A stretch of 39,456 nucleotides of DNA from IMG/VR virus record IMGVR_UViG_3300020045_004814, positions 1 through 39,456 of that record. One strand, given 5' to 3'. This stretch comes from a virus (Duplodnaviria; Caudoviricetes). Numbering within the stretch: the stretch's first letter is position 1; each line of letters starts with the position of its first letter. A program made the position numbers and the translations under genes. The notes under the pieces were generated by a model, which was not told where the DNA came from, made no database searches, and saw only the letters and a list, made by a program, of their open reading frames with translations. Below, piece after piece: positions 1-39,456 of the stretch.

Positions 1-121
1 ATCTAAACTTTGTCGTAATAGTTCTTTTAGTAATTTTTAGAATCATACCCTCACCCTTTGTTGGAGAATTAATAATCATACCCTCTTCTAAATCAGTTAT
101 TTTCATAATTTCTATTTTTTA
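1..121. repeat. Direct terminal repeat copy 1 (probable assembly overlap of a circular contig)
   Basis: Identical to 39336-39456; cuts through a small ORF. Confidence 0.95.
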
Positions 122-136
122 ATGATTAAACATATG

Positions 137-144
137 CAAATATA
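137..144 (-). promoter_or_regulatory. Bacteroidota -7 promoter box TATATTTG for the early operon, which continues across the circular junction
   Basis: Matches TAnnTTTG about 30 nt upstream of the ATG at 106 (=39441), just downstream of a terminator. Confidence 0.7.
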
Positions 145-202
145 ATACTATTATTTTAATACACAACAATTAATTGTAGTTTATTAATTATTTATAATCA
201 TT

Positions 203-235
203 AAAAATAAAAGCGATTCATTTCTGAACCGCCTT
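203..235 (-). terminator. Intrinsic terminator after the spanin gene
   Basis: Minus strand GCGGTTCA-GAAA-TGAATCGC followed by TTTTATTTTT. Confidence 0.8.
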
Positions 236-238
236 ATG

Positions 239-790
239 TTATATTACGTTGTGTTTCTTCAATTCCCTATACCCAAACCAAATCGGAATAAGTAATAAAA
301 ACCATAATAACCACCACCAACTAAGAGAAAATCGCTCGGTTTGTTTTTGATTACTTTTATTGGTTAACTCTAAATTCTGTTTAGATAGCGTTTCGTTTAT
401 TTTTAAAGCAGTTTCTAAGTCTTTATTTAATAATTCATACTTAGACAACGATACCGTTTTTTCTTTGCTTAAATCTGTTTTTTTCTCATTACGGTATTTT
501 GCATTTGTAATATCAATAATTTGACCGTTTGGCAATTTAATAGATGCTGGCTTTGTGTTATCTTGTGGAGTGATTTCTGTAATATCAGTAAATACATTGG
601 TTTCCTTATCGATTTCAGTCTTAGTAGTTTCTTTAATATTGGTGTCGGACTCTTTTTGGGTTGTTTCCGTTTCCTTTACAACCGTTTCCGTTTCTACTTT
701 AACTTTCTCTTCGGTTTTGGTAACGTTTGTTTTGCGTGTGCCGCAACTTACTATCATTAATGATAGGATTAGTATTTTAATTGTTTTCAT
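239..790 (-). CDS. Probable unimolecular spanin (u-spanin)
   Basis: N-terminal lipoprotein signal (LMIVS-C), Thr/Glu/Lys-rich middle, C-terminal transmembrane helix (WWWLLWFLLLIPIWFGY) with basic tail. Confidence 0.7.
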   Translation of the reverse strand: MKTIKILILSLMIVSCGTRKTNVTKTEEKVKVETETVVKETETTQKESDTNIKETTKTEIDKETNVFTDITEITPQDNTKPASIKLPNGQIIDITNAKYRNEKKTDLSKEKTVSLSKYELLNKDLETALKINETLSKQNLELTNKSNQKQTERFSLSWWWLLWFLLLIPIWFGYRELKKHNVI

Positions 791-970
791 TGTATATTGT
801 TTTTATAGTTTGTAATTAATTCTGAATATTCCCTTTCTATTTTCTCCTTGACTGCATCTCTTATAAATTTTGAAACATTAATTTTATACAACTTCATTTT
901 TTTAAGCATATTATCTTGAACTTCTTAAAATCTTGTAGTTCGTGGTTTTGTATATTTTAGGCTTTGGCAT
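787..970 (-). pseudogene. Degraded small ribbon-helix-helix-like DNA-binding gene
   Basis: MPKPKIY, then a frameshift into KPRTTRF*EVQDNMLKKMKLYKINVSKFIRDAVKEKIEREYSELI; one frameshift and one in-frame TAA; VSKFIRDAV resembles an RHH helix. Confidence 0.55.
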
Positions 971-1024
971 AGATAAGTAATACTTTTATAGGTGTTAGCG
1001 ATTAGTTATAGTCAATGTCTACTT

Positions 1025-1330
1025 TTACGTTAGCAAGAAAATTTTAAATTCCAACAAACGTTGCTGAGCCTCTTCAAGTGTATGAAAAGAGCCTAATCCA
1101 AAAGTTTTATCCTTAAATTTAAAAGCCACATAAAATAATTCGTTTTTTTTATTATATGAAATATATTTAGGGATTAGTTCAGAATTTTCAGAATAAAATT
1201 TTTTATTAAATTCAGAATAAATTTTATAATCTTCTTTTTCTAAACCTGTGCTTTTTTGAATTGAAAGATTGATTCTTCTTGTACGGTCATAAAATCGTAT
1301 ATAACCATTTGAACTTACTTTTACTTTCAT
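1025..1330 (-). CDS. Protein with a C-terminal AP2-like DNA-binding domain
   Basis: KYISYNKKNELFYVAFKFKDKTFGLGSFHTLEEA resembles the AP2 domain found on phage HNH-AP2 proteins; no HNH motif seen. Confidence 0.55.
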   Translation of the reverse strand: MKVKVSSNGYIRFYDRTRRINLSIQKSTGLEKEDYKIYSEFNKKFYSENSELIPKYISYNKKNELFYVAFKFKDKTFGLGSFHTLEEAQQRLLEFKIFLLT

Positions 1331-1459
1331 AATTAATAATTATTTTTCATTTTATTTTTATTACTTATTTTATCCTCAACAAAATTTTCATTTCTTTTAA
1401 AATCCTTAAATGATAACTTCATTAATGCCTTAGTACATAATTTAGTAGTTTTAATCATT

Positions 1460-1660
1460 TCATCTATTTCCATTTTTATTTATTTTTAAAGTATCTCCAA
1501 CTTTGTAATTTATATTAGTAATAATCATATAAGTATTAGTTCTAACTTCAAAACTTTTATCTGACTTTTGCTCTACAGAAATTACTACATCCTCTTCTTT
1601 AGGAATTTTAACACACCCTATCAATAAAAGTGCGGTTAATAATGTGATTGTTTTTTTCAT
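1460..1660 (-). CDS. Small lipoprotein
   Basis: MKK, hydrophobic core, LLIG-C lipobox; 66 aa. Confidence 0.65.
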   Translation of the reverse strand: MKKTITLLTALLLIGCVKIPKEEDVVISVEQKSDKSFEVRTNTYMIITNINYKVGDTLKINKNGNR

Positions 1661-1863
1661 GGTTTATTATATATTATTTTACAATTAGTGATAACAGCAT
1701 TTTTATTTGTTGTTTTTTCTATTTCAATTCTTTGATCCTGTATCCATTTTTTAAATACTTCTAAAACATCATTTTTATTTTCTATAGTACATATACTACA
1801 ACGATCATGTTTACTATTTGATGTTTCATAATTTGCAAAGAAAAATACTCTAATTTCTTCCAT
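1657..1863 (-). CDS. Hypothetical protein
   Basis: Stop overlaps the next start (ATGA) in a tightly packed operon. Confidence 0.65.
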   Translation of the reverse strand: MEEIRVFFFANYETSNSKHDRCSICTIENKNDVLEVFKKWIQDQRIEIEKTTNKNAVITNCKIIYNKP

Positions 1864-1867
1864 ATAT

Positions 1868-1996
1868 TTACTTATTTTTCTCGTTATAAATCTTAATCCA
1901 TACCTCTCTCAAAGAGTTGCTTATTTGTGATAATTGCATTGGGTTTTGTCGCCCTTTGTTTACGCTGTCGTAAATGAATCTGTCAAGTGGTTTCAT
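1868..1996 (-). CDS. Small hypothetical protein (42 aa, MKPLDRFIYDSV...)
   Basis: Hand-translated; fills the gap and overlaps the upstream stop (ATGA). Confidence 0.5.
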   Translation of the reverse strand: MKPLDRFIYDSVNKGRQNPMQLSQISNSLREVWIKIYNEKNK

Positions 1997-2304
1997 AATT
2001 GGTTATTGTATTTGTGGCTAAGTTCAATTACATTTAATCTATCAATTTCAGAAGCAATTAAAGCTCCTGCAATAATTAATCTTTCTTTATAAGGTCTTTT
2101 GCATAAATTAGAAAACCATTCTACATTCCAATTAAATGGAACAATACATGATTTAATTTCTTTCATTGACAAAGTATTTGAAGCTTCAATCAGTTGGTCT
2201 TTATCATACAATTCAGGATTATTAAAATGATGCGCTCCTGTAAATCCGTGTTTTGAGATTTGTTTTTCTCTTTCTTCTGTAATTAATTTTACTCCTGTTT
2301 TCAT
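1993..2304 (-). CDS. Conserved phage hypothetical protein
   Basis: ER-KQ-KHG...LIIAGALIASEIDRL pattern is typical of a widespread phage family of unknown function. Confidence 0.75.
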   Translation of the reverse strand: MKTGVKLITEEREKQISKHGFTGAHHFNNPELYDKDQLIEASNTLSMKEIKSCIVPFNWNVEWFSNLCKRPYKERLIIAGALIASEIDRLNVIELSHKYNNQL

Positions 2305-2306
2305 AT

Positions 2307-2570
2307 TTAGTTATTGTATTTAGTGTTGTAGTAGTCTTGACCATCTGAATATGTAGGATGAATTGTTTCTTCATCAACCTTTCCTTGTTCATAAGAATTC
2401 TCAATGACTTGTTTTTCTTTTGGTAAATGACTTTCTGCATTTTCAATACATCCGTAAATTGTTTCAGTAATGGTTTCTTCTAAATCTTTGTCTAATTTTT
2501 TATCCAATACAAAATTTTTAATTTTTTGCAAGTCTAAAATATGTAACTGCATTGGTGTAAGTTCTTTCAT
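2307..2570 (-). CDS. Hypothetical protein
   Basis: Operon spacing; KEKQVIENSYEQG...DYYN C-terminal pattern. Confidence 0.7.
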   Translation of the reverse strand: MKELTPMQLHILDLQKIKNFVLDKKLDKDLEETITETIYGCIENAESHLPKEKQVIENSYEQGKVDEETIHPTYSDGQDYYNTKYNN

Positions 2571-2573
2571 AAT

Positions 2574-2954
2574 TTAATAAATTGGCGGTTGTGGTTTAAT
2601 TATTGGTTGGTAGTGGGTTGGGAATCTTAAATTATCAGAATCATATACGCAACTCCATTCGTTAAACTCTTTACTAAAATTTATCCTGCCTATATATTCT
2701 TCATTAATACAAGCTTCATAAACCCCTGATTCTTTCGGCAAATCCGCTTCACTTTCAATCTTAACCCAACCATTGTTGTTTTCTATTCCTTGAAGTGATT
2801 TAGGTCTTTGAAATTTTCCTTTAAAATCTATTTCAATAACATCAAAAAGAGGGATTAAACTTATTTTTTTTACCCATCCATTTTCATCTACAAAATCTTT
2901 AAAATTTTCCCAATGTTCTCCGTATGCTTCCTGTATTGCTAATTGATTTTTCAT
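2574..2954 (-). CDS. Hypothetical protein with DUF551-like C-terminus
   Basis: W-K-ESEADLP...THYQPI-KPQPP motif. Confidence 0.65.
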   Translation of the reverse strand: MKNQLAIQEAYGEHWENFKDFVDENGWVKKISLIPLFDVIEIDFKGKFQRPKSLQGIENNNGWVKIESEADLPKESGVYEACINEEYIGRINFSKEFNEWSCVYDSDNLRFPTHYQPIIKPQPPIY

Positions 2955-3027
2955 AGTTTATATTTTAGTTTTATTTGTTCTGTTATTTCGAGGTAGTTTC
3001 ACATACTCCGATAATTTTTTCATTTGG

Positions 3028-3282
3028 TTAGGGGTTTATTTTATCTAAATTTTGATTATAAAATTCACAATATTTTTCATTGTATCTTTCTATCTTACTT
3101 TTTTCTTCTAATTCACGTAATTTGCCAATTGAAGTTATTTTTTCTTCTCCATCCATTTCCATAAATTGGTCGAAAAACTCTAGTTTCAAAACTTCTATTA
3201 TCATTCGGTAATCTGAATATCCAAATCTTTTAATTAAGTAATTGTCAAAATCTATTTCGCATTGGCCATTTAATAAACTCAT
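3028..3282 (-). CDS. Hypothetical protein
   Basis: ORF in a same-strand small-gene block. Confidence 0.6.
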   Translation of the reverse strand: MSLLNGQCEIDFDNYLIKRFGYSDYRMIIEVLKLEFFDQFMEMDGEEKITSIGKLRELEEKSKIERYNEKYCEFYNQNLDKINP

Positions 3283-3321
3283 AATCTCTCTATTTTAAAT
3301 CTTGCTTATCTGCAAGGGTGG

Positions 3322-3543
3322 TTAATTGTAATATTTCTCTTTAAAGATTTGTAGTAGTTCGGTTGTATTATCTTTTGTTTGATATATTTCATTTTTTTCC
3401 ATCATCCATAAATAAAACTTAATCATAGCGTCATCTGTTATTTGTTCTATCTGCTCCGAAATTAATTCGCACTTTTCAGATAGATTATTTTCAATAGCTA
3501 TTTCGGCTAATTCGTTATCAAACTTCTCTCTTAACTTACTCAT
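3322..3543 (-). CDS. Hypothetical protein (probable start MSKLREKF)
   Basis: The ATG at 3543 couples to the upstream stop at 3536. Confidence 0.6.
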   Translation of the reverse strand: MSKLREKFDNELAEIAIENNLSEKCELISEQIEQITDDAMIKFYLWMMEKNEIYQTKDNTTELLQIFKEKYYN

Positions 3544-3736
3544 TGTCTTTGTTTTTAAATAATTTATCATTGCAGCATCCGTTTAAACAAGAAATACCAC
3601 TTCCGCCATTATCATATTTAACATAGATATTGTAGATGTTTTCAATTCTTGTAATCTCTCCTTTATCTCCATCTTCATCAATGACTTTTTGTCCTACGAA
3701 AATATCGGTAAATTTTAGTTCGATTAACTTACTCAT
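3536..3736 (-). CDS. Hypothetical small beta-rich protein
   Basis: VGQKVIDEDGDKGEI pattern; 8 nt overlap with the upstream gene. Confidence 0.6.
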   Translation of the reverse strand: MSKLIELKFTDIFVGQKVIDEDGDKGEITRIENIYNIYVKYDNGGSGISCLNGCCNDKLFKNKDNE

Positions 3737-4070
3737 TTTTTTTTACTTTTTTGATTAGTTGTTTAGCTTTGTAACAAACTTGAAATTCATATTCTGTTGC
3801 GTTTTCTCTATCAAATTCTTGAACCATTACTTCCAACATCGCCAACATTTCATTTCTCTGATCCAACAACTCCGATAACTCGCAATTGATTTGCTGACGA
3901 ACTTTAAAAGCGTCAACTATTAGATTGGCGTTGGCTTCTGTATCATTATCAACATCATCATTCCATAATGTAGCAATACTTTTATTACCATTATTAGCAG
4001 TTATTAATAAGCCTACTTCGTTATTGATAAGTATTCCAACTTCCCCTCTCGTTCCTTTAAATCCGCTCAT
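3729..4070 (-). CDS. Conserved phage hypothetical protein
   Basis: FKGT-G...EANANLI pattern common in phage early regions. Confidence 0.7.
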   Translation of the reverse strand: MSGFKGTRGEVGILINNEVGLLITANNGNKSIATLWNDDVDNDTEANANLIVDAFKVRQQINCELSELLDQRNEMLAMLEVMVQEFDRENATEYEFQVCYKAKQLIKKVKKNE

Positions 4071-4225
4071 AATTTTTCTTTTAATAGTTTAGTGAATTGT
4101 TTAATAATTTCTCCTGTTGAGGCATTGGGTTCTATACGAAAGGAAAAGTTAATAGAGGCGTTTTGAAACGGCTTTACTATAACTGTAACCTTAGTATTCG
4201 GATTTGGTTTACGACCTGTTCTCAT
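4067..4225 (-). CDS. Small basic protein, possibly DNA-binding (52 aa, MRTGRKPNPNTK...)
   Basis: Hand-translated; first ORF after the promoter at 4295-4302; ATGA overlap with the next gene. Confidence 0.55.
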   Translation of the reverse strand: MRTGRKPNPNTKVTVIVKPFQNASINFSFRIEPNASTGEIIKQFTKLLKEKL

Positions 4226-4236
4226 ATTCGTATTTC

Positions 4237-4285
4237 AGTTTTTAGTTTTTAGTTTTTAGTTTTTAGTTTTTAGTTTTTAGTTTTT
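4237..4285. repeat. Perfect tandem repeat (AGTTTTT)x7
   Basis: Seven exact heptamer copies between a promoter box and an ATG. Confidence 0.95.
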
Positions 4286-4294
4286 AAGATTAAG

Positions 4295-4302
4295 CAAATA
4301 TA
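4295..4302 (-). promoter_or_regulatory. Bacteroidota -7 box TATATTTG driving the accessory small-gene block
   Basis: TAnnTTTG match downstream of the lysin terminator. Confidence 0.7.
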
Positions 4303-4350
4303 CAACCTTTTTTCGATATACAATATATAGAAACGTTAAATTTTACAAAT

Positions 4351-4379
4351 AAAAAAACCACCTCGTTATGAAGTGGTTT
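4351..4379 (-). terminator. Intrinsic terminator after the endolysin
   Basis: Minus strand AAACCACTTC-ATAAC-GAGGTGGTTT followed by a T run. Confidence 0.75.
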
Positions 4380-4399
4380 AAAAATATAAACTTAAATAA

Positions 4400-4831
4400 T
4401 TATGAAAAGTACTGCTCAACCTCTGATTTTCTACGTCCTACTAATTCTGGGTTTTTAGTCCACATCATAAACGCTTTAGCTATTTTTGGATCGTTAGGAT
4501 TTATATTAACCAATCTCAATACTGTACTATTTTTAAATCCGTTTAATCCTATATTATACGCAAGCGATACGAGTGCGTTATGTTGGTTTTGATTTACGTT
4601 TGATTTTACCAATAAATCAACCTCTTTAGAAAATTTATCTGCAGTTATTTTACCTAGTACCTTAGCTTCCGACAAAGTCAAAGTTTTATCTTGCATGGTT
4701 ACTTTTTTACCATCTAAATAATAGGTGTTGCCCATTGCGATAGTAGGTATTTTTTGCGTATCTAAATAAGGCTTTAATCTTAAACCCTCTCTTTGATGTA
4801 ATGCCTTATAACCTGATTCGTTTAGTTTCAT
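4400..4831 (-). CDS. Endolysin, GH24 phage lysozyme
   Basis: REGLRLKPYLDTQKIPTIAMG carries the E-x8-D-x5-T catalytic triad; also ALVSLAYNIG and L--RR--E motifs. Confidence 0.92.
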   Translation of the reverse strand: MKLNESGYKALHQREGLRLKPYLDTQKIPTIAMGNTYYLDGKKVTMQDKTLTLSEAKVLGKITADKFSKEVDLLVKSNVNQNQHNALVSLAYNIGLNGFKNSTVLRLVNINPNDPKIAKAFMMWTKNPELVGRRKSEVEQYFS

Positions 4832-4836
4832 ATTAT

Positions 4837-5172
4837 TTATCCTTTATGTTCAAAAAATACTTTAGCTATAACGCTTATTAATGCCCCTACTGACAAAAAC
4901 AAAACAACCCCAATAAGTTTAAAATATACTTTGTGTTCAATTAATATATCTTCTTGCAAATCTTGTTTTAATGTTACTTTCCTAACTTCGTGAACAAGTC
5001 CTGTATCCCCATTCATAGGATTTCCAATAATAGCATTTTTAATATCGGTTACGTCTTTAGAAGTTTGTAATCCAATACCTCTAACCTCATTTAAATGACG
5101 ACCTGTAGTTTCTTCATTATATTCTAATCGTAACAATCGTCCGTCAACTGTTGTAGGTTTTTTATCTGTCAT
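4837..5172 (-). CDS. Membrane-anchored protein, holin/antiholin candidate
   Basis: Helical N-terminal part plus one C-terminal TM helix; directly upstream of the lysin. Confidence 0.55.
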   Translation of the reverse strand: MTDKKPTTVDGRLLRLEYNEETTGRHLNEVRGIGLQTSKDVTDIKNAIIGNPMNGDTGLVHEVRKVTLKQDLQEDILIEHKVYFKLIGVVLFLSVGALISVIAKVFFEHKG

Positions 5173-5177
5173 TTCTA

Positions 5178-5495
5178 TTAATTCTTATTTTCTTTATAAC
5201 AAAAATACAAAGTAATTGCTAAAATCAAAGTATAAAGTATATAATATGTTTGGTTATTTAATTCGTAACGATAATATAAAAAATGTAATGTTATTACGGA
5301 AATTATACCACGTATGCATATTAAAGATGTATTTCTATAATCTCGGTAATAAATGAAATAATGAAATAATGAAATTACCACAATCACAGTATCTATTAAG
5401 TCTATTATTTCAGCATAATTATAATACCAATCAGTATTTACAAATATTAAAAATAACAACCAATAACCTATTATTAATTGTGGTAATTTTTTCAT
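5178..5495 (-). CDS. Multi-pass membrane protein
   Basis: About four hydrophobic segments in 105 aa. Confidence 0.6.
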   Translation of the reverse strand: MKKLPQLIIGYWLLFLIFVNTDWYYNYAEIIDLIDTVIVVISLFHYFIYYRDYRNTSLICIRGIISVITLHFLYYRYELNNQTYYILYTLILAITLYFCYKENKN

Positions 5496-5630
5496 TTACT
5501 TACGAGGTTTCTTAGGAGTCCCAATTTTATTACCATCTGAATCGATTTCGTATAATTCCGTAATCGTCAATCCTACCTGAGCTAAAAGTGCCTGGCACTC
5601 TGCTACTCTTTCTTCTTGTAATTCTGTCAT
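5496..5630 (-). CDS. Small hypothetical protein (44 aa, MTELQEERVAEC...)
   Basis: Hand-translated; exactly fills the gap between its neighbours. Confidence 0.55.
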   Translation of the reverse strand: MTELQEERVAECQALLAQVGLTITELYEIDSDGNKIGTPKKPRK

Positions 5631-5905
5631 TATTCCTCTGTTTTATCGGTTACTATATTTTCAATCGTTTTAAGCTCTTGTTTTTTTGAATATGCATTGA
5701 TACCGGCTAATGTAAGTATAAATATCAATAAAGACGTAAAAACCTGTATAGCATAAACGTTTACTGTTTTCAATCCTAACAATCTATCTGAAATTACAAT
5801 ATAGATTCCTAAACTCATAGTTATAGGAAATGAAATAGCAATTAAAACTCTTTTCATTGAGTACTTTCCTCGTATCTTTAATGTATCTTCAATAAATTGT
5901 TTCAT
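5630..5905 (-). CDS. Holin candidate (2 TM)
   Basis: GKYSMKR followed by two TM helices and a charged C-terminus; near the lysin. Confidence 0.55.
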   Translation of the reverse strand: MKQFIEDTLKIRGKYSMKRVLIAISFPITMSLGIYIVISDRLLGLKTVNVYAIQVFTSLLIFILTLAGINAYSKKQELKTIENIVTDKTEE

Positions 5906-5908
5906 ATC

Positions 5909-6385
5909 TTAAAATTTATAATGTATTCCTAAATAATTACTGAATTTATAATTTTTACCTCCATACAATGCGTCTAAATCGGTTCTGTGTGATAGGTTAT
6001 TTGTCAGTACAATTCCTAAATTATCATTTACCCAATAAATAACATCGTTATTCATACCCACAGTCCAATAATTCATTTTGTAACGTTCAATCCAACCCGC
6101 TTCAATTGTAGTTTGCAATTCCAGAATATCCCCACGAAATACGTACCCTATTTCAAAAGCATACTTATTAAAGTCTATGGCATTGAATTTTTCAATTACA
6201 CCGCCAATCTTTACGTTTTTAATTGCTCCAGCATAACTAATAGCTCCAAATCTAAATAATGCGTCAATCTCTGGGTTGTTATTTGTCGGATCGCTCCCTA
6301 TAATAGCATTACGTCCATCAATTCCAACTGATAAATAAGGTTGTGCAAATCCTATGCTGCACAATAATAATAATAAATATTTCAT
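5909..6385 (-). CDS. Small outer-membrane beta-barrel protein
   Basis: Cleavable signal peptide (…GFA-Q), alternating aromatic/Gly strands, terminal LGIHYKF resembling a BAM beta-signal. Confidence 0.65.
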   Translation of the reverse strand: MKYLLLLLCSIGFAQPYLSVGIDGRNAIIGSDPTNNNPEIDALFRFGAISYAGAIKNVKIGGVIEKFNAIDFNKYAFEIGYVFRGDILELQTTIEAGWIERYKMNYWTVGMNNDVIYWVNDNLGIVLTNNLSHRTDLDALYGGKNYKFSNYLGIHYKF

Positions 6386-6406
6386 GATATTGGTTTTAAG
6401 TTATTA

Positions 6407-6414
6407 CAAATATA
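6407..6414 (-). promoter_or_regulatory. -7 box TATATTTG upstream of the OMP gene
   Basis: TAnnTTTG match in a 36 nt intergenic gap. Confidence 0.6.
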
Positions 6415-6421
6415 ACTATTA

Positions 6422-7528
6422 TTATGCCACTTTTTCAAATGTATATAGAATTGATATGTTTGCCAATGCTGCTGCGCCATGATATGAAACGGCATGCGTT
6501 ATAACTGTATTTGGCAATAGGTCAGGCTGTGTTCCTACAACGAAATCTATAACGGTCATAGTAGACGCCCCAACTGCCGAAACTCCATTATTAGGGCGTG
6601 AACTCATCAATGTCTGTTGGTTTGTATTTCCTGAAAGATTGGCTTCAAACGCAAAAACCCTCAATTCAAAATCCCTAGATGCATTATTTGAATTAGTGAC
6701 TAGCATTGTAGCGGACTTCATTTTACATTTATATGGCACACAATGACCTACAGATGTACCAGTAGCCGTTGGGTTTGCCCCTATATTATTTTGTAGTGCA
6801 TTATTCCATCCAAAACCAGAGGGTTGGGTGTAAAATACGCCCTGAACGTTGAACAAACTTCTGTCTGTATTGTAGTATTCTGAAGCATCCCAACTAATTG
6901 TAAAGGTTTCTGCACCTCCGCCACCGACAATTAGATTTCCACTACCTAGTATCGAAGTTCCGTTTATAGTTTTAATATTTGTTCCGCTAACTAAAACAGC
7001 CTGGTAAATAAAGTCTGCTTTTGATTTGATATAATTCCAAACATTTAACCAAGTTACTTTTTTAGCCTTGTTACTATCGGCACTATCAACTAAATTAGTT
7101 GAATCCGCATCGACTAAAGCAGTTTTAGCGGTTAATCCGTTAGTGAATGAGCCGAAATTAACATCTGTTAGAGTTGCTTGTTTACCGTTTAAAGCATTAT
7201 TCAAATCAGTTTGAGCCGATAAAGTTCCAGAAATAGAACCCCAAGCAGTAGAACCACCACCGCCAGCATTATAATAAGCTGTATATCCAACCGCCTCTAA
7301 TCTTGTGCGTAATTCAGCAGTACTTGAAAAGGTTTCATCTCCACTCCCAGCATCTAAAATAATATCAGTTACATCAACACCATAAGCGGGTATATTAGCC
7401 CCGTTTAAGGCTTGTATAGTAAATGTTCCAGTATTCATTATTACCTCAAAATCGGATAAGTTTATATCTTTATTATCGAAATAATGTGTGAAATTATTTG
7501 TACCGTTCTTTACAATTCTAAACTCCAT
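6422..7528 (-). CDS. Tail fibre / receptor-binding protein
   Basis: Gly-rich hinges, WGSISGTLSAQTDL and SGTNIKTINGTSILGSG fibre motifs; last tail gene. Confidence 0.75.
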   Translation of the reverse strand: MEFRIVKNGTNNFTHYFDNKDINLSDFEVIMNTGTFTIQALNGANIPAYGVDVTDIILDAGSGDETFSSTAELRTRLEAVGYTAYYNAGGGGSTAWGSISGTLSAQTDLNNALNGKQATLTDVNFGSFTNGLTAKTALVDADSTNLVDSADSNKAKKVTWLNVWNYIKSKADFIYQAVLVSGTNIKTINGTSILGSGNLIVGGGGAETFTISWDASEYYNTDRSLFNVQGVFYTQPSGFGWNNALQNNIGANPTATGTSVGHCVPYKCKMKSATMLVTNSNNASRDFELRVFAFEANLSGNTNQQTLMSSRPNNGVSAVGASTMTVIDFVVGTQPDLLPNTVITHAVSYHGAAALANISILYTFEKVA

Positions 7529-8564
7529 TTCCTTTTGATTTACGTGTTATTTTTATGTTTCTTCTACCTATTGTTACAGTTCCTGTATCGGTTCTCATAT
7601 ATATTTTACCACCATTAGTGACGAATGTAGCTAATGAAAAGAAGTCTAATATTAATGTTTGGTCGTACGGCACAGTTCCAATAGCTTGAACCCATCCGGT
7701 AAATACTTTATTTGTTCCGGGTGTACTTCCTGAAATATCAATTATACATTCAATAGCGTTTGGAGAACCTGTTTTGGCGGTAACCGTTAAATCAATTCTG
7801 CCGTCATAGTCATCCCCAATTTTTTGGGGTACTATTTTATTTCCAGCCCATAATTGAGCGTTTAAATTATCAGTTGGTATAAAATCAGTATTTGTTAAAG
7901 ACCCTAATGAATCAATAGTAATTTGAGTGTATGACGTACCTACCGATATTGTTGGTGTAGAAAGTGAATCAGTATAATAACCCCACCCTAATGGTCTGTA
8001 AAAAGGTTGATTATAAATACTTGGGAACGTTTGCTCACGGTCAATAAGCTCTAATTTGAAACCGTCAACACTTAATTTAGTACCAATTGTATCGCAATTT
8101 GCCGAGAATTGAAAACTAAGTACGTCGCCAGCTTCTAAATGTAAATTCTGAAAATAACAATTCCAATTACCATTTACAAAACCGCTACTATCATAAAGAT
8201 TTTGCGTAAATATGTTATAAGCTAATAAAACTCCGTTTACATAAACTTGAACTTGGAAATTGCAATCAGCATCGTTATCGTCTTTAAAGAATCTGTATGA
8301 TAAAATATAATTCCCGTCTTTTGTAATTGTTGTATCGGTTTGCTCCCCACCGCTATTGAAAACAATATCACTATTCCCTGTAAAGGTCAAAAGCAATGAT
8401 CTATTGCCATCAAATGTATTTACAATATTATCCTCTACAACCGCATTATCCCCGCCTGAAACGATATTCCATAGGAAATAATTATTGAAAGTCATAAAGT
8501 ATGGTAGTAAGTTTTCAGCGTATTCTACCGTATATTGGTGCGCTAATGTTGCTGGTGTACTCAT
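7518..8564 (-). CDS. Minor tail protein with a probable carbohydrate-binding beta-sandwich domain
   Basis: ENLL...VDGFKLE bracket typical of CBM-like jelly rolls; position in tail module. Confidence 0.6.
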   Translation of the reverse strand: MSTPATLAHQYTVEYAENLLPYFMTFNNYFLWNIVSGGDNAVVEDNIVNTFDGNRSLLLTFTGNSDIVFNSGGEQTDTTITKDGNYILSYRFFKDDNDADCNFQVQVYVNGVLLAYNIFTQNLYDSSGFVNGNWNCYFQNLHLEAGDVLSFQFSANCDTIGTKLSVDGFKLELIDREQTFPSIYNQPFYRPLGWGYYTDSLSTPTISVGTSYTQITIDSLGSLTNTDFIPTDNLNAQLWAGNKIVPQKIGDDYDGRIDLTVTAKTGSPNAIECIIDISGSTPGTNKVFTGWVQAIGTVPYDQTLILDFFSLATFVTNGGKIYMRTDTGTVTIGRRNIKITRKSKGNGV

Positions 8565-8980
8565 AGTATTACAGGATATGAAATGTTAATGTTTTCAGTC
8601 GTTCCGCTTGGCATTGTACCGTCTAAATATAAACCGTTTGAGGTTAGTCTAAATTTACTGTTATTAAACTGAATGTCTTGAGCTGGTGCAAATTCAGTTA
8701 TGGTATAACCGTTAGCAATCTTTACGCCTCCTAGAGATATTAAAGCATTGTTATCAATAAAACCCGATACGTTAACCATACGCCCTGTCTTTGTAAATAA
8801 TAGCTCATACCCGAAGTTTGAGCCTATTACAGTAAGTATCGCTGTATCGGATTGAGTGGTTTCGATTGGTGTAGCATATATTTCATCTACTATTGCGTTA
8901 TTTGCGTTACGGTGCTTTGTAACAGATACCAATGATGTGATAAAACCGTTTAAAGCCGTTGTTAATGCTGATTTTGTCAT
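8561..8980 (-). CDS. Minor tail protein
   Basis: Position; KTGRMVNVSG beta motif. Confidence 0.55.
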   Translation of the reverse strand: MTKSALTTALNGFITSLVSVTKHRNANNAIVDEIYATPIETTQSDTAILTVIGSNFGYELLFTKTGRMVNVSGFIDNNALISLGGVKIANGYTITEFAPAQDIQFNNSKFRLTSNGLYLDGTMPSGTTENINISYPVIL

Positions 8981-8984
8981 AATT

Positions 8985-10103
8985 CTAATTTATAAAGTAT
9001 TCGTTACTGTATTGTGTTCCGTCATAATCACCTGTGCCAATAGTAAATAACCATTCATTCAATGTATATCCATTTATTGCATTTGGCAATATAACTACTG
9101 AATATTCTCCTGATATGTAAGTAAAAGCCGACCCATCAAAAGATACTACATTTCCAGCTAAAGATAATAGATATGTTCCAATTAAAGAACCATTTATGTA
9201 AACTTTTGCAACTGATCCGCTTGTTATTGATGCGTTACGGTTAAAAGTCATTGTAAAAAGTCCGTTAAAGGTAGTTAGTAAAGCACCATTTAAAGGATTT
9301 AGTACAGCCGTTAACTCAGGGTATAACTGTAATGCATCATTAATATATTCATCTTTAGGATTAACTAAAAAATCACACGTTAACCAATTTACATCACTTG
9401 TACGCTCGTTTGTCTTAAACTCGGATATTGATACCCTTTGATTGTTTAAGTAAATAAAAGGATGTGCAAATAAATAACTTAGTCTATCATTGGTAAAGAA
9501 ATCTAATTTTTCAAATATGTATTTCCTTAAATAAGTAGTAATGTTTCTGTAATTAACTTGATACCCTACTGAGTTAGTAAATTCTTTAAACTCTGTTAAG
9601 TTCTCAGGATTATTGTAAAAGCAATTTGATAAACGTACTGATTGTTTATAAGGCATTAAATCATAAGAAGTACCTCTGAAATAGTTTTGATCGAAATATA
9701 TTAATTTACTTGATAAACCTATTCTATTATCCGTTACTTTGAATACATTACTAAAGTATTCCAATCCATTTACTAAATCGGTAATCTTTAAAAATATATC
9801 CTTTTCGTAATAATCTTTACCAATAAAACCAAATTCAAAAGCTATTTGATAAATTCCATTTCTATCTTGAAAACCCTCATAATAGAAATTCTCATCAATG
9901 TTCTGTAATACATTTCCATTACATCCTATTAAATCAACTTTTATAGCTCCAGCAAAAGTAATATTTAGTTTGTCATCGGTAATCTGAAATATCGTTTCAT
10001 CAGTTCCTAATTGAATGCAAGGATTATTAAATAGACTTGCAACTGGAGGATTGTCCGATATTTTCGCACTATTAAAATCGGTAAAGAATTTTATAAAACT
10101 CAT
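8985..10103 (-). CDS. Tail structural protein with possible Ig-like C-terminal domain
   Basis: Position; TMTFN...EYSVVILPNAI resembles Big_5-like strands. Confidence 0.55.
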   Translation of the reverse strand: MSFIKFFTDFNSAKISDNPPVASLFNNPCIQLGTDETIFQITDDKLNITFAGAIKVDLIGCNGNVLQNIDENFYYEGFQDRNGIYQIAFEFGFIGKDYYEKDIFLKITDLVNGLEYFSNVFKVTDNRIGLSSKLIYFDQNYFRGTSYDLMPYKQSVRLSNCFYNNPENLTEFKEFTNSVGYQVNYRNITTYLRKYIFEKLDFFTNDRLSYLFAHPFIYLNNQRVSISEFKTNERTSDVNWLTCDFLVNPKDEYINDALQLYPELTAVLNPLNGALLTTFNGLFTMTFNRNASITSGSVAKVYINGSLIGTYLLSLAGNVVSFDGSAFTYISGEYSVVILPNAINGYTLNEWLFTIGTGDYDGTQYSNEYFIN

Positions 10104-12700
10104 AATGCTATAAGCGCAGAAACTAATTCTGCTTTTGTATTATATTTAACACCGTTCAAAAATACGAAACTATATTTATAATCATTACAAATAGGTATAT
10201 TATTTTCATCATACGCTTTGAAATAATCGTTATTAAATATCCACCAATTAGATATACCGTTTAAATTATAAGCTGTGTCGTTTACGGTTAGTATTCCTGA
10301 TGAATAAGTTAAAATAAGATATTCAGTTTCATACTTCTGCTCCCCTGTAACTATTAATTCATTTGTTGCAAATGTTTGTTTAAAATCATTTGGGTATATC
10401 TTAGTAACTTTACCATTATAATCATAGCATCTTATAAACCCTCTTTTAGTTTTATATAAGTCGAAATACGCTAATACTTGTGCAAATTCAGCACCCAATG
10501 ATACCTTATACATTTTGCCAGTTATAAGTGGGGTTTTAAGGTATTCATAATTAACTATTGCATTTTCTGTTATTATTGCGCCTCCTGTAAGTTGTGAAGT
10601 AAAACCTCCATTGCTTTTGAAGTATGCATTTTTCATAAATGATTTACGGTACATCAAAACAGCACCCAAATAACGACCCCAATAGTTTAAGATATTTCTT
10701 TTTATGGTATATCTCATATTGTAATATTTCTTTGTACTGCTAATAGACTGAACCAAAGAAAATCCCTCGTCTGTTCTTGTTGTATATCCTACATTATTAT
10801 AAAACCATTTTATTCTTAAAAATCCATTGCCTTGAAATGTTGGAGTAAATCCAATCGGTTGCAAACGTATAGATGTAGAGTTAAATTGCAATATCGTATA
10901 ATTACCAACATTTACGCCTTCTAATATTTGGAACGATCCACCAACTGCCATCCCTAATAAAGTCCATTTAAAAGAAATATCGTTTTCTTCTGTGCTGCTA
11001 TCTCTGTTTAATATCTCTAAAATTCCTCCATCGATACGCATTAATAATCGATTAGAAAAACTACCAAATGAACTCGGTGCAAGTGGTAAAATGTCCTTTA
11101 TGTAAACTTTGTCGTCATCTTCCGTCGATGTTGTAGGTTCAACGATTTCAAGTGTAACAATTGACTGAATAGCGAAACTATCCCGCACCATATCAATTTT
11201 AATATCTTTTTTATTCTCTACCATACGGTTATCAGGTGTCCAACTGCTATCCGTATGAAACGCTTCATCAGTATTGGTTGAACTTCTATTTTGCTCATAG
11301 GTTTTATAACCGTAATTAAATGAATTAATCATTAAACGGTCGTTGTAACTTTCTTTTATATCGTTATCCGGTAAAACATTAAATACTCCTATTTCATCAT
11401 TGGTATAAAAATCCTCATCTAATCCAATAAATATTTTATCCTCGTCTATTTCATTATCACAATTAACCTCTTGCAAATCCTCCCAAAGTGTCTTGTTTGA
11501 CGTGTAAAAGAAATCGGTACGTTGTGATACCATTCTACGGTTAAATACGGCTTGTTCATAAAACTCGCCACCAACGTCAAAACGTGGTGCAACTACCGGC
11601 AAATCATTTACAAACTTACTTCCTTGTTTTATTAAATCAATGTATCTTGATGCTTTTTGTATAATGTCAATTGATACCGATGTAAGCGATATTTTAACAT
11701 CCATTGATGTATATTTAACTCTTACTGCACCACCCTCAACACGAAAGTAAATGAAAACGTAATCCCCTCTTTTAATGTTTGGGATGTTTAAAGTATAAGA
11801 ATTATTAAATTGCTCATTTACAAATATCTGATCTATAATGTATGTTGTTTCTCCAACTACTGCATTTGTACCTACTTTAACAGCAAGCGTAACATTACCA
11901 TTCAATCCTATAACGCCATTATCAAATTGCTGTATAAGGATGTTTTTAAAGTCGATTTTTACATCAAAAAACTCATCAACAGCTTTTAAATATTTAAAAT
12001 CATTCGGTTGTCCCGCCCCTTGAATGTAAGATAAAGTACTTCTTATTTCGCTTTTTTGTATAGCATTACTAAAATTAAAGGAACTCTCAGCGTCTAAAAG
12101 AAATGTTTTAGGGTCTGATAATCCGTACGTCCAAATACTCTCTTGTGCTAATGGTAACGCCTTATGTAATAGATTAAATGTAGGTATTGGTGTAATAGTT
12201 TCATTACGTACGTTTTTATCACTAAAAGCGTTGAATTTAGTATCTAAATGCCTTTTATAGTCTGCTATTTGGCTGTTTTGAATAAGTTTGCAACTGAAAT
12301 AAGTATAACCATCTGTCAAATCCTTTTCGGTAAAGTCTAATACACCGACCGAAAACTGTACATTATCTTTTTCAATTACGTATTCAATATTACTTTCAAA
12401 TCCAAATTCGTTATTGATTGACTGCAACCATTGGAAACCGTAATCTAAATACTCCGAACTATCCCCTTGCGGGTTTATTTGTTGGAATACTCCTGTAAAT
12501 TCTGCTGTTGTATTTGGGAATGTTATTTTATCAATTGCGCAATAGTTTGTATCTCTAGCGTATTTCTTAGGCTCTTGTACCTTTTCAAATTGCGCCTTAG
12601 TAAATCCATCCGGTTCTGATATTTGGTATAAATCAGTACGCCCTAAAGATAGAAACCTAAGGTAATGTTTGAAAGAAGATGTTTCAAGTGGGTTGTTCAT
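10100..12700 (-). CDS. Large tail-tip/hub protein
   Basis: 866 aa, beta-rich, immediately downstream of the tape measure gene. Confidence 0.6.
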   Translation of the reverse strand: MNNPLETSSFKHYLRFLSLGRTDLYQISEPDGFTKAQFEKVQEPKKYARDTNYCAIDKITFPNTTAEFTGVFQQINPQGDSSEYLDYGFQWLQSINNEFGFESNIEYVIEKDNVQFSVGVLDFTEKDLTDGYTYFSCKLIQNSQIADYKRHLDTKFNAFSDKNVRNETITPIPTFNLLHKALPLAQESIWTYGLSDPKTFLLDAESSFNFSNAIQKSEIRSTLSYIQGAGQPNDFKYLKAVDEFFDVKIDFKNILIQQFDNGVIGLNGNVTLAVKVGTNAVVGETTYIIDQIFVNEQFNNSYTLNIPNIKRGDYVFIYFRVEGGAVRVKYTSMDVKISLTSVSIDIIQKASRYIDLIKQGSKFVNDLPVVAPRFDVGGEFYEQAVFNRRMVSQRTDFFYTSNKTLWEDLQEVNCDNEIDEDKIFIGLDEDFYTNDEIGVFNVLPDNDIKESYNDRLMINSFNYGYKTYEQNRSSTNTDEAFHTDSSWTPDNRMVENKKDIKIDMVRDSFAIQSIVTLEIVEPTTSTEDDDKVYIKDILPLAPSSFGSFSNRLLMRIDGGILEILNRDSSTEENDISFKWTLLGMAVGGSFQILEGVNVGNYTILQFNSTSIRLQPIGFTPTFQGNGFLRIKWFYNNVGYTTRTDEGFSLVQSISSTKKYYNMRYTIKRNILNYWGRYLGAVLMYRKSFMKNAYFKSNGGFTSQLTGGAIITENAIVNYEYLKTPLITGKMYKVSLGAEFAQVLAYFDLYKTKRGFIRCYDYNGKVTKIYPNDFKQTFATNELIVTGEQKYETEYLILTYSSGILTVNDTAYNLNGISNWWIFNNDYFKAYDENNIPICNDYKYSFVFLNGVKYNTKAELVSALIAL

Positions 12701-15405
12701 TATACTGATTGTCCTTTAAATGTTGTACGCTCTTTTATTGTATTTCCTTTTTTGATATAGGTACGTATTCCGTTGCTATCAAATACTTGCTTCAACTCTT
12801 CTTTATTATTAATAGCATCCACAATAGGCATAATATTTAATTGCGAAACGTTTGAGCTATTACGGTTCATGTCAATTCCATTACTTGCTAATATACTATT
12901 CAATCCAACATCAAACATCATAGCTGTTTTATTTGCATCAAATACTTTATCTCCTTTATTTAAATTGGTTAACACCGCACCGCTGTCACTACCTAATGAT
13001 TTGATTTTACCAAATCTATCTGTAATGATCTCACGCCCTCTTTCTTGTGTTAACGCCATACCATCAGGAGCGTTATCTGTTCCAGTCCAAAACTCAGGTA
13101 TTTTTTGTGCTGCAGTAAAAGCTAATTGTGCTGCAGTAATCGCTCCTGTTGCAATCACTAAAGGAAGTCCGGCCGGAAGTGGAGTACTTGCTAATGTTGC
13201 TACTATTGCCTGAGCACCATCAATAGCAATATTAAACAATGCTTGTTGTTTTTCCGCTTGGAACTGTTTACGTTTGATAGCTTTTTGTTTCTCCTGATAT
13301 TGTTTTTCAATTTCCTCTTTAGCCGTTGCACTTTCTCCTGCAAATAACAAAGCTACATCACGCTCTTTTGTAAGGTTTAATAATTGGTTTTCAAAGTTGG
13401 CATTTGACATTTCAAATATCTTGTTGAAGGTGTCTTGAGCTACATCTCCAATAGATTTAAAATATATTGCAAATTCTTCTTTACCTTTTTTAGCTCCCTC
13501 AATTAATTTATCAAATGTAGATTTACCTTGAGCGTCAAAATCAGTAAACATTTTTAAGGATTCGAAACCCATATCTTTTAAAGCTCCATCTACAAAATCT
13601 TCTTGGATTGTTTTTATATATTCTTTAGCGGATTCATTTAATTTCATCCATCTTACTTGGTCCGCATATACTTGTTCATCTGATAATTCAATACCTTGAG
13701 ATGCTTCTTCTACTTGTTTGATTGATCCAAATAATTGATTATAAATTTCTTTTTGAAGTTGTAACAATCCGTTAATTGTATCGTATGCTACGCTTGTTCT
13801 ATCAATACCAGCTAATTGTTTTTCTAATGCTGCTATATTTGTTTCAAATGCAATCTTAGAATTTGTTTGTACTTGCGCTTCTGTTTCAATTTCTTTTTTC
13901 TTTGCCTCTGTTTTCGATTTAACTCCTTTTTCTTCTTTGTAATCTAATAATATTGCCTCTTTTTGTTTCTCAATGGCAAAAGAAGTAAGTGTATTATTTA
14001 TTTTATTAAGGTTTGATAAATCAGTATTAATACTGTTTAATTCTCTTGTTGCTCCAGCTAATTTAGTGATTGCAACGGTAGATAAATCATAAGTACCAGC
14101 AACAGTACCCCCACCAATAACCTGACTTTGTACTTGTTGCTGTCTTGTTACTTCCGCCTGATATTTAGCCTGTTCTTTTAATACCTCAAGTTTACGGATT
14201 TCTAAATCAATAATTTTACTTTGATTTTCAGTGATTTTTGAAACCGCAGCGTTCGCCTTAGCTCTCGATAAAATAGCATCCGTTAACTCTCTTTCAGCTA
14301 TTGCTGTTTTTCCAGCTAATATTTCTTCTGTTTTTAAATTACCAAAATAAGCGGGATATGTATCTTGTAACTCTTTAACCGCAATCATTCGCTCTTTATA
14401 GGTTAAAGCTGTATCTTTTGCTATAGCAAGTAATGATTTTAATTTTAAAGTTTCTTCTACGGCATTTTTTGCACCAGTTGTTGAAGCTTCGTTTAATTGT
14501 TTTTGACTTTCTTTTAACGCATCAACTGCAGAAGTACTTTTAAAAGCCTGACTAATAAAATTACCTATTTCTTTACCGTAAACAGTAAGTAAAGTAATAC
14601 CAATACCCATTAATGTTTGCCAACTTAAAAAAGCACCCGATAATTGCGACAATACGCTTGTAGTTGGTTTACCTTGAGCGACTAATTCCTTATTTTGTTT
14701 AATAGCATTACCAATCGCATCTGTAAATATTGGAATATTATTAGAAAGTGCCATAAATCCAGTCTGCACCGAATATGTAAAGGCTGGCATTTCACGTGTT
14801 AACTGATTTATTGAATTAGATAAAGGATTGAAAGAACCTGCATAATTACCTACATTACGTTGATATTTGCCTGTAGTAGCGTCAACTGCTTTCAAAACTT
14901 TATCGTATTTCTGTATAGAACCTTGTAAACGGTTATAAGTCTGTTCCTCTTGATTTGTCAGTTTTAAACCTAACTCTCTACGTGTTGCAAGTCCTTTATA
15001 TTCGTTATTTAAGGCATTTAATTTAGCCTGTACTTTGTTGTATACATTTTGGCTTGCCTCAAGTTTAGCATTTTCTCGGTCTAATGCTTTCTCACTTCTT
15101 GTGCGTGCAGTAGCTAAACTTATTTCTGATTTTTCTAATGCGTTGTTACTTATTTTTGTACGGTTTTGAGCCTGTGCGTAACGTTCTAATTTAATCTGCA
15201 AATCAGTAATTACTTTTTGTTGCTTTGTATATTCAGCATTAAGTTGTTTTATTGCACTATCAGAACCGCTTGGAGTTTTAATAGACTGCATTGCTGTACC
15301 CGCCTTACCAATATTTGAAATAAGAGTTGTAATCTCCGTGTTTGCAGTCCGTAAGTCTTTTAAAGCATTTTCTTCTAATATCGATATAAATTCTCCGCTT
15401 GCCAT
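12700..15405 (-). CDS. Tail tape measure protein
   Basis: 901 aa, Ala/Lys/Gln-rich helical sequence, YQRNVGNY motif, hydrophobic segments, C-terminal ERGREII motif. Confidence 0.88.
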   Translation of the reverse strand: MASGEFISILEENALKDLRTANTEITTLISNIGKAGTAMQSIKTPSGSDSAIKQLNAEYTKQQKVITDLQIKLERYAQAQNRTKISNNALEKSEISLATARTRSEKALDRENAKLEASQNVYNKVQAKLNALNNEYKGLATRRELGLKLTNQEEQTYNRLQGSIQKYDKVLKAVDATTGKYQRNVGNYAGSFNPLSNSINQLTREMPAFTYSVQTGFMALSNNIPIFTDAIGNAIKQNKELVAQGKPTTSVLSQLSGAFLSWQTLMGIGITLLTVYGKEIGNFISQAFKSTSAVDALKESQKQLNEASTTGAKNAVEETLKLKSLLAIAKDTALTYKERMIAVKELQDTYPAYFGNLKTEEILAGKTAIAERELTDAILSRAKANAAVSKITENQSKIIDLEIRKLEVLKEQAKYQAEVTRQQQVQSQVIGGGTVAGTYDLSTVAITKLAGATRELNSINTDLSNLNKINNTLTSFAIEKQKEAILLDYKEEKGVKSKTEAKKKEIETEAQVQTNSKIAFETNIAALEKQLAGIDRTSVAYDTINGLLQLQKEIYNQLFGSIKQVEEASQGIELSDEQVYADQVRWMKLNESAKEYIKTIQEDFVDGALKDMGFESLKMFTDFDAQGKSTFDKLIEGAKKGKEEFAIYFKSIGDVAQDTFNKIFEMSNANFENQLLNLTKERDVALLFAGESATAKEEIEKQYQEKQKAIKRKQFQAEKQQALFNIAIDGAQAIVATLASTPLPAGLPLVIATGAITAAQLAFTAAQKIPEFWTGTDNAPDGMALTQERGREIITDRFGKIKSLGSDSGAVLTNLNKGDKVFDANKTAMMFDVGLNSILASNGIDMNRNSSNVSQLNIMPIVDAINNKEELKQVFDSNGIRTYIKKGNTIKERTTFKGQSV

Positions 15406-15995
15406 TATTTCTTTTGTTTTGACTGTTCAACAATCTTTTTTGCTTTCTTCTCGTAAGCTATGTATTTATCTAACTTAATCCCGTCCTTTATGTTATTGTT
15501 TAAAACACCCTCAAGGTTGACAATGTTTTCCTCGTAATCAAATGCTTTTTTCTTACTGTTTGACGCAAGACTTTTAAAAGCCATTTCTTCAAACTGTAAA
15601 TCATTCTCAAGGATACCGATTTCAATCGTTAAAATACGCTTTACCTCGTCTATGAATGGTGCATTACTATCTATTTCAATTCCATAACCCTCTTTAAGAG
15701 ATTCAATGAATTCCTCTCGCATTTCCTGAGTAGTTGGATTATAAAAATAAAAGTGTAACGATTGCTTTAAGATATTTATTTTGTATGTTATAAATGCTAT
15801 TTGTTTTGTACATCGTAAATATTCGTTTGCTTCTGGGTTGTCAGACTTCAAAAAGAACTCATCGTAAATAGATATGAAAACCTTATCCAAATCCTTTTCA
15901 CGTGGTTTTGGTTTTAGATTTTGATAATTCTTATCCTCAAGTATCGAGAAAAAAACTTTTGCTGGAACTGTATCTATTGAATTGTATTTAGGCAA
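15405..15995 (-). CDS. Probable tail assembly chaperone
   Basis: Helical protein directly upstream of the tape measure gene; positional call only. Confidence 0.45.
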   Translation of the reverse strand: MPKYNSIDTVPAKVFFSILEDKNYQNLKPKPREKDLDKVFISIYDEFFLKSDNPEANEYLRCTKQIAFITYKINILKQSLHFYFYNPTTQEMREEFIESLKEGYGIEIDSNAPFIDEVKRILTIEIGILENDLQFEEMAFKSLASNSKKKAFDYEENIVNLEGVLNNNIKDGIKLDKYIAYEKKAKKIVEQSKQKK

Positions 15996-16440
15996 TTTTC
16001 TGTTCTCTTTTAATTTGTTCTACTAATACCAATCTGTAAATGTCATTTTGTCGAATGTTAAACCAATCCTGATTCAATCCCATTATATCAATTCCATATT
16101 GACTGATTAAATTTCCTGTCTTACTATCGGAACTATCAAATATAAATTTACTATCTGAACCTTTTACAAATAAGCCATTAGTAAACGCCCTTGTTAAAAT
16201 TAAATCGACGTTCCCACGTGCTAATGGATTTCGGGTGTATTTATATTCCTGATAATCAGGATTACGATACTCACCGATTATATTACCATTAGGGCGTAAT
16301 CCATGTTGGAACTCATCAATCTTTTCCTGTTTCAGAGTTTTTTGGTCGCTTAGTACTATATTTCTTACTTTGCTTTGTAGGTAGCTCTGATTTAGTACTG
16401 GTGATAACCTCTTCTGATACTGTAATGCGCTTATTCCCAT
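15988..16440 (-). CDS. Probable neck/tail-completion protein
   Basis: G-RPNG...Y..YK..NP...VDLILT..F pattern of morphogenesis proteins. Confidence 0.5.
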   Translation of the reverse strand: MGISALQYQKRLSPVLNQSYLQSKVRNIVLSDQKTLKQEKIDEFQHGLRPNGNIIGEYRNPDYQEYKYTRNPLARGNVDLILTRAFTNGLFVKGSDSKFIFDSSDSKTGNLISQYGIDIMGLNQDWFNIRQNDIYRLVLVEQIKREQKIA

Positions 16441-16621
16441 TTTGTCCGCAGTCTAAACAATTTTTATCCGTTCCCTTTGTGATGTTTGATAGAAATTCAT
16501 CTATAATGTCATCGTTTTGCTGATTGGTGTGCTTTTTTATCCACTCTACTTGAGCCATTGTAGGCTGTTCTAAAAACCAGTCTGCATCACTTCCGAAAAT
16601 TTGCTTATTAAATATTTCCAT
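16316..16621 (-). CDS. Hypothetical protein (probable start MEIFNKQ)
   Basis: ATG with A-rich leader at 16621; the longer called start lies inside a terminator hairpin. Confidence 0.55.
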   Translation of the reverse strand: MEIFNKQIFGSDADWFLEQPTMAQVEWIKKHTNQQNDDIIDEFLSNITKGTDKNCLDCGQNGNKRITVSEEVITSTKSELPTKQSKKYSTKRPKNSETGKD

Positions 16622-16634
16622 GTTTGTATAAATT

Positions 16635-16708
16635 AAAAAAAATGCAACCAAATTACTGATTGCATTTTCATTCCTATTAACCTTAAAACCATTACCGAAA
16701 CAAATATA
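16635..16708 (-). ncRNA. Candidate ~60 nt small RNA (promoter box, short unstructured segment, terminator)
   Basis: TATATTTG at 16701-16708; hairpin 16639-16668 with an 8-T tail; no ORF in between. Confidence 0.4.
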
Positions 16709-16713
16709 GTGAA

Positions 16714-16911
16714 TTAATTTAAACTTTCTTTATAATCATTTAAAAATTTAATTTCATGGTCTAAAGATTTTTTGCTTATGTTTAATAATTCAGTTTTTAA
16801 ATCTATTTCTTTTTTTAAATATTCGATATTGCATAAGATAATATCTATATTTTTTTGTTGGTTTAAAATCCACAATTCTGTACTTTTTTTATATTCTTTA
16901 TCTGAATCCAT
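16714..16911 (-). CDS. Moron-like hypothetical protein
   Basis: Very AT-rich; own promoter box (16935-16942) behind the major tail terminator. Confidence 0.6.
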   Translation of the reverse strand: MDSDKEYKKSTELWILNQQKNIDIILCNIEYLKKEIDLKTELLNISKKSLDHEIKFLNDYKESLN

Positions 16912-16943
16912 ATTTTTTATAAAATTTATATAATCAAATATAC

Positions 16944-16974
16944 AAAAAAAGCCTTACATTTCTATAAGGCTTTT
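16944..16974 (-). terminator. Intrinsic terminator after the major tail gene
   Basis: AAAAGCCTTA-8 nt-TAAGGCTTTT with a T run on the minus strand. Confidence 0.8.
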
Positions 16975-16992
16975 AATTTATAATAATTCTAA

Positions 16993-17922
16993 TTAAGCAA
17001 CTGGCGTAATCGCAGTAGAAGCTCCCTTATAATAACGGGCTCCAATCTTAGCAACGTCAACATTAGGTGTTACAACCGAGTCGTATAACTGTACTACAAC
17101 TGGTGTAGATGTTGTTAATGTTGCAGTTGGCTCAAATTCGTATTCCTGTGTAGTTGGATTATACATTAAAGTACCCGCCTGAATAACATCAAGAACTCCC
17201 GAAACCGTTACTCTCAAGTTAGCAATTGCAATTCCACCTAAATTAGATGCTTCGTTCATTCCAAATTTAGCCTTGAAGTAAACTTTACCCTCTGATACGT
17301 CTGCACGTCCTGTAATTACAATATCTGTAATAGGTAGTAATCCGTTTGCATCAAATCCTGTTACGCTTCTGTCAAGTACTGCGGTGTATTGATTGTACTG
17401 GTCTGCATTTGTCAATTGTACAGTAGTTGTATTGTTTCCAGATACAGCCCCATCAGTATGGAAATATGTACCTGTATTCAACATTCCTAAGTCGTAACCG
17501 CTAAATGTAGTTCCATTCAAAGAACCCGCAATTGAACCATCTTCAAATACTAAAAGTAATTTGTAAGATTGAAAAGAGTTCATAGAATACAAAGCTCTTG
17601 CAAACGCCCATCCTTTTAAGAATTTAAAAGTAAACATTGGTAGTCCATTTCTAACAACAGACATAATACCGCCTTGATACTCTTCTGTAATTGCTTCTGG
17701 TGTTCCGTTTACCGCTTCAACAGCTCCAAGTACTGGAATAAAAGTACCATCCTGAATTAGTTCGTTTGCTATTGTAGAATCAAAGTCGTCTGTTTCAACG
17801 TCTACCGACCATGCTGGATCAACAGCAATAAAACCTGTAATACGTCCGTTATTGATAACGCAGTCAGGCACTCCCAAATTTTTGCGGGAAGTATCGCAAT
17901 TCTTTTGATTAAATAGTATCAT
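16993..17922 (-). CDS. Major tail (tube) protein
   Basis: 309 aa, Gly/Thr/Val-rich, after the head-tail genes and followed by a terminator. Confidence 0.7.
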   Translation of the reverse strand: MILFNQKNCDTSRKNLGVPDCVINNGRITGFIAVDPAWSVDVETDDFDSTIANELIQDGTFIPVLGAVEAVNGTPEAITEEYQGGIMSVVRNGLPMFTFKFLKGWAFARALYSMNSFQSYKLLLVFEDGSIAGSLNGTTFSGYDLGMLNTGTYFHTDGAVSGNNTTTVQLTNADQYNQYTAVLDRSVTGFDANGLLPITDIVITGRADVSEGKVYFKAKFGMNEASNLGGIAIANLRVTVSGVLDVIQAGTLMYNPTTQEYEFEPTATLTTSTPVVVQLYDSVVTPNVDVAKIGARYYKGASTAITPVA

Positions 17923-17927
17923 ATTTT

Positions 17928-18422
17928 TTATGTATTAAAATAAATAGTTTTTACGCAATTTGCGTTTAGTGTAATTGAACAGTCTAATGTAAGCGCATCC
18001 CAGATATCGTTGGTTTCATTTAACTTACCATCACCATAATTTGGAAATTCCTTAATATCATATTCCCCATTGAATGTAGCAATACCAGACTGAATTATTG
18101 AATAAACAATATTTTGAACTAATGGGTAAAGAATATTTTTATAACTCATTTCCCAACGTTGCTCATTCGTTAAATCTACCTCTGTATTACGACAAGCTAA
18201 AACAAAATTTAATGATGTTGTAGCTTCTTTTCGGTAATCGTCCTGTTTAGAACCGTTTGAAGTCTGATATATTAACGGATAAATACTACGGTTTGCATCG
18301 GAATATAACTGCAATTGTTTGATTAAATGAAACTCATCACCCCATTTATAAACGGGTTTAAATCCGTCTATTTCCGGCAACTGATTAAATATTTCATTTA
18401 AACGTGATTCAATTACTATCAT
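17928..18422 (-). CDS. Tail terminator/completion protein
   Basis: YPLIY motif; position just before the tail tube gene. Confidence 0.55.
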   Translation of the reverse strand: MIVIESRLNEIFNQLPEIDGFKPVYKWGDEFHLIKQLQLYSDANRSIYPLIYQTSNGSKQDDYRKEATTSLNFVLACRNTEVDLTNEQRWEMSYKNILYPLVQNIVYSIIQSGIATFNGEYDIKEFPNYGDGKLNETNDIWDALTLDCSITLNANCVKTIYFNT

Positions 18423-19057
18423 AATCCAAAAGTATTTATAACGGTTTTGTAGGTAAAGAAAGAGTTATCATAATCCTCAGGTTTAGACTGCATAAAGGAT
18501 TGAAGTGTAACAATGTTATTATTATTGTTTGCTCCTAACCATTGCATACCTAATCCGTTCCAATTATTGAAAAATCTATAATCCGTACCGTTGCAAGTGC
18601 CGTTATACATTTCAACAAAACTATTCCAAGCGTTAACTTGTTTTTGCGTTGGTGAAACCGTTGCAGCGTTTTTGCTATCAGATATTTGAACTCCTGTTGT
18701 ATTGAATGTTGAATATGCTTCTCCTAAATAATAGTAGAAAACATAAAAAGCAATTAAAGATATTTTTTTTGTTCCTTTAGTGAAACGTAAACCTCTCCAA
18801 TTATCAACACCATCTACTAAGTCTTTCCACTTCTGTAAAGCGTCCTCTTTCCATTCTCCATCAGTTTCAAACTGACTTAACAATTCATCGGTTTGTACAG
18901 TACCTAAAAAAGATACCAATAACTCATACTCTCTACTGTCTATTTCCATTTGCAACTGCGATAATTCGCTTGGCGTATTGCTTTGCATATTAGGCTGTGC
19001 GATTACATTTGGAATAAACGTGTCTTTTGACTGAAAATATGAGTTATCGATTATCAT
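18419..19057 (-). CDS. Head-tail adaptor
   Basis: MIID-SYF start, LIAFYVFYYY helix; position after the capsid. Confidence 0.6.
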   Translation of the reverse strand: MIIDNSYFQSKDTFIPNVIAQPNMQSNTPSELSQLQMEIDSREYELLVSFLGTVQTDELLSQFETDGEWKEDALQKWKDLVDGVDNWRGLRFTKGTKKISLIAFYVFYYYLGEAYSTFNTTGVQISDSKNAATVSPTQKQVNAWNSFVEMYNGTCNGTDYRFFNNWNGLGMQWLGANNNNNIVTLQSFMQSKPEDYDNSFFTYKTVINTFGL

Positions 19058-19058
19058 T

Positions 19059-19301
19059 TTATTTTTCTTTTTTAACTGCTGTTTCTGTTAAGTGTTCTAC
19101 GTCTCGCTCTTCGAGTTTTCCGTCTTTTACCTCAGTAGCTTTCTTATTTTTGATAAGTCTATCAGCTTGGATTACGTGAAGTAATCTTGGCTTTTTAGTC
19201 ACATCGTTATTTAAATAAACTACTTTGTAATCAGATTCTTTGTGAAAAGTAGCTTTTTGTACTACTTCTGATTCTACTTCTTTAATATCAAACTTTGGCA
19301 T
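19059..19301 (-). CDS. Small head-associated hypothetical protein
   Basis: Position after the capsid; ADRLIKNKKA motif. Confidence 0.55.
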   Translation of the reverse strand: MPKFDIKEVESEVVQKATFHKESDYKVVYLNNDVTKKPRLLHVIQADRLIKNKKATEVKDGKLEERDVEHLTETAVKKEK

Positions 19302-19317
19302 ATCTATTTATTTTAAA

Positions 19318-20592
19318 TTAAGGTGCTACTGTTAAATCTGCTTTCACTGCGTCTAAATCCAAAACCATAAAAGCAGGTTTTTCGTTGTTTGCGATTCTCA
19401 ATAAAGAGAATACCTCACCAATTGCAGTTTTTAAGTTTTTAATAAACTGATCGTTGTAAGTTCCAACTCTAAAGATATAAGCTGAATGCCATTCTCTGTA
19501 AACAGATGAATCACCTACTAAAGCTGTACCTTGTGCGATAACGTAAGAAGAAACTACTCTCATTCCATTGATAGTATAAACGCCGTTGTTGTTTACAATA
19601 TATGGCTTGATTTGTGCGTTACCCTCTGTATCTTGTGTAAACATTGCAGCAAATATATCACTAGGATTCATTACTACTAAGTTTGGCATAAAATACATAC
19701 CTTGAATAACTGACTGTCCAGCTATAACCGCAAGCGCATTATCCGCAGTCACAAAAGTACCATCAAATACAGATGAAGTATAAGCTACTGCATTAGTAAT
19801 CATTTTAGCAATGATACCATCTCGGTGCGCTCTATTTACTTTGTTCTCGAATAAGTCAATAATTGCATCAAAAAGCAATTCGTTATCCATTTCAAACTCT
19901 TCTGACCACTCAATACGTCCAGCGTATTTAGTTCTTGTTGTAATCGTTCTAACAAATGTATCAGAAGTTAATGGTTTTGTACCACCTTCAGCAACAACCG
20001 CAACCGCACCCTCTTCTGTAGCTTGTTCAACTCTAATTACTTGTTGTGGAACTTTAGCAACTTGTGTACTTGGGATAGCATCTAAAATACTATTTTCTGG
20101 ATGTCTGATTACCGCAATATCGTTTTCAACTAAATAGTTTTCAACTAATGGCATTGCAACAGCGCCCATAGTATTAGTGTTTGAGAATGACGCAGCAGCT
20201 TTGATTGCTGTAAATTCCGTACCGTCTAAATCCTTACCATTTTTGATTGCGTCAACAATCGCTTTGTGGTTTTCTCTAACATATTTTTTCAATTGGAATT
20301 TTTCTTTTTCTCCAATTGTTTGGTTGTTTTGTTTTTCCACTTTCTCTAATGCCTCAGCAATGTTTTTAATTTGCTCAGCGAAAGTTACAACTTTACCGTC
20401 AGCGTCTTTTTCAGTTGCTCCTAATACGTCAGCAAGTGCCGTTTTAAGTGATTCTGAAAATGTTTCGTCTGTTTGCTCTTGACGTACTTTTAAAGCTTCG
20501 TCTAAGGCGTTCAAGAATTTCTCTTGATCTGCTTCGATTGTAGCACCTTGTTTTTTTAATGCCTCAATCAATGAAATGTTTTTACCGTTCAT
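19318..20592 (-). CDS. Major capsid protein, HK97 fold with N-terminal scaffold (delta) domain
   Basis: Coiled-coil N-terminus; VAEGGTKP, VVMNPSD, INGMRVV and ALVGD motifs. Confidence 0.92.
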   Translation of the reverse strand: MNGKNISLIEALKKQGATIEADQEKFLNALDEALKVRQEQTDETFSESLKTALADVLGATEKDADGKVVTFAEQIKNIAEALEKVEKQNNQTIGEKEKFQLKKYVRENHKAIVDAIKNGKDLDGTEFTAIKAAASFSNTNTMGAVAMPLVENYLVENDIAVIRHPENSILDAIPSTQVAKVPQQVIRVEQATEEGAVAVVAEGGTKPLTSDTFVRTITTRTKYAGRIEWSEEFEMDNELLFDAIIDLFENKVNRAHRDGIIAKMITNAVAYTSSVFDGTFVTADNALAVIAGQSVIQGMYFMPNLVVMNPSDIFAAMFTQDTEGNAQIKPYIVNNNGVYTINGMRVVSSYVIAQGTALVGDSSVYREWHSAYIFRVGTYNDQFIKNLKTAIGEVFSLLRIANNEKPAFMVLDLDAVKADLTVAP

Positions 20593-20602
20593 TGTGTTTG
20601 TT

Positions 20603-21418
20603 TTAAATGAATGTTAATTTATTTTTTTTCTCGTTTTGAAGTGATTTCTCGGCTTCGGTATCAAGAGTGTCATCCAACGGCTCTTGTTTATTTTCTAAGG
20701 TTGGCGTTGCTGAGTTACTACCCATTACAACCGCACTACCCTCTATTACTTGTGCTTCTGATACAATCCACATATACCCTCTTTCATCTGCTAATTCTTT
20801 ATTAGCAACTACGGGATAATATTTATCCCAAACCTCTTTGTATTCTTTATCCCAATCCGCTTCTGAATTAATAGCTAATTCTAAATTTATATAACGCATC
20901 CCGACTGAATGGTTCTTAACCCATCCATTAGCGTATTGTTTCAACATAAAGTTATTACGCAATTTATCAATAGTACTTTCAAATACTAATGCCTCAGTAC
21001 TCCCTTGATATGGTAGTCCTAATTGTTTCCAAGTCATTGATTCAACACTACCTTTTGCATTATCGCTTATAACGTGGCTAAAATCCCTGTTATGTTCTTG
21101 CAAATGCAAAAAGGTTTTGTTATCACTTACTGACTTATTCCAGATTCCGTTAATATGTAAATCACCGTGAGAGTCTAAAAAGTTTGTAGTATTGATAACT
21201 ACTTTTACATTTAAGGTATCCGGTAATTCAGCAGCAGCAAGTGCCTTATTAGTTGCGTTTTTAGATATGGTTTCAATGTAACCAAATGAAACCGCATCAG
21301 CGTTTTTAACTACTGACTTCTTTAAAGAAACTAATTGCTTTTTATTTGCTATAAGTTCTTTGAATAAATCGGCTTTATTCTCAAACTCTCTGTCTGGAAA
21401 CTCTAATACTTTTATCAT
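20603..21418 (-). CDS. Prohead maturation protease
   Basis: DSHGD, LQEH, HSVG and EGSAVVMGSN motifs of HK97-type proteases; between portal and capsid. Confidence 0.82.
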   Translation of the reverse strand: MIKVLEFPDREFENKADLFKELIANKKQLVSLKKSVVKNADAVSFGYIETISKNATNKALAAAELPDTLNVKVVINTTNFLDSHGDLHINGIWNKSVSDNKTFLHLQEHNRDFSHVISDNAKGSVESMTWKQLGLPYQGSTEALVFESTIDKLRNNFMLKQYANGWVKNHSVGMRYINLELAINSEADWDKEYKEVWDKYYPVVANKELADERGYMWIVSEAQVIEGSAVVMGSNSATPTLENKQEPLDDTLDTEAEKSLQNEKKNKLTFI

Positions 21419-21543
21419 TTTCTAACTTCTTTATTATCGGTTAGTATTCGTTTTTTGTCTCTTAAACTTTTTTCAAGTTTTGGATCTAAATTCTTTTTTC
21501 CCAATTGCTTGTTTATCTCCTGTAACGTCAATTTAGTTCCCAT
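21415..21543 (-). CDS. Small basic protein (42 aa, MGTKLTLQEINK...)
   Basis: Hand-translated; overlaps the portal stop and the protease start. Confidence 0.5.
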   Translation of the reverse strand: MGTKLTLQEINKQLGKKNLDPKLEKSLRDKKRILTDNKEVRK

Positions 21544-22786
21544 TGTATTTATCTGTTAGGTTACTTAATGCTTGTTTTACGTCTTGACCAGCTTCTGTTA
21601 ATGATGTAAGGTTTGATATTAAAACGCTATCACTTTCGTATGCTGTCTTTTTGTCCTCTTGCAATACTTCTACACCAGATAAATCAGCATAAAACTCAAT
21701 GTCATCTGGTAAATAATAAACCTTTGAAAGTATATCGGCTTCATCTTGACATAGTGATTTTAAAACGTTTTGCCACAATCCTTTTTCAGCATCGTTTTTA
21801 TTTGTAAACGTACTACTTCCTTTACGTGGTATTAACTCAGGGTCAACTCCATAAATTCCAGCTATTGTGATTGCGTTACTTTCAGTCTCTTCAAATGGTT
21901 GTAATTCTGCAATAGTCCCTAATGTTTTTATAAACGTCAACGGAATAGATGAAATCCCGATAAAGTTTTTGTTTCCTGTAATGCCGTTTCTATCTTGTAA
22001 ATCTTTTAATATCTCTTCTCTAGTAGTTGGATCAACCGCTTCCTGTAAACTATTACCTCCTGTATGTGGTGCTTTGCTTAAAATACCACCGTTCCCATTC
22101 TTTGCGTAAACATTATATCTAGCTTGATAAACCGCTAAAATATTATCAATATTTTTCTCTACTCTTTTCAATGGTGATATTCCTACTCCAAACTCATTTA
22201 AACCCATAGATGTTGAATGATAAATATATCTAGGCTCAATCTTATGTTCGTAAAAAAAGAACGTTTTATAATACTCTACAAAATCCGCTTTAGACTTCAT
22301 TAAAAACGGATTGCTAATGTTTTTTAATAGTTTAGGCGTTGTTTTGTTTGGTTCTAATACCCAAATATTGCTTATATTATCAATAGTTGGATTCTTAATG
22401 CTCTCAGGTGTTTTAGTGTAGATATAACTATTACCATCTGACAGCTTAGAAAATACGTCTTTATAAACCAAATCCGCTATTGTGCTTTGTGGGTTTGGAT
22501 TAGTAATCAACTTTAAAAGATTACCTTTAGCCTCGTAAGGTTCTAAAGTTTTTTTGTTTCTTAATTTATATTGAACACCAGCCACCCTGTCAGCTATCGC
22601 ATCAATCGGAATGAAAACCTCAGCAATATTACAAGCCAATGAGTAAGGATTGCTTTTAGCATAGGTCTGTAATTCTCCGTTAATAGATTGCATATACTGA
22701 TTAAAGTACTGCATCCACGCACCAGTATTATCTTGCTCGGCAAATCCTGTTACGTTTGTTTTTTTATTTCTTGAGAACCAACCCAT
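21533..22786 (-). CDS. Portal protein (HK97 family)
   Basis: IDAIAD, NPNP, DGNSY, GISPL and IAGIYGVDPELI motifs. Confidence 0.92.
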   Translation of the reverse strand: MGWFSRNKKTNVTGFAEQDNTGAWMQYFNQYMQSINGELQTYAKSNPYSLACNIAEVFIPIDAIADRVAGVQYKLRNKKTLEPYEAKGNLLKLITNPNPQSTIADLVYKDVFSKLSDGNSYIYTKTPESIKNPTIDNISNIWVLEPNKTTPKLLKNISNPFLMKSKADFVEYYKTFFFYEHKIEPRYIYHSTSMGLNEFGVGISPLKRVEKNIDNILAVYQARYNVYAKNGNGGILSKAPHTGGNSLQEAVDPTTREEILKDLQDRNGITGNKNFIGISSIPLTFIKTLGTIAELQPFEETESNAITIAGIYGVDPELIPRKGSSTFTNKNDAEKGLWQNVLKSLCQDEADILSKVYYLPDDIEFYADLSGVEVLQEDKKTAYESDSVLISNLTSLTEAGQDVKQALSNLTDKYNGN

Positions 22787-22798
22787 TAATTACAAAGT

Positions 22799-22904
22799 AA
22801 AAAAGCCACTACTCGATTGCTCGAATACGTGGCTTTGTTGTTATATTTTGTGTTACTCATCCTTTTTAATCCCTGTCATCACGACGTTAATTAAGGCAAA
22901 TATA
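22799..22904 (-). promoter_or_regulatory. Promoter plus structured leader with a terminator-like hairpin upstream of the portal gene
   Basis: TATATTTG 22897-22904; GTC-GTGAT-GAC hairpin; AAAGCCAC...GTGGCTTTTTT hairpin with GCAA tetraloop. Confidence 0.6.
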
Positions 22905-22912
22905 TAATAAAT

Positions 22913-24358
22913 TTATGAATATAATAACTTTTTGTATTTTATTTTTAATATCGACGCAGCACTAGAGAGAGAATCAATTGCATCTTTCTTATTTTTGTTA
23001 TCGCCCTCACGCTCATACCCCGAAACGTGCTTAATGAAATTATGGTACTCTTTGTTTTCTTTGTAGTTTATATCAAATATAAAATACTTCAAGATAAACT
23101 CATAGTTTGATAGAATACGAACCTCTTTGTTGATTGTAGAATTAAACGGCTTTACTTTAGCGTGGTTTGAAATATCCCTTTTCAATAATAAATAAGCTCC
23201 TGTGCCTACACCGTTGACTTCTAAAAAAGCCTCTTCGATAAACAAAGTACGCATCTTTTCAATAGCTCTTTCGGTAACTACTTCAATACCCTCTTGACTA
23301 TGAATAACATCTTTTACAAATACGGCTAATTGATTGTCAATAACGCAAACGTGCATCATTGGAATACAGAAGTGATCACCTCCTTTATCAGCTGGGTCGC
23401 CACAACTAAACTTAAAAACAATGTTTTCATCTGGTATATTGTCTAAGTTTTCAAAGCGCATACGTTCCAAAGGTATTAACTTACCTTTTACATCGGTTGG
23501 ATTTTGTTGGTATTGTGTTTCAAAGACTCGTTCATCAGCTTCACGGATTTTAATAAGTTCGGCTAATGTTTGTTTAAATTCCCATAATGCAACTTCATTG
23601 CCATTTTCATCGGTTTCAATGCAAGGTATGTTTATAAATTCCCACTCCTCAGGCTCGTTAGTCATTAAGTAACCTATTAAATCACTTTCGTGTAATCTTT
23701 GCCCTATAACGATAATTGGCGTGTTACGGCTGTTAGTTCTACTTCTTATGGTAGTTTCAAAACGATTATTAACACGCTCTCTTTTAACTTCTGAATCAGC
23801 ATCGTCTGGCTTTAATGCATCATCGATAATAATAGCTCCAGCAAATTTATTTTCGGTTTGGCTTATAAACTCATCGATATCGTCTTGATCCACTTCTCCA
23901 GCTCCAAATCCTGTTATCTGTCCTCCTGTTGCAGTAGCATAAACTCCACCACCCTCAGTAGTGTACCATTTGTTTTTAGCTGTACTGCTTTTATCCATTT
24001 TAACCCAAGGAAATAAACGCTTATATTCTGGCTCAGCTATAAAATCCCGTGCCTCTTCTGAATTATCGAGTGCTAATGATTGTGAGTAAGATAAATGAAT
24101 GAATTTTGAAGCGGGATTAATTGCAAGCCCTAAAGCTATTAAGCTTTTAACAGCTAATTCGGTTTTACCGTAACGTGGTGCGATTGATATAGCTAAACGT
24201 TTAGTTTTACCTAACAAGACCTTATCAAGTGCCTCACATATAATTTCGTGATGTTTATTAATTACAAACCCTCTTTTAAAACGTTCCCTAAAAAAGTATC
24301 TTGTAAATAATAAACTATCTGAAACTAAACAAGCTCTTATAAGTTCGGTTTCTGTCAT
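22913..24358 (-). CDS. terL: Terminase large subunit
   Basis: Walker A APRYGKT, Walker B IIIDD, QRLHESDL, YQQNP; nuclease DPA and DAID motifs. Confidence 0.95.
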   Translation of the reverse strand: MTETELIRACLVSDSLLFTRYFFRERFKRGFVINKHHEIICEALDKVLLGKTKRLAISIAPRYGKTELAVKSLIALGLAINPASKFIHLSYSQSLALDNSEEARDFIAEPEYKRLFPWVKMDKSSTAKNKWYTTEGGGVYATATGGQITGFGAGEVDQDDIDEFISQTENKFAGAIIIDDALKPDDADSEVKRERVNNRFETTIRSRTNSRNTPIIVIGQRLHESDLIGYLMTNEPEEWEFINIPCIETDENGNEVALWEFKQTLAELIKIREADERVFETQYQQNPTDVKGKLIPLERMRFENLDNIPDENIVFKFSCGDPADKGGDHFCIPMMHVCVIDNQLAVFVKDVIHSQEGIEVVTERAIEKMRTLFIEEAFLEVNGVGTGAYLLLKRDISNHAKVKPFNSTINKEVRILSNYEFILKYFIFDINYKENKEYHNFIKHVSGYEREGDNKNKKDAIDSLSSAASILKIKYKKLLYS

Positions 24359-24777
24359 TTGCTTTTTAAGTCATCTAAAACTTTTTTAGCCTGTTCCGGT
24401 GTAAGTGGATTTTCAGTAATTGCAATTTCCCCACTATGTTCTTGTTGAATTTTATCGCCAAACATTTTAGGATAAAATTTAGATGCAGTCCATTTTTTAG
24501 TTTGAATCAAAACATTTGCTGCTGCTGGTTCAAGTTCCCCAGCTTTAAGTAAATCATAAACGTGGTCTATTTCTTCAATCTCACTTTCGGCTTTGTCTTG
24601 CATTGCCTTTACATACAGGTCAAATAATTCTTTATGTTCACGTTTCCAATTGCACCAAGTTTGAAAAGTAGGATATTCATCTTTAGATTTCAGAATTGTT
24701 TTTATATTAAAACCCTCTGCTACTTCTGAGCAAATTGTTTTACACATTTCTAAATTATATTCACTAGGTCTAGCCAT
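24355..24777 (-). CDS. terS: Terminase small subunit (Sf6 gp1-like)
   Basis: MARPSEY...IC...G HTH start, KW-ASK-YPK-FGDK; overlaps terL. Confidence 0.88.
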   Translation of the reverse strand: MARPSEYNLEMCKTICSEVAEGFNIKTILKSKDEYPTFQTWCNWKREHKELFDLYVKAMQDKAESEIEEIDHVYDLLKAGELEPAAANVLIQTKKWTASKFYPKMFGDKIQQEHSGEIAITENPLTPEQAKKVLDDLKSK

Positions 24778-24907
24778 AACCCCAAAATTACAAAATTATT
24801 TAATACCAAAATCAAAATAGTCCAACTTTTTTTGTAACACCTCTGCTTTTTTATAATCTTTGTTGATATTTGCTTTTTAAGAGTTTCTATTGAGTCGGGT
24901 TTTGGTT

Positions 24908-25264
24908 TCATAGGCTGTTAATAAAATTAATCAATTCAGATTGTTGATTTTGAAACGATTTTAAATAAGCATATCTTTCAAGTATATGAATTATTTGTTT
25001 ATCGCTCGGACTATATTTTCTGTGATAAAATAAATACTCCAACACGTGGTTAAGTTGTATTGGTTTTCCGATTATTTCGTAGTTTCTTATGTCAATTTTA
25101 AAAACCTCTTTATTATTTGAACATGCCCAATATACAAATGGAGCAATTTCTAATATTAAATTATATTTAGAATATGTTAATTTACTTTGTATTTCACACC
25201 CAACACCCAACTCATTTAACTCAGGTATCGCTTTTCTAATCTTTTGTTCTAATTCGTTTCTCAT
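24908..25264 (-). CDS. Hypothetical protein
   Basis: ORF with IIGKPIQLNHVL pattern. Confidence 0.65.
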   Translation of the reverse strand: MRNELEQKIRKAIPELNELGVGCEIQSKLTYSKYNLILEIAPFVYWACSNNKEVFKIDIRNYEIIGKPIQLNHVLEYLFYHRKYSPSDKQIIHILERYAYLKSFQNQQSELINFINSL

Positions 25265-25277
25265 CTTTTCTATTGGT

Positions 25278-25418
25278 TTAATTCAAACAAACGGTAAATA
25301 GTTTCACTCGTTTGGTATATTCGTTTTCTGTTGCTTGGAAGTATTCAAAGCATATCTTACCATCAATAAATAAATTACAATGGTAGTCGTAGAGTCGTAA
25401 AAGTAGGTTATGTTTCAT
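25278..25418 (-). CDS. Small hypothetical protein (46 aa, MKHNLLLRLYDYHC...)
   Basis: Hand-translated. Confidence 0.5.
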   Translation of the reverse strand: MKHNLLLRLYDYHCNLFIDGKICFEYFQATENEYTKRVKLFTVCLN

Positions 25419-25692
25419 AATTTGTGCATTTTGTGTAAAAGTGTAAATAAAAGTGTGAAGCGTTTTTCGTTTAATTATTTAATTATCAATTAGTTACTTC
25501 AAAAATAGTGTGCAATTTCACACTTTTTAAAATCGCTTTATATATATATTATAATTTATTTATATATTTATATATTTATATATTTATATATTTTACAATA
25601 AATATATACTTAACCCCTTACTATCATTGAAAAAAAAGTGTGCAACGGTTTACACTTTTCTGCACACTTTTTCCCATTTTTTTCACACTTTT
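25419..25692. other. Probable replication origin
   Basis: Largest non-coding gap, next to the helicase; several AAAGTGT(G/A) motifs in both orientations around a nearly pure A/T core with about four tandem TTTATATA units. Confidence 0.6.
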
Positions 25693-26990
25693 GAAAATTC
25701 ATCATTCCAATTATATAGAGTTCGTCTTGAAACTCCTAAATGTTCAGCTACCTTAGTAAAGTTAATTTTATCTCCTGTTTTTTTATTTTGCTCGTAAATT
25801 AATCTAAAACTTTCCATAGGGCTACCTTGAATTGTCGCAATAGCTTTTATTTTTTTAGTTTCCTTTTCGCTTATTTTAACGTTTTTAGCCTGTTTAATGA
25901 AGTATTTTGATAACTCCCAAGCATCTAGTATAGTTTTTTTATTTATTAGCTCAGGAATATTATTATTGTCAATATTATTTATGATATGTAAAAGTAATGC
26001 AAATCTAGGAATATACGATTTTTGTTTCGGAAGCATTGATTTCATATACTCATTTTCTTCATCTGAGTTTTGCATAATAGAAATTTCATTATAAATTTTC
26101 TCCCATTCATATTTTGCTTCTGCATCAAATTTATAAATATTTGGCATTATTTCTCCGTCTGCATTTATTTTAGTTTCCATTTTTAAAATTCTTTCCATTT
26201 TATAAACAAAATCGTCATACCATTGTATGGCTTCATAGTTCATTTCTTTACTATTGTATAATTCAATTTGTATCTCGGGACAACATAATAAAATACGGTC
26301 TAGGAATCCATTTTCTTTGTTTTCATCAGTAGAGAAACTTTCAAGAATTGCGGGTTGAACACCTCCTAAAATAGGGATAAAAGGCTTTGATAAAAAAGAA
26401 TTTCCTCCTTTACGATTCATAGAAACAGACTTTCCGCTCCAAGTAGTTAGCCAAAAAGGCAAATCTGAACCATTAGAGTAACGCGAGAAGTTTTTTACCC
26501 AACCATCCAACTCCTCTCTAAACATTCCTACTGATTTTGTGTTTTGGCTGTGAAGAGAAACAAGCGCTTCAATAGTAACATCATTTACGATAAATTGCTC
26601 TGGTAAAGGTTTGTTCTCTGGATCATCTTTTGAATCTTCCCATTCTTTCAATCGTCTAGGGTAACTCGTTATAAGTTCCGAGTTTATTCTCTCGAATGGT
26701 CTTGTTGCCATTGAAATACTTGGAGTTTTACCAACACCAGCCGAACCAACGCAAGCAATCCAAATATTTGCATACTCTTTCCAACCGTGTTTTACTTCTA
26801 ACGCGCAGGAATTACCAATTAAAACAGAAGTCCCCCAAAGAAAAGAAGAGCCCATATAATCAATATTACTATCTAATGTTTCGTTTGCATCGGTAAAATA
26901 GGATTGTATTCCTTTTGGGAAAATCTGTACAGGAAAATCAGACTTTTTTAATGTGCTTTTTAATTCTGAAAGTTTATCTTTTATACTCAT
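25683..26990 (-). CDS. DUF3987/YfjI-like P-loop helicase with C-terminal HTH
   Basis: GSAGVGKTP Walker A, D-T-EAL, ILGGVQP, NGFLDR; C-terminal VAEHLGVSRRTLYNW. Confidence 0.82.
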   Translation of the reverse strand: MSIKDKLSELKSTLKKSDFPVQIFPKGIQSYFTDANETLDSNIDYMGSSFLWGTSVLIGNSCALEVKHGWKEYANIWIACVGSAGVGKTPSISMATRPFERINSELITSYPRRLKEWEDSKDDPENKPLPEQFIVNDVTIEALVSLHSQNTKSVGMFREELDGWVKNFSRYSNGSDLPFWLTTWSGKSVSMNRKGGNSFLSKPFIPILGGVQPAILESFSTDENKENGFLDRILLCCPEIQIELYNSKEMNYEAIQWYDDFVYKMERILKMETKINADGEIMPNIYKFDAEAKYEWEKIYNEISIMQNSDEENEYMKSMLPKQKSYIPRFALLLHIINNIDNNNIPELINKKTILDAWELSKYFIKQAKNVKISEKETKKIKAIATIQGSPMESFRLIYEQNKKTGDKINFTKVAEHLGVSRRTLYNWNDEFSKV

Positions 26991-27829
26991 AATTTTAAAT
27001 ATTCATCGGCAATATCATTGCCTATTTCACAATCTATTTCGGTTTCTAATGCGTCGCTTACTTCAATAGTAAATCCTTTTTCATTTAATTTTTTTGCTGT
27101 TTCATTCCATATTTCAAAACAGCCTTTATCTGGGAAAGCAACTATTTTACGTAATTTAATCGGTGCTAGATATTCAAGTTTAAAACCATTTAAAGAACCG
27201 CAAGCCAACCAAAGAAAATCAGGATCAAAAATTGACATAATAAAAGCTGTTTTTTCGCTTTCAACGATTGCAATAGTCTTTTTTTTGTCCTCTTTTGTTA
27301 AGTGCAAACCAAATAAACATTGCTTTAAATTATAAGGCTGTTTATGAATCCATTTTATTTGTGATTGACCGTTACTATCTTTTAATCTTTTTCCTGTTTC
27401 TGGATTGTAAGCCATAATTTTGCCACCTCTAACTCTTTCTAGTTGGTCTATTTGCCAAAAAATAGTTTCACCATTATAGTATTCAGACAAAAAATAATCT
27501 TGTTTAGCTTTATGAATGTTTTTATATTCGAAACGTTTCGAAAGGAATGTAATTAAATCGTGTTTTTTATCTTTTAAATAAAAATCCTCCAAAGTTTGTA
27601 ATGGAATATAATCGGTTTCTTTAACTACAATTTCATATTTAGGTATAAAAATAGTTTCGTTGCTATCTGGTTTTTTATGATAGGAACATTGTAACTCTCG
27701 ATCGCAACGCATTGCACCGTCAATAATATTTCCTGTTTCTGTTTCAATGTAAGGAACTGCAGTTTTTTTTCCGCAATTGGTACAAATTATTTTACCACGT
27801 TTTGCTAGTGAGTATTTAAATTGTTTCAT
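26987..27829 (-). CDS. Primase-like protein (zinc ribbon plus TOPRIM; DUF6371-like)
   Basis: CTNCG...CDRE..CSYH, QCLFGLHL, VESEKTA, FPD, DIAD. Confidence 0.8.
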   Translation of the reverse strand: MKQFKYSLAKRGKIICTNCGKKTAVPYIETETGNIIDGAMRCDRELQCSYHKKPDSNETIFIPKYEIVVKETDYIPLQTLEDFYLKDKKHDLITFLSKRFEYKNIHKAKQDYFLSEYYNGETIFWQIDQLERVRGGKIMAYNPETGKRLKDSNGQSQIKWIHKQPYNLKQCLFGLHLTKEDKKKTIAIVESEKTAFIMSIFDPDFLWLACGSLNGFKLEYLAPIKLRKIVAFPDKGCFEIWNETAKKLNEKGFTIEVSDALETEIDCEIGNDIADEYLKL

Positions 27830-28244
27830 ATTGTAGCCATTTAATATGTTCGGATATTTTTAATTGAAATTCAAGAAGTGAATGTACAACTATGTAACGA
27901 CCTTTTAAATTTTTTATTCTTTCTTCGATTTTTATTTGTTCAGGCGATTGTTTTCCTGTTTCTGTTTTAACCTCAACACTTAAAACTTTACCATTTACTC
28001 CTTCTATTTTTAAGTCTGAAATTCCAGCCAACATACCTAATTTTACGTGTAATTGATTTATTTTTGATATTTCAGCCTTTACTAATTTTACCCAATGTAA
28101 AGGCATTTCTTTTGGCAAAGTAATTCCAAAACCATTAGTTACAGCATAAATTATTAATCTTGGATTATGTTTTACTAAGCAATATTCATTATTAAACCAA
28201 ATATATATTGACTGCTGTATTACTGCTTCTTGCGTTTGTTTCAT
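27816..28244 (-). CDS. VRR-NUC domain nuclease
   Basis: E..IQ...G...GISDL...VEVKT..GKQS.EQ. Confidence 0.85.
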   Translation of the reverse strand: MKQTQEAVIQQSIYIWFNNEYCLVKHNPRLIIYAVTNGFGITLPKEMPLHWVKLVKAEISKINQLHVKLGMLAGISDLKIEGVNGKVLSVEVKTETGKQSPEQIKIEERIKNLKGRYIVVHSLLEFQLKISEHIKWLQYETI

Positions 28245-29908
28245 AATTTTTCTATTTTAATTATTGGTTTGATTTCTTCAATTTTATAGTGACTATCTAA
28301 TTTTGATTTTATTGATTTCAATAAATTTTCGAAAGTTCGCATTGATTTTCTTTCGAAAGATACTGCAAATGTTTTCATAGGTTTTGATAAAATTTCTTTT
28401 AATGAATCGTGAAATTTTCCATTTTGCAAAGATTTTTCATAACTTCCTTTAGTGACGTATCGATAAATAAATAAATCAACTATTGAATTAATTAAAATAG
28501 TGTAGGCAAAAGACAAATCTTTATCATTTTTTTTAGTATATTTTACTATTTTGTAACCGTCTGGAATTGGGTACTCGTCAACAAGTACAGCAACCGCATT
28601 ACTTAAAACTTCTTTTTTCTTAAACTCTAATTTTTCAAAACCACATTCCGGACATTGTAATAAAGATTTAGAATGTAATGATCCACATTCTTGACAAAGA
28701 ATTACATTTTCTAGCGGTTCTTTTTTTGGTCTAGGCTTTTCATTAGTTCCGTAAAAATGTGCTTCCCAATCTACAAAATCCTGCCATTTCCCGTGAGCTT
28801 CAATATTACCCCCTAAATCAGTAACTTTAAAAAACTCCTTAAAAATAGTATCGCATTTACGACCACCTCTGCCAATCATTTGATGGTATAAGGTAATTGA
28901 CTTTGTAGCCTTGTTTAAAATCATTCCTTGTAAACTAGGCTCATCAAATCCTGTTGTTAATATTCCAACGTTTAAAAGTATTGCATCTGGTGTGTTTTTA
29001 AACCATTCTAAAACTTCTGTTTGATTTTCACAATCGTTAACGCTGTCAATCATTTTCACGTTAGTATAACCAGCTTCAATAAATTGGTTGTAAACAGATA
29101 AATTAGTTTTTGTACTACTGTTGAAAATTAACGTTTTTTCTCCTTTGTGTATTTTTTCATATTGCAAAACTACATTAGCAACCGAACCACTACTTGAAAA
29201 TTCTTCGTCATCATAATCATTTGTTCGGCTATCAATTTTTAAATCTGAATGATGCACTTTCCCAAAATCATAATATAATGGTGCGATTAAACGACCGCTT
29301 TCAATTAGCTCAGCAATTGAAGTACCGATAATAATATGTTCGAATATTTCAGATAAGGTGTATTTCCTTGTGTACTCAAACATTTCTACATTACAACAAA
29401 TATCAATTGTATCTGAAATAGTTCCGCATCTTGTACACTTACAAAAAGATACTCTTTTATCTACTGATGGCGTTCCAGAAAAAGCCAAAACTTTTGCATT
29501 TTGAAAATAAGGGAATATTTCAGAAAATAATAATAAATGTGCTTCATCACAAATAATCAATCCTATATCTTTTACAAAGTCAGGATTTACTTTTAATCTA
29601 TTTTTTAACGTCTGGATCATTGCTACGTATGAATTAGATTGATGGTTTAACACTTTTTTTGAAGCTACAACCGTTTCAACACTCATACCTATTTTACGCA
29701 AAGTTTCAGTAGATTGTTTTACTAAAATTTCTCTATTTACTACTATTAATGATTTTTGGCTTGTTTCTAAAAACCATTGTTTAGCAATAAAAGAAAATAT
29801 TGCAGTTTTTCCGCCACCTGTTGGCAATTGAAAAAGTAATCGATTCTTTTGTTTTAAAGTTTCAATTATTTTATTTATAGATATTTCTTGGTCTGGGTAT
29901 GGTTTCAT
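28241..29908 (-). CDS. SF2 DEAD/DEAH helicase (RadD/YejH-like) with zinc ribbons
   Basis: LPTGGGKT, DEAH, SGTP, TTGFDEP, QMIGRGGR, CxxC pairs. Confidence 0.9.
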   Translation of the reverse strand: MKPYPDQEISINKIIETLKQKNRLLFQLPTGGGKTAIFSFIAKQWFLETSQKSLIVVNREILVKQSTETLRKIGMSVETVVASKKVLNHQSNSYVAMIQTLKNRLKVNPDFVKDIGLIICDEAHLLLFSEIFPYFQNAKVLAFSGTPSVDKRVSFCKCTRCGTISDTIDICCNVEMFEYTRKYTLSEIFEHIIIGTSIAELIESGRLIAPLYYDFGKVHHSDLKIDSRTNDYDDEEFSSSGSVANVVLQYEKIHKGEKTLIFNSSTKTNLSVYNQFIEAGYTNVKMIDSVNDCENQTEVLEWFKNTPDAILLNVGILTTGFDEPSLQGMILNKATKSITLYHQMIGRGGRKCDTIFKEFFKVTDLGGNIEAHGKWQDFVDWEAHFYGTNEKPRPKKEPLENVILCQECGSLHSKSLLQCPECGFEKLEFKKKEVLSNAVAVLVDEYPIPDGYKIVKYTKKNDKDLSFAYTILINSIVDLFIYRYVTKGSYEKSLQNGKFHDSLKEILSKPMKTFAVSFERKSMRTFENLLKSIKSKLDSHYKIEEIKPIIKIEKL

Positions 29909-30120
29909 TATTGTTTAAAGAATTTTACTTTTAAATAACCTCTTTTTTTATAATATTCTTTTATGTGTGATTTTGGGTTTTTATATTTAAAGTCCTTAAT
30001 AAAAACTAAATAAATAGTAGTACCATATTCAAAAACGTATTCAATATATTCTTTAAATTCGTCTGACTCGTCTAAATGATTAAATTGAAAGTCTGTTTTT
30101 AATAATTCGAATGATTTCAT
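29908..30120 (-). CDS. Hypothetical protein (probable start MKSFELL, 70 aa)
   Basis: The ATG at 30120 follows a structured leader; the called TTG start at 30234 is part of a promoter box. Confidence 0.6.
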   Translation of the reverse strand: MKSFELLKTDFQFNHLDESDEFKEYIEYVFEYGTTIYLVFIKDFKYKNPKSHIKEYYKKRGYLKVKFFKQ

Positions 30121-30239
30121 AATAAATAGTATTAAATGACAAAATCCCAATAGGCTCTCACACTCTATTGGGATTCGTCGGTTACGCATTTCGGCGTTAT
30201 ACTTTTGACGCAAGTGAGAGATTGCTGAATACAAACCTA
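30121..30239 (-). promoter_or_regulatory. Promoter plus kissing-loop leader RNA no. 1
   Basis: TAGGTTTG 30232-30239; hairpin GCAA-TCTCTCAC-TTGC; later hairpin AATCCCAATAG...CTATTGGGATT whose loop contains GTGAGAG. Confidence 0.7.
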
Positions 30240-30240
30240 C

Positions 30241-30278
30241 AAAAAATAATCCGAACTTAAAAATTAAATTCGGATTAA
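30241..30278 (-). terminator. Terminator after the SSB gene
   Basis: TAATCCGAA...TTCGGATTA followed by TTTTTT. Confidence 0.7.
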
Positions 30279-30317
30279 ATCAAAAGTTTTTATGAGTAAT
30301 TGCAGATTAGGATTGTT

Positions 30318-30680
30318 TCAGAAAGGTAAGTCATCTGCTTCCTCTTCTTTAAAATTAGTATCTGGCGTAAATGAATCTTGTGGTTGTGGTGTAAATGTAG
30401 GCGCATCAGATAATTTCTCAACGCGCCACCCTTTAATGCTATTAAAGTACTTTGTTTCGCCTTGTGGATTAACCCACTCTCTACCTCCTAAATTAATATG
30501 TACAGTAACTTTATCCCCAACGTTTAAACCGTTCAACAAATCCGCTTTATCCTGCGAAAACTCAATTAATATTGACTGTGGGTAAGTTTCATCAGTTTCG
30601 ATTACTAATTCCCTTTTTTTAAATGATGCACTTACTTGCTGTTCTGCACCAATTACTTTTACTTTTCCTAAAATTTCCAT
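30318..30680 (-). CDS. Single-stranded DNA-binding protein (DUF3127 type)
   Basis: FKKRELVI...YPQ..IEF.QDK...GREW...YFNSIKGW; acidic DDLPF tail. Confidence 0.9.
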   Translation of the reverse strand: MEILGKVKVIGAEQQVSASFKKRELVIETDETYPQSILIEFSQDKADLLNGLNVGDKVTVHINLGGREWVNPQGETKYFNSIKGWRVEKLSDAPTFTPQPQDSFTPDTNFKEEEADDLPF

Positions 30681-31288
30681 TGTTTATTTTTATTTAATTG
30701 TTTAATAAATTCGTTTTTAATTTCTGTTGCCTCTTTAATTCTTTCGTTGATTAAATCTATTGTAGATTGGCAACGTTTAACTATAATTTCGTGCCAATAT
30801 TCTACGCCATCAATAACACAATAATTGAAAAAATACGCTTGTTCAGAATCAGTATCGTCAATTTGTTTTTGCATTTGGTAAAAGTAGTTTTTATTAACTT
30901 CGTTTGATACTACTAATTTAAAAAAAGTATCGACTTTAGGACATTTAATTTCTAAAACCGACTTATCACTAACTAAACCATCTGGACTACTACCGCTATT
31001 TTCATTTTTACTTATAAAGCCACAAGTAGAAACATCGATAAAGTTCATAGCTTTTAATTCTGAAAACTTGGCAAACGCCAAAGGCTCTAAATCAATACCT
31101 CTTTGCATATCGTAAGATACATAATCACTATCGGTAACTCCAAAAACTTGTTCAATAGCTTTTTCAATAGCGTAAGTTTTCCCAGTTTCTCCAAGCCCTT
31201 TAATTCCCATTAATTTATAAATTTCTGAGGCTGTAAACTTACCAACTCTTTCTAAATACCAACTATCTACACGTTGTAAATTATCCAT
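30668..31288 (-). CDS. YqaJ/lambda-exonuclease family protein
   Basis: W...R.G.FTASE, G..LEP.A, SPDGLV, EIKCP, Y.QMQ. Confidence 0.9.
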   Translation of the reverse strand: MDNLQRVDSWYLERVGKFTASEIYKLMGIKGLGETGKTYAIEKAIEQVFGVTDSDYVSYDMQRGIDLEPLAFAKFSELKAMNFIDVSTCGFISKNENSGSSPDGLVSDKSVLEIKCPKVDTFFKLVVSNEVNKNYFYQMQKQIDDTDSEQAYFFNYCVIDGVEYWHEIIVKRCQSTIDLINERIKEATEIKNEFIKQLNKNKQWKF

Positions 31289-31755
31289 AATTTTTCTATT
31301 TCAGGCGTTAGTGTATAGAGTTCTTTAATTTTCTCAATTGTAGCTTTTGCATTTTTAGCTGCTTCAAAATTTGCTTCTGTAAACAAAGGTTTTTCTTTAG
31401 GTTGTAATTTTGGTTGGATTGGTTTTATTCTCATACCTCCAACTATTTGACCTTTCATTTTTACATTTGAATCAACGTATAATTCAATAGGTATGTTTTT
31501 CCAATTATCAGTATCAGTACTTTTACCCTCTGAAAATCCACGAATAATTCCAGCGTTGCCAGCATTTAAAACCATTGGTTTAATTGGTTCTACAAAGTAA
31601 GCAATGTTAAAATCTCCACGATTTCCAGCCACTACTGCATTTTCTTGTTTTACTTCTTTAATTGTAAAAATCAATTGTTTTTCTTGCTCTAACATTTCTT
31701 CTAAATCTACCACTCCCAAGTGATCCGATTTATAAACTTTTCTGTAATTTGCCAT
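31267..31755 (-). CDS. Probable ssDNA annealing/binding partner of the exonuclease (start MANYRK)
   Basis: Adjacent to YqaJ and SSB; KPMVLNA.N...W...IELY...G....G.RI pattern; function is positional inference. Confidence 0.55.
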   Translation of the reverse strand: MANYRKVYKSDHLGVVDLEEMLEQEKQLIFTIKEVKQENAVVAGNRGDFNIAYFVEPIKPMVLNAGNAGIIRGFSEGKSTDTDNWKNIPIELYVDSNVKMKGQIVGGMRIKPIQPKLQPKEKPLFTEANFEAAKNAKATIEKIKELYTLTPEIEKLWIIYNV

Positions 31756-31765
31756 AATTTTTAAT

Positions 31766-31915
31766 TTAATATCTATTTCCGTTAGTAATTTGTTGTAATA
31801 ATTCGAGGAATATGTACACAAAAAGAAGTGCAATAGTTCCGATAAAAAAATGCGTGTTGTAAAATATACCTAGTAGTATTGATACTGCGCATAGGGATAG
31901 GATGGTTAGTTTCAT
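31766..31915 (-). CDS. Small 2-TM membrane protein (49 aa)
   Basis: Hand-translated MKLTILSLCAVSILLGIFY...; ATGA overlap. Confidence 0.5.
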   Translation of the reverse strand: MKLTILSLCAVSILLGIFYNTHFFIGTIALLFVYIFLELLQQITNGNRY

Positions 31916-32064
31916 AACTTATTAATTTTTTCGATTTCTAATTTTTTCCAAGTGTCGTTTTCTATTCGGGAGTTGAGGGTTTTGTGAGTTATACCCAATT
32001 TCTCTGCTAGTTCGTACTTTGGCATCTTTACCAAAATACGCTGTACTTTGTCGTTTGTTGTCAT
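31912..32064 (-). CDS. Small Cro-like HTH protein (50 aa)
   Basis: Hand-translated MTTNDKVQRILVKMPKYELAEKLGITHKTLNSRIENDTWKKLE... Confidence 0.7.
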   Translation of the reverse strand: MTTNDKVQRILVKMPKYELAEKLGITHKTLNSRIENDTWKKLEIEKINKL

Positions 32065-32067
32065 ATT

Positions 32068-32412
32068 TTATTTGTTTAGTAAATTAAAAACTTGTAATTT
32101 TTCTTCGTCTGAGAATTGCTTGTCCCTAAACCAATAATATATTTTTTTACGCTTATTTTCTGCATTCGCTTCTTTTATTATTTCATTTGTCTGTATAAAC
32201 CATCTTTTGTAACTATCCCCATATTGAGAGAAACAATATATATCTTTATTATACCAATCAACTTTAGGATCATTGATTATTTTATAACCATTTGATAGTA
32301 TAGCTTGCGTTTTTGTTATTCTTTCAACAGTACCAAATATATAATCGGTAAACTGAGTATACCTGCTTGAACTTTTTTGATACAATTTATCACCGACTTT
32401 TAATTTTTCCAT
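32068..32412 (-). CDS. Hypothetical protein
   Basis: LKVGDKL...VERITKTQAILSNG pattern. Confidence 0.7.
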   Translation of the reverse strand: MEKLKVGDKLYQKSSSRYTQFTDYIFGTVERITKTQAILSNGYKIINDPKVDWYNKDIYCFSQYGDSYKRWFIQTNEIIKEANAENKRKKIYYWFRDKQFSDEEKLQVFNLLNK

Positions 32413-32442
32413 AATCTTGTAATTTTACTAGGTTAATATTCT

Positions 32443-32480
32443 AAAAAAACCGCTTGTCTTTCAAACGGTTTTCAAATATA
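32443..32480 (-). terminator. Terminator hairpin abutting a TATATTTG promoter box
   Basis: AAAACCGTTTG-AAAGA-CAAGCGGTTTTTTT at 32443-32472; box at 32473-32480. Confidence 0.6.
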
Positions 32481-32533
32481 CAACTCTTTTTTAAATTGGC
32501 AATAGGTTAGATGTTGTTTTTAATTGGTTTAAA

Positions 32534-34714
32534 TTAGAATAGAGTTAAAGTGCTATTTTTCTCTTGAACAAAGTCTTTATGATTTTTTGCGTTCAAAGCG
32601 AAATAACTTTCTTTAAGTTCAATCGATATGCTTTTACGATTCATTTTAATTGCAGTGCAACCCTCAGATCCAATGCCACCGAAAGGGCTTAAAACCGTGT
32701 CACCCTCATTGGAATATAAATGCAATATCCTTTCAATAGTATCTAATTGTAAAGGGCAAATATGTTTTTCATCATTTCCATCACGTCCAGAACGATATTG
32801 TAAGGTTCTCGAATAATCAATATCATACCAAACTGGCGATGCATATTTTTGCCATAAGTCAACTGGCAAATAATCTAATTTTGAACTATCAGTATCTTGG
32901 TGCGTAATTGGGTTTTGATTTTCGCCCTCGTTTCTAAAAAATAAAACATAATCTGGGATGCCAACTCTAGACATTATACTGTCTTTTTTTATGGTTTTAT
33001 GTAACAATCCTAATGCTTTTGTGCGTTGCATTTCTGTAACTGGATTTTTCCACAATGTAACTTTTGAATGATAAATAAATCCCTCTTTTTGAAACCAATC
33101 AATTAACATTCCGCTAAAGTCACGCAATCCGATATAGCCCTCTTTACCCTTTTGTATTGGTAAATCCATACAATGAATAGCACACATACGACCGCTTTTT
33201 AATGTTCGTTTTAACTCAGGTATAAGATATTTAAAATGAGTTTCAAATTGTTTATAATCGCTAACATTTCCCATATCCTCTTCTTTATCGCTGTAAACAT
33301 ATAACTCAGCAAATGGTGGGCTAAATACAATTACATCAACGCAATTATCCGGTAGCTTTGCAGTTTCTTGAACGCAATCGCCATTTATTAAATGATACTC
33401 ATCTGTTTTTATTTCTTTATTCATAACTTTTACTTTTGATTTTGCTTTTTTATAATTAGTTTCTGCAGAATATCTAGACATTTCTTTTATACGTTCAAAG
33501 TGTTGTTTTTCTTTCTCTAAAATAGTATTTCTTACATTTACTTGACTTTCAGGAATAAGAATGTGAACGGTTACTTTATTCTTTTGCCCGAACCTATAAC
33601 AACGTCTAACCGCTTGGTAAAATGCTTCAAATTTAAAATCATAAGACATAAATATCATTTGATTACATTGTTGGTAATTCATACCAAACGAAGCAATAGA
33701 AGTCTTTGTAATAAGTGTTTTAAATTCATTATTAGCAAATCCATTTAAATATTTGGCTTTGTATTCAGGTTTGTCCGAACCTTGCACATTAATTGAATTT
33801 GGAAGTAATTTTGATAATGTATCAGTTTCTTGGTTTTTTAATCCCCAAACAATCCATTGGTTATCATTTGAATTAACAAGTTCTAATGTTTTTTCAATTC
33901 TTGCATCAAATGACCTATTCAAATCTTTGTGTAACTCCGTAGCTGAAACTGCAACATCACCAAATAAATTTTCGCTAAGATTATCTACTTTTATAATGTG
34001 CTCAATATATTCTATTTCTGGCAAATTATACCCTTCTGAATTAAAACCTAAACTACTAGGATTGTCAATTGCCATACTCCATCCTGATACATATTTCCAG
34101 AAGTTGTCGGCAGCGTGTTTTCTTAATCTCCATTTTGAAGTTTCGCCTCCGTCGTGAACAAAATACATAGCTAACATTTCTAAATAACTCATACCTCCTA
34201 AAAACTCAGAATGCTGTCCTAATTCCATATGGTCATTTGGACTTGGTGTAGCGGTACAGCAAAGTTTATAAGGTGTAGTTTTAAAGGTTTCAATTATCAA
34301 ACTAGACAATTTACCGTCACGTCCTTTTAATATTGAACTCTCATCTAAAACCACTCCTGAATAAATAGATACATCGGTATTTTTTAACTGATCATAATTT
34401 GTAATATCAAATACATCAATATCGATTCCGAACTTTACAGCTTCATTTTTTGTCTGTTCAACAATTGCTAAAGGTGCAAGTATTAAAACTTTCTTTTTAG
34501 TCTTTTTTGATACTTGTTTTGACCATTCTAATTGACAAAAAGTTTTGCCTAAACCGCAATCAAAGAAAAAAGCAAATTTACCTTTAAACAATGCCGTTTT
34601 AACTCCAAACTTTTGAAAGTCTTTTAACATTGGATTCAAATTTGACTCTTTAAGTTCAAAACCACTTTCGATAAAAGTTTTACGTTTTGTTTCTAAAAAC
34701 TTGTCATATTCCAT
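32534..34714 (-). CDS. SNF2-like helicase fused to an N4-C/N6-A DNA methyltransferase
   Basis: DCGLGKT, LDESS, TATPSPND, GMNYQ, QAVRRCYRFGQ; then GDC, FSPPF (motif IV), HICPLQ, SPFGGIGS (motif I) in beta-class order. Confidence 0.9.
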   Translation of the reverse strand: MEYDKFLETKRKTFIESGFELKESNLNPMLKDFQKFGVKTALFKGKFAFFFDCGLGKTFCQLEWSKQVSKKTKKKVLILAPLAIVEQTKNEAVKFGIDIDVFDITNYDQLKNTDVSIYSGVVLDESSILKGRDGKLSSLIIETFKTTPYKLCCTATPSPNDHMELGQHSEFLGGMSYLEMLAMYFVHDGGETSKWRLRKHAADNFWKYVSGWSMAIDNPSSLGFNSEGYNLPEIEYIEHIIKVDNLSENLFGDVAVSATELHKDLNRSFDARIEKTLELVNSNDNQWIVWGLKNQETDTLSKLLPNSINVQGSDKPEYKAKYLNGFANNEFKTLITKTSIASFGMNYQQCNQMIFMSYDFKFEAFYQAVRRCYRFGQKNKVTVHILIPESQVNVRNTILEKEKQHFERIKEMSRYSAETNYKKAKSKVKVMNKEIKTDEYHLINGDCVQETAKLPDNCVDVIVFSPPFAELYVYSDKEEDMGNVSDYKQFETHFKYLIPELKRTLKSGRMCAIHCMDLPIQKGKEGYIGLRDFSGMLIDWFQKEGFIYHSKVTLWKNPVTEMQRTKALGLLHKTIKKDSIMSRVGIPDYVLFFRNEGENQNPITHQDTDSSKLDYLPVDLWQKYASPVWYDIDYSRTLQYRSGRDGNDEKHICPLQLDTIERILHLYSNEGDTVLSPFGGIGSEGCTAIKMNRKSISIELKESYFALNAKNHKDFVQEKNSTLTLF

Positions 34715-34836
34715 AATTCTATTAAATTAAAAATGCCTTATTTTTACTAATACGACTGGAACTCGTACTTTCAAAATAAGGCTGTTATGTTTTTTCTCGA
34801 GGTAGTTCCAGTACCTTTAATCGATATGCGAATGTA
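34715..34836 (-). promoter_or_regulatory. Promoter-like box plus kissing-loop leader RNA no. 2
   Basis: TACATTCG 34829-34836; hairpin AGGTA-CTGGAAC-TACCT; hairpin GCCTTATTTT...TACGA-GTTCCAG-TCGTA...AAAATAAGGC followed by ATTTTT. Confidence 0.7.
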
Positions 34837-34837
34837 A

Positions 34838-35146
34838 TCAATAATAACAAGTATTGCAAAATTTAATATCTTTTTTACGTATGCTATTAATTTTTATTTG
34901 CAACTCTTGAAAATCCTTATATTTTATATTGTTTTCATAAAGTTTTAAGGCGTGTATTACTGTTGCGTGGTTTCTATTGAAATAAGAGCCCAAAGCTCTC
35001 AAAGTTATATGAGTGCTACTGTATATCTTTTTTATTAAAATAGCTCTTAAAAATACATTTAATTGATTTTTATTTGCATCTTTTAGATTTACTTTAAAAC
35101 TTTTATTTGTTTCTTTTATAAGTAATTCAATTTCTATATCTTTCAT
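34838..35146 (-). CDS. DnaA C-terminal-like HTH protein
   Basis: TLRALGSYFNRNHATVIHAL matches the DnaA domain IV signature (RDHTTVIHA). Confidence 0.8.
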   Translation of the reverse strand: MKDIEIELLIKETNKSFKVNLKDANKNQLNVFLRAILIKKIYSSTHITLRALGSYFNRNHATVIHALKLYENNIKYKDFQELQIKINSIRKKDIKFCNTCYY

Positions 35147-35481
35147 CTCAAAACTTTATTAGTAATTCCGTTCATACTTTTTTTATCTTTGTCGTAAGCA
35201 TCAATCATATAACAAATATTTTCCATATCGTAAATAGGTACTTTAGAAACTCGTTTAATGAAGTTTTCAAATACTTGATAAACGTGGTCTGTACTTTCGC
35301 TTTGGGCTTCAAAAAACTTATCGTAGTGATCCGATTCCGCTTTTATTAGCTCAGGTGTAATTCCGTTAAGTTTATTTTTTAACACTCCTTTATAGTAAGG
35401 TGTGTGTTTTATCGCTTCAAGTTGGTTTGATGCAATTTGCGTACTCATTACGCTTGTGGTAATTTTATCTACTAATTCCAT
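35143..35481 (-). CDS. Hypothetical protein
   Basis: ATGA-coupled ORF. Confidence 0.7.
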   Translation of the reverse strand: MELVDKITTSVMSTQIASNQLEAIKHTPYYKGVLKNKLNGITPELIKAESDHYDKFFEAQSESTDHVYQVFENFIKRVSKVPIYDMENICYMIDAYDKDKKSMNGITNKVLR

Positions 35482-35483
35482 AA

Positions 35484-36299
35484 CTAATAATTTTCGCTTA
35501 TACGTCTAACAAGTTCTCCAAGTTCAGAATCGTTTGGATTGTTTTTAATTTCAGATAAAGGTATTTTAATGTAGGTTTCTTTTGGGATTATGGTTGCCCA
35601 TTGACCGTTATCGAAAATACAATTAGCCCAACCTATTTTTCCATGCCATAATTTATTGTATTCTAAAAAATAACAATCAACTACATTCAAATCAGTATGT
35701 TCTGGTAAATCTAAACACTTATAATTACCATTTTTAAACCCCCTCTTAACCGCCTCGTTTTTCAACGCTTCAAATACTTCTTTTTCGGTTGATTTTATAA
35801 ATTTACCATTATGTTCATATTTAAGCCATTCACAATTATCAAACCAAGTTTTATAAACACAAATACCATATCCTTCACCATTTTTTATATTAAACTGAAT
35901 TGCTCCGTTTAAAAAAGTATACCAAGTATTATCTTCTAACTCTTTCTCAAACAACTCCGGAAATTCTTTTTTAATAATTTCTTCGCTGAAAGAATTGTTT
36001 TCTGCTAATTGTAGTAATGTAGATTTTTTGATTTGTAGGGTTTCTTCTACAAATTCAATGCCTTGTTTAGAAGTAAGCAACTCTGTATCTCCTGATTTTA
36101 TAAAATACAATACAGTTACTTCATCATCGTCTATAGATTTTCCAATAACTTTATAATCTAATTCCTTATAGTTATCAGGATAATAATTTTCTTTAGTGTT
36201 TTTAAATCCTAATTCTATAAACTTTTTTTCGTAAGTTGTGTAAAGATAATTATATGTAATTAATTTCACTTTATCCCCTATTTCAATACTTAGCTTCAT
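35484..36299 (-). CDS. Hypothetical mosaic protein
   Basis: 271 aa ORF; EALKNEAVKRGF...IFDNGQWATII module. Confidence 0.7.
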   Translation of the reverse strand: MKLSIEIGDKVKLITYNYLYTTYEKKFIELGFKNTKENYYPDNYKELDYKVIGKSIDDDEVTVLYFIKSGDTELLTSKQGIEFVEETLQIKKSTLLQLAENNSFSEEIIKKEFPELFEKELEDNTWYTFLNGAIQFNIKNGEGYGICVYKTWFDNCEWLKYEHNGKFIKSTEKEVFEALKNEAVKRGFKNGNYKCLDLPEHTDLNVVDCYFLEYNKLWHGKIGWANCIFDNGQWATIIPKETYIKIPLSEIKNNPNDSELGELVRRISENY

Positions 36300-36301
36300 A
36301 A

Positions 36302-36478
36302 TTATAATGTTTCATGGTTAATAACTTCGATTTGTGAGGCATCGTCTACTATTCCGTTTAATAGTTCTCTAGCCTCTTTTAGTTTGTCCTCAAGGTAAGC
36401 GTTTCTTTTCTGTAACGCTTCTATTTGAAGTGCCTGGAACTGTTCTAAGTCCGTTTTAGGTGTTGTTGTAGTATTCAT
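36302..36478 (-). CDS. Small coiled-coil protein (58 aa, ...DLEQFQALQIEALQKRN...)
   Basis: Hand-translated; A-rich leader. Confidence 0.65.
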   Translation of the reverse strand: MNTTTTPKTDLEQFQALQIEALQKRNAYLEDKLKEARELLNGIVDDASQIEVINHETL

Positions 36479-36536
36479 AATGTTTTCTTTGTTTTAGTGT
36501 GTATTTTATGATTCAATCGACGAGTTATGCCTCATT

Positions 36537-37418
36537 TTAAAGACCACAGTACCCTGAATCACATTCGTTAAAATCAGAGGAGACTAAATGATGTGTTAAG
36601 TTCATATTTTTTATTCTTTCGTATGTTATATTGTCATCCATTTTGAAAGTATCGTTTTTGTATTTTCTATCTTTCTCAAAATCACTAAATATTTGCATTT
36701 TTTCATTTTCATTTTCCCACATATATTTTAAAAGTAATGGTTCCCGATGAAAGCAACCTACACAATTATTAAATTCAGCAAATCGAACAGGTTTATCTTT
36801 CCAATATTTTTGAATATCATCTTTCCAAGTTGGTTTATTTTCAATAAAAGGGAATACAGGTTTTGAAAATTTAGTTGTGTCCCAAATTTGTTGAGTACCT
36901 TTTTTAGTTTCCTTAAATCCTATAACGTGCTTAAAAGATTCGATTCTATTTTCATCGCAAGTTTTCAATTTTTTTGCCATTCTACTCATTTCGTTTGCAC
37001 GATAACCAATTCTCGTCTCAACAATTTCCTTTATATTTTCTTGCCACCATTCAAAAGCAACTTTCATTTTTAATTCTTCTGTGCAATATCTTCTTAATGG
37101 AGATGGTAAACATCTTGTTCCGTGTTCGGCAATCATTTCATCAAATGAAATTTTACTTGTATTTATTTTAATTGATTGCCCTGTAAATTGTTCTAAATCT
37201 AAAATGGTATAAATACAAGTATCTTGTTCAAGTGTTCCGATAAATTCAAAACCTATTCTATCTGAAATTAATTGACGTGTTTTTTCGTCTTTGCCTTTCA
37301 TAAATAATGCTTTAGGATTATTTGTCCGTACCAATTGAAATATATTGTAGTCAGCAGGAAAATCAACCATTAATTTAGCAGAAGTTTGTCCTCCAGAAAC
37401 ACTATTAACTTTTATCAT
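36537..37418 (-). CDS. PP-loop (PAPS reductase-like, adenine nucleotide alpha-hydrolase) protein with Cys clusters
   Basis: VNSVSGGQTSA, RYCTEELK, IGYRANE..R, NNCVGCF, terminal ECDSGYCGL. Confidence 0.78.
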   Translation of the reverse strand: MIKVNSVSGGQTSAKLMVDFPADYNIFQLVRTNNPKALFMKGKDEKTRQLISDRIGFEFIGTLEQDTCIYTILDLEQFTGQSIKINTSKISFDEMIAEHGTRCLPSPLRRYCTEELKMKVAFEWWQENIKEIVETRIGYRANEMSRMAKKLKTCDENRIESFKHVIGFKETKKGTQQIWDTTKFSKPVFPFIENKPTWKDDIQKYWKDKPVRFAEFNNCVGCFHREPLLLKYMWENENEKMQIFSDFEKDRKYKNDTFKMDDNITYERIKNMNLTHHLVSSDFNECDSGYCGL

Positions 37419-37683
37419 TTAGCAAGTCGTTTAGTTCGTTAATACATCTATCTAAAATTCTTAATTCAACTGATTTGTTAATGTTTAAAAAATTAGATTT
37501 TTCTACTAATTCTTTTTTCTCGTTTAATTCTTTCAAACGAGATTCGATTTTTTCTATAATACTTTTCATTTTTATATTTTTTAATTGTTTTTTAAATTTT
37601 AATTCTTCATCACATTCTACTCCAAAATTCTCATAACTACAACCTATGTGTGTATTACATATTTTGCAAAAAAAACGAGGCAT
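37405..37683 (-). CDS. Small hypothetical cassette protein (start at 37683 MPRFF or 37569 MKSII)
   Basis: The ORF-track start at 37788 lies outside the cassette boundary and overlaps another gene. Confidence 0.5.
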   Translation of the reverse strand: MPRFFCKICNTHIGCSYENFGVECDEELKFKKQLKNIKMKSIIEKIESRLKELNEKKELVEKSNFLNINKSVELRILDRCINELNDLLNDKS

Positions 37684-37927
37684 AACAATCGCCACTATCT
37701 TGATAATTTTTACTATATAAATGACCGCTTCCTTCATCACTATGCTGATTGCAACAAGCAACTTCGCAATAATCTGAATCATTAGCACAATTATCTATTG
37801 CCTGTTGAGTTGCGTATAACAAATCGCAATCCATACCAGCTAAAAAAATATTATGTTTATGTGCGTTTTTTAGTGCTGAGTTTAATCGCCTGATTGCTTT
37901 TTCTTGTTCTTTTGTTATTGCTTCCAT
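37655..37927 (-). CDS. Hypothetical cassette protein, probably with a chimeric C-terminus
   Basis: ATG 5 nt from the cassette end motif; the frame reads through the next cassette boundary at 37686. Confidence 0.6.
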   Translation of the reverse strand: MEAITKEQEKAIRRLNSALKNAHKHNIFLAGMDCDLLYATQQAIDNCANDSDYCEVACCNQHSDEGSGHLYSKNYQDSGDCYASFFLQNM

Positions 37928-37941
37928 AATTTAACTACTGC

Positions 37942-38069
37942 TAACAGCAATTACACGCTATTGCTACATTGTGATTAATTTATTTTTGGTTTTGTACCTT
38001 TCAATTCCGTGTTAAACTGAAAGGTATTTTTATGTTTTTACGTAACAGACGTGTAGTTGCAAAACGTTA
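37942..38069 (+). repeat. attC-like site B (128 bp imperfect palindrome)
   Basis: TAAC-A-GCAATTACACG-CTATTGC ... GTAACAG-A-CGTGTAGTTGC-AAAAC-GTTA; inner TACCTTTCA/TGAAAGGTA stem. Confidence 0.8.
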
Positions 38070-38426
38070 TCACTCAGCTTCGTTGGAGTACATATCAAAA
38101 AGTACTTCCGAAGAAATAACTTCTGAATTTTTGTTTATCCATTTATTTTTATCTAACAATCCCCATCCGTTCAATTGTGTCCATTCCGCAAATGCTATTG
38201 GAGTTGTTTTATCTTTTTTTGCAAAACTTTCAGCATATTCCATTAAATTTAAAAGCAATTGATTATCTACTATTTGATAATTAGCAAATACTTTCAAATC
38301 TTGAATATACATTTCGCCACCAATACATAGATTTTCCTCAATAAGTCTTTTATGTATTTCAAATTTCTTTTTATTTTCCATCGCTTTTGCGATAAATTGC
38401 TCTTTTTTCAATTCTTTTTCGTCCAT
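38070..38426 (-). CDS. Hypothetical cassette protein (probable start MDEKEL)
   Basis: Exactly fills the space between the two attC-like sites; TGA stop is part of the TGATAAC end motif. Confidence 0.7.
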   Translation of the reverse strand: MDEKELKKEQFIAKAMENKKKFEIHKRLIEENLCIGGEMYIQDLKVFANYQIVDNQLLLNLMEYAESFAKKDKTTPIAFAEWTQLNGWGLLDKNKWINKNSEVISSEVLFDMYSNEAE

Positions 38427-38453
38427 ATCGTTGTGAATAAAAAGCCGAAGTGA

Positions 38454-38580
38454 TAACATACGCTAACCGCTATTCAGGCTTTAGGTTAAATTTAATTACT
38501 GTTTTGTGTCTGTAAGATTTGTAATAATCCGAAAGTTCAGTCCTTACTTTTCCTGAACATCGGTTAGCGTCCGTCCGTTA
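38454..38580 (+). repeat. attC-like site A (127 bp imperfect palindrome)
   Basis: TAAC-AT-ACGCTAACCG-CTA-TTCAGG ... CCTGAA-CAT-CGGTTAGCGT-CCGTCC-GTTA. Confidence 0.8.
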
Positions 38581-38886
38581 ATAAAAATCACTTCTTTTAA
38601 CTCCGTTGTAATCGTATAAATCTGAAATAGTTTCTGAAAACGTTTCTACTTCTCTGTAAGGCGTTTCGTTTAATATAGTCCACATTCTTTTTGATTGCTC
38701 GTCTGTAGGTTTGATCGAAACCCAAATCCCATTATGAAAGTAAACAAATTCCTCAACATGGTTTTTACCGTTTCCATCTTTGTAAAAATCAACAGATACT
38801 TTTTTATTGCTAAATCTGTAGTTCCATTCTATATCTGACTGGTATTCCAATACAGCGTTTTCTATTGCTTCGGATAGTAGTTTCAT
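38578..38886 (-). CDS. Early hypothetical protein
   Basis: Ends DLYDYNGVKRSDFY; its TAA stop is the GTTA core of site A. Confidence 0.75.
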   Translation of the reverse strand: MKLLSEAIENAVLEYQSDIEWNYRFSNKKVSVDFYKDGNGKNHVEEFVYFHNGIWVSIKPTDEQSKRMWTILNETPYREVETFSETISDLYDYNGVKRSDFY

Positions 38887-39086
38887 AATCTTGGTTTATA
38901 ATCAATTTTTGTTTCTATTTCTGCTCCAATAATTTTACCTAAATCATAAGTTAAATCTGTAAGCAATGATAATAATTCTTTGATTTCAGATTCTGAATCA
39001 TTGAATATTGTTTCTGTAACAATACCGTCCGCACTTGATACTCTGATTTCGATAAAATCTCTTGTTTGACGTGTCTTTATAAACAT
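38883..39086 (-). CDS. Early hypothetical protein
   Basis: ATGA-coupled ORF. Confidence 0.65.
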   Translation of the reverse strand: MFIKTRQTRDFIEIRVSSADGIVTETIFNDSESEIKELLSLLTDLTYDLGKIIGAEIETKIDYKPRL

Positions 39087-39088
39087 AA

Positions 39089-39271
39089 CTACTTACTTTT
39101 TAAAGCTTCATCTGCACATTTTGTAAGTGATTCTGATTGAAGCTTGTTGATAATATCATTACATTTTTGTTTGATTTCGTCGTGTATGTCTTTTGGAACT
39201 ACACGGTCAATCCTTAATTTTACCGTTTCCTGATTTGGGAATTTAGGTAATACTCCCGGTTTTTTTTTCAT
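39089..39271 (-). CDS. Small basic protein, possibly RHH-like DNA binder
   Basis: KKPG..PKF...TVKLRI..VP...HDEIK pattern. Confidence 0.55.
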   Translation of the reverse strand: MKKKPGVLPKFPNQETVKLRIDRVVPKDIHDEIKQKCNDIINKLQSESLTKCADEALKSK

Positions 39272-39273
39272 AT

Positions 39274-39441
39274 TTATAAATCTGAATAATTGATATTTGA
39301 ATCTGAACTTCTTAAAGTAATCTTACTTGTTGAATATCTAAACTTTGTCGTAATAGTTCTTTTAGTAATTTTTAGAATCATACCCTCACCCTTTGTTGGA
39401 GAATTAATAATCATACCCTCTTCTAAATCAGTTATTTTCAT
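39274..39441 (-). CDS. Small hypothetical protein (55 aa, MKITDLEEGMIINSPTKGEGMILKIT...), first early gene
   Basis: Hand-translated; its 5' part is duplicated at 1-106, behind the promoter at 137-144. Confidence 0.65.
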   Translation of the reverse strand: MKITDLEEGMIINSPTKGEGMILKITKRTITTKFRYSTSKITLRSSDSNINYSDL

Positions 39442-39456
39442 AATTTCTATTTTTTA
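39336..39456. repeat. Direct terminal repeat copy 2
   Basis: Identical to 1-121. Confidence 0.95.

Follow-up and report, generated by a model that had tools for sequence, protein, structure and literature searches.

Positions 36524–38580 of the window, by which we mean the whole 39,456-nucleotide stretch analysed here, raise the question of how genes arranged like integron cassettes could be gained and shuffled by a phage that lacks its own recombinase. The window is an entire phage genome of Flavobacterium type (rated complete, with a 122-bp terminal repeat) and, as the earlier note on this DNA had claimed, neither a tyrosine nor a serine recombinase was found in it by searches with PF00589, PF00239 and other profiles. 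We think it likely that the region is a partly broken array of units bounded by palindromic sites, of a family at whose GTT cores such units are shuffled in related phages, the agent probably being an integron-like tyrosine recombinase acting in trans, because the phage encodes none.

Organisation of the array

The features of the array and its flanks are as follows.

36302..36478, − strand: flanking gene downstream of the first core
36494..36527, + strand: hairpin-less first core, attI-like and weakened, with the probable insertion point in GTT 36524–36526
36524..37686, + strand: unit 1, with complementary ends (36524–36538 and 37672–37686); its own hairpin site is lost
36537..37418, − strand: cargo gene, 293 aa, PAPS-reductase-like (phrog_424, E = 6e-14)
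37405..37683, − strand: small cargo ORF, 92 aa if the start is the ATG inside the unit end
37655..37927, − strand: unit-2 cargo gene of a conserved ~81-aa family (36 homologs), its last two codons replaced through read-through
37672..37691, + strand: relic left end of a deleted third site, directly fused to the truncated gene end
37942..38069, + strand: site A, attC-like palindrome, with crossover probably in GTT 38066–38068
38066..38577, + strand: unit 3, made up of one gene and site B; no other single-gene unit is intact
38070..38426, − strand: cargo gene, 118 aa (38 homologs)
38454..38580, + strand: site B, attC-like palindrome, with crossover probably in GTT 38577–38579
38578..38886, − strand: flanking gene, upstream in transcription, with its stop codon inside the last core

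Stop codons lie in or next to the unit ends, as had been noticed before: 38070–38072 adjoins its core, 38578–38580 falls within its core and 36537–36539 is 9 nt from its core. The 293-aa protein has 3370 homologs and a partial PADLOC match to SspD (E = 7e-9); no relative of solved structure was found for it, and it may act in the modification of DNA or sulfur. Protein-profile searches, PADLOC included, gave no family match for the 118-aa protein. Homologs of the flanking gene 36302..36478 occur at loci L229, L031 and L060, in other contexts there, and no site-like partner was found to the right of site B, on the side of the gene 38578..38886.

The hairpin-less left end had been proposed as the likely insertion point, and its sequence supports this. 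The base before GTT 36524 is A, as in attI-like cores, whereas hairpin sites have C, and on the left flank 14 nt survive as a relic from the start of the gene found after such cores. Among 700 GTTR words this core ranks second on a profile of 24 phage first cores and 22nd, a poor fit, on the host attI profile. Near the other end of the window there is a second, better attI-like core.

787..970, − strand: broken ribbon-helix-helix-like gene with a frameshift and an in-frame stop, of a type that typically follows such cores
975..1011, + strand: second attI-like core (GTT at 1005); a 24-nt remnant and a further core, at 1029, come after it

Core 1005 is the highest of the 700 words on the phage profile (26.2 bits), and its 23-mer heads a two-site array in L283, where an intact homolog of the ribbon-helix-helix-like gene is found; the matches of this gene to DUF6290, CcdA and RHH_1 are weak and below cut-off. 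Neither a hairpin site after cores 1005 and 1029 nor a partner site was found. A match near 31781–31792 in the flank alignment was dropped as protein-coding similarity. Judged by its sequence, the array in this genome looks like a small, decaying example of its kind, its second attI-like site being nearly empty.

The palindromic sites

The two palindromes bounded by TAAC and GTTA that had been reported are real. Site A is 128 nt and site B 127 nt long; they are identical at 73 of 127 positions and have a common register, TAAC + 1 nt + 11-bp arm ... arm + 5 nt + GTTA, with 10 of the 11 pairs formed in each. They are the sole two sites of this register in the genome, against a mean of 0.03 in 60 dinucleotide shuffles, and both are covered by the family pattern TAAC-A-(11-bp arm)...(arm)-N5-GTTA. 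Across the family the arms lie 50–190 nt apart, their pairing uses all four base-pair types and conservation is limited to YAAC-A ... C-GTTR; in the 1/5 register the 11-bp arm has no interruption, T.G is fixed at its position 5, and an A is conserved 15 nt past TAAC.

Both sites are 85–96% identical to copies elsewhere. Homologs of site A in cultured phages (89–91% identical) have sharp edges, its left arm is present at 70 viral loci with differing genes on both sides, and the site was found in 3 of 201 Flavobacterium genomes. The left arm of site B occurs at 9 viral loci, and most of the homologous alignments end at 38579–38580. Being palindromes that are abundant and widely distributed in Flavobacterium DNA, the sites could be thought of as MITE/REP-like repeats or as structured RNAs such as Flavo-1 (RF01705), itself a palindromic Flavobacteriaceae repeat. 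However, they lie in one orientation and travel with a gene, there is no above-threshold Rfam match in the window or at four cultured-phage loci, and the Flavo-1 covariance model matches none of these sites; its one match in four host array regions falls on the far side of the recombinase gene, outside the sites, and was rejected. We regard this explanation as extremely improbable.

Site B folds better than its shuffles (z = −2.9 for the top and −3.6 for the bottom strand), and site A folds no better than its shuffles (z = −0.7 on either strand): on the bottom strand its full hairpin has −10.7 kcal/mol against −13.3 kcal/mol for the free fold, in which the long hairpin is not formed. The mismatches tolerated in the arms are those that give G.T on the bottom strand (79 vs 5 in phage sites, 116 vs 2 in host sites), the same bias as that described for attC in the available text of Nivina 2016 (PMC5027507). 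The bottom strand is favoured by the mismatch bias and by the folding energy (111 of 150 phage sites). Site orientation was 264 against 1, but arm pairing is what the detector selects for, and which strand counted as the main one was decided locus by locus, so that the pairing and orientation counts hold partly by construction.

Unit ends and the lost third site

Matching ends had been pointed out for two units, and both matches are present: outside the core, 6 of 8 positions are complementary in unit 3 (38066.. with ..38457) and 7 of 8 in unit 1 (36524.. with ..37686). The unit 1 match on its own is within chance, two other pairs in the genome reaching at least 9/11. It does have the fixed C.A mismatch of the family at position 7 (C.A in 108 of 134 units), the unit 1 start is also seen in L064 and L231, and the left end 37672–37686 recurs on an intact site of phage snusmum9-1. 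What has to be revised is the nature of 37672–37686, which is the relic of a deleted site: it sits ~255 bp left of site A rather than at its border, and neither folding nor a palindrome scan found a hairpin after it. Homologs of the gene 37655..37927 end in DSGG[YW] at ~81 aa (11 of 11 viewed), and the copy here departs from them after DSG, at 37691. A degenerate pattern for this gene end, which assumed the wrong last residues, matched nothing in the contigs searched. The array once had three sites, and the third was deleted so that the first two units became fused.

Over 134 units, the two ends of a unit pair with each other at 5.27 of 8 positions, against 2.68 for pairing with the unit's own site and 2.69 when permuted. 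In host units, the fourth base of the unit start can be predicted from the T or C of YAAC every time (67 of 67), but for the unit's own site this holds in 30 of 67; the cut is thereby placed within GTT. The proposal that the array is read on the + strand and cut in the right-hand GTT is supported, to the resolution of the triplet and not to G|TT. The modelled circle junction of unit 3 has −28.1 kcal/mol on the bottom strand compared with −21.4 kcal/mol for the linear site.

Rearrangements in related phages

Searches with the flanking genes for close relatives or an empty site gave one weak or unrelated locus each, and exact patterns at both array ends matched nothing in viral or metagenome contigs. 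No excised circle of this phage was found in the data searched; the sequencing runs comprised one DNA run with a 0.05 share and no listed RNA holder. Contigs of the DNA run cover the PAPS-reductase-like gene and both sites piecewise, with loose ends at 38069–38070, and none of them spans the array.

Rearrangements were seen in cultured phages with same-family sites. In lillamy9-1 a 439-bp unit with a site-A homolog lies inside the array, and in lillamy9-7 and 9-3 it takes the first place; all three junctions have in common only the 5–7 nt GTTAT core; this move to the front was probably one inherited event. In the available text of the lillamy phage paper (PMC7077304) the words “integron” and “cassette” are absent. 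Sixteen cultured Flavobacterium phages gave 113 distinct block ends, 81 of them at GTT cores (~3.6% expected), and 11 different first-unit labels compared with only 2 last-unit labels. In a set of metagenomic and cultured loci the figure is 28 of 38 (random mean 2.9, maximum 9), with none of the 38 near TAAC. Since block ends were taken from pairwise comparisons, the events are not independent, and the ends off any detected core (32 of 113 and 10 of 38, respectively) may include some at sites that the detector missed. Breakpoints at GTT cores in relatives were what the earlier note had predicted. A unit is a gene with the site at its right, exchange takes place at the right-hand GTT, and a unit can reach the hairpin-less first core. 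Cargo is antisense to the sites in 130 of 135 phage units, in line with the orientation first described for this locus.

An alternative is that the sites are connectors for transcription or translation (terminators, processing stems or start-codon leaders) and that the units are swapped by homologous recombination or by a phage recombinase at microhomologies. The phage does encode a YqaJ/RecE-like exonuclease and an SSB, site families are ~90% identical between phages, start codons lie ~10–35 nt beyond the left end of the site, the word TAnnTTTG is over-represented on the top strand (56 of 208 vs 21 shuffled) and the off-core breakpoints would be accommodated. Yet homology at the junctions is just 4–7 nt, even at a hairpin-less core unrelated to the sites; breaks concentrate at GTT rather than TAAC; complementary ends specific to each unit and the complete base linkage in host units would be unexpected; and a dedicated recombinase adjoins the first core. 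We consider connectors a very unlikely explanation.

Chromosomal arrays and a candidate recombinase

Scanning of Flavobacterium chromosomes, suggested earlier, revealed same-family sites beside a candidate tyrosine recombinase, which was present in 93 of 151 genomes (~60%) and missing from the match list in 58. Of 29 loci picked on the protein alone, 22 have an attI-like core 89–123 nt past the recombinase stop (13 of these cores had no part in deriving the attI motif), and in 12 a hairpin site lies downstream, no more than 1.5 kb away; in none is a core or hairpin upstream. The gene is co-directional with the array, the first core being 3′ of its stop. Host cargo is sense in 66 units and antisense in 8, and phage-type antisense units and site A occur within host arrays. 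Phage loci encode the recombinase in 5 of 90 cases; the copies are 266–275 aa long (TIGR02249, 146–153 bits), and the four full ones begin ~45–55 nt from the first core. Thus a recombinase without the IntI insertion adjoins the first core in hosts and in some phages. Adjacency makes this protein the candidate for the enzyme acting on the sites, and borrowing of a host enzyme, as was suggested for this phage, becomes one of two routes, other phages having their own copy.

The Flavobacterium proteins have N-terminal extensions (about 345 or 580–600 aa) and the domains PF13495 and PF00589. Residues 254–273 align across IntI4 185–247, so that ~43 residues of the IntI insertion are missing; TIGR02249 scores are 205 and 201 bits, in two stretches, against a cut-off of 265. 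The best solved relative is archaeal XerA (E = 9e-43, vs 6e-35 for IntI4), and the L113 protein scores 220.9 against the NF040815 cut-off of 220. These properties, and the poor folding of site A, would suit an Xer/XerA-like enzyme that recombines the sites as double-stranded DNA, the palindromes being paired binding sites and not hairpins. Against this are the 50–190 nt between the arms and their use of all four base pairs, the mismatch bias towards one strand and the position of unit-end complementarity outside the core, and we hold double-stranded recombination to be unlikely.

A further possibility, which concerns present activity and is compatible with the cassette origin, is that the array was built in an ancestor with its own recombinase and is now immobile. 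Deletion of the third site with truncation of a gene, the weakened first core, the nearly empty core 1005 beside its broken gene and the recombinases of other phages would all fit. However, three whole lillamy genomes also lack a recombinase, and yet nearly identical isolates are set apart by a precise move and by deletions that are equally precise; neither site A nor site B is damaged, and both are close to copies elsewhere. An immobile fossil thus seems to us the less likely state, though one with a real claim.

Comparison with known systems

Likeness to integrons, especially sedentary chromosomal ones, supports the cassette logic first proposed: gene-plus-site units, YAAC...GTTR cores, a cut within GTT, a hairpin-less receiving first site with a recombinase gene beside it, excision between sites and the bottom-strand G.T bias. 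Crossover in the AAC/GTT triplet of the right core holds here to triplet resolution. Reception of cassettes at attI has its counterpart in the lillamy phages, with which the fixed host core agrees, and in this window by resemblance.

The differences are equally clear. The register of attC has 5/6-nt spacers. Its further features are EHB, UCS and VTS, with extrahelical bases in the L boxes (PMC5027507, available text); such L boxes and 5/6 spacers are absent here, where the register is 1/5 with an 8-nt outer stem and a fixed C.A. Sites A and B fit neither of the integron cores RYYYAAC and GTTRRRY, which are fitted by 8 and 6 of 205 phage sites and by 16 and 21 of 198 host sites. The IntI-specific insertion (intI_Cterm), used to define an integron integrase in the text available of Cury 2016 (PMC4889954), is missing from the recombinase, as described above. 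An integron carries its integrase gene, unlike this phage genome, and its cargo, expressed from a promoter at attI, is sense, an orientation seen in the hosts here and not in the phages. The array would work like an integron yet lies outside the integrons as they are defined.

A CALIN is defined by a minimum of two attC sites in the same orientation, with no intI in the neighbourhood; the array here lacks an integrase and has two sites that point the same way, but neither of them is a canonical attC. The part covered of Qi et al. 2023 (PMC9892861) describes CALINs in virulent phages, as attC-like clusters lacking an integrase and with DNA methyltransferase cargo. Within that part, its screen of 10,705 phages names no Flavobacterium phage, and neither reordering, an attI-like site nor a cognate recombinase was found. 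Its attC1 of Polaribacter phage P12002L, which gave no recombination with IntI1, likewise carries antisense cargo and has a unit start that matches in part, as far as the available data go; the register is about 3/6 in our own reading, against 1/5 here. Our strict 1/5 detector gave nothing for P12002L, Ingeline and Freya; Leef yielded one site, but only once the detector was relaxed. XerA and NF040815 (“site-specific tyrosine recombinase/integron integrase”) are likewise simple tyrosine recombinases with PF13495 and PF00589, from which the Flavobacterium proteins differ by their location in cassette arrays, their absence from 58 of 151 genomes and their N-terminal extensions. We found no description of the present system in the literature searched, most subscription papers lying outside the search.

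A possible mechanism and its meaning

We propose that the recombinase, supplied by the host (probably a Flavobacterium) or by a co-infecting phage, would cut the folded bottom strand of a site; the unit would exit as a circle whose two ends lengthen the stem, and the first core, as double-stranded DNA, would take the circle back in. With the cargo antisense, each new unit would come to lie promoter-distal in the phage operon and be read by phage transcription. More broadly, and here our judgement is evenly balanced, Flavobacteria and their phages may have in common one undescribed integron-like system, in which cassettes bounded by hairpins are shuffled by a recombinase that lacks the IntI insertion. 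Phages would keep a mirror-image, antisense pool; those without a recombinase would, while infecting, rely on the host enzyme to rearrange their accessory genes and to take up new ones, for instance for DNA-modifying enzymes, and cassettes would pass from phage to chromosome and back.

IntegronFinder 2.0 found almost no complete integrons in Bacteroidetes (PMC9024848, available text). With the recombinase in ~60% of the Flavobacterium genomes searched, mostly by an attI-like core, a common gene-capture system would escape the standard tools. If such sites are recombined by an enzyme that has no IntI insertion, this would inform the evolution of integron integrases. For the phages, it would provide a precise mechanism for mosaicism of the early region and for turnover of DNA methyltransferases, and it is directly testable, since cultured pairs (Lillamyvirus and Muminvirus on Flavobacterium sp. 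LMO6 and LMO9) already display rearrangements at the level of the unit.

Sites A and B and a third site, probably lost

The array at 36524–38580 contains two attC-like palindromes of one register, the only two matches to it in the whole window (shuffle mean 0.03):

37942–38069, site A: TAAC, 1 nt, 11-bp arm ... arm, 5 nt, GTTA
38454–38580, site B: the same TAAC/1 nt/11-bp arm ... arm/5 nt/GTTA register as site A
37981–37988, TAnnTTTG word inside site A

Site B folds well and site A poorly. The two matches between unit ends reported in the earlier note are both present; the one at 37672–37686 does not belong to site A, no hairpin following it. Homologs of the adjoining gene (37655–37927) end in DSGG[YW] at ~81 aa (all 11 examined of 36 homologs), and the window copy departs from them after DSG, at 37691. 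From the missing hairpin and the broken-off gene we infer that a deletion took out a third site together with the beginning of the unit after it, so that units 1 and 2 were fused. The 37672–37686 match by itself lies within chance, two other pairs in the genome being equally good; it is credible because the fixed mismatch of the family is present and the same end is found on intact sites elsewhere. P0004, a homolog of the 37655–37927 gene, appears to have a different type of site upstream.

The base before the GTT core at 36524 is A, as in first cores (the hairpin-less, attI-like cores where units enter). This core ranks 2/700 on the phage first-core profile and 22/700 on the host profile, and retains in its flank, as a 14-nt relic, part of the gene start usual after first cores. 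The earlier note listed this core; its list lacked a second, stronger one:

GTT 1005, within 975–1045, attI-like core, rank 1 on the phage first-core profile
787–970, broken RHH-like gene adjoining the core at 1005

The sequence of the 1005 core also heads an array in another locus (L283), and in the window it is followed by only a 24-nt remnant and then another core. Both loci look decayed. Searches with the flanking genes, and with array-end patterns in viral and metagenome contigs, found no close relative of the window phage. The cargo comprises a PAPS-reductase-like protein and three small proteins of unknown function; because methyltransferases fill the arrays of cultured phages, its role may be in DNA modification and anti-restriction.

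The genome is rated 100% complete and has a 122-bp terminal repeat and a G+C of ~30%. Almost all of its genes lie on the minus strand; those recognised encode terminase, portal, capsid, helicases, a helicase-methylase and a YqaJ-like exonuclease. All 15 deposited-phage DNA matches to the array region are Flavobacterium phages, so the host is probably Flavobacterium-like. Neither family searches nor a profile of the candidate recombinase (see below) found a tyrosine or serine recombinase in this complete genome, in agreement with the earlier note. Elsewhere the window contains a 726-aa protein in which an N6/N4 DNA methyltransferase is joined to a helicase-like domain (32534–34714), a T-rich 7-nt unit in ~6 tandem copies near the start of a small early gene cluster (4240–4285) and a stretch that weakly resembles the Bacteroidetes FopS sRNA family (16633–16703; E 2.9, below the family cut-off).

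The site family in phages

Exact copies of the left arm of site A occur in 70 viral loci and of site B in 9, and the genes on either side differ between loci. In a partly redundant set of 87 sequences (0.72 Mb), a register detector gave 264 sites with the majority orientation, picked locus by locus, versus one opposite; 0.50 Mb of shuffled sequence gave none. The consensus conserves YAAC-A, T.G at arm position 5, A 15 nt past TAAC, and C-GTTR. In units between adjacent sites (n = 134), complementarity of the unit ends over 8 nt outside the core averages 5.27/8, compared with 2.68/8 for the own site and 2.69 on permutation (maximum 3.10); a C.A mismatch stands at position 7 in 108 of the 134. 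Mismatches that are tolerated would be G.T on the bottom strand (79 versus 5 in unbiased scoring of phage sites), a bias described for attC sites in PMC5027507, and the bottom strand is the better folder in 111/150 phage sites. The antisense cargo noted earlier for the window extends across phage arrays, the longest ORF being antisense in 130/135 units.

TAnnTTTG, the Bacteroidota promoter motif, is enriched on the top strand of sites: it occurs on the top strand inside 56/208 phage and 36/179 host sites, and on the bottom strand in only 2 and 1 of these, respectively. In phage sites such promoters would face against the genes.

Left of site A, in L010–L079, one site family is joined to dozens of different genes, the junction lying near the start codon, 10–35 nt from TAAC, an arrangement relevant to the way cassettes first arise.

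Unit movement in cultured phages

Cultured Lillamyvirus and Muminvirus phages with site A have arrays of such sites that run from an invariant hairpin-less core to an invariant right end. Compared with lillamy9-1, a 439-bp unit consisting of a gene and a site-A homolog has moved in lillamy9-7 from the array interior to the first core, the junctions having only GTTAT or GTTATAA in common; lillamy9-7 also lacks one 476-bp unit, missing exactly at a core. The 439-bp unit has moved likewise in lillamy9-3, probably in the same event. Of the 113 distinct block ends in 16 such phages, 81 are at cores (~3.6% expected), and there are 11 labels for the first unit and 2 for the last; in this comparison some units are merged by the detector, and block ends taken from pairs of phages are not independent events. 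In a wider set of loci 28/38 block ends fall at GTT and none at TAAC. The unit is therefore a gene plus the site to its right, with the + strand as the reading direction, in line with the earlier note. The candidate-recombinase profile had no match in three whole lillamy genomes, and so these rearrangements must be due to an enzyme working in trans or in an ancestor.

A candidate recombinase in host arrays

A motif scan of bacterial genomes found at least 143 stretches with such sites, mostly in Flavobacterium. Among the matches listed, 183 sites have the majority orientation versus one opposite, and cargo is sense in 66/74 units. In 67/67 host units the fourth base at the unit start can be predicted from the T or C of YAAC, as against 30/67 for that of the own site; this places the crossover cut inside GTT.

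Directly left of the array in two host loci is a tyrosine recombinase of 345–347 aa (PF13495 + PF00589), found in 93/151 Flavobacterium genomes and nearly always in single copy. It scores 205 bits against the integron-integrase model, below the 265-bit cut-off, and lacks ~43 residues at the position of the IntI4 insertion. In 29 host loci chosen on protein similarity alone we examined 1.5 kb downstream (5 loci end within 300 bp): in 22 a TATA-rich core that ends in A-GTTR lies 89–123 nt past the recombinase stop, 9 of these having served to derive the motif, and 12 have a hairpin site. Upstream, none of the 29 has either. In three genomes selected for having sites, the arrays after the recombinase have 22, 17 and 10 sites. 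A longer recombinase (580–603 aa) heads the largest arrays seen, of 22 and 17 sites (L259 and L260).

The recombinase occurs in 5 of 90 phage loci, as four full relatives (266–275 aa, 33–43% identical to host copies) and one fragment; the four start ~45–55 nt from the first core and point away from the array. Host homologs, with up to 91% identity, exist for 35/208 phage sites, one host array contains a unit that is antisense and has 72% identity to a phage protein, and in a Flavobacterium genome site A has sense units around it. These observations point to exchange of units between phage and host arrays, although in draft genomes misbinned phage contigs are possible.

The genes annotated 'integrase' in phages Ingeline_1 (L265:4968–5759), Leef_1 (L266:4995–5858) and Freya_8 (L267:3245–4060) share 32–40% identity with the cassette recombinases, and a GTTAG core lies ~50–60 nt before their start, the same geometry; Leef_1 also has a site and matched unit upstream. 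These may be cassette recombinases rather than lysogeny integrases.

Mechanism and relation to integrons

At the level of sequence, these comparisons establish the definition of the unit, the cut in GTT, entry at the first core, the opposite orientation of phage and host cargo, and the adjacency of the recombinase. We consider it probable that the system is site-specific and run by the candidate recombinase family, assigned by adjacency. The recombinase would recognise the site as a single-strand hairpin formed by its bottom strand, and the unit would pass through a circle in which its joined ends lengthen the stem (for site B, −28.1 kcal/mol in the modelled circle versus −21.4 kcal/mol linear). 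The window phage would be supplied in trans; the chances that the host is the source are about even. That the window array is no longer mobile seems less likely than not.

The system works as an integron does but fails the defining tests of one, because its recombinase lacks the IntI insertion, its sites have non-canonical cores and register, and phage cargo is antisense. CALINs are already known from phages; the accessible part of Qi 2023 (PMC9892861) names no Flavobacterium phages among them and reports that the site of Polaribacter phage P12002L did not recombine with IntI1. That site resembles the Flavobacterium phage sites in architecture and differs in register. In P12002L (L268:29237–30070) the published 'attC2' falls on a unit start in reverse reading, which is complementary in part to the left flank of 'attC1'; this could account for the divergent sites in Qi 2023. 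Further related literature includes earlier papers (PMC9024848, PMC7077304, PMC8138268, PMC2864571, PMC9723704, PMC13700133, PMC8618304). A literature search of incomplete coverage found no description of a Flavobacterium or phage cassette system of this kind, which is apparently undescribed so far. The window array is a real, decaying example of an integron-like cassette system common to Flavobacterium and its phages.
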